Shown here one piece after another: positions 1-64,000 of a stretch of DNA of 64,000 nucleotides (position 1 is its first letter; the number at the start of each line of letters is the position of its first letter). Below the pieces are notes generated by a model that was given only the letters and a program-made list of their open reading frames with translations, was not told the origin of the DNA and did no database searches. The stretch covers positions 1 through 64,000 of the forward strand of contig MCFE01000134.1 in NCBI GenBank assembly GCA_002104905.1. Reading direction: 5' to 3'. Origin of the DNA: Basidiobolus meristosporus CBS 931.73. Taxonomy: Eukaryota; Fungi; Basidiobolomycota. The position numbers and the translations under genes are program-made.

Positions 1-542
1 GTCATACCTTCATTGTCTAGCTGTTTTATGAATTGTCAGCCACACTTTTTTTCAAAATTCCCCTTTTTTCTCTGAATCCCAACGCTCTCTACTTAACCTT
101 TACCCCGTTAACCCTTTCCCCTTTTGCTTTCTAACCTTAACTTCACACCGAATTGGGTGACTCCCCCAGCTATACCATCTCCCTTCCCTTCCCTTCCCTT
201 TCTTTCCCCTTGTACGTATTTCTTCGAAGGGTATTTGTACTTGCCAAGGTTGCCTCCGACCGTGATACCTGTACCAATAGTTCTATCTGTATTCCTTGTC
301 GTGATTCCCTTGCTGAGAGTTCTGTCCGACTATTTAAGTGAAGTTCCTTTGCTAGGAAGGTGTTTATCTATTTCGTCAGCGTCACATCAGAGTTCTTTAG
401 CCTCGCTAAGTACGGTGTGTGCCTAAACTTGCACTTGCTACTAGCCTCGTGAATCTTTCCGGTTGGCCAAGTCCCGCTGCCTCTTTCCGGTGGCATCTAT
501 TCCGAATAGCTTAGTACCTCTCTCCTCCCCCCTAGCCACACC

Positions 543-2082
543 ATGGCCAAATTTGACTGTGAAAACTCTGGTTTTTACGAGGTCAAGACCACCCCCACCG
601 CAAGGATAACCCTCACGGGGGTGCAGGAATCCCTTCTGCAGGAAGCGGAGAAAAATATCATCTGGTATCGCGAGCATTTTTTTGGTCGAGGTTTGCCTGC
701 TTCAACAACCGTGTATTGCGTTCATGCAACTCAACAGATTTCCTTCCTCACAACATCAGAGCACCAAAACTACTTGGCCCTGGAGAGTCCATATGGCCCG
801 CTGTCGGTCTCAGTGGTGGAGGATTGTCATGAGAATAATATGTTTGTTATTATCCGAACCTCCCAGGTAAGCGTCCTGTTAGGGCGGCATTGTCTGGACA
901 TGAAGCTGACCGCGTCACGTGATTCAGGGATCGGAGTTCGTGGTGGTCAACGCAATGAAGATACACAACCCATGGTTCCGTAAATGTCTGTCCCTCCCCC
1001 CAACCATCCACGCGATCATGAAGCAAGCCAAGCCAGGCTTCCTGGCCAACATGAAGCTTAGCCTATGCAAGAGCCCGATGCTGCCAAGCGCGTTGTTGGA
1101 GAGTGAGGAGAGGCAGGTAAGCTGTCTTACGCAGCCACCATTTGAAGCGTCCGTCTCTCGCTAACCCACCGTAACCCAACGGTAGATCATTCGCAGCTAC
1201 AAGTTCGGAGTGTGCTACATCGGCCCTGGCCAATCCAACGAGGATGATATGTTCTCAACCACCCTAGGTAGATTGATTTCAGTGTCACCAGATTCATGGC
1301 AAGCGCGCTAATACTATGGGTATCCTCTTCAGAACAAACGTCCCCGGCGTTTTCGGGATTCCTCAACTTTCTGGGGGAAACGGTGCCATTGAAGAACTGG
1401 AAAGGATATAGAGCCGGGTTGGATGTGACTAGTAAGTACTTGTGCCTGTGTTGGCGCCAGCGTGACACCCAGCTGACCTAGATCCGAATTCTTCAGGCGA
1501 CAACACTGGTGTGAACTCGGTATATACAAGCTGGCAAAACTATGAAATCATGTTCCACGTAGCCCCGATGCTTCCATACAACGAGCGAGACACACAATGC
1601 TTAGAGAGGAAGCGACATATAGGGAACGACATCGTCGTGATAGTGTTCCATGAGAGTGACGAGCCTTTTCAGCTCAGCAGCATCTCGTCCAACCGCAACC
1701 ATATAATATGCCTTGTAAAGCCCCATAACGAAGGCTACAAGTATGTCGCTAGTTTTCCACGTACTTATGCATCGAGTTCGTTCACTGACCATCGCCCTGA
1801 ACATGAATGCAGGATTTCGTTAGCCTGCAGGAAGGATGTGCCAGCTTTTCAGCCTGAGCTCCCAGAACCGGCGGTCATTAGCAAGGACGCCACATCCCGG
1901 GACTTTCTACTGCATATATGTAAGTTTCTCTAGACACCAATACTGCCTTGCTCGTACTTATCGCATCCCTCCCAGTAATCAATGCCGAACGTGCATCTTA
2001 CAAGGTCCCAGTGTTTGCCACTCAAATCTCACGGACACGATCGGTGCTGTTGTACGATATCACTGAACGCTTCACAAGCTAA
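543..2082 (+). CDS. Rap/Ran GTPase-activating (RapGAP domain) protein, multi-exon
   Basis: Exon translations contain RapGAP motifs: WYREHFFG, FLGETVPLKNWKGYRAGLDV, EIMFHVAPMLPY..CLERKRHIGNDIVVIVF. The last exon reads LINAERASYKVPVF..RTRSVLLYDITERFTS* (TAA 2080-2082). GT..AG introns lie between the blocks. The start codon is tentative. Confidence 0.9.
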
Positions 2083-2726
2083 CTAATCCACGGTTAACCA
2101 AGTACCAACCTACATAAAGATATATCCGTAGCTCTCTCCTCCACTTATCCATTCCATCCAATTTCTTATTGCACGTAATCTGTTCAAATCCCACTTTTTC
2201 CAAGCTTGGTTTCTCATTCCCACATGATCCTCCCACTCAATCTCAATTCCCCGGATTTCCTTTAGTTTTGTGCATGCTTCTCTGTGGGGACCTGAACAAA
2301 TCTACCTCCCCCTCCACTCCCCTCCCCCTCCCGTCAACATTTACTTTTGCGTAGAGCAAGATACAGAATAGCGACTCTGGGCATCATTGTTGTGCTAGAT
2401 ATAGTTTTAGGGTCTTCATTTGCTGTAAATTACCCATCAATTCCATTAAAATCGGAGCGAAATATTGGTTACATTGTAGCTATGGAAACGAGAGAATGTG
2501 CCCATCGATTTGTCTAGAGCATACACCTGACTGCCTGTTACGAACCGGTCCCCTCCCGCAATCCGCCTGGCTTTGTTGGAGGCGCAACGGGGTTGCTGAC
2601 AGAAACCGGCCGTACGCTGGCCCTTGTCCAGGGGACCCTTAGGAGAGTGAAAAATACCTTTATGTAATGAAGTTATCTATATTGCTTACGGCGCATTTGG
2701 CAGTGGTGGCTATAGCCCTCCTCCGG

Positions 2727-5600
2727 TCAAGAGAATTCCTGGGAGGTGCTTGTCTCGGTCAGCTGTCTCGGCTGTTTGCTTTGTCTTGCCAGGATGCGCT
2801 GGGTATCAAGTGGTAAAGATAGCTCCTCATCTTTAGAGCTGTGACCCCGAGGGAGTGGATGCCTCCACACAACGTAATTGTATAAGTGTGTTACGATGGA
2901 GTATAGAATCCCCATGCAGCTGGTTACCAAGGAGAGGAAGGAGAATAACTTGAAATAGCCGTTGGAAGTCTTGTAGATTATCTATCAATGGGGATAAGCC
3001 AAGGTTAGTGCTTCGAGGGGGGGGGGAGTTGTGGCATGAAAGGGGAAGTTTACCTGGATGATCAGCTGCGGGATGTCTTCTATCACGACGCCAATCGCCG
3101 TACAGAGAAGAATCATGCGGGTGACTTTGGTTGAGAAGGGGGCGCTAAGCGAGTTGAACCCTAGAAACCGAGCCCTCAGTAGGTTCAACAGTACCGGATT
3201 CGTAGCAGCCAGGATGGATACGAGGGAGGTAATCAAGGTGTTTCTGGCAAACCATTCGTGAAACAGCGGGTTGTTGGAGACCTCGCTGACGATGATGTAT
3301 GCTGAGGCCACTAGATTGAACGAGAACGGAAGGACCAGGAAAAGGATGGACGGGATAGCCAATCTTGGTATATCGAATGAGTTCCACGCAACAAAGAGAA
3401 AGTCGGCGACGAAGTCGGCCAACGAGAGCGCTAGCATGAAGATGATTGCATTGTCGCTCCTTGGAAACTTCCTATGGCAAATGGCGAAGCCTACGATAAC
3501 CGCCAGGAGGACGACAACTATGGCCACCAAACTCCTCCAGTTGTCTTTGAAGAGGCTCTCCTCTCTGATCACTCCAAAAGCCGGATCAATCAGTTGGGTG
3601 AAATTTCCATAGCCAAGCGGGCTACGATCCTTGTTTCGGATCATGAGGGAGAATTCGTTGGCCAGATTGGAGGCGGTACGCTTACCACCGATCCCAATCT
3701 TCTTTAGCTGGACCTGGTAAATCTCACCAGACTCGGTGCTTCTCAAGTAACTGCATTCGATTCGCTTGGCTTCTATTGGCAATTGGTCGATCAGTTCCTG
3801 GCATAAACCGGAGCTTATGGCTGCCCTTCGTGCACCATTCCCTGGATTGTTAGTATTCAGCCGAATCTGCATCTTGACCCCATCCTTCTCCGCACGATTC
3901 GAATCGCTCTTTGTGCGTAGGAGCCACACATTGGAGCCAATACCCGGAAGCGGCTCGCCAATGGAGCTTCTAAAGGCTCCTCCCTCGACAGTAATGTAGT
4001 ACCTGCCTTCGGGGCTGTTAAACGCCCACTTGGAGGCTGTGAAATTGTAGCTGCTAAGCGTCTCCAAACTTGCTTGCACCGTGATGGTCTCCCTCGGATA
4101 CTTGAGGTTCTCGCTGTAGATTTTGATTTTCCCGAACCCTGTTGTGTAATTCGAATCCAGGAAGTAGATTCTGAAGTCTTCTCGGTTAAGGTCGATCTCA
4201 GACCCAAGCGCCGGCTCGGTGCTGACGATGTTTGGGTTGTCATCATAGCTGGACCGATTCAGAAAAGTGGGCAGATCGACGGAATGTACGTTGAAGCCTT
4301 GGATCGTCCAGTCTCCCGGGCCGCTTCCACCGCCTGCGCTTAGGCTCAGAATGGTATTGTTGGGAAGTACCGTTACTCCTGTCGGCATGACATCTGGGCT
4401 GGCAAACGGAGTCAGGTTCCACCAACGATCGTAAAGTCTCACGGAAGTGTTGGAGTCGGGTGTGATGGTAACAAGGCCGCCGTATGGGAGCCCGTAAGCT
4501 ATTGACTGGCCCTGAAGCACGCTGATGTTTTGGGGCGCCTCGTTCAGCTTGCTGGGCAGCGTATATAGTGAGCCGGAGTATGAGAATTGGGTGATGTATG
4601 TGATGCGTTGCATCATATCCGCCCCAGCGATGGTCGGCGTGAATTCATCATAAACGCAGAAATGCCCATCCCCAGCGGTCAGCGCGTCACATTTGATGAT
4701 CATCAGTAGTCCTGATGTCTGGGAGTTGGCCACAATAAAAGCCTTCGCCGGAGGCTTGCCACTGTTTACGTACGCAGTGCGGATCAGGTTGATGTTGGTC
4801 GAGATCGTGGACACCCAGCTTACCATAAAGCTACCGTCTGCGGTCACCGATGTGGATACAGTCGGTTGGTAATTGAAGGTTCGGTTCGAAAGCTCGTTGG
4901 AGAGGATATCGCTTGCCAGGATGGCGGGAGAGGCTATTTCGTTGCCAAATCCATCAAACTGGTATATCGTCAGGTCGGAAATATTCTGGTAAGTGAGCGA
5001 CCGGATCACAGCAACCATAATCACCACCGGCTCCTCCGAAGTCACAGCAGCGTCGAAAGCATCCACTCGCTGGGGGATCATTTTGGGCATGTTCACCGCG
5101 GTGCCGTTTCGAAGATAGATTTGTAGGAATAGGTCGGGATCCCCCGATTTCCTGTAAAGATGAGCAAATCCGTCGTCGTAGAAAGGCAAAAACAACGAAT
5201 GCTCTGCTGAGAGGATTTTAGGCATGTTTTCTAGCCGGAACTCCAGCTGACGGTTCCGGTCGTATTTCTCCAGAGTCCCGGGCTTTGTGTTTGCATCGAA
5301 CATTTGGAAAGGGGATGCCATGTAATCTGAATACGCTTGCTCGCTGGCGAAGTTATTAAAGGACCAAAGAGTACCTCCGCTCTTCGGGAATGCTGTCATG
5401 CGTTGGAAGGGGACCGGAAATGATTGACAGAAAATTGTTCTTATCCGGATTAGCTGGCCAAGGACCAAAAGGACCCCTTTCTTCTTGAGGAACATCTCTG
5501 GAGGTTGCAAACCAGGCCAGGCTGTGTGGTGCAGCGGGGTAGAATGTGAGAAGTCAGACTCGGCGGCGTGCCAGGTAAACACGCCCTCCATGGGCCCCAT
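2727..5600 (-). CDS. Large membrane protein: long putative extracellular region with an SbsA/Big_5-like Ig fold, followed by about 6 TM helices (EDIPQLIIQ motif)
   Basis: 871-aa ORF 2985-5600. Intron 2982-3053 (CAG|GTAAAC..GATAG|ATA) joins a last exon IIYKTSNGYFKLFSFLSLVTSCMGILYSIV..QEFS* ending at 2727. Hydrophobic C-terminal segments. The Ig-like assignment comes from motif resemblance only, and the true N-terminus is uncertain. Confidence 0.75.
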
Positions 5601-7398
5601 TTGGACTATTTAAGCAGCTGCTGCCGAACGCCGAGTATTGTGCCAATTGTCTCAGATTCAAGTTATATCAGCGGACCGTGGAGCAATCCTCAAGTCAAAA
5701 GAGCTCCGTAGGCATCGATGGCCGAGTAAAGACGAACCCATTTCCTGCCTGATCCTGGTAGCCGCCAGCGCCCCACCAAGGCGTTACTCTGGGATGCACT
5801 GATAGACTTGACCTCTATATTAAGTTCCAGATCTGCCATCATCCATGAGGGCAGCCTTGATGCGATCTTATTTTCATCAGAGGCTCCCTAGCAATGCAAT
5901 CCAGGCAGTCACGTCTTTGATGTGTTCCGACTCCCATTTTGTTCCGATTGATCTCAGATACACTCCATCACCTTATTCTGTATCACTCTCCGGCCGACTC
6001 ATCAGCAAACTGGGCCTCCCGCACTGTTGAATTCAAGCAGATCGAGGCTTGTCAACCCTCTAATGAGATATTCTGGAATATCCCAATTCTACTTAACGAC
6101 GCTTTGTTTCGGAACAGGCAATGTGCTGTCGCACAAGATGGAATGCATCATTGTGGATGATTATTCATCAGCCCAGCGCTCATAACAAGAACCGTTTTCC
6201 AGACTATGCGTCAATTACTAGCTTCAGCCCATAGAAGATAAAGCAATCTCTCGAGATTGAAATTACTTGGCGGGTCAATACTGGCGGGCTGTCCTGAATG
6301 TTGCTGCTTTGGAGCAGCAACAAATTGTTCACTGCCTTCTCTAGATACCAACATGGTTGCAAAGTTAGGAGAAATGACGCCCTCTCTCGGCGTTGGGCAT
6401 GGAGGCTGGTGTCGTGGGCTCCAATAGGAATCTGTGCGGCATGCTGGAGACGGTTGCAGCTGGTTTATTTCTTCTGGCATGTAATCATCATCAATGTTGT
6501 AGCATACGGTTGTTGGGGATTGATCTACTCTAGTCCAATAGTTGCTGTCAATCTGGACAGATCATTCAGCGGAACACCATTGAAGAGGGAGGGAATGAGG
6601 ATGAAGCATTGAATGATTTGTAATGATGCGAATGCTGAATAGTTGGATATTAGACATTATTTTTCTCCAATCAGCAAATTCCCGAATGGAACATGCATTT
6701 TTCGACAGTGGATGCAACAAGGCCCGAGCAGATAGAAATGGCGTTCACGCCTTGCCTTGCCTTTCCTTTCCTTGCCAGAGCTCTCCCTTCCCTCAGTTGA
6801 TGATATGCTAATACAAGTGCAACTCCAACCACTTTTAAGGACTGGACTACTAGCGATACGGCGGATCCCAGAACGCACATACCAATCCATAGTTCTCGTT
6901 GCAGCAATGAGATTGTTAATTCCACCAAGCCTTCAGATCCAAGAGGTTCTCCAGCTCTCCGGTTGTGCCTGGCCAGATGGAGGTTGGAAAACTTGCCTGC
7001 CTTGCTGACACACTCCAAGTACTCGTTGCACTACTCTTTGTTCTAGTTATATTACGAAGCTACACGGAAGCGCCAACAGCTACTCACAGCCCATTTACCT
7101 AATCACGTTTGAAGGTTTATTCTGATTCGTCAATAGGGGAGCATCCATCTCCAAGGCAGGGAACGAATCATCGATTGAGTGACCTAACGATTATCAGAAA
7201 CTCGACAGCTCGAACGGGAAACAAAACATGCCGCACTCTTGCTCAGTAAGGCTTGATGGCAATAGAGTAACCTTACTGTCTCTAGGACCGATATTGGGTA
7301 TAATCTGAGGCTGATATCCATAACTGCATCATGATCAACGATCAAGTCATGATGCCCAAGTCACACAATTAATACTAAGGATCTTGATGATAGGAGGG

Positions 7399-8422
7399 TC
7401 ATGGAACATAGTCATGATTTTCCAGATCGTCCACGATTAAGCTCAACTCGATATCTTCGAAATTCTCCATAGCGTTCATCCCATCCACCTTGCTATCCAA
7501 AGGCACGAGATTCTTTTGGGACATCTTTGGTTTTTTGAGAGGCCCCACTGCGCCTGAGAGCTTCTCAAGGTTGATAGCATGAACTCGTGGCAGACCCGAT
7601 TTCTTAAGGCTTCGAGTACGAAGAAGTTGCTCCAGCGTAAGTTTGGAGGAGACTACCCCTAAATGGACGCGGATGAGATTTAAAGTCGGGAGTGGGCCAG
7701 GGGTCCGAAATCAACTTACAGCTAACGTTGAATAGCACGCTCGAGTTGTCCCCTAAAACGCGCAATAAGACGAATACCATCATGACGACACTGGTGAGAG
7801 TTGTTGCAACGGAGAAGGTTGTGCCATCTTGCAGCAGAGTGACGTAAACCTTGGCTCTGATAAATTTCCACCGATTGTAAACGGAGTACAAGAAACAGGC
7901 AGACAGGTACGCGTTTAAAGATATCTCCACCGCCACAAGCATCAAGGCTATGGTAGAGTTCACGATATTTGTGCAGGTGAGCAGTGGAGTGACAGTCACC
8001 TTGGCAAACAGGATATTCGCCAGGCCCATTGAGAATCTCGCCAGGCCAAGAACGACTCCGTACGAGAGTATAGGATACGACGACTCCGAGCAATAGTAAA
8101 CCTTGATCAGTAGTATTGTCTCGATGCAAGTTGTTGAAAGTAGATTCAGGCTTGCTGCCGTGTACATCTTGATGTCACATCTAAAATCGAACTGAAAGAA
8201 AAGAACGATCAATGCTATGTTTGTAACGGCGCCTAGCATGGCTTGTATGAAGCATAAATAGTTTATAGGCTTTCGATTCTCTACGACCAGCTTCAACGCG
8301 TGATACGTGTTGTTGATAAACACGGTCGTGGCCATGGCTATCACCGCCATCATCATGTTGTTTTGGTAGAGTAGATATAGGGGGGCGGTCAGCTGGACTG
8401 GATGTTCGCCATGTGGACTCAT
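7399..8422 (-). CDS. 7TM GPCR-like membrane protein, two exons
   Basis: ORF 7604-8422 has about 6 hydrophobic spans. Intron 7659-7719 (GTAAGT..TTTAG) restores NVSWVVSSKLTLEQLL (a 7th TM) plus a polar tail ending DYVP* at 7399. Confidence 0.7.
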
Positions 8423-9075
8423 GAGGGAGATAGGGAGAGGCCTGATTAGAGCAGCGAGAAATGGGGCCTTTAGTGTAGCCTAAGAAAAGCCTTGACACGG
8501 ATCAGGCGAATTCTAGAGTTGGTGCAGGATATAGCCCCGAAGCGAGATACATTTATAGCTAACATTGGGTCGAGGACAGTGAGCTCCACAAGCGGTATGA
8601 TGTAGAGGAGGTGCTTATGCTACCAATAAGTGGCAAGCACCCCGCCCATATCAGGTTAAATCAGCAAGTAGTTGAAGGCATTTCCATCACCCTCCTACAT
8701 CTAGGTAAGATGAAAATATCGATTCTTCACGTCCTGGGCAGATCCCGGCCTCCTGCTGATCCAGATGCACATGCAGATCAATACACTGAATGTGATTGCT
8801 CGTCGTCCGCAACCACAACACAGAGCTCATCACCGTTCCCGGGTGCCATCTGATCTAGCCCTTAAGAGGTTAGATAAATCCCTGAATGTACGGTTGATAT
8901 GAATTCAATTTATGTGAAAGGAGATCCAGGGTGACTGGGTTTGTTACTTTCTCCTCTAGGAATTGTAGAACCTACAGAAGTGGACCTCAAATTAATATTG
9001 GGCATCAGGATTTGTACACATACATCAGGGTTACTTTATTTATTACTACAGTGCACATCGGAGAGAATCAGGTGA

Positions 9076-9867
9076 CTAGGGGGTGCCAAAAGTTGGTTCC
9101 AACTCTTGCAACAATATTTGAAAACGTTCTTTCTCCGGGAGAGAAGGGTCCAATTTGTTTAGCTTCGGCATCACCTTTCTTTCAAAAAAGTTCCTGATAT
9201 AAATTCTTGATCGCCATGGAATTAACGTATGGATATCCGACCAAGAATGGCCATATTTGATCAATCCTTCTAGCATCAGCTTCCTTTCTTCGTATGACCA
9301 GTCTCCTTTCTTCAGGGACGGGTTTAGATAGTTGTCGTAGCGTTCGGCAACCGTAGCTTGGTCTCGCCCTGGCATATCCTGGACAACGGCATGCCAATTC
9401 CTGCCATACTTTTTGACGTTCGCGATGATCAACTCATCTTCCTCTGAGGTCCAGGAGGTTCGGTTCAACGAGGGATCTAGTCTTCGCGTCCACCGTTGCT
9501 GGCACGCCTTGGGGGATCTCTTAATACTCTCGGAGATGAGCTTCCACTGGTAGGAGTATTTCGGGATCTCCATGAGTTCCCTCAAGCTGTTATCGTCTTC
9601 CGGGGTCCATTTGCCGTGACGAAACTCTTTTCTGGTAATGTTGAGCATATAGCATCTGGCCAGACTTTTGGCGGACCGGTCCGGAAAGTGCAGCAGGAAT
9701 TCGGACCATTTGGTTCCGTGCTGCTCGACTAACTTGAACAACTTGGCTTTTTCTTCCTCAGACCATTTTATCTGCTTCCGCTTCTGATCGACCGGCTTGA
9801 AGCAGAACGGATCCGACGATTTCGAGTGCACGCTTGCGTAATTAATCCATGGCAAATACTTGTACAA
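9076..9867 (-). CDS. Myb-like DNA-binding protein with four tandem Myb/SANT repeats
   Basis: Repeats begin KWSEEE, KWTPEDD, SWTSEED and DWSYEE, each with downstream Trp and RS/RD helix motifs. An additional 5' exon is possible. Confidence 0.9.
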   Translation of the reverse strand: MYKYLPWINYASVHSKSSDPFCFKPVDQKRKQIKWSEEEKAKLFKLVEQHGTKWSEFLLHFPDRSAKSLARCYMLNITRKEFRHGKWTPEDDNSLRELMEIPKYSYQWKLISESIKRSPKACQQRWTRRLDPSLNRTSWTSEEDELIIANVKKYGRNWHAVVQDMPGRDQATVAERYDNYLNPSLKKGDWSYEERKLMLEGLIKYGHSWSDIHTLIPWRSRIYIRNFFERKVMPKLNKLDPSLPEKERFQILLQELEPTFGTP

Positions 9868-10408
9868 AGTAGCTATTCTAGAACAAGAGAGATTTCAGAC
9901 GCGCTCAATAAACATCACGACAAAGCACAGAACACGCCCAACTGACGGGCGAGACCGAAAGAGGCAGGGAAAGATATCGTACCTATTGCTGATGGTGAAG
10001 GGAGAAGGGTTCCTTGTCAGAATGTTCATGCGTACAGTTGAAGCACACTCGGCAATACGAAGAGAAGTATCAACCTCACTGGCAAAGAAGAATTTACCAT
10101 GAAAATTCAAACTCTGAAGTGATTAGATTTTATTTATATTTATACAGGAATAACGATCCAACTGGAATTTCGGACCCTTCAAGTATATGTATATATATTT
10201 GGTATAATGGTCGGATATGGAATATAATTGATGAAAGAGCACACAATGGGTTCAGACCCGCTAGAGCAGTGGACATATTTGCTGATGCCGAACAAAGCAT
10301 GCATGAACAGAATTAAATTAGGTGGATGTAGATGTGGATGTGGGGTATTGGGTTGTAACGTATGAACAATGCGACGGGGTGGTGTAAACTAACTATGGAC
10401 AATAGAGA

Positions 10409-11287
10409 TCAACGGCGCCGTTGCTGTGCCACCTCATGCGCCGAATTCCTGCCCAGTACATCATCTCTGGTGGTCTCGGCAGCAGCTAGGATTCTCTCGC
10501 GTAGCTCGGAGGAGATCCCTAAATCTTTGCCAGCTTTGGTCAAGTTTTTCAACATCGCATCAAAATGGGAGTCGTTCAAGTCCAGCAGGCGTTTGTGGGC
10601 AGCTCGCATTCTGGTCATATTCATCTGCTTCCCTCCTAAGAGGTGAATCAGGAATGTTGTTTGCATGCGCTGGAGTCGCTCTATGTTGACTCCCTGGAAA
10701 AATAGACGTGTTTTGCGATCGGTCAGGTTGTAGTGATAGAATCGCTCTACTAGCAGCTCTACCTTGTCCTCACCCAATATATCCAGGACGGTCGACTCAC
10801 TACTTTCCCTTGAGTTGGGTCGCTCGTAGGGATTAACCAGAGGCTGATCGAAAGGGCACTTGGGGGCCGCATTAGGAGCCATGTAGACAGCTTCCGTTGA
10901 CATGGGGATATCTCTGTGATCGAACGGGCATTTTGCAGGCGCTATAGGCACAATGGATGGTTCTAGGGGTTTCTGCTGAGCTGGGCCCTTTCTGAGTCCA
11001 GTATAAGGGCATCTTGGTTGGGATGGTGGCGTTGGATGGGTGTACTCAAGCGCGGCTTGTTTGTGGGAATCACCACAAGCATGGAGTCTATCGTGAGCCA
11101 CTGTGTGAGCTTCCTGCTTACCGTAAGCTAGCGGAGAATGAGTGACTCCAGGTAGAGATTCGGGCTTCTGGGAAATGTCATAGTCCACCCGAGACTTGGA
11201 TAGATCGTTGCAAGATGCATATTTTCTAACTAAACTCTGATGATGGCTAAATTTCTTCGGGGAGAACAGGTTGCTGAAAAATCCCAT
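10409..11287 (-). CDS. Group I truncated (2/2) hemoglobin, trHbN-like, with a ~165-aa N-terminal extension bearing three CP motifs
   Basis: C-terminal domain reads LDILGEDKVELLVERFY..LFF..RLQRMQTTFLIHLLGG..MRAAH..LNDSHFDAM..DDVLG. It has TyrB10 (Y184), the EF GG motif and proximal HisF8 (H231). Intronless ORF. Confidence 0.9.
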   Translation of the reverse strand: MGFFSNLFSPKKFSHHQSLVRKYASCNDLSKSRVDYDISQKPESLPGVTHSPLAYGKQEAHTVAHDRLHACGDSHKQAALEYTHPTPPSQPRCPYTGLRKGPAQQKPLEPSIVPIAPAKCPFDHRDIPMSTEAVYMAPNAAPKCPFDQPLVNPYERPNSRESSESTVLDILGEDKVELLVERFYHYNLTDRKTRLFFQGVNIERLQRMQTTFLIHLLGGKQMNMTRMRAAHKRLLDLNDSHFDAMLKNLTKAGKDLGISSELRERILAAAETTRDDVLGRNSAHEVAQQRRR

Positions 11288-11316
11288 GTTGGCTGCAGGG
11301 AAGGGTTGGGGCAGGG

Positions 11317-11345
11317 GTAGGAGTAGGAGTAGGAGTAGGAGTAGG
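11317..11345. repeat. (GTAGGA)n hexanucleotide microsatellite just upstream of the globin ATG
   Basis: gtaggagtaggagtaggagtaggagtagg read directly from the sequence. Confidence 0.9.
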
Positions 11346-13332
11346 GGCTAAAGTCTTCCTGAGAAACGTTGGAGTTGGAGAATGACTTGCTGATCCCTGG
11401 AGCTGGGTGAAAGAGAAGACAAATTGCTCTGTGATCTGCTTGGTAACTGATTGCTGTAGGCACGACGATTATCCCCTCTTTTAACTGAGCTGACGTCCGG
11501 TTGAATGGCTCGCATGCATGGACGGCAGGACAGATCTGGACTCAATCGAGCACAACCCATTAATAATAAGTTCAGTCGCTGTGTATTACCCGGATACAAA
11601 CCTAAAGTGGAGACCTCAACGGCGAGATCAATAATGGAAAATGAGCCATGGCCTTGAGGGCGACCTATTAGGAAGATGTTTAACAATTCAAATGACGGGG
11701 CAATCTGGGCCAGGATACAGCAGCGGTGGGGTGGGGAGGCAATTATTGCTGCATGTCTATATGCTCTAGACTCCGTCATCGCGTTCCCAAGTGCTGACTT
11801 GGGACCCGAAAACACCAGCGGCCCCGGTGCTAATCGTATATTAAAGCACGCCAGTTTTGTAACACGCCGTGCATAAGGTTGGATAGGAGCATGGCCCAAT
11901 ACCCACCCAGCAGTTGCTCCCGCACTCATTGGAGAGCTGACTAAGACATGCATAATATCCGAGACATGGGATGAAAGCTCATCGGGAGATTGGCTTCGCC
12001 TTGTTACATTACACAGAATGATTAGTGACCACGTTGAAAAGGATCTAGAGTATCTGCTGATAATGATGTTGGAAAATCCTCTATTGGATACGAGGAAACA
12101 GTGTCCCAAAAGGATTGCCTATTTGATACACAAGAACCCTTGGATCCTAGTAAGCGATGGGAGTCTAGATGGACAATTGCATCAAATGGTCCCGATTTGT
12201 TATCCGGGAGGTAATCAACTACTGGTTTGGCATCCATGCAACCTTCCGAGGTTGTTGGGCCAGCAAGCACAGAAGAGAATCACGATGCGCCGGAGCTTCA
12301 AGCGAACCGGAGCATGGTTGCCACGAAATCCAAGACGCTCCATTACCGTCTGTTGCACCAGCACGCGAGTTTCCGATGAGCCGCAGCTACGTTCTGGGAA
12401 CACCCTCAACCCGTATTGGCCAGGTTGGTGCATCCTTCCCGAAACCAGATGAACTATTAACTTGGATGTCGGACGAACCAACAGTGGTTCTGATTAAAAA
12501 TGCCAATCACCCTTCCATCCTACAGGCTTGGGTCGGAGCCTAGCCACTAATTGAATTTGACCACCCCAATGTGCGATACATGCATAGATGCGTTCATCTT
12601 ATGGATCTGCCTCATCGTATCCCTCGTTTTCTTGTTTAGACTACCAGATTGTCAATCGCAGAATATTGCATTATATTGATGTAGGTTGTCTTATAGGCAG
12701 TTAAAAATTTTTCTGCCACCATAAACGCTTAGTCCAGAGATATGCTGGCAAAGGCCCGTTGTATAGCACGGTGCTCTATGATATACATATATGCTGCTTG
12801 CGAACTGGATACGAGGGTGCCGATTAAGCGCATGGATTCTCAAGGCTTTCCTTACACTCGCCAAGCCGGTCTGAGAATCAACCTCCGAGGGTCTGAGCCA
12901 GAGGCCCATCGCAACATAAACCTCGCCTCTCACTAACTACAGAAGAATGCACCCTCAGGCTGGCTGAGTTCTTTAACTGCGTTTTGCAAAGTGTGGAAAT
13001 TCACCGATCTTGAATGGGATCAGTCTGCGGTGAAGCCTGTTCGGAGGCAATCATTTCCAAGGACTAGATTAAGTTGTCCATTCCCCATGCCGAAAATTCT
13101 GAAGTAGGATTATCTACAAATAGGATCTAACCTCGGCCTTGAGTTTTTATTTTTGTGGACAATCGTAGATATTAGTTGATAGGCTACAACAACGGCTTTT
13201 TCAGCCAATCTCTTACTAGATTGCTCGAAAATATAACATGTTGAGTGGATAATTCCCAATTCAACCAAAGGGAATTACTTGGTTTAAAAGCCTGGACAAA
13301 CTGGCCTCTAGTGCTACGGTGTCGACTTTACC

Positions 13333-14551
13333 ATGGTTTTTTCCTACCTCAACTCCTCCCTTAGTACCATCTCCAACAATGTCTCCAAGAAAACGCAGAA
13401 TTTACTAATAGAAATCCTGAAATGCGGACCTATACCGCGTCACTTGGCCTTTATCATGGATGGAAATAGACGTTTTGCTAAGAAGCTTAGTGTTAGGACT
13501 GTCGAGGGCCATATTCGCGGCTACCACAAGCTGGAGGAGGTTAGCAGCTGGTTTTTGTCACTTGACCCATTGTTTCCGAATCAAAATTGAGCGATTCCTA
13601 ACCATCAGTCTTTTTAAGGTTTTGGAATGGTGCTTGAGGCTGGGTGTTAACACGGTCACTGTTTACGCATTTAGCATAGAGAATTTCAAGCGACCGAAAG
13701 AGGAAGTGGATGGCCTGATGAAGTTAGCTAAGGAGAAACTCGATTACCTATGCGAAAAATGGTTCGTCAATCCCGTGTGTAAGATAGCACCCTTATCAAA
13801 CGGTACCTAACTCCACCTTTGTACTCCAGCGATATCATCAACGAGCATCAGGTTAGGATTCAGATCCTTGGGAAATTAGACTTACTACCGAGAGATGTTT
13901 TCGAAGCGGCCCAAAGAGCGATGAAACTAACCGCACACAACACCAAGTACCTCTCGCTCGCTCCTGAATCATTTCGATATACCCACGACGCTAAGACCAA
14001 TTGCTCCACAGGGCGGTGCTCAACCTATGCTTCCCGTATACATCCAGAGACGAAATAGCGGCCTCAGTCAGGGAAGTAACTGTCAAAGCGCAACAAGGGA
14101 AAATCAGTATCGAGTAAGCTAAACAGATTGATTAACCTAAGCGTAACACGTCTTGGTTGACATGAAATTTATTCCCAGCGAAATCGACCAACAAATCATT
14201 GAGGAGCATTTGTACACACGAGGCTGTCCCCCTCTGGATATTCTAGTTCGGACTTCTGGTGAAGTACGCCTAAGTGATTTTATGCTGTGGCAGGTGGGTG
14301 CTCCGAATACCAGAACCCGCGAGCCTCTCGTTTCTCATCTTAGCTTGTTTCGTAGTGTTCAAAAGACTGCCAGATCTACTTTGCTAATGTATTGTGGCCG
14401 CAGTTCTCTATCTGGGATCTACTCCCTATCATCTTATCGTATCAAACCGAACATCCAAATTTGAAGGTAAGCCACGATTGTTAGCATTCGGTCTGTGCTG
14501 CCGCAAAACTGAATCAATTTCCACTAGAGAAAACATCTAGCTTCTAGGTAG
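13333..14551 (+). CDS. RER2: cis-prenyltransferase / dehydrodolichyl diphosphate synthase catalytic subunit (RER2/SRT1/DHDDS family), multi-exon
   Basis: Motifs [58 protein letters not shown] and [11 protein letters not shown], separated by GT-AG introns. The predicted last exon RKHLASR* ends at 14551. Confidence 0.93.
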
Positions 14552-15280
14552 ATTGTATGATAGCCTTTGTTATACCTGTAATTGTTTTTATCCAATGAAA
14601 CCTATTTCAAACAACCCCTCACCAGCTCGAAGAAGTGCTTCCAAGACCAACCCTGATCTAAGGTTATGCAGCAAAATAACCTTATAATTGGCCCGTATTT
14701 TTATTCTATACGCACTCTTCTCACATGATTTTTATTTATACAAGCTCATTTGGTCTAGTATCAATTTATTGGTGTTCGGCACCTTCTCCCTATATATTTC
14801 CGAGTCTCGAGGGGAGCGGAATGAGCATCCCTCTATTCTTTGGCTTTTGTTAAATATTATGCGAATCGTTCATAGGGTTGTTCGGGATTGTATGCAATTC
14901 ATATTGATGTCCTGCCTGCTTACACAAGAACATGCAGGTCTTTGGTTATTTCCCTAGGGCACCAAGGCCACTGATACCTGGCAGGTCACGGTGTCGTCAT
15001 TGGCCTCTAAAATGGCAGTTTGATTCACTGATGATCTCAGCCTTCGGCATAACCCATACCGTGTATCGATTATAGAGTATTAGAGATACGTCTCTATTAT
15101 ATATTCGATTTGTTATATCAGCATGCTAGGTCCGCTTGTACCACATCAATCGTGAAATTATCAATTCCACTGTAGTATCCATTCTTCTGGTTTCTATCTA
15201 CCTTGCGCCAGTCCAAGTACCAGTGACAAATAACCAACTGACCACATTCCCAGGAGTGGCCTATATGTATTGATTTCGAA

Positions 15281-18025
15281 ATGGGTCCCAAAGAAACTCA
15301 GCAAAGCCAAAACCTGAACTTGAGCCTGGAGCATACGAACTCGCTTGAGACTGTGGAGGAAGCCTATCGGAATTCAACCGACCATACGTAACATTGCTAG
15401 TGCTTCGCTTTTTGTCCACGACTGCCGTTGGCTGACACATACGTGCTTGGTATTAGGGGACACGAGTCAGGCATTAGCCTTCACCTAGACGAAATAGTTC
15501 CCGACGATTTGAGGAGCTATAGTGTGAGGCTTCTTTTGGCTCGTTGTTCCTTCTATAGCGCTAATCCTCGGTTTAAATAAGGAGGGGTCCAAGGCGGATA
15601 CGGTGACAGAGCTAAAGTTAAACCATGCGACGAGCTTTCGCGGCTGGTGCCATAAGTTTTTCGTAGAAAGCGCAAGCTGGCAGGTTAGTTGCACTGGAGT
15701 GGCGGGAAAAGAATGTTTTGGACTTAAGAACCTCTAGGCCAGAGTCTTCTATACCATCTCTCACCTACTGCTATTGCTTATGGTGGTGGCATTCTGCTTG
15801 GAGACCATGCCGTCGTTATATCAGACCGAGACCAATGGATGGATGCAGTAGGCGAATTTGGCTCCATGAACTCGAACGTCTGATCACTCAGCTGTGTATT
15901 CTTGTAGATTCTCAAGGTCGTTGGACATCTCCCTATTTGTAACCCTTAGCGTAGAGCTTATAGGGAAGTTTTGTGGCTGGCCAAATCGCTGGAGATTCTT
16001 ACTTAGTAAGACGCCCATTTTCATCATTGAATCCGTAGTCTCTCCAGCCTCAATTAATCTAGATCTCCTTACGAGATTTCAAGAATTTACTGGATATGAT
16101 AACCCTCACCCCGTTCTTTGTGGTCATTTTCTTCGCCCCGGGATCGACGTCGGTTCGTAAACAGTTTAAACAGGAGGGCAAAAGCTACAAGACTTAACGA
16201 AGTGGCCAGTCGTTTTTTAGGGTCTTTAGACTTTTCAAAGTGTTCTCACTGCTGAAAATCTTCGGAGTGAACCAGTATTCACCAGGGCTTTTTGTAAGTA
16301 TGCGTGCCCCACACTGCTTCAAGGGTACTATACTGACTGCACACATGCCGCTAGGTAACCTCTCTAGCCATCAAACGCAGCGCTGTTCAGATCATGATCG
16401 TCTCATTGTATCTCGTTGTAACTCTCCTGATCTCGTCCAGCCTAATCTTCTATGTTGAGCAAGGAGAGTACGACCAAGCAACTCGCGTGTGGATGCGAAA
16501 TGTAGATGGCCAGCTACAGCCAAGGTATGCTTGTGTTTTGCTGACTAGTCATCATCATCAAGCCCTCATGATATACATCCGCTGCTCAGCCCTTTTCAAT
16601 CTATCGTCCACTCATTCTATTGGTCAATTGTTACGCTGACCACAACTGGTTATGGTAAGAAAATCCAATCTTGAGCTGAGATTTTCTGTACACTAATACC
16701 ACCATTGCCATACAAGGTGACGAGGTTCCTGTTACTCCATTGGGAAAATTGGTAACCGGATTCACTATGTTGTGTGGGGTTATGGTAAGCTAAAGTGAAT
16801 GGTGGCCCACCATTCATGTGTGAGCTAACGGCTGTTGGCTGGTGTAGGTGATTGCTTTGCCTACGTCTATCATTGGGGCCAACTTGGTGTCTGAATGGGA
16901 AAACTACAACCGGATAAAATTTCAAGCGGAGTTCAAGCATTCAAAAACCATCAATAATGCTCCATTGCCGGACCTTCCCAGTGAGAGAAAGAAGAAAATA
17001 GCCGTTCTCCGCCACCACAACAAACTCATGGTAAACATGATATCGGAGATCCAAGAAAAGCTGTATGATGTAAGTGCCTAGGTTTGCTTTGGCCAGTTGG
17101 TTGATATGTCAAGCGGCTAACCCCTCGGCTGTGCTAGATAAACCCCCCTCATTTCTATATAGAATACAAGAGGCTCTCTCAGAAATATTTAGACATGAAA
17201 GCGAGAATGGGTGAGTTGGAGGCTGAGCTCGAGAGGTATAGAAAACAGGCACATAATGGGAGTGACAACGACCCTGGCTCCTCCACCATGTCAGGCTTCC
17301 TTCAACCGTTTCGGAAGTTCCGTACTGAATCTAGCTTTCGCGACGATCAATCCACTTTATCACATTCCCATAGGCACCGGAAAAAAAACTTCCTCCACTC
17401 GTTGCTTCCTCGCCATCATACATCAGACGAGCATCTGAATTACTGGCAAAAGCCCTACGCGATCTCCACCGACATGGTTTCCGAACCATTTGCACCGCGG
17501 CCCTTCAATCAAAGCACGCGTAGCAATGAGTCCAGTACCAACTCAGATCCACTAAAACCCCCCGAAGTCGGACTATGCTCGGAGGCTGATTTGCTCAACG
17601 AGGATGGTTCAGTGGATGCGTCCGTTTCTAACGGAAATCAGCATCATCCATTCGAACACGCAAGTACAGATCGCTCCATTGATTATTCTCGAGCTCCTCA
17701 GCCAGTGGCGGTGAGAAAAAGTGCCATTTCAATGCCATTCGTGCATAGCCTCTACACCGGCTCTGCTACAAAGCAATCGGCTGAAGTCCCCCACAAATCC
17801 AATTTGAAATCCCTTCCCGAGATCACGTTTGTTTCGCCCTCTCCTTCTCCTTCTCCCTCCCCCTCGCCTTCCCCATTGTCGAACCCCTCAACCAACGAGG
17901 AAACCCAACCCGAATATCAAGCCATCCTCATAGATACATTACCGCCTGACTCCACCACGAACTTCGGGCTCAGCGAAACTGATAATCACGGTGATGACAA
18001 CGGAAACCATGATTCTATTCGCTAG
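15281..18025 (+). CDS. Voltage-gated (Kv-like, 6TM) potassium channel, multi-exon
   Basis: S2 DISLFVTLSVELIGKF; S3 NLLDMITLTPFFV; S4 FRVFRLFKVFSLLKIF; S5 LISSSLIFYVEQGE; pore FYWSIVTLTTTGYG|D (intron-split at ~16654); S6 IALPTSIIGANL. These are followed by a coiled-coil-like segment and a long Ser/Pro-rich tail. The start ATG at 15281 is tentative. Confidence 0.9.
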
Positions 18026-19789
18026 TCACTCACGCAAAAGCAAATGTATACTACTCCCTCGTTATTTCCTAGACTCTAGCATATATATAAAGTACCCACC
18101 CACCCCTTGGAATAGGGGAAAGAAAGCAACCTGATACCCGAATGATCGAGTAATCGTGATCGCTCCACGACCCCTCAGATGTGAGTGTGTTCCTGGAACA
18201 CGATGTCCAACAATAGAAATCATTGGGACACAGGCGCTGATAATGGTGAACTGCAATGGTGAAGGGGGTGAGACCAATTTCTGCGCGCCATCTCAGCGGC
18301 TTGTACGGTGTATACCAACTGGCCCAAGCTGGGGTGGAGAAGAGTGGGGTGTGCGTCTGACCGTGTCTCACCATTTCTGGCCTTCTGGATGTGGTTGGCT
18401 GCAATGCATCTTATGGCCGGTTCCCTGCCATACCAATTCGCCAAGCCTTAATCCCGTCCCGTCGACTGTTTGGCACGATCCAAGCCATGGTGACCACCGA
18501 TTGACGCATCTGCAATGCTAGCGAAGGTTTGCGACCTGACGGGGATGCCGGATGCGGCTTATTCTACTCAGCGCCATAATTATGCGTCCATTTAGTGGCA
18601 AGCAAGCCAATGGGTATGGACCTTGCGAAGTGGGTGTACGTCAAGGGAGCCAGCATGGGCTCTGGGCAAGATAGACCTGCAAAATATGTTAAGGATGGTG
18701 CGTGCTGCAACTCCATCCGACTCGTGCTATGCAACGGGCCTCAAAAGGAACGAGAATGATCAGGTCCTAACCGGAATTTCTGCGTCAAATGTGGCGCTCT
18801 ATAGGTTTTTCGAGCCATAGGGGCCAATGAATGGAATTGCTCTAGCGGTAGGTTTCATGGACCGTGGCCAACGTGCACGTGAACTGTGTGAAATGATCAA
18901 CGGCTTGATCTACTCCTTCGAAGCGTGGAGCGGTTGGATTCTTGAGCGGCACTACACGAGATAGCCGCTTGATTGCCGGGGATGCGATGCAAGTGCCATA
19001 TAGCATGGGAATCTTGGTGTCTCAGGTCGGCTTGCGTGCTGTGGTTCACAGTGCAGACTGCCTTTGGCAGGACACAACGCCCATCCCCGTAGGTGCCTAA
19101 ACTCCGCATGCGTAGCCAACGTCAGTTCCGATTCAGAGCTCGACGTATTGCATGCCGAATCGAGCTAGTTTTTAATATCTCAGCGATGATCGGCATCTGA
19201 AAGGCGGTCCAATGGCCGTGAGGTAGGCCCACATTCTAGATGATCACGAACCGATGCCATCTACCACCAGTTGCACAGGAGGAAATCAATCGAGGCTGAT
19301 GTGTGTCCGACATTGATCTTATTATCATTGATGGACAATCTGTCAATCTAGCATGTGTGGAGATGCTCATGATCTTGGTGTCCCACTTGCAGTGAGTGAT
19401 AGGCCATAGATGCGGCGGAGTATCCATCCATCTCTCGGTATCTACCCCGTCGCTAATGGCTGGTGGCGGAGGAGACCTCGCCAGTTTCGAATAGGAGAGA
19501 CGTTACGATCTACTTCACGTTACATGGATGGTACGACGTGGAGATCCAAATGGGCACATCACAAGATTCCCTCCAAAGCAGATTTCCTAATCCCTCAATG
19601 GTTTTGGCCCCCCTACCCCAGATCCTCACACGGTACCTCATCGATGCTGCAATCTCTGGCCCAACCCGCTGACACATGGAGGCGTGTGCCAACCCCAGAC
19701 GAGCGGGGAATAAAGCTAGATAAACCGTCCACTTCCCCTCATCGAACAAGCAGTCATTCAATTCGCCCTGCTCTCGCCAATTCAGCGTC

Positions 19790-20953
19790 ATGCTTCGCAC
19801 CTTTGTTCGCCTTCGTGCCGCTGTGCCCAGGGCCAGCTCGGTCCGCTCTTTCAGCACCGGTGTTTCCGTGTTCCAGCAACACGTTTTCAAGCTGGACGAG
19901 TCCGATTTCATCCCTCACAACTGCGAGGCCCCTTCCCTTGAGGTGTCCTTCAGCAAAGACGAGCTGCTCCAGATTTACACCGAAATGAACACTGTACGTC
20001 GTTTGGAGATGGCCGCCGACGCCATGTACAAGGCGAAGATGATCCGAGGCTTCTGCCACTTGTGCACTGGCCAAGAGGCGGTCGCTATCGGTATGGAGAA
20101 GGCCATCACCCCCAAGGATCATGTGATCACCTCCTACAGATGCCACGGATTCACCTGGATCCGCGGTGGCAGCATCAAAAGCGTCTTGGCCGAGTTGATG
20201 GGTCGCAAGGATGGTATCTCCCAAGGGAAGGGCGGCTCGATGCACATGTTCTCCAACCGTTTTTACGGTGGTAACGGTATCGTCGGCGCCCAAGTACCTC
20301 TGGGGGCTGGGCTAGCCTTCACGTCACAGTACACCGAGGATGGCTCCTGCTCTTTTGGTCTATACGGCGACGGAGCGGCCAACCAAGGCCAGGTTTACGA
20401 AGCCTTCAACATGGCGAAGCTCTGGAACCTCCCTGCGGTTTTCGTTTGCGAGAACAACCTCTACGGTATGGGTACCTCTGCTGAACGTTCCAGCGCCAAC
20501 GTGGAGTACTTCAAGCGCGGCGACTATATCCCAGGTATCAAGGTCAATGGCATGGACGTCCTTTCGGTCTACCAAGCTTGTAAGTACGCTCGCGAGTGGA
20601 CCACTTCCGGTAAGGGTCCGATCATTTTGGAGATGCATACCTACCGTTACGGTGGCCATTCCATGTCCGATCCTGGTACCACCTACCGTACTCGCGAGGA
20701 GGTCCAGACCATGCGCAGCACCAGAGACCCCGTCACCGGCCTCAAGGCCCGGTTATTGAACGAGGGGATCGCCACCGAGGAGGAGTTGAAGAGCATCGAG
20801 AAGCGAACACGTAAAATCGTGGACGAGGAGGCGGCCGCCGCGAAGGCCTCCCCAGAGCCCGAGGTCCAGGAGCTTTGGACCGATATCTACGCCCCCGGAA
20901 GCGAGCCGAAATTCCTGCGTGGTCGCCATAGCCAGGAGGTTCATCACTACTAA
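19790..20953 (+). CDS. PDA1: Pyruvate dehydrogenase E1 alpha subunit, mitochondrial, intronless
   Basis: 387 aa with an Arg/Ser-rich presequence, IRGFCHL, GKGGSMHM, the TPP motif YGDGAANQGQVYEAFNMAKLW and the loop RYGGHSMSDPGTTYRTREEV. Confidence 0.98.
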   Translation: MLRTFVRLRAAVPRASSVRSFSTGVSVFQQHVFKLDESDFIPHNCEAPSLEVSFSKDELLQIYTEMNTVRRLEMAADAMYKAKMIRGFCHLCTGQEAVAIGMEKAITPKDHVITSYRCHGFTWIRGGSIKSVLAELMGRKDGISQGKGGSMHMFSNRFYGGNGIVGAQVPLGAGLAFTSQYTEDGSCSFGLYGDGAANQGQVYEAFNMAKLWNLPAVFVCENNLYGMGTSAERSSANVEYFKRGDYIPGIKVNGMDVLSVYQACKYAREWTTSGKGPIILEMHTYRYGGHSMSDPGTTYRTREEVQTMRSTRDPVTGLKARLLNEGIATEEELKSIEKRTRKIVDEEAAAAKASPEPEVQELWTDIYAPGSEPKFLRGRHSQEVHHY

Positions 20954-22619
20954 TCAGTGGGCTCCTTAGACGAACCCCATGGTGTGGTCCACCTCTAGAG
21001 TTTCCCTTACATTGTACCTCGATCCTGCTGAATCCAGTCGCTAACCAACCCTTCCCCTTCCCCTTCCCCCTCCCCCTTTTCCTTCCTTTCCTACCCATAT
21101 CCCCCGCCTCCCTCATATGTGCGTAATCTACATATCTACTCAAACATCAGAAATCCCCCATCTTCCCCTTCCTTGGAGTATGCTCCTTGGTAGAGACGAA
21201 CCCCACTCGTTCTGCGGGGGGGGGAGAGCAATTCCATAAAGTGTCGTTGTCCATCCAAGCGCGTGAGTAACGTCATATCACTGGTCCGTTTGATAGCAGA
21301 CTAGCCAGGACCCCTGGTAGATATGGGATTAGGTGTCTGGGATTGGTCGGAGTGCATGGCCGGTCCCCGCCCCTGTCGATATTATGGGTTGCGTGCGTGG
21401 AAGCCGGTGGTAAGATATGTTCGCTGATGAGACGATTTCTAAGCAACCGCTAGGGCCGGTGCCGGTGCTTGGAGTGTATATGCTGCGGTGTGGTTGGCCA
21501 CCTAGACCTGGATGGTGAGCACCGTTGCGGGTACCCATGTGCAACCGGCGGACACGGAGTCGCGGGAAGTTGAGACTAGATTGAAAGCAGGAGTGGGTGG
21601 CCAAATGCGGGTGTACAAATATAGGAATCTGGGGGGGGGAGTGGCGGCAGCGGTGGGAGGATGTTCCGATTGGTGGGGTACAAGAGTCTGCCACTGCCTC
21701 CCTATGACATGATTTGATGACATCATCAGGCCAGTTAAATAGTTCCAGCATGGTCCATGGTTGAAAATCCGCAACAGCCGCAGAATCTCAGGGGGATTGG
21801 AAGCAATAGATCGATGACTTCGTGACAATTTCATCGGTTGTCTGCTAATTCCTGGAAACAGTCGGGCCGCAGAAAGTTGCCAAATCTCTGGTACCCCCCC
21901 GCAAGACCCTAAACGTCTCCAACCTACTTCATTCAATTGGGCGGCAATGTATCAATCCCCCTTCTAGACCCGCCAACTCGCTGCCAAGTTCTTCCGCCAC
22001 TTTCACCAGGTTATAGGGCCCCAGATATGTCCAAAGCTCTGCTTCCAGTCTCTTTTCAGTCTCTGAAATATATGGGGCAATCCTGTCAATGACCATTGCA
22101 CAATCTCAGGGTTGTGACTTGGTGGTGATGATGCCATGGGAATGCCATACAAATCCCAATTGAAAATCGTCCTGTGTACTATGACTCCAGCACACCATTT
22201 GACTATTGCCCATTTACCACACTGCTTGTTCATGGATGCCCATTGTGCCCTTACTCTTGCTGTACACTAGGTACACTGGTGGCATTCTCTACATTGGAAC
22301 ATCAGATAGAGTTAAGCATTTACTGTGTAGTGGGACATAAATGCTTCAGCCCTAAAATAAGACTGGTCCAAGCCTCACACTCTTTGACCAGCTCTGATGC
22401 AGCCTTATATTCAACATGGATAACAGCTTGATATGCCAACCCAACAATGCAGGAGGTGTTGTTACACATCTTTTGCCCTGGAGCACCATTTCACAGATAT
22501 CTTGGCAGTACTGAGCTTTATATCTGCTGTTACATCCAATGACACTATCCATACTCAAAAGTCTCATTCCAGGCATGACATCCAAGCACATGCACTATGT
22601 TTAGCAAGATCCTAAGATC

Positions 22620-23040
22620 ATGCGTGCAAAATTTGGGGCTGTTTGGACAACCTTGAGAAATTCCATGTTCTGTGTACCTGATGATTTGGGGAAAATTTTA
22701 AGTACATCCCACCAGGAACTTGGTCAGGACTCTCTAGGACTTGTAGATAATGTCCAAAGTGACTAAGCTTGGGAAAGCTTAGATGCAATTACAAGTCTCT
22801 ACAACAGTTCCAGCATGCAAACTTGGATTTCTACCTAGTTGTATTGGTACTTGATTGTCTTGAAATAATGTGGTAGGGGCTTGTTGAGATGTGCCAAAAT
22901 CTTTCCAAAGCTTTCTAAGCCACATTGCTTCTTTTGTAGTCTCACAGGCTGCCATATACTCTGCCACTGTGGTGGTGAGTGCTCCAACTGGTGCTTTCTT
23001 GAGTCCTATGAAATGGATCCTCTGCATCAAAGAAAATTTT
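22620..23040 (-). mobile_element. Highly degraded Ty1/copia 3' fragment (partial LTR plus RNase H remnant)
   Basis: Similar to the copia LTR (tttggggctgtttggacaac). ORF 22779-23030 contains AEYMAACETTKEAMWLRKL. Confidence 0.7.
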
Positions 23041-25944
23041 GCAATATTCTGAGGAGTACTGGATGATGTGGAGAGCTAGAGAAGTCATATGTCATTCACT
23101 TGAAGATCTATTGATCAAAAGTATGTTAGCTATGTTGTAAGAGTCTTGGAGTCATTGGAAGTGATTGGGAGGACAAGTAATTATGTGGTTTTCACTTCAT
23201 GATTTACTGAATGTAAAAGTAGTATTTATACTTTTACATGATCTTGGCATTACAAGCACGTAGAATAGGTTAAGAAAGGTCCCAACAGCATGTGTGTAAA
23301 GTTTGGGGCTGTTCAGACAACTTGAGAATTTTCATGTTCTGGGTACCTGGTATTTTGGTGAATACATTCTAAGTAAATGCTGACAAGGAATTTGGTCATT
23401 ATTCTCTAGGAATTGAAGGTAATGATCAAAGTGACTAAGTCAGGTGAATATTTAGGTGGAATTACAAATTTTTGCAACACTCCCACTCAGCTAAATGCTC
23501 ATACTGACTAGTCCTAATTTTGACCTGCAATATTCAAACTTGTCTCCAGCTAATGGTTTGGTGAATATGTCTGCAATCATTTCATCTGAAAGACAGTAAA
23601 CTAAGCCCACCAAGTTATTCTCTACAGCTTCATGTATGAAATGATGTCTAATATCCAAGTGCTTAGTTCTAGCATGAAAAGTTGGATTTTACCTAATTGT
23701 ATACATCCCTGAATATCTTGAAATAAAGCAATAGGCGCGTTTTGACATAGGCCTAAATCTGTAAAAAGCCTTATTAGCCACATTGCTTTGTTTGTAGCTT
23801 CACAGGCTGCCATATACTCTGCCTGTGTGGTAGAAAGTGCTACTGTTGGTTGCTTTCTTGAATTCCATGAAATTGCTCCTTCACAGTAAAGAAAGGTGTA
23901 TCCTGTGGTGGATCATCTGTTTTCCAAATTCTGTCCCCAATCAGCATCAGAGTATCCCACAAGATTCTGTTCTGAATCCTTATGATTGTATCATAGGCAG
24001 ATATCAGCAGTTACTTTTAGATATCTAAGAATCCGCTTAACTGCTAAAATATGATAAGATCCATAGTTCTGATTATGCTGGCTGACAACTCCTACTGAGT
24101 ATGGACATCTGGACATGTTCCAAGGATGATATACATCAGACTGCCAACCATTGACTGATAAGGAAAGTCAGGGCTCTTGGATGGCACCAAGCTCTCTTGA
24201 TTTAGTTGAGTTTTGACCAAGCTAAGGTTTGTCTCCATTGGGGTAGCTGCTGGCTTACATTCTTCCATTTGGTACCTCTTTAGTATATCTTGAATATACT
24301 TGGATTGGCTTAGGGTAGTAGTCTGGGTACTTCTGTCTATGGAGCGCTTGATCCCTAAGTAGTAACTGAGCTTGCCTAGATTGGACATCTTGAACTCCTT
24401 AGATAGGCTGGATTTAGTCTCTTCCAATGTTTCTAGGTTATTAGCAGCTATAATAAGATCATCCACATATAGAGCTAATAAAATTGGACTTGCTCTATCT
24501 GGCTTATAGTGTATACTATAGTCAGCATTACTCCTGTTGAAACTCAAAGATTCCAAAAAAGAATCTATCTTGCAATTCCAGGCTCTTGGTGACTGTTTAA
24601 GACCATAAAGAGACTTTTTAAGCTTGCAGACAAAATGGGGGTTATCTTGTTCAACAAACCCATCAGGCTGGTCCATATACACGTCCTCATCAAGTTCTCC
24701 ATTTAAAAATGCAGCCTTTATATCTATTTGATGAATAAAAAACTTATGTTTGGCTGCAATAGCTAATATCAATCTGATGGAATTAAACTTGGCTACCGGT
24801 GCAAAGGTCTCAGTATAGTCAAGTCCTTTTGTTTGAGAGTATCCTTTGGTCACAAGTCTTATTTTGTATCTTTTAATTGTACCATCAGCCATGTATTTTG
24901 CCTTGAAGACCCATCTACATCCAATCGATTTTTGGTGGATTGGTAATTTGACTAAGTCCCAAGTTTGCTTTTCCATCCGGGCATGATATTCCTCAGTCAT
25001 TGCAGATCTCCAAAACTTTGTCTGAGGGCTATTTAGGGCCTCTTTTACAGTCTGGGGCTCATTAATATGGACAGAATAGGCATAGGCTAAGTTTGTAACT
25101 TCATTGATATAGTAATATGGGCTATTTCATGGCTGGTTGGATATCCTGGCATTTGATAGAGGAATGGTTACTTCTGGGATATTCCTGGGAGCTGATTCTG
25201 GCTGAACCATGGTTGTAGAGTCATCTGGAGTGAAAAAGTTCTCATTGTTTTGCTCTGATTCAATCCTGACTATTGGCAGACTTGAGATCAAATTTTAGTC
25301 ATCATCTGATGAAAATTTCTGTGCAAGTTTTAAATTTTCATCAAACAATACATCCCTGGACTTGATCAGCTTCTTTGCTTTGGTATTGTAGAGTCTGTAT
25401 GTCTTACTCTTATTGCAGTAGCCCAAAAATATGCATTTTACACTTTTTGGCTCATATTTTGACTGATTTCTGGGCAGTTTCTTGGCATATGCTGTACACT
25501 CAAATATTCTTAGATGTTCTGCACATAGTGTGTATCCATACCATGCTTCAAATGGAGTAGAATCACAAAGTACTCTGTTATAGCTCCTATTTTTAGGTAT
25601 ACAGCTGTGGCAACTGATTCCACCAATAATCATAGGATAATTTTTGATCACAAAACATTGATCTTGCCATATTAATTATTGATCTGTTTGCATGTTCTGC
25701 TACTTTGTTTTGCTATGGGGAGTATGATACAGTAGTTGCTTGCTTCATCTCATGAATCTTGCAGAAGTGGATGAAAAGTTCTGAGGTATATTCTCCACCA
25801 TTATCAGAGTATATTTTCTAGATTTTTTCACCAGTTTCTCTCTCCACCATGGCCTTGAGCTCCCTGAACCTAGACAGAGCTTCTTTCTTTCTCTCCATGA
25901 AGTAGACCCATGAGTATCTCATATAATCATAAATAAAAGTGATT

Positions 25945-26678
25945 AGACTTGTTCTGTCAGTTAGTGCCACATTGAGCCATGAGTGCCAAATGATGCCATA
26001 GTATGCAAGGGAGGCCAAGTGAGCCTATACTTGGCTACAGAGTGTGAAACATAGCTCTGCATCTTCATGCAAAGCATCCCCTGTGTTCCACCCATTGTGT
26101 TGGAGAAAATCCATTATTTGATGTTTTTTTGTGGATCAAAGTTGTGCAGGATGTGTAAGAGCAAAAAAGGACTTAAGATATGCATCTGGTACTCAATACC
26201 CATGGCACTCTGAATCTAGCTCCTGTGGCTTGTAACATGTCACAAAAATGTATGGCACTGTCTTGGTCCACTGGTACTATCTGGCACTATATTTAATTAT
26301 TAGCCCTAAAGTAAGATCTATACAAAGCACTTATAGTGGCAGATAGTACCAGTGGACCAAGATAGTGCCATGCATTTTTGTGACATGTTACAAGCCACAG
26401 GAGCTAGATTCAGAGTGCCATGGGTATTGAGTACCAGATGAATGTTGTCAATTCTTCTGTGCTCTTACACATCCTGCACAACTTTGATCCACAAAAAAAC
26501 ATCAAATAATGGATTTTCTCCTGCATCATAGGTGAAACACAGGGGCTGCTTTGCATGAAGATGCAGAGCTATGTTTCACACTCTGTGGCCAAGTATAGGT
26601 TCACTTGGCCTCTCTGGCACACTATGGCATCATTTGGCACTCATGGCTCAATGTGGCACTATCCAACAGTACAAGTCT
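25945..26678. mobile_element. 734-bp foldback MITE, copy 1 (termini AGACTTGT..ACAAGTCT, TSD ATT)
   Basis: Long inverted arms around a ~40-nt spacer. It interrupts the copia sequence gtgATT|aaatac, with ATT duplicated at 25942-25944 and 26679-26681. Confidence 0.9.
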
Positions 26679-26722
26679 ATTAAATACTTCATCTCACCTA
26701 AGGATAAATTTTGCATAGGTCC

Positions 26723-27249
26723 TGCTATAAATAGACACAAGGCAGGAGAGTAGAGCTAGGCAAGGCAGGATCAGGAAAGGACTTAGGTGTGGATCAACAA
26801 GGCAAGGCAGATTTCCAAGGCAAGGATGTTTATTCAAGACCTGTCTTATCAGTCTGAGGAGTACATAAGGGAGGACAGGCCTATATATACTTTTTGGCAA
26901 TATGGATGCCAAGAGATATTGGCTAATACTGATGGGATTCTGGGGTGAGGCACAGTAAGTGTGCCAAGATAGAATATTCTAATGAACAGACTGGAATATC
27001 ACATGAAGATATGTCAGGGGTCTGCTGATCATGTGGCTAGGTCATGTGACATGTAGTTACCATGTATGGCATGGGACTACATAAATTCTAATGGGAAGCT
27101 TCCATAGAACGTTCCATTGTGCAACATTGACTTGGAGCTTTTAAGATGTTGCTAGAATGTGGTAGAACTTTCTAGAAGGAACTGGGATTTCTTCACTGAC
27201 TTGATTTGGCTAGATAGTTGAAGACCAGGGATGTCATGTGATCACAACA
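26723..27249. mobile_element. Solo LTR (527 bp) of an otherwise absent LTR family
   Basis: TG..CA ends. Flanks GGTCC/GATCC are a 5-bp TSD with 1 mismatch, and the host copia sequence resumes seamlessly. A partial second copy lies at 43177-43411. Confidence 0.75.
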
Positions 27250-27757
27250 GATCCACACAGATCTGATTGAATTAGATCTAATTTTTCTTAATTTTGATTA
27301 AACCAGAGCTCTTGAACAGTTGTCTGGCTTATTTCCCATATTTGCAGGCTTCACAGTGCTCAAAATTAGCTGGGGGATCAATTTTTACTCCAGAAATTGT
27401 TGTAAGAGTCTTGGAGATATTGGAAGTGATTGGGAGAACAAGTAGATTATGTGGTTTTCACTTAATGATGTATTGAATGTAAAAGTAGTATTGATACTTT
27501 TACCTGGTCTTGGCATTACAAACACGTAGAATAGGTTAAGGAAGGTCCCAAGAACATGTGTGCAAAGTTTGGGGCTGTTTGGACAACTTTGAGAATTTTC
27601 ATGTTCTGGGTACCTGGTATTTTGGTGAAAATATTCTAAGTAAATCCCGACAAGGAATTTGGTCAGTATTTTCTAGGATTTGAAGGTAATGATCTAAGTG
27701 ACTAAGTTAGGTGAATATTTAGGTGGAAATACGAATTTTTACAACACTCCCACTCAG

Positions 27758-30700
27758 CTAAATGTTCATACTGACTAGTCCTAATTTTGACCTAAGATAT
27801 TTAAACTTGTCTCTAGCTAATGGTTTGGTAAATATGTCTGCAATCATTTCATCTGTAGGACAGTAAACTAAGCTAACTAAGTTACTCTCTATAGCTTCAC
27901 ATATGAAATGATTTCTAATATCTATGTGCTTGGTTCTAGCATGAAAAGTTGGATTTCTACCTAATTGTATACATCCTTGATTATCTTGAAATAAAGTAGT
28001 AGGCGTTTTTTGACATAGGCCTAAATCTGTAAAGAGCTTTCTTAACCACATTGCTTCTTTTGTAGCTTCACAGGCTGCCATATACTCTGCCTCTATAGTA
28101 GAAAGTGCTACAGTTGGTTGCTTTCTTGAATTCCATGAAATTGCTCCTTTACAGTAAAGAAAGGTGTATCCTGTGGTGGATCTTCTGTCTTCTAAATTTC
28201 GTCCCCAATCAGCATCAGATTATCCCACAAGATCCTGTTCTGAATCCTTATAAGTGTATCTTAAGCAGATATCAGCAGTTCCTTTTAGGTATCTAAAAAT
28301 CCGCTTAACTGCTGCAATATGATCAGATCCATAATTCTGATTATGTTGGCTGACAACTCCCTCTGAATATGAGATATCTGGACATGTTCCAAGCATGATA
28401 TACATCAGACTGCCGACCATAGATTGATAAGGAAAGTCAGGGCTTTCAGATGGCACCAAGCTCTCTTGATTTGGTTGAGTTTTGACCAAGTTAAGGTTTG
28501 TCTCCATTGGGGTAGCTGCCGGTTTACAGTCTTCCATTTTGTACTTCTTTAGTATATCTTGAATATACTTGGATTGCCTTAGGGTAATAGTCTGGGTACT
28601 TCTGTCTATGGAGAACTTAATCCATAAGTAGTAACTGAGTTCTCCTAGATCGGACATCTTGAACTCCTTAGATAGGCTGGATTTAGTCTCTTCCAATGTT
28701 TCTAGGTTATTGGTGGCTATAATAAGATCATCCACATATAGAGCTAATAGAACTGGATTTGCTCTATCTGGCTTATAGTATATACTATAGTCAGCATTAC
28801 TCCTTTTGAAACTCAAAGATTCCAAATAAGAATTTATCTTGCAATTCCAGGCTTGCGGTGATTGTTTGAGACCATATAGTGACTTTTTAAGCTTGCAGAC
28901 CAAATGTGGGTTATCTTGGTCAACAAACCCATCAGGCTGGTCCATATACACGTCCTCATCAAGTTCTCCATTCAAAAATGCAGTTTTTACATCCATTTGA
29001 TGAATAAAAAACTTATATTTGGCTGCAATAGCCAATATTAATCTGATGGAATTAAACTTGGCTACCGGTGCAAAGGTCTCAGTATAGTCAAGTCCTTTTG
29101 TTTGAGAGTATCCTTTGGCTACAAGTCTTGCTTTGTATCTTTCAGTTGTACCATCAGCCTTGTACTTTGTCTTGAAGACCCATCTGCATCCAATTGATTT
29201 TTGATTGATTGGTAATTTGACTAAGTCCCAAGTTTGATTTTCCATCAGGGCCTGATATTCCTCAGTCATTGCAGATCTCCAAAACTCTGTCTGAGGGCTA
29301 TTTAGGGCCTCTTTTACAGTCTGGGGTTCATCAATATGGACTGAATAGGCATAGGCTAAGTTTGTACCCTCATTGATATAGTAATTTGGGCTATTTCTTG
29401 TCCGATTGGATCTCCGGGCATTTGATACTGGAATGATCACTTCTGGGATATTCCTGGGCACTGATTCTGGCTGAACCACGGTTGTAGAGTCCTCTGGAGT
29501 GAAAAAATTTTCATTGTTTTGCTCTGATTTAATCCTGACAATTGGTGGACTTGAGATCAAATTTTTGTCATCATCTGATGTCATTTTTTGTGAAAATTTT
29601 GAATTTTCATCAAACAACACATCCCTGGACTTGATCAGCTTCTTTGCTTTGGTATTGTAGAGTCTGTATGCCTTACTCTCATTGCAGTAGCCCAAAAATA
29701 TGCATTTTACACTTTTTGGCTCAAATTTTGACTGATTTCCGGCCAGTTTTTTGGCATATGCTGTACACCCAAATATTCTTAGATGTTCTGCACTTGGTCT
29801 GTATCCATACCATGCTTCAAGTGGAGTAGAATCACGAAGTATTCTGTTATAACTCCTATTTTTAAGATATACAGCAGTGGCAAATGATTCCGCCCAAAAA
29901 TCATAGGATAATTTTTGATCATGGATCATAGATCTTGCCATATCAATTATTGATCTGTTAGCTTGTTCTGCTACTTCATTTTGCTGTGGGGAGTATGGTA
30001 CAGTAGTCTCTTGCTTTATCCCATGAATTTTGCAGAAGTGGATGAAGAGTTTTGAGGTATACTCTCCACCATTGTCAGAGCGTATTTTCTTGATTTTTTC
30101 ACCAGTTTCTCTCTCCACCATGGCTTTAAACTCCCTGAACTTAGACAGAGCTTCTTCCTTTCTCTCCATGAAGTAGACCCATGTGTATCTTGTATAATCA
30201 TCAATAAAAGTGATTAAATACTTCATCCCACCTAAGGATAAATTTTGCATAGGTCCACACAGATCTGAGTGAATTAGATCTAATTTTTTCTTAGTTTTGA
30301 TTAACCCAGAGCTCTTGAACGGTTGTCTGGCTTGTTTCCCATATATGCAGGCTTCACAGTGCTCCAAATTAGCTGGGGGATCAATTTTCACTCCAGAAAT
30401 TAGCTGATCTTTGATCATTTTACGCAAATAATCAAAATTGATGTGTCCAAATCTCCTGTGCCAAAGCATTGGTGTTTCTTCATTTAAGTTACTTATATTG
30501 GCTTCCAGATATGATGGAATATAAGTCAACTTGTATAGATTCTGATCTCTGATGCCCAAAGCAATATGAGCACCATTTTGATCAGTGATCCTGCATCCAG
30601 AATTGTCAAAACTGAAACGGAGTCCTTCTGCTGTGGCCTTGCTTACAGAGAGTAGGTTCTTGGCTATTTCTGGTACATAGAGTACTTCTTTAAAGGTCAG

Positions 30701-31729
30701 TGTATGGCTTCCTTCACTGCTTCTTAGGTTTACTTGGACAGTTCCTTCTCCCACTGCATCAAGTGTTCTATTGTCACCCATGAAAACCTTCTTAATTGGA
30801 ATTTCTTGATATTGGGTAAAAAGTTCCTTTTGGTGTGTAAAGTGCTGAGAAGCTCCAGAGTCAATATACCACATCTGAGAATCCTTGTTTGTGGTCATAT
30901 TTAGTGCAGATATGAATAGTCTATTGTCAGTTGTTGCAGCATTTCCATATTCAGGCTTCTTTTGCTGATAATCTCTCTTTTTGAAACACTGGTCTGATGT
31001 GTGTCCTTTCCTTTTGCAGTAGTTGCAAAATAGGTTGCTGTTGCCTTTGTAGGGTCTTGGGTACCTCCTTTGTTGGTTATCATTGCTTATTAAAGCATTT
31101 TCTTCTTCCTTCTGATTGGCGCTTGATTTTCTTAATTCTTCATCCAGGAGCCTTCCATATACGTAATTTAAGGTCAAATCTTCAGTTCTGGACTCTAGGG
31201 CTGATACAAGGCCCTGAAACTTGTCTGTTGGGCTATTCAGGATGGTAACTATCACATCCTCATCAGTAGTTGGTACGCCCAGAGATTCCATCTCATCTAC
31301 CAGCAGGGTAATTCTGTTAATTAGACTTTTCATTTCTTCTCCTGGCAGCATCTTTGTAGTAAAGAATTTTCTTCTCAGATACATTTTCTTGGCAGCTGAA
31401 CATGACTGGTAGGTGTCTTCTAATGCTTTCCAGGCATTCTTTGCCGTTTTTGCTCTTGAGCATTGAATTAGCAATTTGTCCTTGACATCAAGGCAAATGC
31501 AGTTAAAGGCACTTTGTTCTTTCTTCTTGTACTTTAAGGCTTCCTCTCCCACATTTTTAGGAGGGCATTCTTCTCCCATGACAATATCCCAAAGGCCTCT
31601 TTCTTGCAGCAGCATCTTCATCTTCACCTTCCACACTTGGTAGTTAGATCCATCCAACTTTTCAGCAGAGGGAAAAATTCCAGTAATAGCAGTAGTAGAC
31701 ATTGCAGAGAGTGACAGCTCGGGGCTCAT
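27758..31729 (-). pseudogene. Copia gag-PR-IN-RT-RNaseH polyprotein with one in-frame nonsense codon
   Basis: Contains CCHC knuckle CNYCKRKGHTSDQC, protease WYIDSGAS, GAG-pre-integrase LWHRRFGH, integrase IHSDLCGP..IRSDNGGEY and RT LYVDDL. TAA at 28220-28222 replaces Tyr in GYSDADW; RNase H (27758-28081) continues in the same frame. Confidence 0.95.
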
Positions 31730-31733
31730 AACC
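31722..31733 (-). promoter_or_regulatory. Primer-binding site GGTTATGAGCCC (half-tRNA-iMet type)
   Basis: Directly abuts the 5' LTR and is complementary to the tRNA-iMet anticodon arm GGGCUCAUAACC. Decayed versions occur at 33407-33418 and 41925-41936. Confidence 0.85.
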
Positions 31734-33789
31734 TGTTGTAAGAGTCTTGGAGATATTGGAAGTGATTGGGAGAACAAGTAGATTATGTGGTTTTCACTTA
31801 ATGATTTATTGAATGTAAAAGTAGTATTTATACTTTTACCTGGTCTTGGCATTACAAATACGTAGAATAGGTTAAGGAAGGTCCCAAGAACATGTGTGCA
31901 AAGTTTGGGGCTGTTTGGACAACTTTGAGAATTTTCATGTTCTGGGTACCTGGTATTTTGGTGAAAATATTCTAAGTAAATCCCAACAAGGAATTTGGTC
32001 AGTATTTTCTAAGATTTGAAGGTAATGATCTAAGTGACTAAGTTAGGTGAATATTTAGGTGGAAATACGAATTTTTACAACAGAAATTAGCTGATCTTTG
32101 ATCATTTTGCGCAAATAATCAAAATTGATGTGTCCCAATCTCCTGTGCCAAAGCATTGGTGTTTCTTCATTTAAGTTACATATATTGGCTTCCAGATATG
32201 ATAGAATATAAGTCAACTTGTATAGATTCTGATCTCTAATATCCAAAGCAATATGGGCACCATTTTGATCAGTGATCCTGCATCCAGAATTGTCAAAGCT
32301 GAAACTGAGTCCTTCTGCAGTGGCCTTGCTTAGAGATAGTAGGTTTTTGGCTATTTCTGGTATATAGAGTACTTCTTTAAAGATCAGTGTATGGTTTCCT
32401 GAACTGCTCCTAAGGTTTACTTGGATAGTTCCTTCTCCCACTGCATCAAGTGTTCTATTGTCACCCATGAAAACCTTCATGATTGGGATTTCTTGATATT
32501 GGGTAAAAAGTTCCTTTTGGTGTGTAAAGTGTTGAGATGCTCCAGAGTCTATATACCATGTCTGAGAATCCTTATTTGTGGTCATATTTAGTGCAGATAT
32601 GAGTAGTCTATCTTCAGTTGTTGCAGCATTTCCATATTCAGGCTTCTTTTGCTGATTATCTCCTTTTTGAGACACCAATCTGATGTGGGTCCTTACAATT
32701 TGCAGTAGTTGCAAAACAGGTTGCTGTTGCTGTTGTAAGGTCTTGGGTACCTCCTTTGTTGGTTATCATTGCTTATTAAAGCATTTTCTTCTTCCTTCTG
32801 ATTGGCACTTGATTTTCTTAATTCTTCATCCAGGAGCCTTCCATATACGTAATTTAGGGGCAAATCTTCAGTTCTGGACTCTGGGCCTGATAAAAGATCC
32901 TGAAACTTGTCTGTCCAGCTATTCAGGTGGGTAACCATCAAATCCTCATCAGTAGTTGGTACACCCACATATTCCATTTCATCAACCTGCAGGGTAATTC
33001 TACTATTTAGATTTATCATTTCTTCCCCTGGCAGCATCTTTGTAGTAAAGAATTTTTGTCACAGATACATTTTCTTAGCAACTTAACATGACTGGTAGGT
33101 GTCTTCCAATGCCTTCTGGGCATTCTTTGCCATTTTTACTCTTGAGCATTGAATTAGCAGTTTGTTGTTAACATTAAGGCAACTGCAGTTAAAAGCACTT
33201 TCTTCTTTCTTCTGGTACTTTGAGGCTTCCTCTCCCATGTTTTTAGAGGGCATTCTTCTCCCATGACAATATCCCAAAGACCTCTTTCTTGTAGCAGCAT
33301 CTTCATCTTCACCTTCCACACTTGGTAGTTAGATCCATCCAACTTTTCAGCAGAGGAAACACTTTCAGTAGTAGTAGTAGTAGACATTGCAGAGAGTGAC
33401 AGCTTGGGGCACATAGCCTGTTGTAAGAGTCTTGGAGATATTGGAAGTGACTGGGAGAACAAGTAGATTATGTGGTTTTCACTTATTGATTTATTGAATG
33501 TAAAAGTAATATTTATACTTTTACATAGTCTTAGCATAGAGAACATGTAGAGTAGGCTAAGGGCAGTCCCAAGAACCTGTGTGCAAAGTTTGGGGCTGTT
33601 TGGACAACTTTGAGAATTTTCATGTTCTGGGTACCTGGTATTTTGGTGAAAATATTCTAAGTAAATCCCAACAAGGAATTTTGGTCAGTATTCTCTAGGA
33701 TTTGAAGGTAATGATCTAACTGACCAAGTTAGGTGAATACTCAGGTGGAATTACAAACTTTTACAACAAGTTATACTTTTGATAAAGTG

Positions 33790-34870
33790 TGATAAATAAA
33801 TGTGCCAAGTTTATTAAGGAAGGTCCCAATAATATGTGTGCAAAGTTAGGGGTCTATTGTACAATTTTGAGAAAGGTCATAATCTGACTACCAGATCATT
33901 TGGAGATAATATTGCAAGTAAATCCACATATGATATTTGGCCAGTACAGAATGCCTATCACAGAATAAGATCTATGTGACTATATTAGCATGAGTACATA
34001 GGTGACAACTTGATAATCATAGCAGAAAGGAGTATTCTATGGTGGATTGTTTATCTTCCAAACCTTTGTCCCCAATCAGCCTTAGCACATCCCAGAAGAT
34101 CCTGTTATGGATCCTTAAAGGTGTGCCTTAAGCCAAAAACAGCAGTTCCTTCTAAGTTTCTAACAACCCACTGCACTGTTGTAGTATAGCCAGATACATA
34201 GTTCTGATAATGCTGGCCAACAAATCCAACAGAATATGAGATGTCTAGTCATATTCTAGGCAAGCTCTACATCCAACCACCAACTGTATACTTACAAGAG
34301 AAGTCTGGGCTTTCAGATGACACCCATAAGGTTTATCCCATAGGGGTAGCAGCTGGTTTACTGTCTTCCATTTGGTGCCAATCAAGCATCTCTTGAATAT
34401 AGTTGGACTTGCTTAGGGCTGTTATTTGGGTGCTTCTGGCTATGGAGAGCTTCATCCCTATATAGTACCTGTGCTGTTGAAGATTAGACATCTTGAACAC
34501 ATTGGAGAGGCTGGATTTAGTCTCTTCCAATATTTCTTGGTTATTGGTAGCTATAATAAGATAATTCACATAGAGGGCTAATAGAACTAAGCTTGCTCTA
34601 TCTGACTCATAGTGATGCTGTAGTCAGTAGTACCTCTTTGGAATCTTAGGGATTTCAAACAGGATTCTACTTTGCAATTCCATGCTCTTGTTCACTATGG
34701 AGACTATAAGGAATTTTTTTGAGTTTGCAAGCCATATAGAGCAAATTTTGATATTATAAGTCTATTATGATGCCCATATATATGTTCTCATCAAGTTCCT
34801 TATTCAAAGTGAAGCATTTTCAATCATTCAATAAGTGCAAAGCTGATATTGGCTCCAATATTGCCCTGTA
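33790..34870 (-). mobile_element. Highly degraded copia remnant (LTR-like segment plus RT)
   Basis: aaggaaggtcccaataatatgtgtgcaaagtt resembles the LTR. ORF 34333-34569 contains LIIATNNQEILEETKSSLS. Confidence 0.7.
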
Positions 34871-35086
34871 AAAATTATTAAGATGATCCCATCAAAAGAC
34901 CATCTCAAAGTTAAAGTCCCATGACTAAGAGGTACTGATCCCATCAGGACAACATCCAGACACTGTTGAAAATAATTGTGCCCCAGATTTGATAAAAAAC
35001 TTGTTCAAAGTTTTTCATTGCAACAATGTTTAAGTGGCTTTTGATTGGTTCCCTGCCAATTTGGTCACTCTCTGATCCCAGACACT

Positions 35087-35820
35087 AGACTTGTTCCGTT
35101 GGATAGTGCCACATTGAGCCATGAGTGCCAAATGATGCCATAGTGTGCCAGAGAGGTCAAGTGAGCCTACACTTGGCCACAGAGTGTGAAAAGTAGCTCT
35201 GCATCTTCATGTAAAGCAGCCCCTGTGTTTCACCCATTGTGCAGGAGAAAATCCATTTTTTGACCTTTTTTTGTGGATCAATGTAGCTCAGGATGTGTAA
35301 GAGCACAGGAGAACTGAAGATATGCATCTGGTACTCAATACCCATGGCACTCTGAATCTAGCTCCTGTAGCTTGTATGATGTCACAAAAATGAATGGCAC
35401 TATCTTGGTCCACTGGTACTATCTGGCACTATATTTAAATATTAGCCCTAAAGTAAGATCTATACAAAGCACTTATAGTGTCAGATAGTACCAGTGGACC
35501 AAGATAGTGCCATTCATTTTTGTGACATCATACAAGCTACAGGAGCTAGATTCAGAGTGCCATGGGTATTGAGTACCAGATGCATATCTTCAATCTGCTT
35601 GTGCTCTAACACATCCTGCACAATATTGATCCAAAAAAAAAGGTCAAAAAATGGATTTTCTCCAACACAATGGGTGAAACACAGGGGCTGCTTTGCATGA
35701 TGATGCGGAGCTATGTTTCTCACCCTGTGGCCAGGTAGAGGCTCAATTGGCCTCTCTGGCACACTATGGCATCATTTGGCACTCATGGCTCAATGTGGCA
35801 CTATCCAACGGAACAAGTCT
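35087..35820. mobile_element. 734-bp foldback MITE, copy 2 (347-bp arms, 40-nt loop, TSD ACT)
   Basis: Begins AGACTTGTTCCGTTGGATAGTGCC and ends GGCACTATCCAACGGAACAAGTCT. ACT is duplicated at 35084-35086 and 35821-35823. The empty site cccagacACTctg is seen at ~40890. Confidence 0.92.
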
Positions 35821-37103
35821 ACTCTATTGCCTCCTACTTTTGTGCAAATTGATTGGCTATTACCTCTTTTCACACTCCTTACTTCCTGACTCAACCATTT
35901 CTGTTACTTTTCATGTGTACAAATTGATTTATTTCCATTGAAACTTCAGTTGTACAGCAATTGCCAATTGTATTGACCTATACAAGTCCCTATACCCCAC
36001 ACTAGCATTAAGCCCAACCCCACCCTCAACAAGTAACTCCATCAAAATCCACCACTCAATATGTATTTCTGAAGTTACACTCTGGTTCCATGACTTTGGC
36101 AGGAGCCCAACAGCTTTATGCCACTGTTCTTTCACTGGTTCCCTCACATACTGGTCTTCAGCCAGCACTGCAAGGTCTAGCACCTCAACTGCCAGTCTCT
36201 ACAATAAGTCCTTGCAATATTCCAGTGTGTTTTCTTGAGCACTGCTCTTTAAGAAGTGCTGCAACCTCTTTGTGTGCCTATCAATGCTCCAAAGCTCCAC
36301 TGAAGGTATTGTGATAGTCTTTTGAGCTCTTGACCTTGTAGCCTTGTCTGTCAGTGGGATCTCCACTCTGTCAACAATGAAAGATGTGGAGGCTGTGGTA
36401 GATGAATTGCCTTTTTCAGCAAGCTCATCTACCTTGCTGGAGTGTAGCTCAACTGGCTGCACTTCCAACTCTTGTGAAAACAGCTGTTTTCTTGTTGGTA
36501 ATTCTTCTTGGCCATGATGGGACTCAGTCTGTTCCTGGCTTGCAGCATTATTTGGCAAGAATGGCAGCTTTTTTTGCATGCCTCCCTGTCTCAGGCTTGG
36601 GTAGACATCTTTCCCTTTACCTTTTCCTTAATCATCGCCATGTCTTTCACAACTACTTTGTCTGAGTACTTCTTGTAAAGAACTACATTTTCTCCTGGAA
36701 ATATTCTGCTCTGGCACATCTGTTTTGACCTGCTTGTCCCTTACTGGCACTCTTCTGGCAACCTGACATTTCTTTTCCACGTGTTTTGAGCTCTTGACCA
36801 TAGCTGTAACAGGCTCCTGTGAAAGTGGCCGGTTTTTGTCACCGCCAGGGCCTTCACTGCTACTTTGATTTTGTGCTTCTTGAGTGGTACTATGCTATTT
36901 CCTTGATAAATTCTGTGCTGGTGCATCTGTGTCTGCCTGCTTGTCCCTAATTGGCACTCTTCCAGCTACCTGACATCTCTTTGATGCTTGTTTGAAGCTT
37001 TCAGCCCTGCTGGTAGCAGGCTCTTGAGGAAGCTGCTGGTCTTTAGCCATGGCACACTTGTTCTTCTACCTTTGATAGTTTCTGTAATTCTTAAAATACT
37101 CTC

Positions 37104-37709
37104 TTAGCATACCAATGCTGGCCCAAAATCTGTTTGCCCATAGGAATCCAGGATAATGCTCATGGAACAGCTCAAGTGCATTCTGCATGGCCTTGAGTTC
37201 CTGATGGTCCCATTGTATGCAGCCTTAAGGTGATGGCATGCTAGACTTCCAACAGCCTCTTGTATATTAGCCCAATCTACATTATTGCACTCAACAGCTT
37301 CACAGATCTTCAATGTCTTTTGAATTTTAGGCCTTGGTATAAACACCACATTGTCTCCCTCCCATGTGGTGATAGGTTCTTCTGTGGGCTTTATCTTTGT
37401 GCACTGTTGTTGTGCTTCAAAGACTGTATGGTGTTCCTCTGCTGTTACATCAGGCAATGGCTCAATTCTTGGCTGTGACATTGAGCTACTTGAGTTCCTT
37501 CTTTGCAGCAAAGATACTGCTTTCTCTACATGGGATATTGATTGCTCTACACATATTATCAGCTCATCCCATTTCTGGACTATTTCCTGATTTCTCTGGG
37601 CCGTTACATATATCCTATCAGCCACTGCACCTAATTGCTTCATTAATGCTTTGGTATGAGCTGGAAGCATACTTGCTAATAGGGGTAGTGGTGATGTTAT
37701 CACGGCCAC
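37104..37709 (-). pseudogene. Accessory ORF-B of the CACTA-like unit (coiled-coil-like, unknown function)
   Basis: 201-aa ORF with homologous fragments at 43638-44054 and 53176-53454 (SSMSQPRIEP..EEH..EAQQQC). Confidence 0.45.
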
Positions 37710-38219
37710 TTGCTGGTTTTCAACTGAGGGTACTGCATTTGCTACATACTCATCTGCCTGAGCACAACAGTCAGTTTGTGGCTCTGCTGAGGTTCTCAGT
37801 TGCCTACTTCACTAAGAGCCTGAGAAGTCCACATTATTAACTTCAATGGGCACGCTGTCCACAGGGCCTTTTTTGGATGTAGCCCCACTTGTTGCACTGA
37901 ATGTCAAAGCAAACTGTTGTGTAACTGTTCTTCTGTTGCCATCAGAGGTGGGGTTTGGTTGGAAACCAGACAACTTTGCTTTATTTTTTGGCAGCATATG
38001 TATGGAAGTGAGTCAAAACAAAGGGGAAATAGTGTTACCTATACATGTGTATGTGGTGCCACAGCTTTTTTTATAATGCTTACTATGGCGGGTCATCATT
38101 GAATCTTACATTCATGTAGGTGCAATGTCTCAAATACAAAACTGTCTTAAGTTTGCATGAGTATTGACCAAAAAGTGATATAATAGCATTCCATTGTTGA
38201 AGGTCAAACTGTTTGCCCC

Positions 38220-41040
38220 ATGGACAAGACTACTTTGACTCAATGCTGTAAGAGAAGAGAAAAAGACCATGTGGCTATTGTGGCAAGCCTCTCAGTCATC
38301 AAGAACACAGACAGCATAGGAAGTATTACAAGGATCATGGCCAGTGTCTTGCCACCCAAGTCATATTTGACCATTCATTAGTCATTAATGTACCACCATT
38401 ATCTTGCCAGCCAGTTGATACTTCTATATTGACACCTGGCCATCTTTGTTGCCTTGCACAAACTGGGTCAGGTGAGTTTGTGACACCTTTAGGCTCCCCT
38501 TAGCCTTCTGATTATGGCACACATAGTGATAGCTCTGACAAAAAAGGCTCACTGATGGATTTGAGCATATCTCCCCTAACAACAGTACCACATATGAGCC
38601 TGGTCAAATCCCTATATGCAATGACACAATACCCATTGACACAAATGCTAAGAATACTTTATAGTGCCAAGTGAGCCCAGAAATCCACCTACTGGCAAAT
38701 GATGTAATGTTGTGGCTAGTGAAGTGGCGTGTTTCTACTAATATCAGTAATGGAGACTTTGGGGATTAATTACTACATCTTGCCAAAATCATACCAGGAA
38801 GCACATACCATGTATATGGTATAAGTGGACAACCATCATGCGGCTGGCAACTTGCAATCCAGAGACTGTCCTGATTCCAGCATGTGCTAACAGTTGCATA
38901 GCATTCACATTCAAAAATGCTACCATTGCAACATGTCCAAATTGTCAGCAATCCACCACCATTGAGGGAAAACATTGTTCACACTCTGGATATATTCCAG
39001 TCATACCCTGTCTGAGGAAGCAGATGCAGTCCAACAAATATTGCAAAGCTATACAGTACTGCACTCAGTATTAATCAAGCGTGAACATATCCAATATATT
39101 TGATGGCAAGCATTACAAACAGCCAAGAAGCATGTGCTACTTTAAAGGTATGCATGACCGTACCTTTGCTCTAGCACTTGATAGACTCTTATTAAACAAG
39201 TATGCTACTAACAAATCCTGCTGGCCACTGATTAGACTTGTTCCATCATTCCAGCTGATCATAGTGCCCAATAGTGCCATAACATGCCAGATGGTGCCTG
39301 ATCATGTCTCAGAGTGCCATAGCATGCCAGATGGTGCCTGATCATGCCTCAGAGTGCCAGATGGTGCCATACAGTGCCAATTTGGCATCAAGATTGACAT
39401 GCATATGACCCTATAATATCAAATTAATAACAAATTATACAGCACTCTCTGGCACTATGATCAATGGCACAATGGAACAAGACTATTCTCAAAAATCTGA
39501 ATATGCTGCCCATCTTATGGTATCAGAGCAATAATCTGACAGTAATCTCACTGATATCTGGGCCTAAATCACCATCCAGCCTAGAGAGCTACTTGTATCC
39601 CTTGCTGGATGAATTTTGTATGCTTTCCAGTGGGATAGCAGTAAATGGCCATCATGTAAAAGAACATATTATTATCTGCATTGGAGATACCCCAGCCATC
39701 AGCAAGATGGCAGGTTTTTCCAGGCATAATAGATGGTATTACTGTCAAATGTGTCAGACCCAGGAGATTTACTCCATAACTCACACACATTACTATTGCC
39801 CAACACCAGCACTAAGAACAGCATCTTTCCACAGAGAGAATGCACAGAAGTCAGCATGCCATTGCAGCAAAGTTGGTAAGCTATAAGCTATTGGCTGGAG
39901 TATGGAATCAATTGGAAACCAGAGATACTTAAGATAGAGGGTTTCTGTTGGAGCAAAAGCCTTCTACTGGGAGCCATGCATTTGCTTCTCAACAATATCC
40001 CTGTACTGATGACCAAGTTGTACATGGGGCATTTCAAGCTAAGTGAACCCTTTGAGATACAGGGGAAATAGGAAAGAATTGGCAAGATATTACAGAGTCT
40101 CCGCTACCCTAAGTATGTCTCACGGGCTCCAATTAATATTCATATGCATACTCAACAATACAAATGCATAAACTGGATGAACTGGATATGGATTTATTCA
40201 AATGGCATTCTGAAGCCATTCCTATCAAGAGTACATTGGAAGCATTGGGAGTCATATGTGGACATTGTACAAATATTTATCCAGAAGCAGATCACCAATG
40301 CCAACTTGACACATCTACAGCTGTTGTGTAAGGATTTTGTGATGGGATTTGAGCAGCTATACTACAAGCATAAAGCTGAGCTCATAGATCTCTGCCACTG
40401 TTGTATCCATTCTCTACTCCATCTTGCACAGTGTGTAGAGAATATTGGGCCTTGCTTTGCCTTTTGGGAGTTTCCTATGGAGCAGATATGCGGGGAGATA
40501 GGAAGAGAAGTCAAGTTGCAGGTACTAATATATCCCAATCTCATTGTGAATATTACCTTCAAGTCCATTGTGGATGCAATGAGTTTGCACATGGAGGACA
40601 GCCAGGAAGAATTGGAAAATACTGAGGACAAATGTGCACATGGAGAAACCTATGTCTATGGCATTAAGAAGCTCCCAATGAAACAATATTGAGATGATTC
40701 CGTCAAAAGGTCATCACAAATTGCAAGTCCTGTGACTAAGAGGTACTGATCCCATAAGTACACTGTCTAGAGGCTGTTGAACAATAATTGCACCCCATAT
40801 CTCACCAAAAACTTAGTCAAAATTTTTGTCACAACAATGTATAAGTGGCTTCTGATTGGTTCCCTGCCAACTTGCTCACTCCCTGATCCCAGACACTCTG
40901 TTGCCTCCTACATATGTGTGCATTGCTTGGCTAATACCTCTTTTTCACACTCCTTACTTCCTAACACAACCAATTCTCTTACTTTTCATGCATACAAATT
41001 GATTTTTTTCTGTTGAAACTTCAGTTGTACATCAATTGCC
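38220..41040 (+). pseudogene. Degraded CACTA/EnSpm-type (Tnp2/Transposase_21 and DUF4218-like) transposase
   Basis: N-terminal CGYCGKPLSH. Core motifs NIFDGKHYK..ALALD..CWPLI, LISGPKSPSSLESYLYPLLDE, IGDTPAISKMAGF..YCQMC, and IHSLLHLAQCVENIGP..WEFPMEQICG. Many stops and frameshifts. Confidence 0.8.
39234..39484. mobile_element. 251-bp short member of the AGACTTGTTCC MITE family (TSD ATT)
   Basis: Reads ccactgATT|AGACTTGTTCC..GGAACAAGACT|ATTctc. The empty site ccactgATTctg is seen at ~54830. The interior has GTGCC-containing short direct repeats. Confidence 0.8.
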
Positions 41041-41057
41041 AATTGTATTGACCTATA

Positions 41058-41716
41058 TTAGTCCCTATACCCTTCATTGCCCTTAAGCCTAACCCCACAC
41101 TTAACAAGTAACTCCATTAAGATACACCACTCAATAAGTATATCAGCTGCAATGCTCTGGTTCCATGACTTTGGTGGGAACCAAACAGCTTTATGCCACT
41201 GTTTGTTCACTGGTTCCCACATGTCCTGGTCTTCAGCCAACACTGCAATGTCTGGCACCTCATCTGCCAGTCTTTGCAATAAGTACATGCAATATTCCAG
41301 TGCGTTTTCTTGAGCACTGCTCTTTAAGAAGTGCTGCAACCTCTTGGTGTGCCTATCAATGCTCCAAAGCTCCACTGAAGGCATTGTGATAGTCTTTTGA
41401 GCTCTTGACCTTGTAGCCTTGTCTGTCAGTGAGATCTCCACTCTGTCAACAATGGAAGATGTGGAGGCTGTGGTAGATGAATTGCCTTTTTCAGCAAGCT
41501 CATCTACCTTGCTGGAGTGTAGCTCAACTGGCTGCACTTCCAACTCTTGTGAAAACAGCTGTTTTCTTGTTGGTAATTCTTCTTGGCTATGATGGGATTC
41601 AGTATGTTCCTGGCTTGCGGCATTATTTTGCAAGAACCACAGTTTTTTTTGCATGCCTCCCTGTCTCAGGCTGGGGCAGACATCTTTCCCTTTACCTTTT
41701 CCTTTATCACTGCCAG
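41058..41716 (-). pseudogene. Accessory ORF-A of the CACTA-like unit (unknown function)
   Basis: Open for more than 200 codons. Homologous ORF pieces at 35929-36579, 42886-43110 and ~52150-52500 (RLQHFLKSSAQENALEY..RLADEV). Confidence 0.45.
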
Positions 41717-42345
41717 GTCTTAGAAAGTTCTCAAAGTTGTCCAAACAGCCTCAAACTTTGCACACATGTTCTTGGGACCTCCCTTAACGTATACTACAAG
41801 TGTGTTATGCTAAGACCCTGTAAAAGTATAAATGCTCTTTTACATTCAATAAATCATTAAGTGAAAACCACATAATCTACTTGTTCTCCCAATTGCTTCC
41901 AGTATCTCCAAGACTCTTACAGCAGGATATGAGCCCCAAGCTGTCACTCCCTGCAATGTCTACTACTGCTATTACTGGAACTTGTCCCTATGCTGAAAAG
42001 TTGGATTGATCTAGCTAACAAGTTTGAAAGTCAAAGATGAAGATGCTGCTACAAGTAAGCGGCCTTTGGGATATTGTCATGAGAGCAGTATGCCCTCCTA
42101 AAAATGTTGGAGAGGAAGCCCTAAAGTACCAGAAGAAAGAACAAAGTGCCTTTAACTGCATTTGCCTTAATGTTGAGGACAAATTGCTAATTCAATACTC
42201 AAGAGCAAAAATGGTAAAGAATGCCTGGAATGCATTTGAAGACTCCTACCTGTCATGTTCAGCTGCCAAGAAAATGTATCCAAGATGAAAATTCTTCACT
42301 ACAAAGATGCTGCCAAGAGAAAAATGAAAAATCTAATAAACAGAT
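41717..42345 (+). mobile_element. Truncated copia 5' fragment (partial LTR, PBS, gag N-terminus), opposite orientation to the other copia copies
   Basis: Reverse complement of the copia LTR ends at 41924, followed by ggatatgagcccc. ORF 42037-42288 reads MKMLLQVSGLWDIV. Confidence 0.85.
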
Positions 42346-42359
42346 TCTATCAAAAATCA

Positions 42360-44560
42360 TTGTGATGATCCTGTCAAAAGGCCATCACTAATTCCAAGTC
42401 CTGTGACTAAGAGGTACTGATCCTGTCAGGACACTGTGTAGTGACTGTTGAATAATACTTGCACCCTAGGTTTCATAAAATATTTGGTCAATTTTTAATC
42501 TCAACAACGTATCAATGGCTTTTGATTGGTTCCCTGCCAGCTTGCTCACTTTCTGATCCCAGACACTCAATCACCTCCTATGTTTGTGTACATTGATTGG
42601 CTATTGCCCCTTTTCACACTCCTTACTTCCTGACTTAACCATTTCTCATACTTTCAATTCATATAAGTTGATTTATTTCCATTGAAACTTCAGTTGTATC
42701 TTAATTGTCAATTGTATTGACCTATACAAGTCCCTCTACCTTACACTAACATTAAGCCCAACCCCACACTCAGTGAGTAACTCCATTCTAATCCACCACT
42801 CAATAGGTATTTCTGCTGTAATGCTCTGTTTGCATGACTCCAGTGGGAACCTAATAGTTTTGTGCCACTGTTCACTCACTGGTTCTCACACATCCTGGTC
42901 TTCAGCTGGCATTGCAAGGTCAAGCACCTCATCTGCCAGTCTTTGCAATAAGTCCTTATAATATTCAAGTGTGTTTTCTTGAGCACTGCTCTTTAAGAGG
43001 TGCTGCAACCTCTTGGTGTGCCTATTAATGCTCCAGAGTTCCACCAAAGGCACTTTGATAGTCTTTTGAGTTCTTGATGTTGTAGCCTTGTCTGTCAGTG
43101 GGATCTCCACTTGTCAATAATGAAGGATATGGAGGCTGTTGTAGACAAGTTGTCTTTTTCAGCAAGCTCAACTAATTGTCATGAATAGACACAAGGCAGG
43201 AGAGTAGGGCTAGGCATGGCAGGAACAGGAAAGGACTTAGGTGTGGATCAACAAGGCAAGGTGGATTTCCAAGGCAAGGCTGTTTATTCAAGACCTGTGT
43301 TTATCAAACTGAGGAATACTTAAGGGAAGATAGGACTATATATACTTTTTGGCTATACTGATGCCAAGAGATATTGGCTAATACTAATGGGGTTGTGGGC
43401 TGAGGCACAGCATTGGTGCTGGGGACAATGACATAGATGACACAGCACTGAAACCAGAGGCCCAAAATCCATTTGCACATTAGAATCTAGGAAAATGCTC
43501 ATGGAACCAGTCAAGCACTTTCTGCCAGGCCTTGAGTTCCTGATGGTCCCATGGTATGCAGCCTTGAGGTGATGGCATGCTAGACTTCTGATGGCCTCTT
43601 CAATATTGGCCCACTCTTCATTATTGCACTTAATGGCTTAAAAGATCTTTAATGTCTTTTGATTTTTAGGCTTTGATGCAAACACCATATTGTCTCCCTC
43701 CCATGCTGTGATAGCTTTTTCTGTGGGCTTTATCTTTGAGCACTGTTGTTGTGCTTCAATGACTGCATAGTGTTCCTCTGCTGTTACATTGGGAAATGGT
43801 TCAATTCTTGGCTGTGACATTGAGCTACTTGAGTTCCTTTGTTGCAGCAGAGATATTGCTTTCTCTACCTGGAATATTGATTGCTCTACATGTATTGCCC
43901 ACTCATCCTGTTTCTGGACTACTTCCTGATTTCTCTGGGCCATTGCATCTATCCTCTCAGTTACTGCACCTATTTGTGTGAATATATGACATTCTTGTAT
44001 TTGAGACATTGCACCTACATGAGCGTAAGATTTAATGATGACCTGCCATATCAATAGTTATAATCTAAATGTTGTTGCACCACATACCACATTGTATAAC
44101 CTATTTGCCCTTTGGTCTAACCCACTGCTTTATATATGCCCCTAACAAATAAAGCAAAGTCATCTGGCTCCTAACCCTGCTGCACTGCAGATAGCAGAAG
44201 AAGAATGGTTGGAAAACAAATTACTTTGATATTTATTGTAACAAGTTAGGCTACAATCAAAAAGAGCCATGTTGACAGTATTTCCACTGAAGGTAATGAT
44301 GCAGACTTCTCAAGCTCTCAGGCAAGTAGGCAATTGAGAATGTCTGCACAGCTGCAGGCTGACCATAATGCCCAGGCAGATGAGAATGTAGTAAACTCAG
44401 TACCTTTGGTTAATGCAATACCTTCTATTGATGACCAGCAAGTGGCCATCAAATCATAACCACCATCCATATCAGCAAGCATCTTTATAGCTTTTGCCTA
44501 ACAATAAATGAAATAATTAGGTGCAGTAGATAATAGGGTATATGCAATGGCACATAGAAG
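42360..44560. mobile_element. CACTA-like unit, copy 3 (degraded), with an inserted LTR fragment at 43177-43411
   Basis: Colinear similarity with 34880-38000. Confidence 0.65.
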
Positions 44561-44635
44561 CCAGAAACTATTCAAGAGACAGGATGAATGGATAATATGT
44601 GTAGAGTAACTAATATGCCAGGTAGAGAATGCAGT

Positions 44636-44760
44636 AAACTTGTTCCATTGAACAGCACCACATTGAGCCATCTGTGCCCAATAGTGTCATAGTGTGCCAT
44701 AAAGGCCAAGGCAACATAGACTTGGTCATGGAGTGTAAAACATACCCTATGAGAAATTAT
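44636..44760. mobile_element. Truncated arm of the AGACTTGTTCC MITE family
   Basis: gcAGT|aaacttgttccattgaacagcaccacattgagcc matches the MITE terminus and is preceded by an ANT triplet. The other end is missing. Confidence 0.6.
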
Positions 44761-44935
44761 TGTAATGATCCCATCAAAAGGCCATGAAAGTTTCAAGCCC
44801 CATGACTAAGAGGTATTCAGCCAGCACCACAATGACTAGCACCTCATCTGTCAGTCTTTGCAATAAATCCATGAGATATTTAGGTGCATTCTCTGAGTAC
44901 TGCTCTTGAAGAATCACTATGACCTCTTGGTGTGC

Positions 44936-47900
44936 TGTGGTAATGGAAAGTATTCCATTACTACAATATCTCTAAACCAATATTGCACTCATTTCTTTAT
45001 TTTGCTTTTTGCTATCATAACACAAAAGTGAAAGATCAAGAATTTCCAACTTTGATGAACAAATGCTCCAAACCCTGACAAGCAATCCACCCAAGAATAT
45101 TATGTCATACAGAACACGTAGTAGCCAACACATGTTTCAAATTACAGCTCATTTGAAGCAGTACTTAAGGAGTTATGACCAAAAAAGTCCAACTATTATA
45201 TATACTATGCCTTATTGCTAGGATTACTATGGTGACTTTGATTGCGTGTAACTTTTGAACCAGCCAATCAAATCACGTGAAGTTTTCACAGGTGCTGCGC
45301 CTATGTCCGATCTGCGCCACTGCAAGATTTTAGCTTTGTATCACGTGTATTGCTTGCGCATTTGCCCAAAAACTTTGATCCTTCAAAATTTTCATATATA
45401 TGACTTCCCCAGCTGAAAAATAAAAGAGAGAGCCTCTCTTTCCAGAATCTCCACACTACAATTACAAGTTTAAAGGTTATAAGACTTCCCCTGCATCACT
45501 TGCACTGTTGAGTATTCTGACTTTGATTGGTACTACATCAGTAAAGAGACTGCAAAGCTCACAAGAATCCAATCTAAGTTCTACAAGAAACTACCACTTT
45601 TCTGTCAGAAAAGTCCCCTCTAAGAAGCCCCTTTACTCTAAAGACACCCCTTTAGACACCCCTTTAGGTCTAAAGACCCCTTTAGAGACTTCTACAACAC
45701 ACCCCTTTAGGTTAAAGGGGAGTTCAGAATTTCCATATTAGGGAATATTTTCTCAGAAAGGAAAGTGACTTCCAAATAAGGAAAAGTTACTATAAAAGTA
45801 AATAAGCCCATTAGTCGACAGATGGTCAGAACACTGCTGTAGAAGTGATAAACACTGCCTACAGTATATTTTGAGCCTAAGATTGAGGAAATTAGTGAAA
45901 GTTATATCTTCTATTGGTATATCAAACTCCCAATAGCCTATTTTAGTATTAGCATACTGGAAGTTGTTGTATATTGTTGATTAGCCTCTACATTGTAGAA
46001 CAAGCCCCAAACTAATCATAATACAACACAACAAGAATTTGGTGGAGGACCTGGGTAGTTTGAACCTTTCACTATACAAGCATCAAGAAACATTACAAGA
46101 GTGACCAATACACCACTCCCAGAGATAATAGCCACTTTTAAAGGTGCCATTCCAGTAAAATTCTCAGGAGAGAATGTCACTGAGTTTCTAGAAGAGTTTA
46201 ACAATATAGCTGCAGCATTTGAGCTATTATACAAGAACAAAATCCAGGTGTTTCCCTTTCTCTGTGAAGTTGAAGTATCAAGATTCTTACAAAGTTTGGA
46301 CCCATTTAAGATATCTGTTGGTGCTAACTATGACTGGGACACTGCTCAGCAAGCTATTTTAGCTGAGTACCAAAAGGAAGCACAGTTTGTTACACTAAAT
46401 GAGCTAGAAACGCCTTACAACAAGACCCAACCCTTGCAGAAGTACATTCAAAAGTTTGAGTCAAAAGCAAGGCATGTTGAAGCAGCTATTGGAATTCCAA
46501 GATATTATCAAAGAAACTATTTTCTGATGAATATGCCTCCTGAAATACATAATGCCATTAGCCACCAAGTTCAGGCTACAAGCTCCTATGACAATGTTAA
46601 ACAAATGGTGTTAAACTATCAATCCAGGAGACAAGTCATGGATTCCATTAATATTCAAATGAAGATTTCCACTCCAGCTAAACAAATTCTTCATTGTACA
46701 AATAACCTGCAAAGTGATCAGGTTAATGAATTAATTGATGCATTAGGAAAACTGACACTTAAGTTGGACTCTCAAAGTGTGCCATCATCAAGCATCAACA
46801 AGGCAAGAACTGAAAATCCCAAAACAACCAGTAATTATCCACAGCAAACCAAATATTGTGTGTACTGTGAATCTGCTGAGCATAGCCGTTATGGTTGTCA
46901 AATATTGAATATTGATATTGACAGTCATAGGGTTATGATTGATTGTTATGGGAAGATCTGTGATATTGCTGGAAACCCCTTGCCTATCAACAGAGGTTAT
47001 GGTGGAATGAGGTCCTATGTACTTGCTCAAGAAGAATCAAGTAAAAGCACCAAGACATTAAATTTCATACAAATACAAAAGACTGCAGAAATTCCAAGCA
47101 ATGAACATTACGTACTCACAATATCAGATCCATCAGGGCAGGTCCAAGAATATCTAATGGAAAAAGTGGAAGTTGAAGAGTCTAGTTGCCTTATTGATAA
47201 GAGAAAGTATGTTTCTACAGAGAACAATCCTAAAAAAGTGTGTACCAACAAAAGAAATCAGCCAATTGTTGAAATACCAGTACAGCCAGAAACATCAAAA
47301 ATCCAAAAAGAACACTTGCAATCTCAATCTAAGTATGACACTACTGCAATTACACAGAAAGTTATCGACAAATTCTGGAAATCTCCATTTCCACAACTTA
47401 CAAATCAAGAAATGTTCACCACCATCAACAGTCTCAGTCAACTACTACCAGAAATGGTTAAGCCTATGAACAAAGATATCCTGAAGAATTATCAAGACCA
47501 GTCATCAACAACATTATCAAGTGAATAACTACAATTTGAAGTGGAAAAAGCCTTTTACTCTATTACAACAGGAAGCTATGCTGCTACAATCAACAATGTG
47601 GAAGTGGAATGTGTTTTTGATTCTGGATCAGAAATCAATGCTATCACCTCTATGACTTTTGAAAAAATCAAATTGCCATTGACAGAAGTTGACTAGAATA
47701 TGAGAACTGATATAGGTGCAACAGAGAAGATGCTTGGACTTTGTCACTCTGTACCAATTGAAATTGGAGGAATCAGGGTTACCTCTCCCTTTTTCATTGT
47801 TGCCAATGGACCCACTTTTGAGGTATTGTTAGGACAACCATATGAGAGAAAATCTCTTCTACAAGCTGATAATAGACCTGATGGAAGCTTATGGCTGACA

Positions 47901-50900
47901 ATCACATCTGATGATTGAAAAAGAAGGGCAACCTTTTGTGCGGCAGAAGAGAATAATCCAAGAAATGCAGACTCCATTCCAGTACAAAACATACAGGTTC
48001 ATAAGGATATTTTGTTTTATGATCAACACTTCATTCCATTGACAACAAGTAAGACAAATACCAAGTATAAGCCCGTTGCATTGAAAGCAAAGCCAGTATC
48101 TACTGGAATATCACCATCTGCCCACAACAATCCTCAAATGGAGCCTTTGCACAAATATGACAAAATCAGACTCACAGAAGAGAAGCTCAAGGAGTTGGCT
48201 ATTGGGACTACTCTTTCCACTGAGGAGAAAAGTCTCTTTTTAACTATGCTACAACGCTATGACAATGTCTTTGCATTTAATGATGCACAAAGAAGATGTT
48301 TATCCACAGAGCTATTTCCACCGGTTAATATCCATACCGTTAAACATACACCATGGGCACTGAGATCATATCCTATTCCCTCAAGATTACTGAACAAAGT
48401 AATTGAAATGCTACAATCAAGATTTCAAAGTGGAGTCATTGAATATAGCTATGGACCTTATTGCAATCCCTGGTTTACACCGTTGAAGAAAAATGGAAGT
48501 CTACGGCTTATTCAAGATGTACAGCATTTGAATAAGGTCACCATCAAAGATGCTATGCAACCACCCATACAACATGAGTATATTGAGTCATTTACTGGAT
48601 ATCCTCTGATTACAACATTGGATCTTTATTCAGGATATGACCAAATACTTCTGGATCCTACCTCAAGAGATTTCACCGCTTTGGATACGCCAATAGGACT
48701 TATAAGGATGACAAGAATTCCTCAAGGATGGACAAACTCTGTCCAAAATTATCAATGTGCAATGATTTGAGTTTTGGATGACTGTTTCCCTGAAATATGC
48801 CAACCATTTCTTGATGACATTGCAGTTAAGAATAAGTCCAGAGAAAAAGATACATCGCATGTCTTACCTCAAGTAAGAAGATATGCTTATGATCACATAT
48901 GCACTGTTGAGAGGGTCATGAAGAAACTTCAAGCTTCTGGTCTGACTGTATCAGGAGCCAAATGCAAGTTTGGCTACAACAAAGCAATCATTCTAGGTGA
49001 ACTTGTTACTGAAAAAGGAAGATTGCCTGATCCTGCAAAACTTTCATCGGCACTGAATTGGAAGCCACCAAGGAATATTCATCAAGTCAGACAATTATTA
49101 GGACTTACTGGTCTATTGAGAGTCTGGATCAAGAACTATGCCCAAATTGCTAAGCCACTGACTCAGTTATTACAGAAAAACCAGAAATTTCAATGGCATG
49201 AAGAACAGGCAAATGCTATGTCGACATTGCTTGAGTCATTATTAAAGCCACCTGTCTTAGCAGCTATAGACTACAGTGTTATTGATTCTCAACCAATCAT
49301 TGTATCAGTTGATAGCTCTGGAATTGGGGTTGGTGGAATCATGATTCAAGTTTCAAAAGATCATCATCAACAACCTTGCAAATATCTTAGCAGACTATTC
49401 AAAGGGAATGAGCTTAACTATCCATCTATCAAGAAAGAAGCACTGGGAGTACTCTATGTACTCAAAAAGCTAAAGCCATACTTATTAGGAGTACACTTCA
49501 CACTGGAGGTTGATGCCAAGCCATTATTAGGAATGTTGAATAAGTTGGAGCTTTTGCCTGATCCTATTCTAGAATGGTGGATATCATACATCCAGATCTT
49601 TGACTTTACGCTGCAACACATACCAGGAGCCAATCACAAAGGACCTGATGCCTTATCTAGAAAGCAACCAAATTCACCGTACTCAACTGATGATGATGAG
49701 ATTGATGAGTTCCTTGAAAACACTAGTCTTGGATTCTCATTCAGACATATGATACAAAGCAATTATCAACAAATCAAGGAATTTCTTACATCACTCAAAG
49801 TTCCTGCTGATAGTCCCACAAATCAACGCACAAATCTTAAAAAGAAGGCTCTGAAGTTTATACTGCATGACGGCACACTTTTCAGAAAAAGCAAACATGG
49901 AGTTCCTTGACAGTATATACATAACAAGCATGATCAAGAGAAGTTCATTCAAGAATTGCATGAATCTGAATCAGGAGGTCATAAGGGAATTACATCAACA
50001 TATGCAAAAATCTCCTTACGGTATTTTTGGCCAATGCTGTACACCAACACAAAAGAATATGTGAATCATGTATTCCATGTCAAAGAAGAGACAACCAAAA
50101 GATACATGAACCACTTCACAGCATATACACATCTTATGCTTGGCAAATTGCACATGTAGATATTATACATTTACCAAGGGCAACAGCTGGGTATAAATAT
50201 GTGGTGGACTGTTGTGATAACTTTACTGGTTGGATAGAGGCTAGAATGCTGAAACATGCCAATGCAAAAGCAGTAGCAAGATTTCTCAACAAAGATGTAT
50301 ATCTCAGACATAGTTCAGTTGGCACCCTTATTGCAGACAATGGAGAATGTGGATCTTATGAAATACAAGCACTAGCAACAAAGCATGGAACCAAGCTTAT
50401 ACATACAATGCCATATCACCCACAAGCAAATTCACCAGTTGAACGTGGACATTCTGCTTTTGCAAACACATTAGCAAAGCTTAGCTATGAAGAACCCAAC
50501 AAGTGGGCAAATAACTTTCATGCAGCAATTTGGGCTGATAGAGTTATAGTCAAAAGAAGTACAGGGTATACACCATTTTTTTTAATATATGGACATGAAG
50601 CTGTTTTGCCGATAGACATATCTTTTGAGAATTGGCTTATCCTCCCATGGAAACCAACCATGACAACATCAGAGCTATTGCTAGCAAGAGTACAACAGAT
50701 TCAACAAGCACACACTCTGCAACAGAATGCAATGGAAAACCTGAAGAAATCCAGAATGGCTGGCAAAGAGTACTTTGACGCTCAAAAATGCCTAAGAAAA
50801 ACATTGTTAGAAGTAGGTGAGTTGATACTACTTCACAACACAAAAAGCCAAAGAAACAAGGCATGCAAGCTGGATATTCAATGGCAAGGTCCTTACAAGA

Positions 50901-52143
50901 TCATACATGCAAACAAAAATGGATCTTACAAACTAGCAGAACTTGACAGTACACCACTTGCACTGACACAACCTGGTAACAGATTGAAGAAGTTCCATAT
51001 TAGAAGTAATAATGAGGGCATTATTTCTCAAAGTTAGGGGAGACTTGTGGTAATGGAAAGTATTCCATTACTACAATATCTCTAAACCAATATTGCACTC
51101 ATTTCTTTATTTTGCTTTTTGCTATCATAACACAAAAGTGAAAGATCAAGAATTTCCAACTTTGATGAACAAATGCTCCAAACCCTGACAAGCAATCCAC
51201 CCAAGAATATTATGTCATACAGAACACGTAGTAACCAACACATGATTCAAATTACAGCACATTTGAAGCAGTACTTAAGGAGTTATGACCAAAAAAGTCC
51301 AACTATTATATATACTATGCCTTATTGCTAGGATTACTATGGTGACTTTGATTGTGTGTAACTTTTGAACCAGCCAATCAAATCACGTGAAGTTTTCACA
51401 GGTGCTGCGCCTATGTCCGATCTGCGCCACTGCAAGATTTTAGCTTTGTATCACGTGTATTGCTTGCGCATTTGCCCAAAAACTTTGATCCTTCAAAATT
51501 TTCATATATATGACTTCCCCAGCTGAAAAATAAAAGAGAGAGCCTCTCTTTCCAGAATCTCCACACTACAATTACAAGTTTAAAGGTTATAAGACTTCCC
51601 CTGCATCACTTGCACTGTTGAGTATTCTGACTTTGATTGGTACTACATCAGTAAAGAGACTGCAAAGCTCACAAGAATCCAATCTAAGTTCTACAAGAAA
51701 CTACCACTTTTCTGTCAGAAAAGTCCCCTCTAAGAAGCCCCTTTACTCTAAAGACACCCCTTTAGACACCCCTTTAGGTCTAAAGACCCCTTTAGAGACT
51801 TCTACAACACACCCCTTTAGGTTAAAGGGGAGTTCAGAATTTCCATATTAGGGAATATTTTCTCAGAAAGGAAAGTGACTTCCAAATAAGGAAAAGTTAC
51901 TATAAAAGTAAATAAGCCTATTAGTCAACAGAAGGTCAGAACACTGCTGTAGAAGTGATAAACACTGCCTACAGTATATTTTGACCCTAAGATTGAGGAA
52001 ATTAGTGAAAGTTATATCTTCTATTGGTATATCAAACTCCCAATAACCTATTTTAGTATTAGCATACTGGAAGTTGTTGTATATTGTTGATTAGCCTCTA
52101 CATTGTAGAACAAGCCCCAAACTAATCATAATACAACACAACA
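44936..52143 (+). mobile_element. Full-length Ty3/gypsy element A (7208 bp, 1098-bp LTRs, 4-bp TSD GTGC)
   Basis: LTRs at 44936-46033 and 51046-52143, with about 9 mismatches by eye. GTGC at 44932-44935 and 52144-52147; the host CACTA-like sequence resumes afterwards. PBS-like TGGTGGAGGACCTGGG at 46040-46055; PPT AGGGGAGACT precedes 51046. Confidence 0.97.
46101..51037 (+). pseudogene. Gypsy A gag-PR-RT-RNaseH-IN single-frame polyprotein with five in-frame stops and one frameshift
   Basis: CCHC CVYCESAEHSRYGC (DUF4100-like context), protease VFDSGSEINAI, RT LDLYSGYDQI..FLDD, RNase H VDSSG..KKEALG, integrase GGHKG..C..C and HVDIIHL..IADNGE. Stops at 47526, 47694, 47916, 48768 and 49908; frameshift at ~50060. 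No chromodomain seen. Confidence 0.93.
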
Positions 52144-52147
52144 GTGC

Positions 52148-55100
52148 CTGTTAATGTTGCAAAACTATACTGAAGACATTATGATAACCTTGTGAGCTCT
52201 TGATGTTGTTACTTTGTCTGTAGGTAGGATCTCCACTCCATCAACAATGGAGGATGTGGAGGCTGTGGCAGATAAGTTGCTTTTCTCCGCAAATGCATCT
52301 ACCTTGCTGGAGTATTGTTCACCTGGCTATGTTTCCAACTCTTGTGAAATTAGCTGTTTTCTTGTTATTAATTCTTCTTGGCTATGGTGGGATTTAGTCT
52401 GTTCCAGGTGTATAGTGTAAATTGGCAAAAACTGCAGCTTTTTCTCACGCTTCCCTGCCTCTGGCTTGGGTGGACACTCTTACTATTTGCCTCTTCCTTT
52501 ATCACTTCCAGGTCCTTCACTGCTACTTTGCCTAAGTTGTTGTTTTATTGAACTACATTTTTTCCTTGATAAATGCTGCTCTGATGCATCTGTTTGGGCC
52601 TGCTTGTCTCTTGCAGGCATTCTTCTGGCAACCTGACATTTCTTTTCCGCTTGTTTTGAGTCTCAGCCATAGTTGTGACATGCTTCTTTGGTAGCCCCTT
52701 GTTCTTATCACTGCCTGGTTCTTTACTACTACATTGACTAAGTGCTTCTTGCGTAGAACTACATTTTTTCCTTGATGAACATTGTGCTGGTGCATCTGTG
52801 TCTACCTGCTTGTTCCCAATTGGTACTCTTCCAGCTACCTGATGTCTCTTTCATGCTTATTTAGAGCTTTTGGCCCTGCTTGTAATGGGCTCTTGAGGAA
52901 TCTGCTAGTTTTTAGCCATTGCACCCTTGTTATACTCCCTTTGATAGTTTCTGCTATTCTTGAGATACTTTCTTGGCATACTAATGATGTTCTAAAATCT
53001 GTTTGCACATTTGAATCCAGGATAATACTCATAGAACAAGTCAAGCATATTCTGCTTGGCCTTGTGTTCCTGATGGTCCTATAGTATGCCAGCCTTAAGA
53101 TGAAGGAATGTTAGACCTCAAATGGCCTCTTGAATATTAGCCCACTCTTTGCATTGCACTCAATGGCTTCACAGATCATCCATGTCTTTCAATTTTTAGG
53201 CTTTGGTATAATCTCTGCAGCTTCTCCCTCCCATGATGTGATAGATGTTTCTGTGGCATTATCTTTTGACACTGTTGTTGTGATTCAAAGACTGTGTAGT
53301 GCTCTTCTACTATTACATTGGGAAATGCCTCAGTTCTTGGCTGTGGCATTGAGCTACCTGAGTTCCATCTTTGCCGCAAAGATACTGCTTTCTCTTCCTG
53401 TAATATTGAGTACTCTGCATTTATTATCTGCTTATATTTTTCTGGACTTATCACTGACTTTTCTAGACCATTGCATCCATCCTATCAGCCACTGCACCTA
53501 GTTGCCTCATTAATGCTTTGGTATCAGCTGACAACATACTAGTAATACAGGTTGTGGTAATGTTAAAATAGTCACTAGCTGGTCCTCAGCTGAAGCTACT
53601 GCTTTTGCTTCACTCCCATTAGCCCCAGCATTATGGTCAGCTTGTGTCTCTGCAGAAATTCCCAATTGCCAACTGGACTGGGAGCCTGAGGAGTCTGCAT
53701 CTTTACCTTCAATGGGCACACTGTCCTCAGGACCTATTTTGGCTCTAGACCTGCTTGTAACACTGAGTATCAAAGCAAGCTATTGTCCATCTGCTCTTCT
53801 GCTGCTGTCAGTGGTGCAGTTTGGCTGGGAACCATACAACTTTGCAATATTTTTTGGCTGCATGTATTCAGAAGTGAATCAAACCAAAGGGGAAGTGGTG
53901 TTACATATATGTGTGTATGTGGTGCCACAACTTTGTGTATACTCTTATAGGTGCAATGTCTCAAATAAAAGACTGTTGTAAACTCACATGAGCATTGACA
54001 AAAATGATATAATAGCCTTATGTTGTTGAGTGTTGTATTGTTTGCCCTATGGACAAGACTACTTTGATTTGAAGCTGTGAGAGAAGAGAAAAAAGACTAT
54101 ATGGCTATTATAGCAAGCCTCTCTGCCATGCAGCATGCAGACAGCATAGGAAGTAGTACCAGGATCATTGCCAGTGCTTTGCCACACAGGTCATAATTGA
54201 CCATTCATCAGTCTCTACTGTACCAACAATATCTTGCCAGCCACTTTATACTTCTATAACAGCACCTGGCCATACTTGCCACCTTGTGCAAGCTAGTTGG
54301 GTGAGTTTGCAACACCTTTAGGCTGACCCCAGCTTTTGTTTCCTCTAATAACAGTAATGAGGGCTTTCAGGACTTACTACTACTTCTTGCCAAAATCATT
54401 CAAGGATGAAACTTTCCATGTAAATGATTGAAATGGACAAATATCATGCAGTTGGTAACATATGACCCAGTAACTGTCCTGATATCAGCATGTGTTAACA
54501 GCTGCATGCTATTCATATCAGAAAGTGACACCATTGCAAGGTGTCCAAAGATTCAGGAATCCACCACCATTGGGGGTAAACACTGTTCCCACTACAGATA
54601 TATTCCAGTAATACCCTGTCTTAAAAAGCTCATGAAGTCCAACAAATATTGAGAAGCTATAAAGTGCCACACTCAATGCCAATCTAGCACAAATATATTC
54701 AATATACTTGATTGCAAATATTATAAACAGCCACAAAGCAAGGGTGGCTGTGGAGGTGTGTATGACCATGCCTTTGCTTTGGCACTTGATTGATATTAAA
54801 CAAGTACTCTACCAGCAAAACCTACTGGCCACTGATTCTGACAAACTTGAGTCTGCCACTTATCTTGCAGTACCAGAGCCCAAATCAGAATATAGTCTCA
54901 CTGGTATCTGGGCCTATATCACCATCCAACCTGGATAGCTACCTTTATCCATTGCTGGATATATTTTGTGTGCATTCCAGCAGAATAACAGTAAATGGCT
55001 GTCATGGCAAAGCTCATTTCATTATCTGCATTGGAGATAATGTAGCCATAAGCAAGATAGCTGATTTGTCTGGGCACAATGGATGGAATTGCTGTCAAGT

Positions 55101-55235
55101 GAGTGATATCTAGGGGATTTACTCCATAGCTCACACTCATTCTTATTACCCAAGGAACAACACTATGAACACAATCTTCCCATTGAGAGAACATATGAAT
55201 GTCAACATGCTATTGCAGTTATGGTGGCAGGCTAT
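52148..55235. mobile_element. CACTA-like unit, copy 4 (continuation of 44760-44935), including transposase N-terminus/core at ~54050-55235
   Basis: ORF 54790-55113 reads YWPLILTNLSLP..LVSGPISPSNLDSYLYPLLD..IGDNVAISKIADLSGHNGWNCCQV. Colinear with 36300-39850. Confidence 0.7.
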
Positions 55236-58200
55236 TGTTATGATCTGCTGCCTGAATGGTTAAGTTAGATCAGTTTTTAGTCAAATCAATTACGTATATG
55301 TTTAGCCTATCAGTATATCAGTATAATCATTCAAATCAGTAGCATTAATCAGCAAATGAATCAGCAGATCCTTACCAGACAGAAATAGATATTTCAAGTA
55401 GGCTCTTATTGGGTGATGATGATGCAATCAAATGAGTCACCAGCCACAGCTACATTAGAAAATACAATTAGTCTTCATCTGACCTGGCAAAATGTATATA
55501 AGGAGCCGCTGAAACCTCAATAAAGATCAGTTCATGTTTTAGTAAATACAATACTGGCTAAACTCCCTATTCCTCTACAACTCTTATACCAAGACTGGTA
55601 ACATTGGTGGCAGCAATAATTGGAAACATCCCTCCTGAAGAAAGAAGAGGCCTCCCTCAAGATGTAAGAAAATGAAGAATGGCAGAATGCTATGCAACAA
55701 ATCCTAGCCCAGCAGCAACAGTTACTCCAGATCCTTAGCCAGCAACAACAAGGTATGACTATCATGGCCCAAAGTCAGCAAAGCCCTGTCAAGTGCATCT
55801 TTAGTGTGAAGGTCAACAATTACCATGGTAGAGTCAATGAAAACCTGAGAACTTAGCTCTTCCAGATTGAAGGAGCTTTCAAGGGAAAGGGAATTGCTCC
55901 ATAATGCAAGGTACATTATGCAGCCTCTTACCTGGCAGATGCAGCTTTACAGTGGTACCACAATAAGATCAGGTCAACCACCATGATAGGATGCTTTACA
56001 ATCTTTACCTGGGATGAGTTTGTGTTAGAAATTCAGGATGCCTTGAGCCCCCACACCAACAGACACTACAAGAAGAAAGTTGAAGATATTACAAGTCTTG
56101 GTATAAGAATTGTAGAGGAATAGGGAGTTTAGCTAGTATTGTATTCACTAAAACTTGAACTGATTTTTATTGAGGTTCCAGCAGCTCCTTATATACATTT
56201 TGCCAGATCAATTGCTGACTAATTGTACTTCCTAATGTAGGTTGTGGCTGATGACTCATTTGATTGTATCATCATCACCCAATAAGGTCTTATCTAATAT
56301 ATCTATTTCTGTCTGATAAGAATCTGCTGATTCATTTGCTGACTAATGCTACTGATTTCATAGATAATACTGATATATTGATAACCTAAACATATACTAA
56401 TTGATTTGACTAAAAACTAATCTAACTTAAGCATCCAAGCAGCAGATCATAACATTCTCCCTTACTAAAGTTGAGAGGGTTCTCCTGAATCTCTTTTCTT
56501 GTGATACCAATATCTTGATGGTTCAGTATTATCAGCAAGTCTTGCAAGCTTGAGTCTGTCCCTATGCACTAAGTCTTCCCAGATATTACCTTGTTTGTCC
56601 ACCAGTTGGTAAGTTGCACATGGACATTCTCTGATGATCTTGAATGGTCCTGTTCATTGTGGCTCAAACTTCTTCCAAGTGTTGTTTCTTAGCAATACAA
56701 AGTTCCCAACTGTCAACGCTTCTGGTGCTATAGTCTTATCAAATCTCTGCTTCATCTTTTCTGCACATTGAGATACTTTGGTCTGTGCCTCTTGACATCT
56801 TTGTTCCAGTTGCTGGTGTCTACTTGGCAGACTAAGTTCATCTTCTAAGGCATCTGTAAGCTTGGGTTGTGTGAGATCTCCTGGAATCCTTGGTTCACAT
56901 CCGTACATTAAGTAAAATGGTGATTGCTGGATAGTGTTGTATACTCTGACTCTGCATGCAAAGAGTGCTTGGTCTATATACTTATCCCATCTACTGACAA
57001 CTCCATTTGCATACTTGGTCAGCATTTTTCCAAATAATCCATTAAACCGCTTGGTGACTCCATTAGTTCTGGGGTGATATGCCAAGGTTTTCAAGTGTCT
57101 GATCTGCTGCATTTCCAGGTAAGCCTCTAATGTCTTTGCCATAAAGTTTGCCCCTCTATCAGATAAGATCTCCACAGGGCATCCAAACTTCATCAGGATC
57201 TCATGGTAAATGAAACTTGCAACTTCTTGTTCACTGGCTATTGGTACAGCATTAGCAACTGGCCATCTAGTGGCATGGTCAATTGCTACTATGATCCAAC
57301 GGTTGCATTTTCTGGTAGTTGGCAGTCTTCCAATAAAGTCAATTCCCCATCTCTTAAATGGTCTTACAGGCTCCAAAGGGAAGTGTTTGGCAATTCTTTG
57401 TGGCTGGCCTTGATTGATTTGGGAGTTTGGGCATGTTTTCACTAGCTCCTCAATATCTTGTTTCATTCTGGGCCACCATGCTCTGGCTTTCACAAGGCTA
57501 TAGGTTCCTTTAATCCCTAGATGTCCATATCCATTGTGTAGCTTATGTATTAAATCCAGGCAAGAAACACAAGGGCAATAGGCAATAGGGCTTCCATCAA
57601 CAATTGGGTAGAGTGTTTCATCCGGTACTACAAATTTGCTGGCTTCATCACAGATTATCTTCTTGATATCTTTATCCACCTCATTATGAATGGCTTGGTC
57701 CTCCAAGTACTTTTGTAATAGGCTAGGCCAATCTGATTCATGCACCAAGTTGAGTTGTGCAACTTGATCTAATCTTGATAAGGCGTGAGCAACCGTGTTG
57801 TTTTTTCCAGGGCAGTAGACAATCTCCAGGTCAAATTGCTGAATGTATTCACTCCATCTTGTCATTCTTCTAGAGAGTACCTTCTGAGTAAATATATACT
57901 TGAGGGAGGCATGATCAGTCTTTACAGTGCATTTGACTCCTTCAATATAGCATTTCCATGTCTTCAAACAGTGTATTATAGCAATCATCTCCTTCTCATG
58001 GACTGGATAGTTTTGTTCTGCTGAGTTCAGTTTCTTGGATTCAAAGGCAACAGGGTAGTCCTTTCCCTTGTGTTCTTAGCTCAGCACTCCACCAATTGCA
58101 TAATCTGAAGCATATGTGCACAGAATGAACTCTTTTCTGAAGTCTGGTATTCTTAAGCTTGGCAGCTTAGCAAGTTCATTCTTGAGCATCTGGAAGGCAG

Positions 58201-61200
58201 TGTCACAAGCTATGTCCCACTTGTAGGTATTGCTTTTCTGGAGGATATCAGTTAAAGGGGCTGCAATACTTGCAAAAGACTTGACAAATATCCAATAATA
58301 GGAAACCATTCCAAGGAATGATCTGAGTTCTGATATACTATGGGGCTACTTCAAATTCTTGATAACTTCAACCTTCCTAGGGTCTAAGGTCACTCCTGTG
58401 CTAGTCACTATGTGTCCCAGGTATTCAATGTGTTCCTTGAAGAATTCACACTTGGCTAGCTTGCCATATAGCTTGTTCTCTCTTAGTTTCTTCAAGACCT
58501 TTTCAATGTGCACCATGTGATCCTCTTCTGTCTTGATGTATATCAATATGTCATCCAGGAGATTATCACAAACTTGTCTAAGTACTCCTGAAAGACAGTC
58601 TACATCAGCATCATGAATGTTGCAGGGGCATTAGTGAGGCCAAAACTCATGACTAAGTACTCGTAATGTCCATATCTGGTCCTGAATGCTCTCTTAGGGA
58701 TATCTTCTGGTTTCACCCTAATCTGGTTGTATCCTGACATGAGGTCAATCTTGCTGAAAATAGTGGCTCCATTAAGTTGGTCCAAAAGCTCATCAATCCA
58801 AGGTATGGGGTACTTATTCTTGACAGTAACTGAGTTCAGGGCTCTGTAGTCAATGCACATCCTAAGTGTTCCATCCTTCTTTTTCACAAAAAGCACTGGT
58901 GCTCCCCAAGGTGACTTGCTGGGTCTGATGTATCCTTGCTCCAATAGCTGATCTGTTTGTCTCTTCATTTCCTCCAATTCCAATGGACTCATTCTGTAAG
59001 GTGTCTTGCTCACTGGAGGGCTATCTCCTGTGTCAATGGCATGATCCACGTCTCTGACTGGTGGTAGGCTTACATGCTCATCTGGAAACATGTCTGAATA
59101 TTTCTTCAAGAGAGTCTGGACCTGCTGGGGTGCTGGGGTGGAGGAATCCTCCTGTAAAACCACCATGAGGAACATCTGGGTACCTTTTCTAAGTGCTCTA
59201 CAGAACTGGGTCTTGCTAAGTTCACTTGTCTCACACATACTGGAATTGACCAAGTTAAAATCCAGCCTGCCAGGTAATAGCTCATAGGTCTTGTTGTCTT
59301 TTTGGATCTGAGCAGCATGGGTTCTCCAGTTGATTGATGGATCACAACAAAATAGCCAGGTTTTTCCAAGTACAAGGTCAAACTTGCAGTTCCAAAATAT
59401 ATAAGCCTGTAGGTCTTCTTCATAGTCATTGATCTTCATTCTTACTGGCTGAGTAATACAGTTGATTATGTGAGAGCTCCCATCAGCTGTTGAGACTGAA
59501 GTTGAATTGGTGGGCTCTGAGTTTATTCCAGCTTTCAAAGCAAATTGCTCTGACATGTACTCATGCAATGCTCCTGAGTCAATCATGATCTTGGCAGGTA
59601 CTCCATTGATTACTCCATTCAAATATAATAGCCATCCTGAGTTTGAAGTCATCTGGGATAGGTATTCTTCTGTCTTATGGAAGGTGAGTTCTGAGTCTTC
59701 TTCAAGTTCATCTTTCATGTTACTATGCTCTATGGCCTCAATATGGTTAAAGGTTCTTGATGGCTGGTGTCCATTTCTTCTCTGAGAGCAGTACTTTGCA
59801 ATATGTCCTTGCTGGTGGCAATTGAAGCATAGACCTTTCTTCTTACATTCTTCCAAGGCAGGATTCTTCTGCATAGTGTCTATTTCCATTGGTACTGCTT
59901 CTGACTATCTTCTTTCATAATGATTGTAACCTTTCTGATTAGTCACTGTAGGCTTCCCAACTCCAAACATAGCTGAGTCTTAGTCAATGGCAATCTTGAT
60001 GGCTTCTTCAATAGTCTGAGGTCTTTGATAATTCACTTCCTTGCAAGTTCTTTCTTTTAACCCATCAATAAAGTATTCATCTTGGTCCAGGGGGTCCATT
60101 CTTTCAATTTGTCCAAATAGACATCTGTACTCATAGATGTATTCTTGAACCATTCCTTTCTGTCTGAGTGTCTTTAACTTCCTTCTTAGTAGTGTCTGCT
60201 GGTGGGGAGGTTCAGAAGCATCCTGAACTTCTGACACAAACTCATCCCAGGTAGAGATTGCAGAGCATCCCATCATAGTGGCTGACCTGATCTTGTTGTG
60301 GTACCACTGTAAAGCTGCATCTGCCAGGTAAGAAGCTGCATAATGCAACTTGCTTTCTGGAGCAATTCCTTTAGCTTTAAAAGCTTTTTCAGTCTGAAAG
60401 AGCCAAGTCCCCAGGTTTTCATTGACTTTGCCATGGTACCAGTTGACCATCACACTAAAGTTGCTCTTGACAGGGCTTTGCTGGCTCTGAGCCATGGTAG
60501 TCATTCCTTGTTGCTGTTGGCTGAGGATCTGGAGTAACTGTTGTTGTTGGGCTAGGATTTGCTGCATGGCATTCTTCCATTCTTGATTGTCCGACATCTT
60601 GAGGGTGGTTTCTTCTTTCCTCAGAAGGGAGGTTTCTGGTATTTGCTGCTACCAATGTTACAAGTCTTGGTATAAGAATTGTAGAGGAATAGGGAGTTTA
60701 GCTAGTATTGTAATCACTAAAACTTGAACTGATTTTTATTGAGGTTCCAGCAGCTCCTTATATACAATTTGCCAGATTAATTGCTGACTAATTGTATTTC
60801 CTAATGTAGGCTGTAGCTGATGACTCATTTGATTGCATCATCATCACCCAATAAGATCTTACTTAATATATCTATTTCTGTCTGATAAGGATCTACTGAT
60901 TCATTTGCTGACTAATGCTACTGATTTCATAGATAATACTGATATACTGATAACCTAAACATATACTAATTGATTTGACTAAAAACTGATCTAACTTAAA
61001 CATCCAAGTGGCAGATCATAACAAAGACACTCAGACAGAAAGGAATGGTCCAAGAGTGCATCTATAAATATAGATGTCTACTTGAGCAAATTGAAAGAAT
61101 GGACCCTCTAAATCACGTGGAATACTTCATTGATGGGTTGAAAGAAAGAACTTGTAAGGAAGTGAATTATTGAAGACCTCAGACTATTGAAGAAGCCATC

Positions 61201-64000
61201 CAGATTGCCATTGACTATGACTCAGCTATGTTTGGAGTTGGGTAGTCCACAATGACTAGTTAGAGAGGCTACAATCACTATGAAAGAAGACAATCAGGAG
61301 CAGTGCCAATGGAAATAGACACTATGCAGAAGAATCCTACCTCAGAGGAATGTAGAAGAAAAGACTTTGCTTCAATTGCCACCAGTAGAGACATATTGCA
61401 AAGTACTGCCCTCAGAGAAGAAATTGTCACCAGCCATCAAGAACCTTCAACCATATTGAGGCCCTGGAGCATAGTAACATTAAGAACGAACTTGAAGAAG
61501 ACTCAGAACCCACCTTCCATACGACAGAAGAATACTTATCCCAGATGACCTCAAGCTCAGGAAAGCTATTATATTTGAATGGAGTAACTGATGGAGTACC
61601 TGCCAAGATCATGATTGACCCAGGAGCATTGCATGAGTACATGTCAGAGCAATTTGCTTTGAAAGCTGATATAAACTCAGAGCCCACCAGTTCAACTTCA
61701 GTCTCAACAGCTGATGGGAGCTCTCACATAATCAACTGTATTACTCAGCCAGTAAGAATGAAGATCAATGACTATGAAGAAGATTTTACAGGCCTATATA
61801 TTTGTGAACTGCCAGTTTGACCTTGTTCTTGGGAAAACCTGGCTATTTTGTTGTAATCCATCAAACAACTGGAGTGCCCATGCTACTCAGATCCAGAAGG
61901 ACAACAAGGCCTATGAGCTATTACCTGTCATACTGGATTTTAACTTGGTCAATTCCAGTGTGTGTGAAACAAGTTAAGTTAGCAAGACACAGTTCTGTAG
62001 AGCGCTAAGAAAAGGCACCCAGATGTTTCTCATGGCAGCATTACAGGAGGATTCCTCTACTCCAGTACCCCAGAAGGTCCAGACTCTTTTGAAGGAGTAT
62101 TCAGATGTATTTCCAGGTACGTTTGTAAGCCTACCACCAGTCAGAGACATGGATCATGCCATTGAAACAGGAGATAGCCCTCCAGCAAGTAAGACACATC
62201 ATAGAATGAGTCCATTGGCGTTGCAAGAGATGAAGAGACAAACAGATCAGCTACTGGAGCAAGGATATATCAGATCCAGCAGGTGACCTTGGGGAACACC
62301 AGTACTTTTTGTGAAGAATGATGTAGCAATTAGGATGTGCATTGACTACAGAGCCCTCAACTCAGTTACCATGAAGAATAAGTACCCCATACATTGGATT
62401 GATGAGCTTTTGGACCAACTCAAAGAAGCCACTATTTTCAGCAAGATTGACCTCATGTCAGGATACGACCATATCAGGATGAAGCTAGAAGACACCCCTG
62501 AGACAGCATTCAGGACCAAATATGGACATTACAAGTTCTTAGTCATGAGTATTGGCCTTACAAATGCCCCTACAACATTCATAATCCTGATGCAGGCTGT
62601 CTTCCAGGAGTACTTAGACAAGTTTATGATAATCTACCTAGATGATGTATATATACTGCAAGACAGAAGAAGATCACTTGGTGCACATTGAAAAGGTCTT
62701 GAAGAAACTAAGAGAGAACAAGCTCTATGGCAAGCTACTCAGGTGTGAATTCTTCAAGGAACACATTAAACATATGGGACACATAGCAACTAGCACAGGA
62801 GTAACCTTAGACCCTTAGAAGGTTGAAGTTATCAAGAATCTGAAGCAGCCCCATAGCATATCAGAGCTTAGATCATTCATTGCAATGGTTTCCTATTATT
62901 GCAGATTTGTTAAGTCTTTTGCAAGTATTGCAGCCCCTTTAACTAATATCCTCAAGAAAGACAAAACCTACAAGTGGGACATAGCGTGTGAGACTGCCTT
63001 CCAGATGCTGAAGAATGAACTTGCTAAGCTGCCAAGCTTAGGCATACCTGACTTCAGAAAAAAGTTTACATTGTGCACAGATGCTTCCAATTATGCAATT
63101 GGTGGAGTGTTGAGCCAAGAACACAAGGGAAAGGACTACCCTGTTGCCTTTGAATCCAAGAAACTGAGCTCAGCAGAACAAAACTATCCAGTGCATGAGA
63201 AGGAGATGTTTGCTATTATACACTGTTTGAAGACATGGATATGCTATGGTTAAGGAGTCAAATCCACTGTGAAGACTGATCATGCCTCCCTCAAGTATAT
63301 ATTTACTCAGAAGGTACTCTCTAGAAGAATGACAAGATGGAGTGAATACATTCAGCAATTTGACCTGGAGATTGTCTACTGCCCAGGAAAAAGCAACACA
63401 GTTGCTGACACCTTATCAAGATTGGAACAAGTTGCACAACTCAACTTGGTGCCTGATTCAGATTGGCCTAGCCTATTACCAAAGTACTTGGACAACTAAG
63501 CCACTCCTAATGAGGTGGATGAAGATATCAAGAAGATAATCCAGGATGAAGCCAGCAAATTTGTAGTACAGGATGAAACACTCTACCAAGTTATTGATGG
63601 AAGCCCTATTGCCTATTGCCCTTATGTTGCTTGCCTGGATTTAATACATAAGCTACACAAGGGATGTGGACATCTTGGAATTGAAGGAACCTATAGACTT
63701 GTGAGAGCCAGAGCATGGTGGCCCAGAATGAACCATGACATTGAGAAGCTAGTGAAAACATGTCCAAATTGCCAAATCAACTAAGGCCAACCACAGAGAA
63801 ATGCTGATCTCTTTCCCTTGGAGCCTGTAAGACCATTTGGAAGATGGGGAATTGACTTTATTGGCAGACCGCCAACTATCAGGAAATTCAACCCTTGGAT
63901 CCTAGTAGCAATTGACCATGCCACTAAATGGCCAGTGGCTAAAGCTGTACCTATAGCCAGTGAACAAGATGTTGCAAGTTTCATCTACCATGAGATCCCT
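55236..64000 (+). mobile_element. Ty3/gypsy family B host copy (degraded, runs off the window), split by an inverted insertion of the same family
   Basis: 368-bp LTR at 55236-55603, PBS ttggtggcagca, and gag start to 56086. The element resumes at 61024 with PMEID gag, protease IMIDPGAL, RT, RNase H TDASNYAIGGVL and integrase fragments. Confidence 0.9.
56087..61023 (-). mobile_element. Full-length Ty3/gypsy family B element (4937 bp, 368-bp LTRs, 4-bp TSD AAGA), pseudogenised
   Basis: LTRs at 56087-56454 and 60656-61023, roughly 5% divergent by eye. AAGA at 56083-56086 and 61024-61027. PBS TGGTAGCAG (tRNA-iMet-like); PPT next to 56454. Contains gag 59980-60597, [27 protein letters not shown] and integrase WGIDFIG..ILSDRG. 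Confidence 0.95.

Follow-up and report, generated by a model that had tools for sequence, protein, structure and literature searches.

In haem oxygenase-2 (HO-2), a haem-binding core is flanked by a flexible region carrying Cys-Pro (CP) motifs, some of the form Cys-Pro-Phe (CPF). As summarised in PMC8808069 and references therein, these motifs bind extra Fe(III)-haem and form a redox switch, and the same source, citing Fleischhacker 2020, describes the haem-regulatory motifs (HRMs) of HO-2 as helping to transfer haem to the catalytic centre and load it there. The HRMs of Hap1, Bach1 and ALAS combine Cys-Pro with a basic residue at −1 and occur as spaced copies in a disordered region; the Hap1-type consensus is K/R-C-P-V/I (PMC9491583). 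A disordered setting is typical of CP motifs (PMC6356037, PMC10377097), positive charge favours haem binding by them (PMC6356037), and an aliphatic residue (A/I/V) N-terminal of the Cys and a possible CP-to-His hand-off are further published features (PMC10377097). The CPF reference peptide IGVVCPFVR binds haem with a Kd of about 0.9 µM (PMC5758875). A CP motif by itself guarantees neither haem binding nor regulation, and many of those known have no function (PMC5758875).

Group I truncated haemoglobins (trHbs) are a second point of reference, among them those of Tetrahymena pyriformis (3aq5), Mycobacterium tuberculosis (Mtb; HbN, 1idr) and Chlamydomonas (THB1). In Mtb HbN, PheE15 is the gate of a long tunnel (PMC3493545). 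Other eukaryotic T1-type globins have extensions that modulate reactivity or oligomerisation, for which no CP or HRM role is described. In fungi, a 2012 census listed T1 globins from one chytrid and one blastocladiomycete only (Hoogewijs et al. 2012, PMC3287990). The closest group I set also includes the T1 globin of Batrachochytrium dendrobatidis (Hoogewijs et al. 2012, PMC3287990).

Here we describe a globin gene in a 64,000-nucleotide stretch of the genome of Basidiobolus meristosporus CBS 931.73 (the window). Its product shares the 2/2 fold, HisF8, TyrB10, GlnE11, PheE14 and the EF Gly-Gly with the group I trHbs named above. Unlike them, it has a 165-aa N-terminal arm, predicted to be disordered, with three CP motifs, and this arm is not homologous to the extensions of the other T1-type globins. 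A preliminary description of the locus did not recognise the architecture as characterised, and we likewise found no report of a T1 globin with a CP arm in the searchable literature.

The gene and its globin domain

The preliminary description had proposed an intronless ORF of 292 aa at 10409–11287 and gave no strand. The ORF is there, opening with ATG on the minus strand (Table 1). Because the globin aligns collinearly, and because both Basidiobolus ranarum homologues are annotated as single exons, we also regard it as intronless. These two B. ranarum proteins, the co-orthologues P0002 and P0003 (291 and 283 aa), span 99% of its length.

Table 1. Features of the globin gene, with positions in the window.
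Feature	Position	Strand	Evidence or remark
Full CDS including stop, 292 aa: predicted disordered arm and group I truncated globin	10409..11287	-	ORF list, homologue coverage, start context
N-terminal arm, residues 1-165, Pro-rich, predicted disordered	10793..11287	-	AF2, Pfam, Foldseek, dN/dS
Conserved N-terminal segment, residues 1-35	11183..11287	-	M-x-F-x4-F-x2-KK ... R21-x-Y23-x-S25-x3-L29
CP1, R92-C93-P94-Y95	11003..11014	-	C93-P94 invariant in five arm-bearing Basidiobolus proteins
CP2, K119-C120-P121-F122-D123-H124	10916..10933	-	Nearest match to Hap1-type K/R-C-P-x-D-H
Internal ATG, M129, start in deposited 164-aa model	10901..10903	-	P0001, GCA_002104905.1
CP3, K143-C144-P145-F146-D147-Q148	10844..10861	-	Pre-A position, ~22 residues upstream of globin
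Group I (T1/N) 2/2 globin domain, residues 166-282	10442..10792	-	Pfam, phmmer against PDB, AF2, Foldseek
Tyr184, B10	10736..10738	-	Pairs with Tetrahymena Y25; invariant in five arm-bearing proteins
Leu205, E7	10673..10675	-	Pairs with Tetrahymena Q46; invariant in 8/8 proteins
Gln209, E11	10661..10663	-	Pairs with Tetrahymena Q50; invariant in 8/8 proteins
His231, F8, proximal haem ligand	10595..10597	-	Pairs with Tetrahymena H73; invariant in 8/8 proteins
CT-rich (CTACTC)n tract	11296..11346	-	Read from sequence; directly upstream of M1 ATG

The deposited GCA_002104905.1 model (P0001) is shorter: its 164 aa leave out CP1 and CP2. If that annotation were right, the 128 codons upstream of M129 would be 5′UTR or otherwise non-coding, and CP3 would be the only motif in the protein. 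We consider this highly improbable. By our own estimate, an open frame of 128 codons would arise by chance with a probability of ~0.002. The start context is good at M1 (caacATGg; A at −3, G at +4) and poor at M129 (ccccATGt; C at −3, T at +4), and several other ATGs precede M129. The upstream frame is collinear with the two B. ranarum genes, which are annotated at full length. In all three genes the arm frame stays open despite saturated dS, indels are in frame, and in protein sequence the N-terminus, CP1 and CP2 are kept. In comparisons of the window gene with its B. ranarum counterparts, dS was saturated and undefined; the one dN/dS value obtained, about 0.22–0.24 for the arm, comes from the B. 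ranarum pair, itself near saturation. On the strength of the start context, the two co-orthologues and this ratio (~0.23), we favour the full-length ORF, which sequence comparison supports over the M129 form and which amends the truncated model of this gene given in the reference annotation of B. meristosporus.

The (CTACTC)n tract is likely a core-promoter or 5′UTR element, judging from its sequence. In a synteny comparison, the Myb gene downstream of the window globin had no counterpart at the B. ranarum loci, and no second globin copy was found within the window.

A group I 2/2 globin had also been proposed, and the suggested Pfam check bore this out: Bac_globin (PF01152) matches residues 171–277 with 38.7 bits (cutoff 21). 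The best PDB sequence match by phmmer is the Tetrahymena group I trHb 3aq5 (E = 3.7e-13); the top matches are all group I (E from 3.7e-13 to 1e-5), and the sole group II entry listed is far weaker (E ~9e-3). AF2 models the domain with a pLDDT of 75–93, and Foldseek aligns it to 1idr, 3aq5, 1dly and 6cii (Mtb trHbN and the Tetrahymena and Chlamydomonas trHbs) with TMt of 0.71–0.78. Both the AF2 model and the Foldseek alignments give a 2-on-2 helical fold. By sequence and model, the protein is confirmed as a group I truncated (2/2) haemoglobin.

Four haem-pocket residues (B10, E7, E11 and F8) had been assigned by eye, all correctly, since the 3aq5 alignment pairs each with its Tetrahymena counterpart (Table 1; Tetrahymena numbering fixed from mutant PDB entry names). 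The earlier comparison with Mtb trHbN holds in part. The TyrB10/LeuE7/GlnE11 distal set of HbN is present (Y184, L205, Q209), LeuE7 being as in HbN, whereas the Phe gate at E15 is replaced by Leu213. The latter position follows from helix numbering, at +4 from E11 in an ungapped E helix; Phe212 is E14. The EF corner Gly-Gly (G218-G219) is invariant, and the AB Gly-Gly of group I is reduced to Gly-Glu (G172-E173), a single Gly. The distal set together with HisF8 makes O2/NO chemistry of the kind carried out by NO dioxygenases the most likely activity of the globin.

An exhaustive protein search placed the nearest globin domains entirely in early-diverging fungi. In the tree, the window protein nests with chytrid and Zoopagomycota T1 globins, within nested fungal clades (SH-aLRT 96, 95 and 98). 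From this ranking among protein sequences and from the tree, we reject an origin by horizontal transfer from bacteria. On this phylogenetic evidence the globin is vertically inherited within early-diverging fungi, with no recent bacterial acquisition, in keeping with the eukaryotic T1 globin initially proposed. The T1 family is expanded in Basidiobolus, with at least five members in B. meristosporus and at least nine in B. ranarum. Within Zoopagomycota, T1 globins turn out to be widespread and to have expanded, which goes far past the two cases known for fungi in 2012.

The N-terminal arm and its Cys-Pro motifs

The arm is rich in Pro (22 of 165 residues, 13.3%). AF2 pLDDT over residues 1–162 is mostly below 50 and never above ~55, and the arm is predicted to be intrinsically disordered. 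For the window protein, Pfam at E ≤ 10 found no family in the arm and NCBIfam nothing; Foldseek gave no alignment outside the globin domain, and ESM Atlas look-alikes of the arm gave no usable match. The protein had been called a candidate sensor. Because neither Pfam at E ≤ 10 nor fold matching revealed an output or transmitter domain beyond the globin, we find "sensor" unsupported and reject a globin-coupled sensor. By sequence comparison, the full arm is Basidiobolus-specific. P0019, P0036, P0064 and P0143 gave profile matches in the arm region, and we did not take them as arm homologues because the aligned stretch contains no CP.

The three motifs initially read in the Pro-rich arm (RCPY at C93, KCPFDH at C120 and KCPFDQ at C144) are all present. 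Their conservation had been named beforehand as a point on which the reading could fail; they are kept in orthologues and paralogues. R92-C93-P94 and C120-P121-F122 are invariant in the three long-arm orthologues, CP2 being missing from the shorter-armed paralogues. C144-P145-F146 shows no variation in five proteins, is found in 6 of the 8 Basidiobolus paralogues and belongs to a conserved island (C144...E155). Invariant columns make up only 22% of the arm and cluster on the three CP motifs, which stand out from surroundings that are about 30–40% identical. When the arm was shuffled, three or more CP arose with P = 0.017 and two or more CPF with P = 1.7e-4. A control set of 21 ORFs from the window had Pro after 7.3% of its Cys and no CPF.

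The residue at −1 is basic in all three motifs of the window protein (RCP, KCP, KCP); in B. ranarum, R at −1 is kept in CP1 and CP2, and CP3 has G. This basic residue, the spaced copies in a predicted disordered region and the D-H tail of CP2, as in Hap1, sustain the likeness to Hap1-type motifs that was first drawn. The likeness fails at +2, where Y, F and F replace Val/Ile, and the protein differs from Hap1, Bach1 and ALAS in that the only domain beside the motifs is a globin, with no DNA-binding or enzymatic partner. The context otherwise fits published CP features (basic −1, aliphatic A/I/V before the Cys, a possible hand-off from CP to His, CPF). Net charge of the 9-mers around the motifs is only 0 to +1, which counts against haem binding.

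Functionally, HO-2 is a closer analogue than Hap1, since it too binds haem and has CP motifs beside its core. The core folds are unrelated (HO versus 2/2 globin), and the CP motifs of HO-2 are two and C-terminal whereas those of the window protein are three and N-terminal. With no sequence homology between the proteins, the proposed analogy is functional only. Since CP motifs are tethered beside a haem-binding core as in HO-2, we infer that the arm may capture and hand off haem or couple the state of the protein to haem. Each CP motif would use its Cys thiolate to ligate one additional Fe(III)-haem reversibly; the motifs would capture labile haem and pass it to the apo-globin pocket, and/or couple stability, redox state or localisation to haem availability. 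By this analogy, our best reading is of candidate haem-regulatory motifs of the HO-2 kind, attached to a protein that itself binds haem. The gene, its fold and key residues, motif conservation, predicted disorder, vertical descent and CP/CPF recurrence beside related globins are shown, and haem binding by the arm and its consequences are what we infer. That the arm of this vertically inherited T1 globin acts through haem-regulatory CP motifs is a proposition in which, from sequence and analogy, we have middling confidence. A conserved CP set on a T1 globin offers a simple, directly testable model of haem delivery. It would extend to the globin superfamily the HO-2 principle of a catalytic haem site that is supplied or gated by regulatory ones, and it bears on haem delivery and exchange in globins and on the role of terminal extensions in eukaryotic truncated haemoglobins.

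The Cys residues of the protein (26, 71, 93, 120 and 144) all lie outside the globin domain, and four of them, C26, C93, C120 and C144, are conserved. This distribution would also fit a role for the conserved Cys in which they do not ligate haem but are thiols that are redox-active, react with NO or bind metal. Variants of this idea are a thiol/disulfide switch, S-nitrosylation acceptors working with an NO-handling globin, and a Zn/Cu site. The CP motifs of HO-2 also form a thiol/disulfide switch, according to references in PMC8808069, and other T1 globins carry fused Cys modules that are true metal binders (a Zn-ribbon or a YHS-like domain). However, what is conserved and enriched is the Cys-Pro(-Phe) context, not Cys alone; with 27 and 24 residues from one motif to the next, the disordered arm does not look like a CxxC-type metal site, and no metal-binding Pfam family matches the arm. 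We therefore regard a thiol role in place of haem ligation as unlikely.

Residues 1–35 are better conserved than the rest of the arm, at 66–69% identity against 31–44%. In five paralogues the columns M1, F3, F8, K11, K12, R21, Y23, S25 and L29 are invariant, P0018 also begins M-x-F-x4-F-x2-KK, and AF2 predicts a helix at residues 14–31 with low confidence. It is possible to see in the arm a targeting or partner-binding region, so that any effect of haem would be on localisation rather than through hand-off to the globin. Short linear motifs would then be provided by this conserved, basic segment and by the CP motifs, acting either in ALAS-like haem-gated mitochondrial import or as a phospho- or 14-3-3-type docking site. 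In favour of this, residues 1–27 include four K/R and no acidic residue, a helix is predicted at 14–31, and the RxYxSxxxL pattern is invariant. In ALAS, presequence HRMs block import, according to references in PMC10377097. The similarity to the ALAS presequence family (PF09029) is confined to a paralogue, the arm of P0002, where it stays below threshold (15.4 bits, cutoff 21), and is absent for the window protein. Moreover, the segment is far better conserved than typical presequences, P0004 and P0005 begin Met-Asp, and other lineages have CP motifs C-terminal of their globins, unlike a presequence role. Targeting in place of haem hand-off thus seems quite unlikely to us.

N-myristoylation had been raised because of the MG start. 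The protein begins MGFFSN, and the usual NMT pattern (PROSITE PS00008) excludes Phe at position 3. Because Phe3 breaks this pattern and Gly2 is not conserved, being replaced by Asp or Asn in paralogues (MD..., MN...), we judge the modification unlikely and set it aside.

Cys-Pro motifs beside related T1 globins

CP is enriched in the flanks of related T1 globins. Leaving Basidiobolus aside, Pro comes after 23 of the 159 Cys that lie outside the globin domains of the relatives, where 4.8% would be expected (p = 3e-6), and CPF accounts for 8 of the 23 CPx (p = 2e-7); the enrichment test treats representatives of 50%-identity clusters as independent, and that independence is incomplete. Some CP dipeptides, in P0141, P0148 and P0153, belong to Zn-ribbon or YHS-like metal sites and were removed before the final statistics. 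Inside the globin domains only 3 of 288 Cys precede Pro, and the reverse dipeptide PC is not enriched.

The lineages that bear motifs are separate on the tree: Basidiobolus, Syncephalis/Piptocephalis, Entomophthora/Neoconidiobolus (where the motifs are C-terminal), a clade of P0029, P0037 and P0019, and volvocine algae. P0029, P0037 and P0019 have similar pre-A CP motifs, and the relatives from Volvox africanus, Chlamydomonas incerta and Astrephomene have CP motifs in their flanks. Among the Kickxellomycotina and chytrid relatives examined, CP motifs are absent, and the motifs are therefore not essential for the globin.

That close fungal relatives function without CP motifs is also what one would expect if CP were conserved for structural or incidental reasons, for instance as linker turns, and neither bound a ligand nor regulated the protein; many CP motifs are, after all, without function (PMC5758875). 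Yet in the Basidiobolus arm the motifs are invariant islands in a fast-evolving disordered sequence, and CP and CPF are independently enriched beside T1 globins in separate lineages. We consider an incidental origin very unlikely.

It is tempting to speculate that Cys-Pro-aromatic motifs beside T1 globins are a recurrent, independently acquired eukaryotic module through which 2/2 globins have their loading or activity coupled to labile haem or redox state, a generalisation that we put forward tentatively. If true, these would be the first HRM-regulated globins, and the module would be a general solution to haem acquisition by small globins in the eukaryotic cytosol. The proposed module would lie N-terminally in Basidiobolus and some protists, and in linkers or C-terminally in Zoopagomycotina, Entomophthorales and volvocine algae.

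The reading frame and its gene model

The product annotated on MCFE01000134.1 of Basidiobolus meristosporus CBS 931.73 (GCA_002104905.1) is a 164-aa protein identical to the C-terminal part of a 292-aa ORF (see table). This deposited model begins at M129 and leaves out the N-terminus and the first two Cys-Pro motifs, CP1 and CP2. We favour the longer frame because of its two Basidiobolus ranarum homologues (291 and 283 aa, 99% query coverage, both annotated as single-exon) and because the frame is open across ~165 arm codons in all three genes, with in-frame indels only, despite saturated synonymous sites among them. In the B. ranarum pair, where dS is measurable, omega in the arm is 0.22-0.24, and residues 1-35 are 66-69% identical between species. 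The start context points the same way: the surroundings of M1 are strong (caacATGg), with a CT-rich tract directly upstream, whereas M129 (ccccATGt) is preceded by other ATGs. These observations indicate that translation probably begins at M1 and yields the 292-aa protein, and that the deposited model looks N-terminally truncated. That the arm is not translated, as the deposited start would have it for CP1 and CP2, is to us very unlikely. The pyrimidine-rich (CTACTC)n tract immediately upstream of the start codon is likely a core-promoter or 5'UTR CT-box.

Coordinates of features in the window
Feature	Position	Strand	Remark
292-aa ATG-initiated ORF	11287 down to 10409	minus	includes the stop codon
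M1 ATG	11285-11287	minus	start of the full ORF
M129 ATG	10901-10903	minus	start of the deposited model
Segment of residues 1-35	11183-11287	minus	conserved N-terminus
(CTACTC)n microsatellite	11296-11346		upstream of the start codon
Downstream neighbour	9076-9867	minus	four Myb/SANT repeats (PF00249, E=6e-38)
Lower G+C	22000-64000		~37-45%, from ~47-56% before ~22 kb

The Myb/SANT neighbour has a deposited model of 282 aa and showed no synteny with the B. ranarum globin loci.

The globin domain and its descent

The Pfam Bacterial-like globin family matches residues 171-277 at 38.7 bits (curated cutoff 21), and a PDB sequence search returned truncated haemoglobins only, group I members best, so the original assignment to group I (T1) holds. 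The best match was Tetrahymena pyriformis trHb (3aq5, E=3.7e-13), followed by cyanobacterial GlbN, Chlamydomonas THB1/LI637 and then M. tuberculosis HbN (E=6.5e-7). Alignment to the Tetrahymena protein pairs Y184 with Y25, L205 with Q46, Q209 with Q50 and H231 with H73; as the mutant entries 3aq7 (Y25F), 3aq8 (Q46E) and 3aq9 (Q50E) fix the B10, E7 and E11 numbering, the TyrB10, LeuE7, GlnE11 and HisF8 first called by eye are correct. Counting along the ungapped E helix gives Phe212 at E14 and Leu213 at E15, so the PheE15 gate described for M. tuberculosis HbN (PMC3493545) appears not to be conserved. AlphaFold2, given eight homologues, models the globin domain with confidence (pLDDT 75-93), and Foldseek aligns ~117 of its residues to M. 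tuberculosis trHbN and to Tetrahymena, Chlamydomonas and Paramecium trHbs (TMt 0.71-0.78).

When 1.84 billion representatives were searched exhaustively with a profile, 834 proteins matched at E<=1e-3, with no full-arm match outside Basidiobolus. Next to the Basidiobolus paralogues, the globins that come closest by best single-domain score all belong to early-diverging fungi: Kickxellomycotina (Mycoemilia, Spiromyces, Ramicandelaber, Dispira), the chytrids Homolaphlyctis and Batrachochytrium, and Neoconidiobolus. A maximum-likelihood tree of 148 globin domains places the window protein in a Basidiobolus-only clade of 9 (SH-aLRT 96), nested within a clade of 17, all Zoopagomycota (SH-aLRT 95), and then within one of 34 that includes chytrids (SH-aLRT 98). 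Nested clades and fungal nearest globins together indicate vertical inheritance in early fungi and argue against a recent bacterial transfer. A 2012 census knew T1 globins from a single chytrid and a single blastocladiomycete, where they were "unexpected" (PMC3287990), and these relatives extend it. In Basidiobolus the family is expanded: B. meristosporus has at least five members and B. ranarum at least nine.

Cys-Pro motifs in the arm and beside other T1 globins

Arm residues 1-165 contain 13% Pro and five Cys, three of which precede Pro: C93 (CP1, RCPY), C120 (CP2, KCPFDH) and C144 (CP3, KCPFDQ). When the arm was shuffled with its composition preserved, three or more CP arose in 1.7% of trials and two or more CPF in 0.017%; in control ORFs of the same window, 7.3% of Cys precede Pro and CPF does not occur. 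Disorder is predicted for the arm: pLDDT stays mostly <50 over residues 1-162, and the sole predicted helix, at 14-31, is of low confidence. The arm has no match in Pfam, even with the limit relaxed to E<=10, among known structures by Foldseek or among ESM Atlas clusters.

Eight aligned Basidiobolus T1 globins show CP1 in each of the five that have an arm (RCPY, RCPF, RCPF, SCPV, TCPA), CP2 in the three longest (KCPFDH, RCPFDH, RCPFSQ) and CP3 in six of eight ([KGV]CPF...). The arm evolves fast: of 130 columns aligned among the three long-arm orthologues, only 28 (22%) do not vary. These cluster on R92-C93-P94, C120-P121-F122 and C144-P145-F146-x-Q-P-L-x-N-P-Y-E, so that the motifs stand out as conserved islands against a disordered background. 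The preliminary description had named their absence from orthologues as grounds for abandoning its proposal, and they are conserved. We consider it very unlikely that motifs conserved in this way are without function.

Residues 1-35 carry a motif, M-x-F-x4-F-x2-K-K ... R-x-Y-x-S-x3-L, invariant in five arm-bearing Basidiobolus paralogues, and the M-x-F-x4-F-x2-KK start is also present in the protein P0018. It is tempting to speculate that this segment may be a targeting helix or else, as its RxYxS resembles one, a basophilic-kinase or 14-3-3 mode-2-like site. N-myristoylation, raised earlier, is unlikely: the PROSITE pattern disfavours Phe3, and paralogues do not keep Gly2. Arm residues 69-102 of P0002, a B. 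ranarum co-orthologue, give a sub-threshold match to the 5-aminolevulinate synthase (ALAS) presequence family PF09029 (15.4 bits, cutoff 21), itself a region bearing haem-regulatory motifs (HRMs); the match is probably motif-driven rather than due to homology. A role of the arm in targeting or docking, which could include ALAS-like haem-gated import, strikes us as decidedly unlikely.

Among the best 150 of the 834 matches, CP followed by a hydrophobic residue recurs in linkers or tails in Syncephalis (GGCPFYQ), Piptocephalis (RCPII, TCPFS, TCPYS), Volvox africanus, Chlamydomonas incerta and Astrephomene, C-terminal of the globin in Entomophthora (ACPFQQP) and Neoconidiobolus (SCPFHFS), and upstream of a domain in unlabelled multi-globin proteins (KKCPFSNNPIKNP, 25 aa; SSCPVYKYF, 23 aa). 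The enrichment test left out every Basidiobolus sequence, together with three proteins in which the CPs are part of Zn-ribbon or YHS-like modules. Within the best 150 matches so filtered, 23 of 159 non-globin Cys precede Pro (Pro frequency 4.8%, p=3e-6) and 8 of these 23 are CPF (Phe 3.0%, p=2e-7), these being 50%-identity cluster representatives that are not fully independent, with kinship ignored. The reverse dipeptide PC is not enriched (5/157), and inside the globin domains of all non-Basidiobolus matches Cys precedes Pro in only 3 of 288 cases. Carriers fall in separate clades of the 148-domain tree, so the association seems to have more than one origin. CP motifs may be a recurrent accessory of eukaryotic 2/2 globins, a generalisation that is testable.

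Possible roles of the motifs

CP motifs are the best-studied HRMs and bind Fe(III)-haem via the Cys thiolate. The stretches that hold them are usually flexible and exposed at the surface; binding is favoured by aliphatic residues on the N-terminal side of the Cys, and a CP can pass the haem it recruits to a His close by (PMC6356037, PMC10377097). The Kd for haem is ~0.9 uM in the case of the CPF peptide IGVVCPFVR (PMC5758875). The likeness to Hap1 first proposed stands in part: the basic -1 residue and the D-H tail of CP2 agree, but the +2 residue is aromatic, whereas the Hap1 consensus is K/R-C-P-V/I (PMC9491583). The term "sensor" fails because there is no output domain.

The closest functional precedent is haem oxygenase-2, whose CP motifs flank the haem-binding core, help to transfer haem and load it, and take part in a redox switch (PMC8808069 and references therein). 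Since the motifs lie on either side of the globin in different lineages, yet always close to it, we favour a role within the molecule that is tied to the globin's own haem, to which we give an even chance: the motifs would capture haem and hand it off to the globin's own site, or would alternatively drive a haem/redox-dependent change of state. Weighing against this reading, a CP motif is insufficient for haem binding or regulation (PMC5758875), and the net charge around the motifs is only 0 to +1. The cysteines might instead act as redox, NO or metal thiols; this is possible but unlikely, and it is Cys followed by Pro that recurs beside the globins. In open-access full text we found no report of a truncated haemoglobin with a heme regulatory motif or Cys-Pro, and no relevant paper on Basidiobolus globins; this is no proof of novelty.

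Other architectures were also seen. P0141, P0148 and P0153 are T1 globins whose N-terminal Cys modules are of the zinc-ribbon type (PF13248/PF13240) or, below threshold, of the YHS-like type (PF04945). Some single polypeptides of diplonemids, perkinsids and volvocine algae, and of unlabelled metagenomic eukaryotes, are giant tandem arrays of 5-12 T1 domains, most without CP motifs (for example P0009 from Lacrimia lanifica, 1882 aa; P0012/P0159 from Perkinsus olseni, up to 2375 aa; P0010; P0015). The B. ranarum protein KAK9696828.1 (P0047, 366 aa) is a two-globin chimera that joins an N-terminal T1 globin (PF01152, 1e-16) to a Protoglobin/sensor-type globin (PF11563, 1.4e-38).
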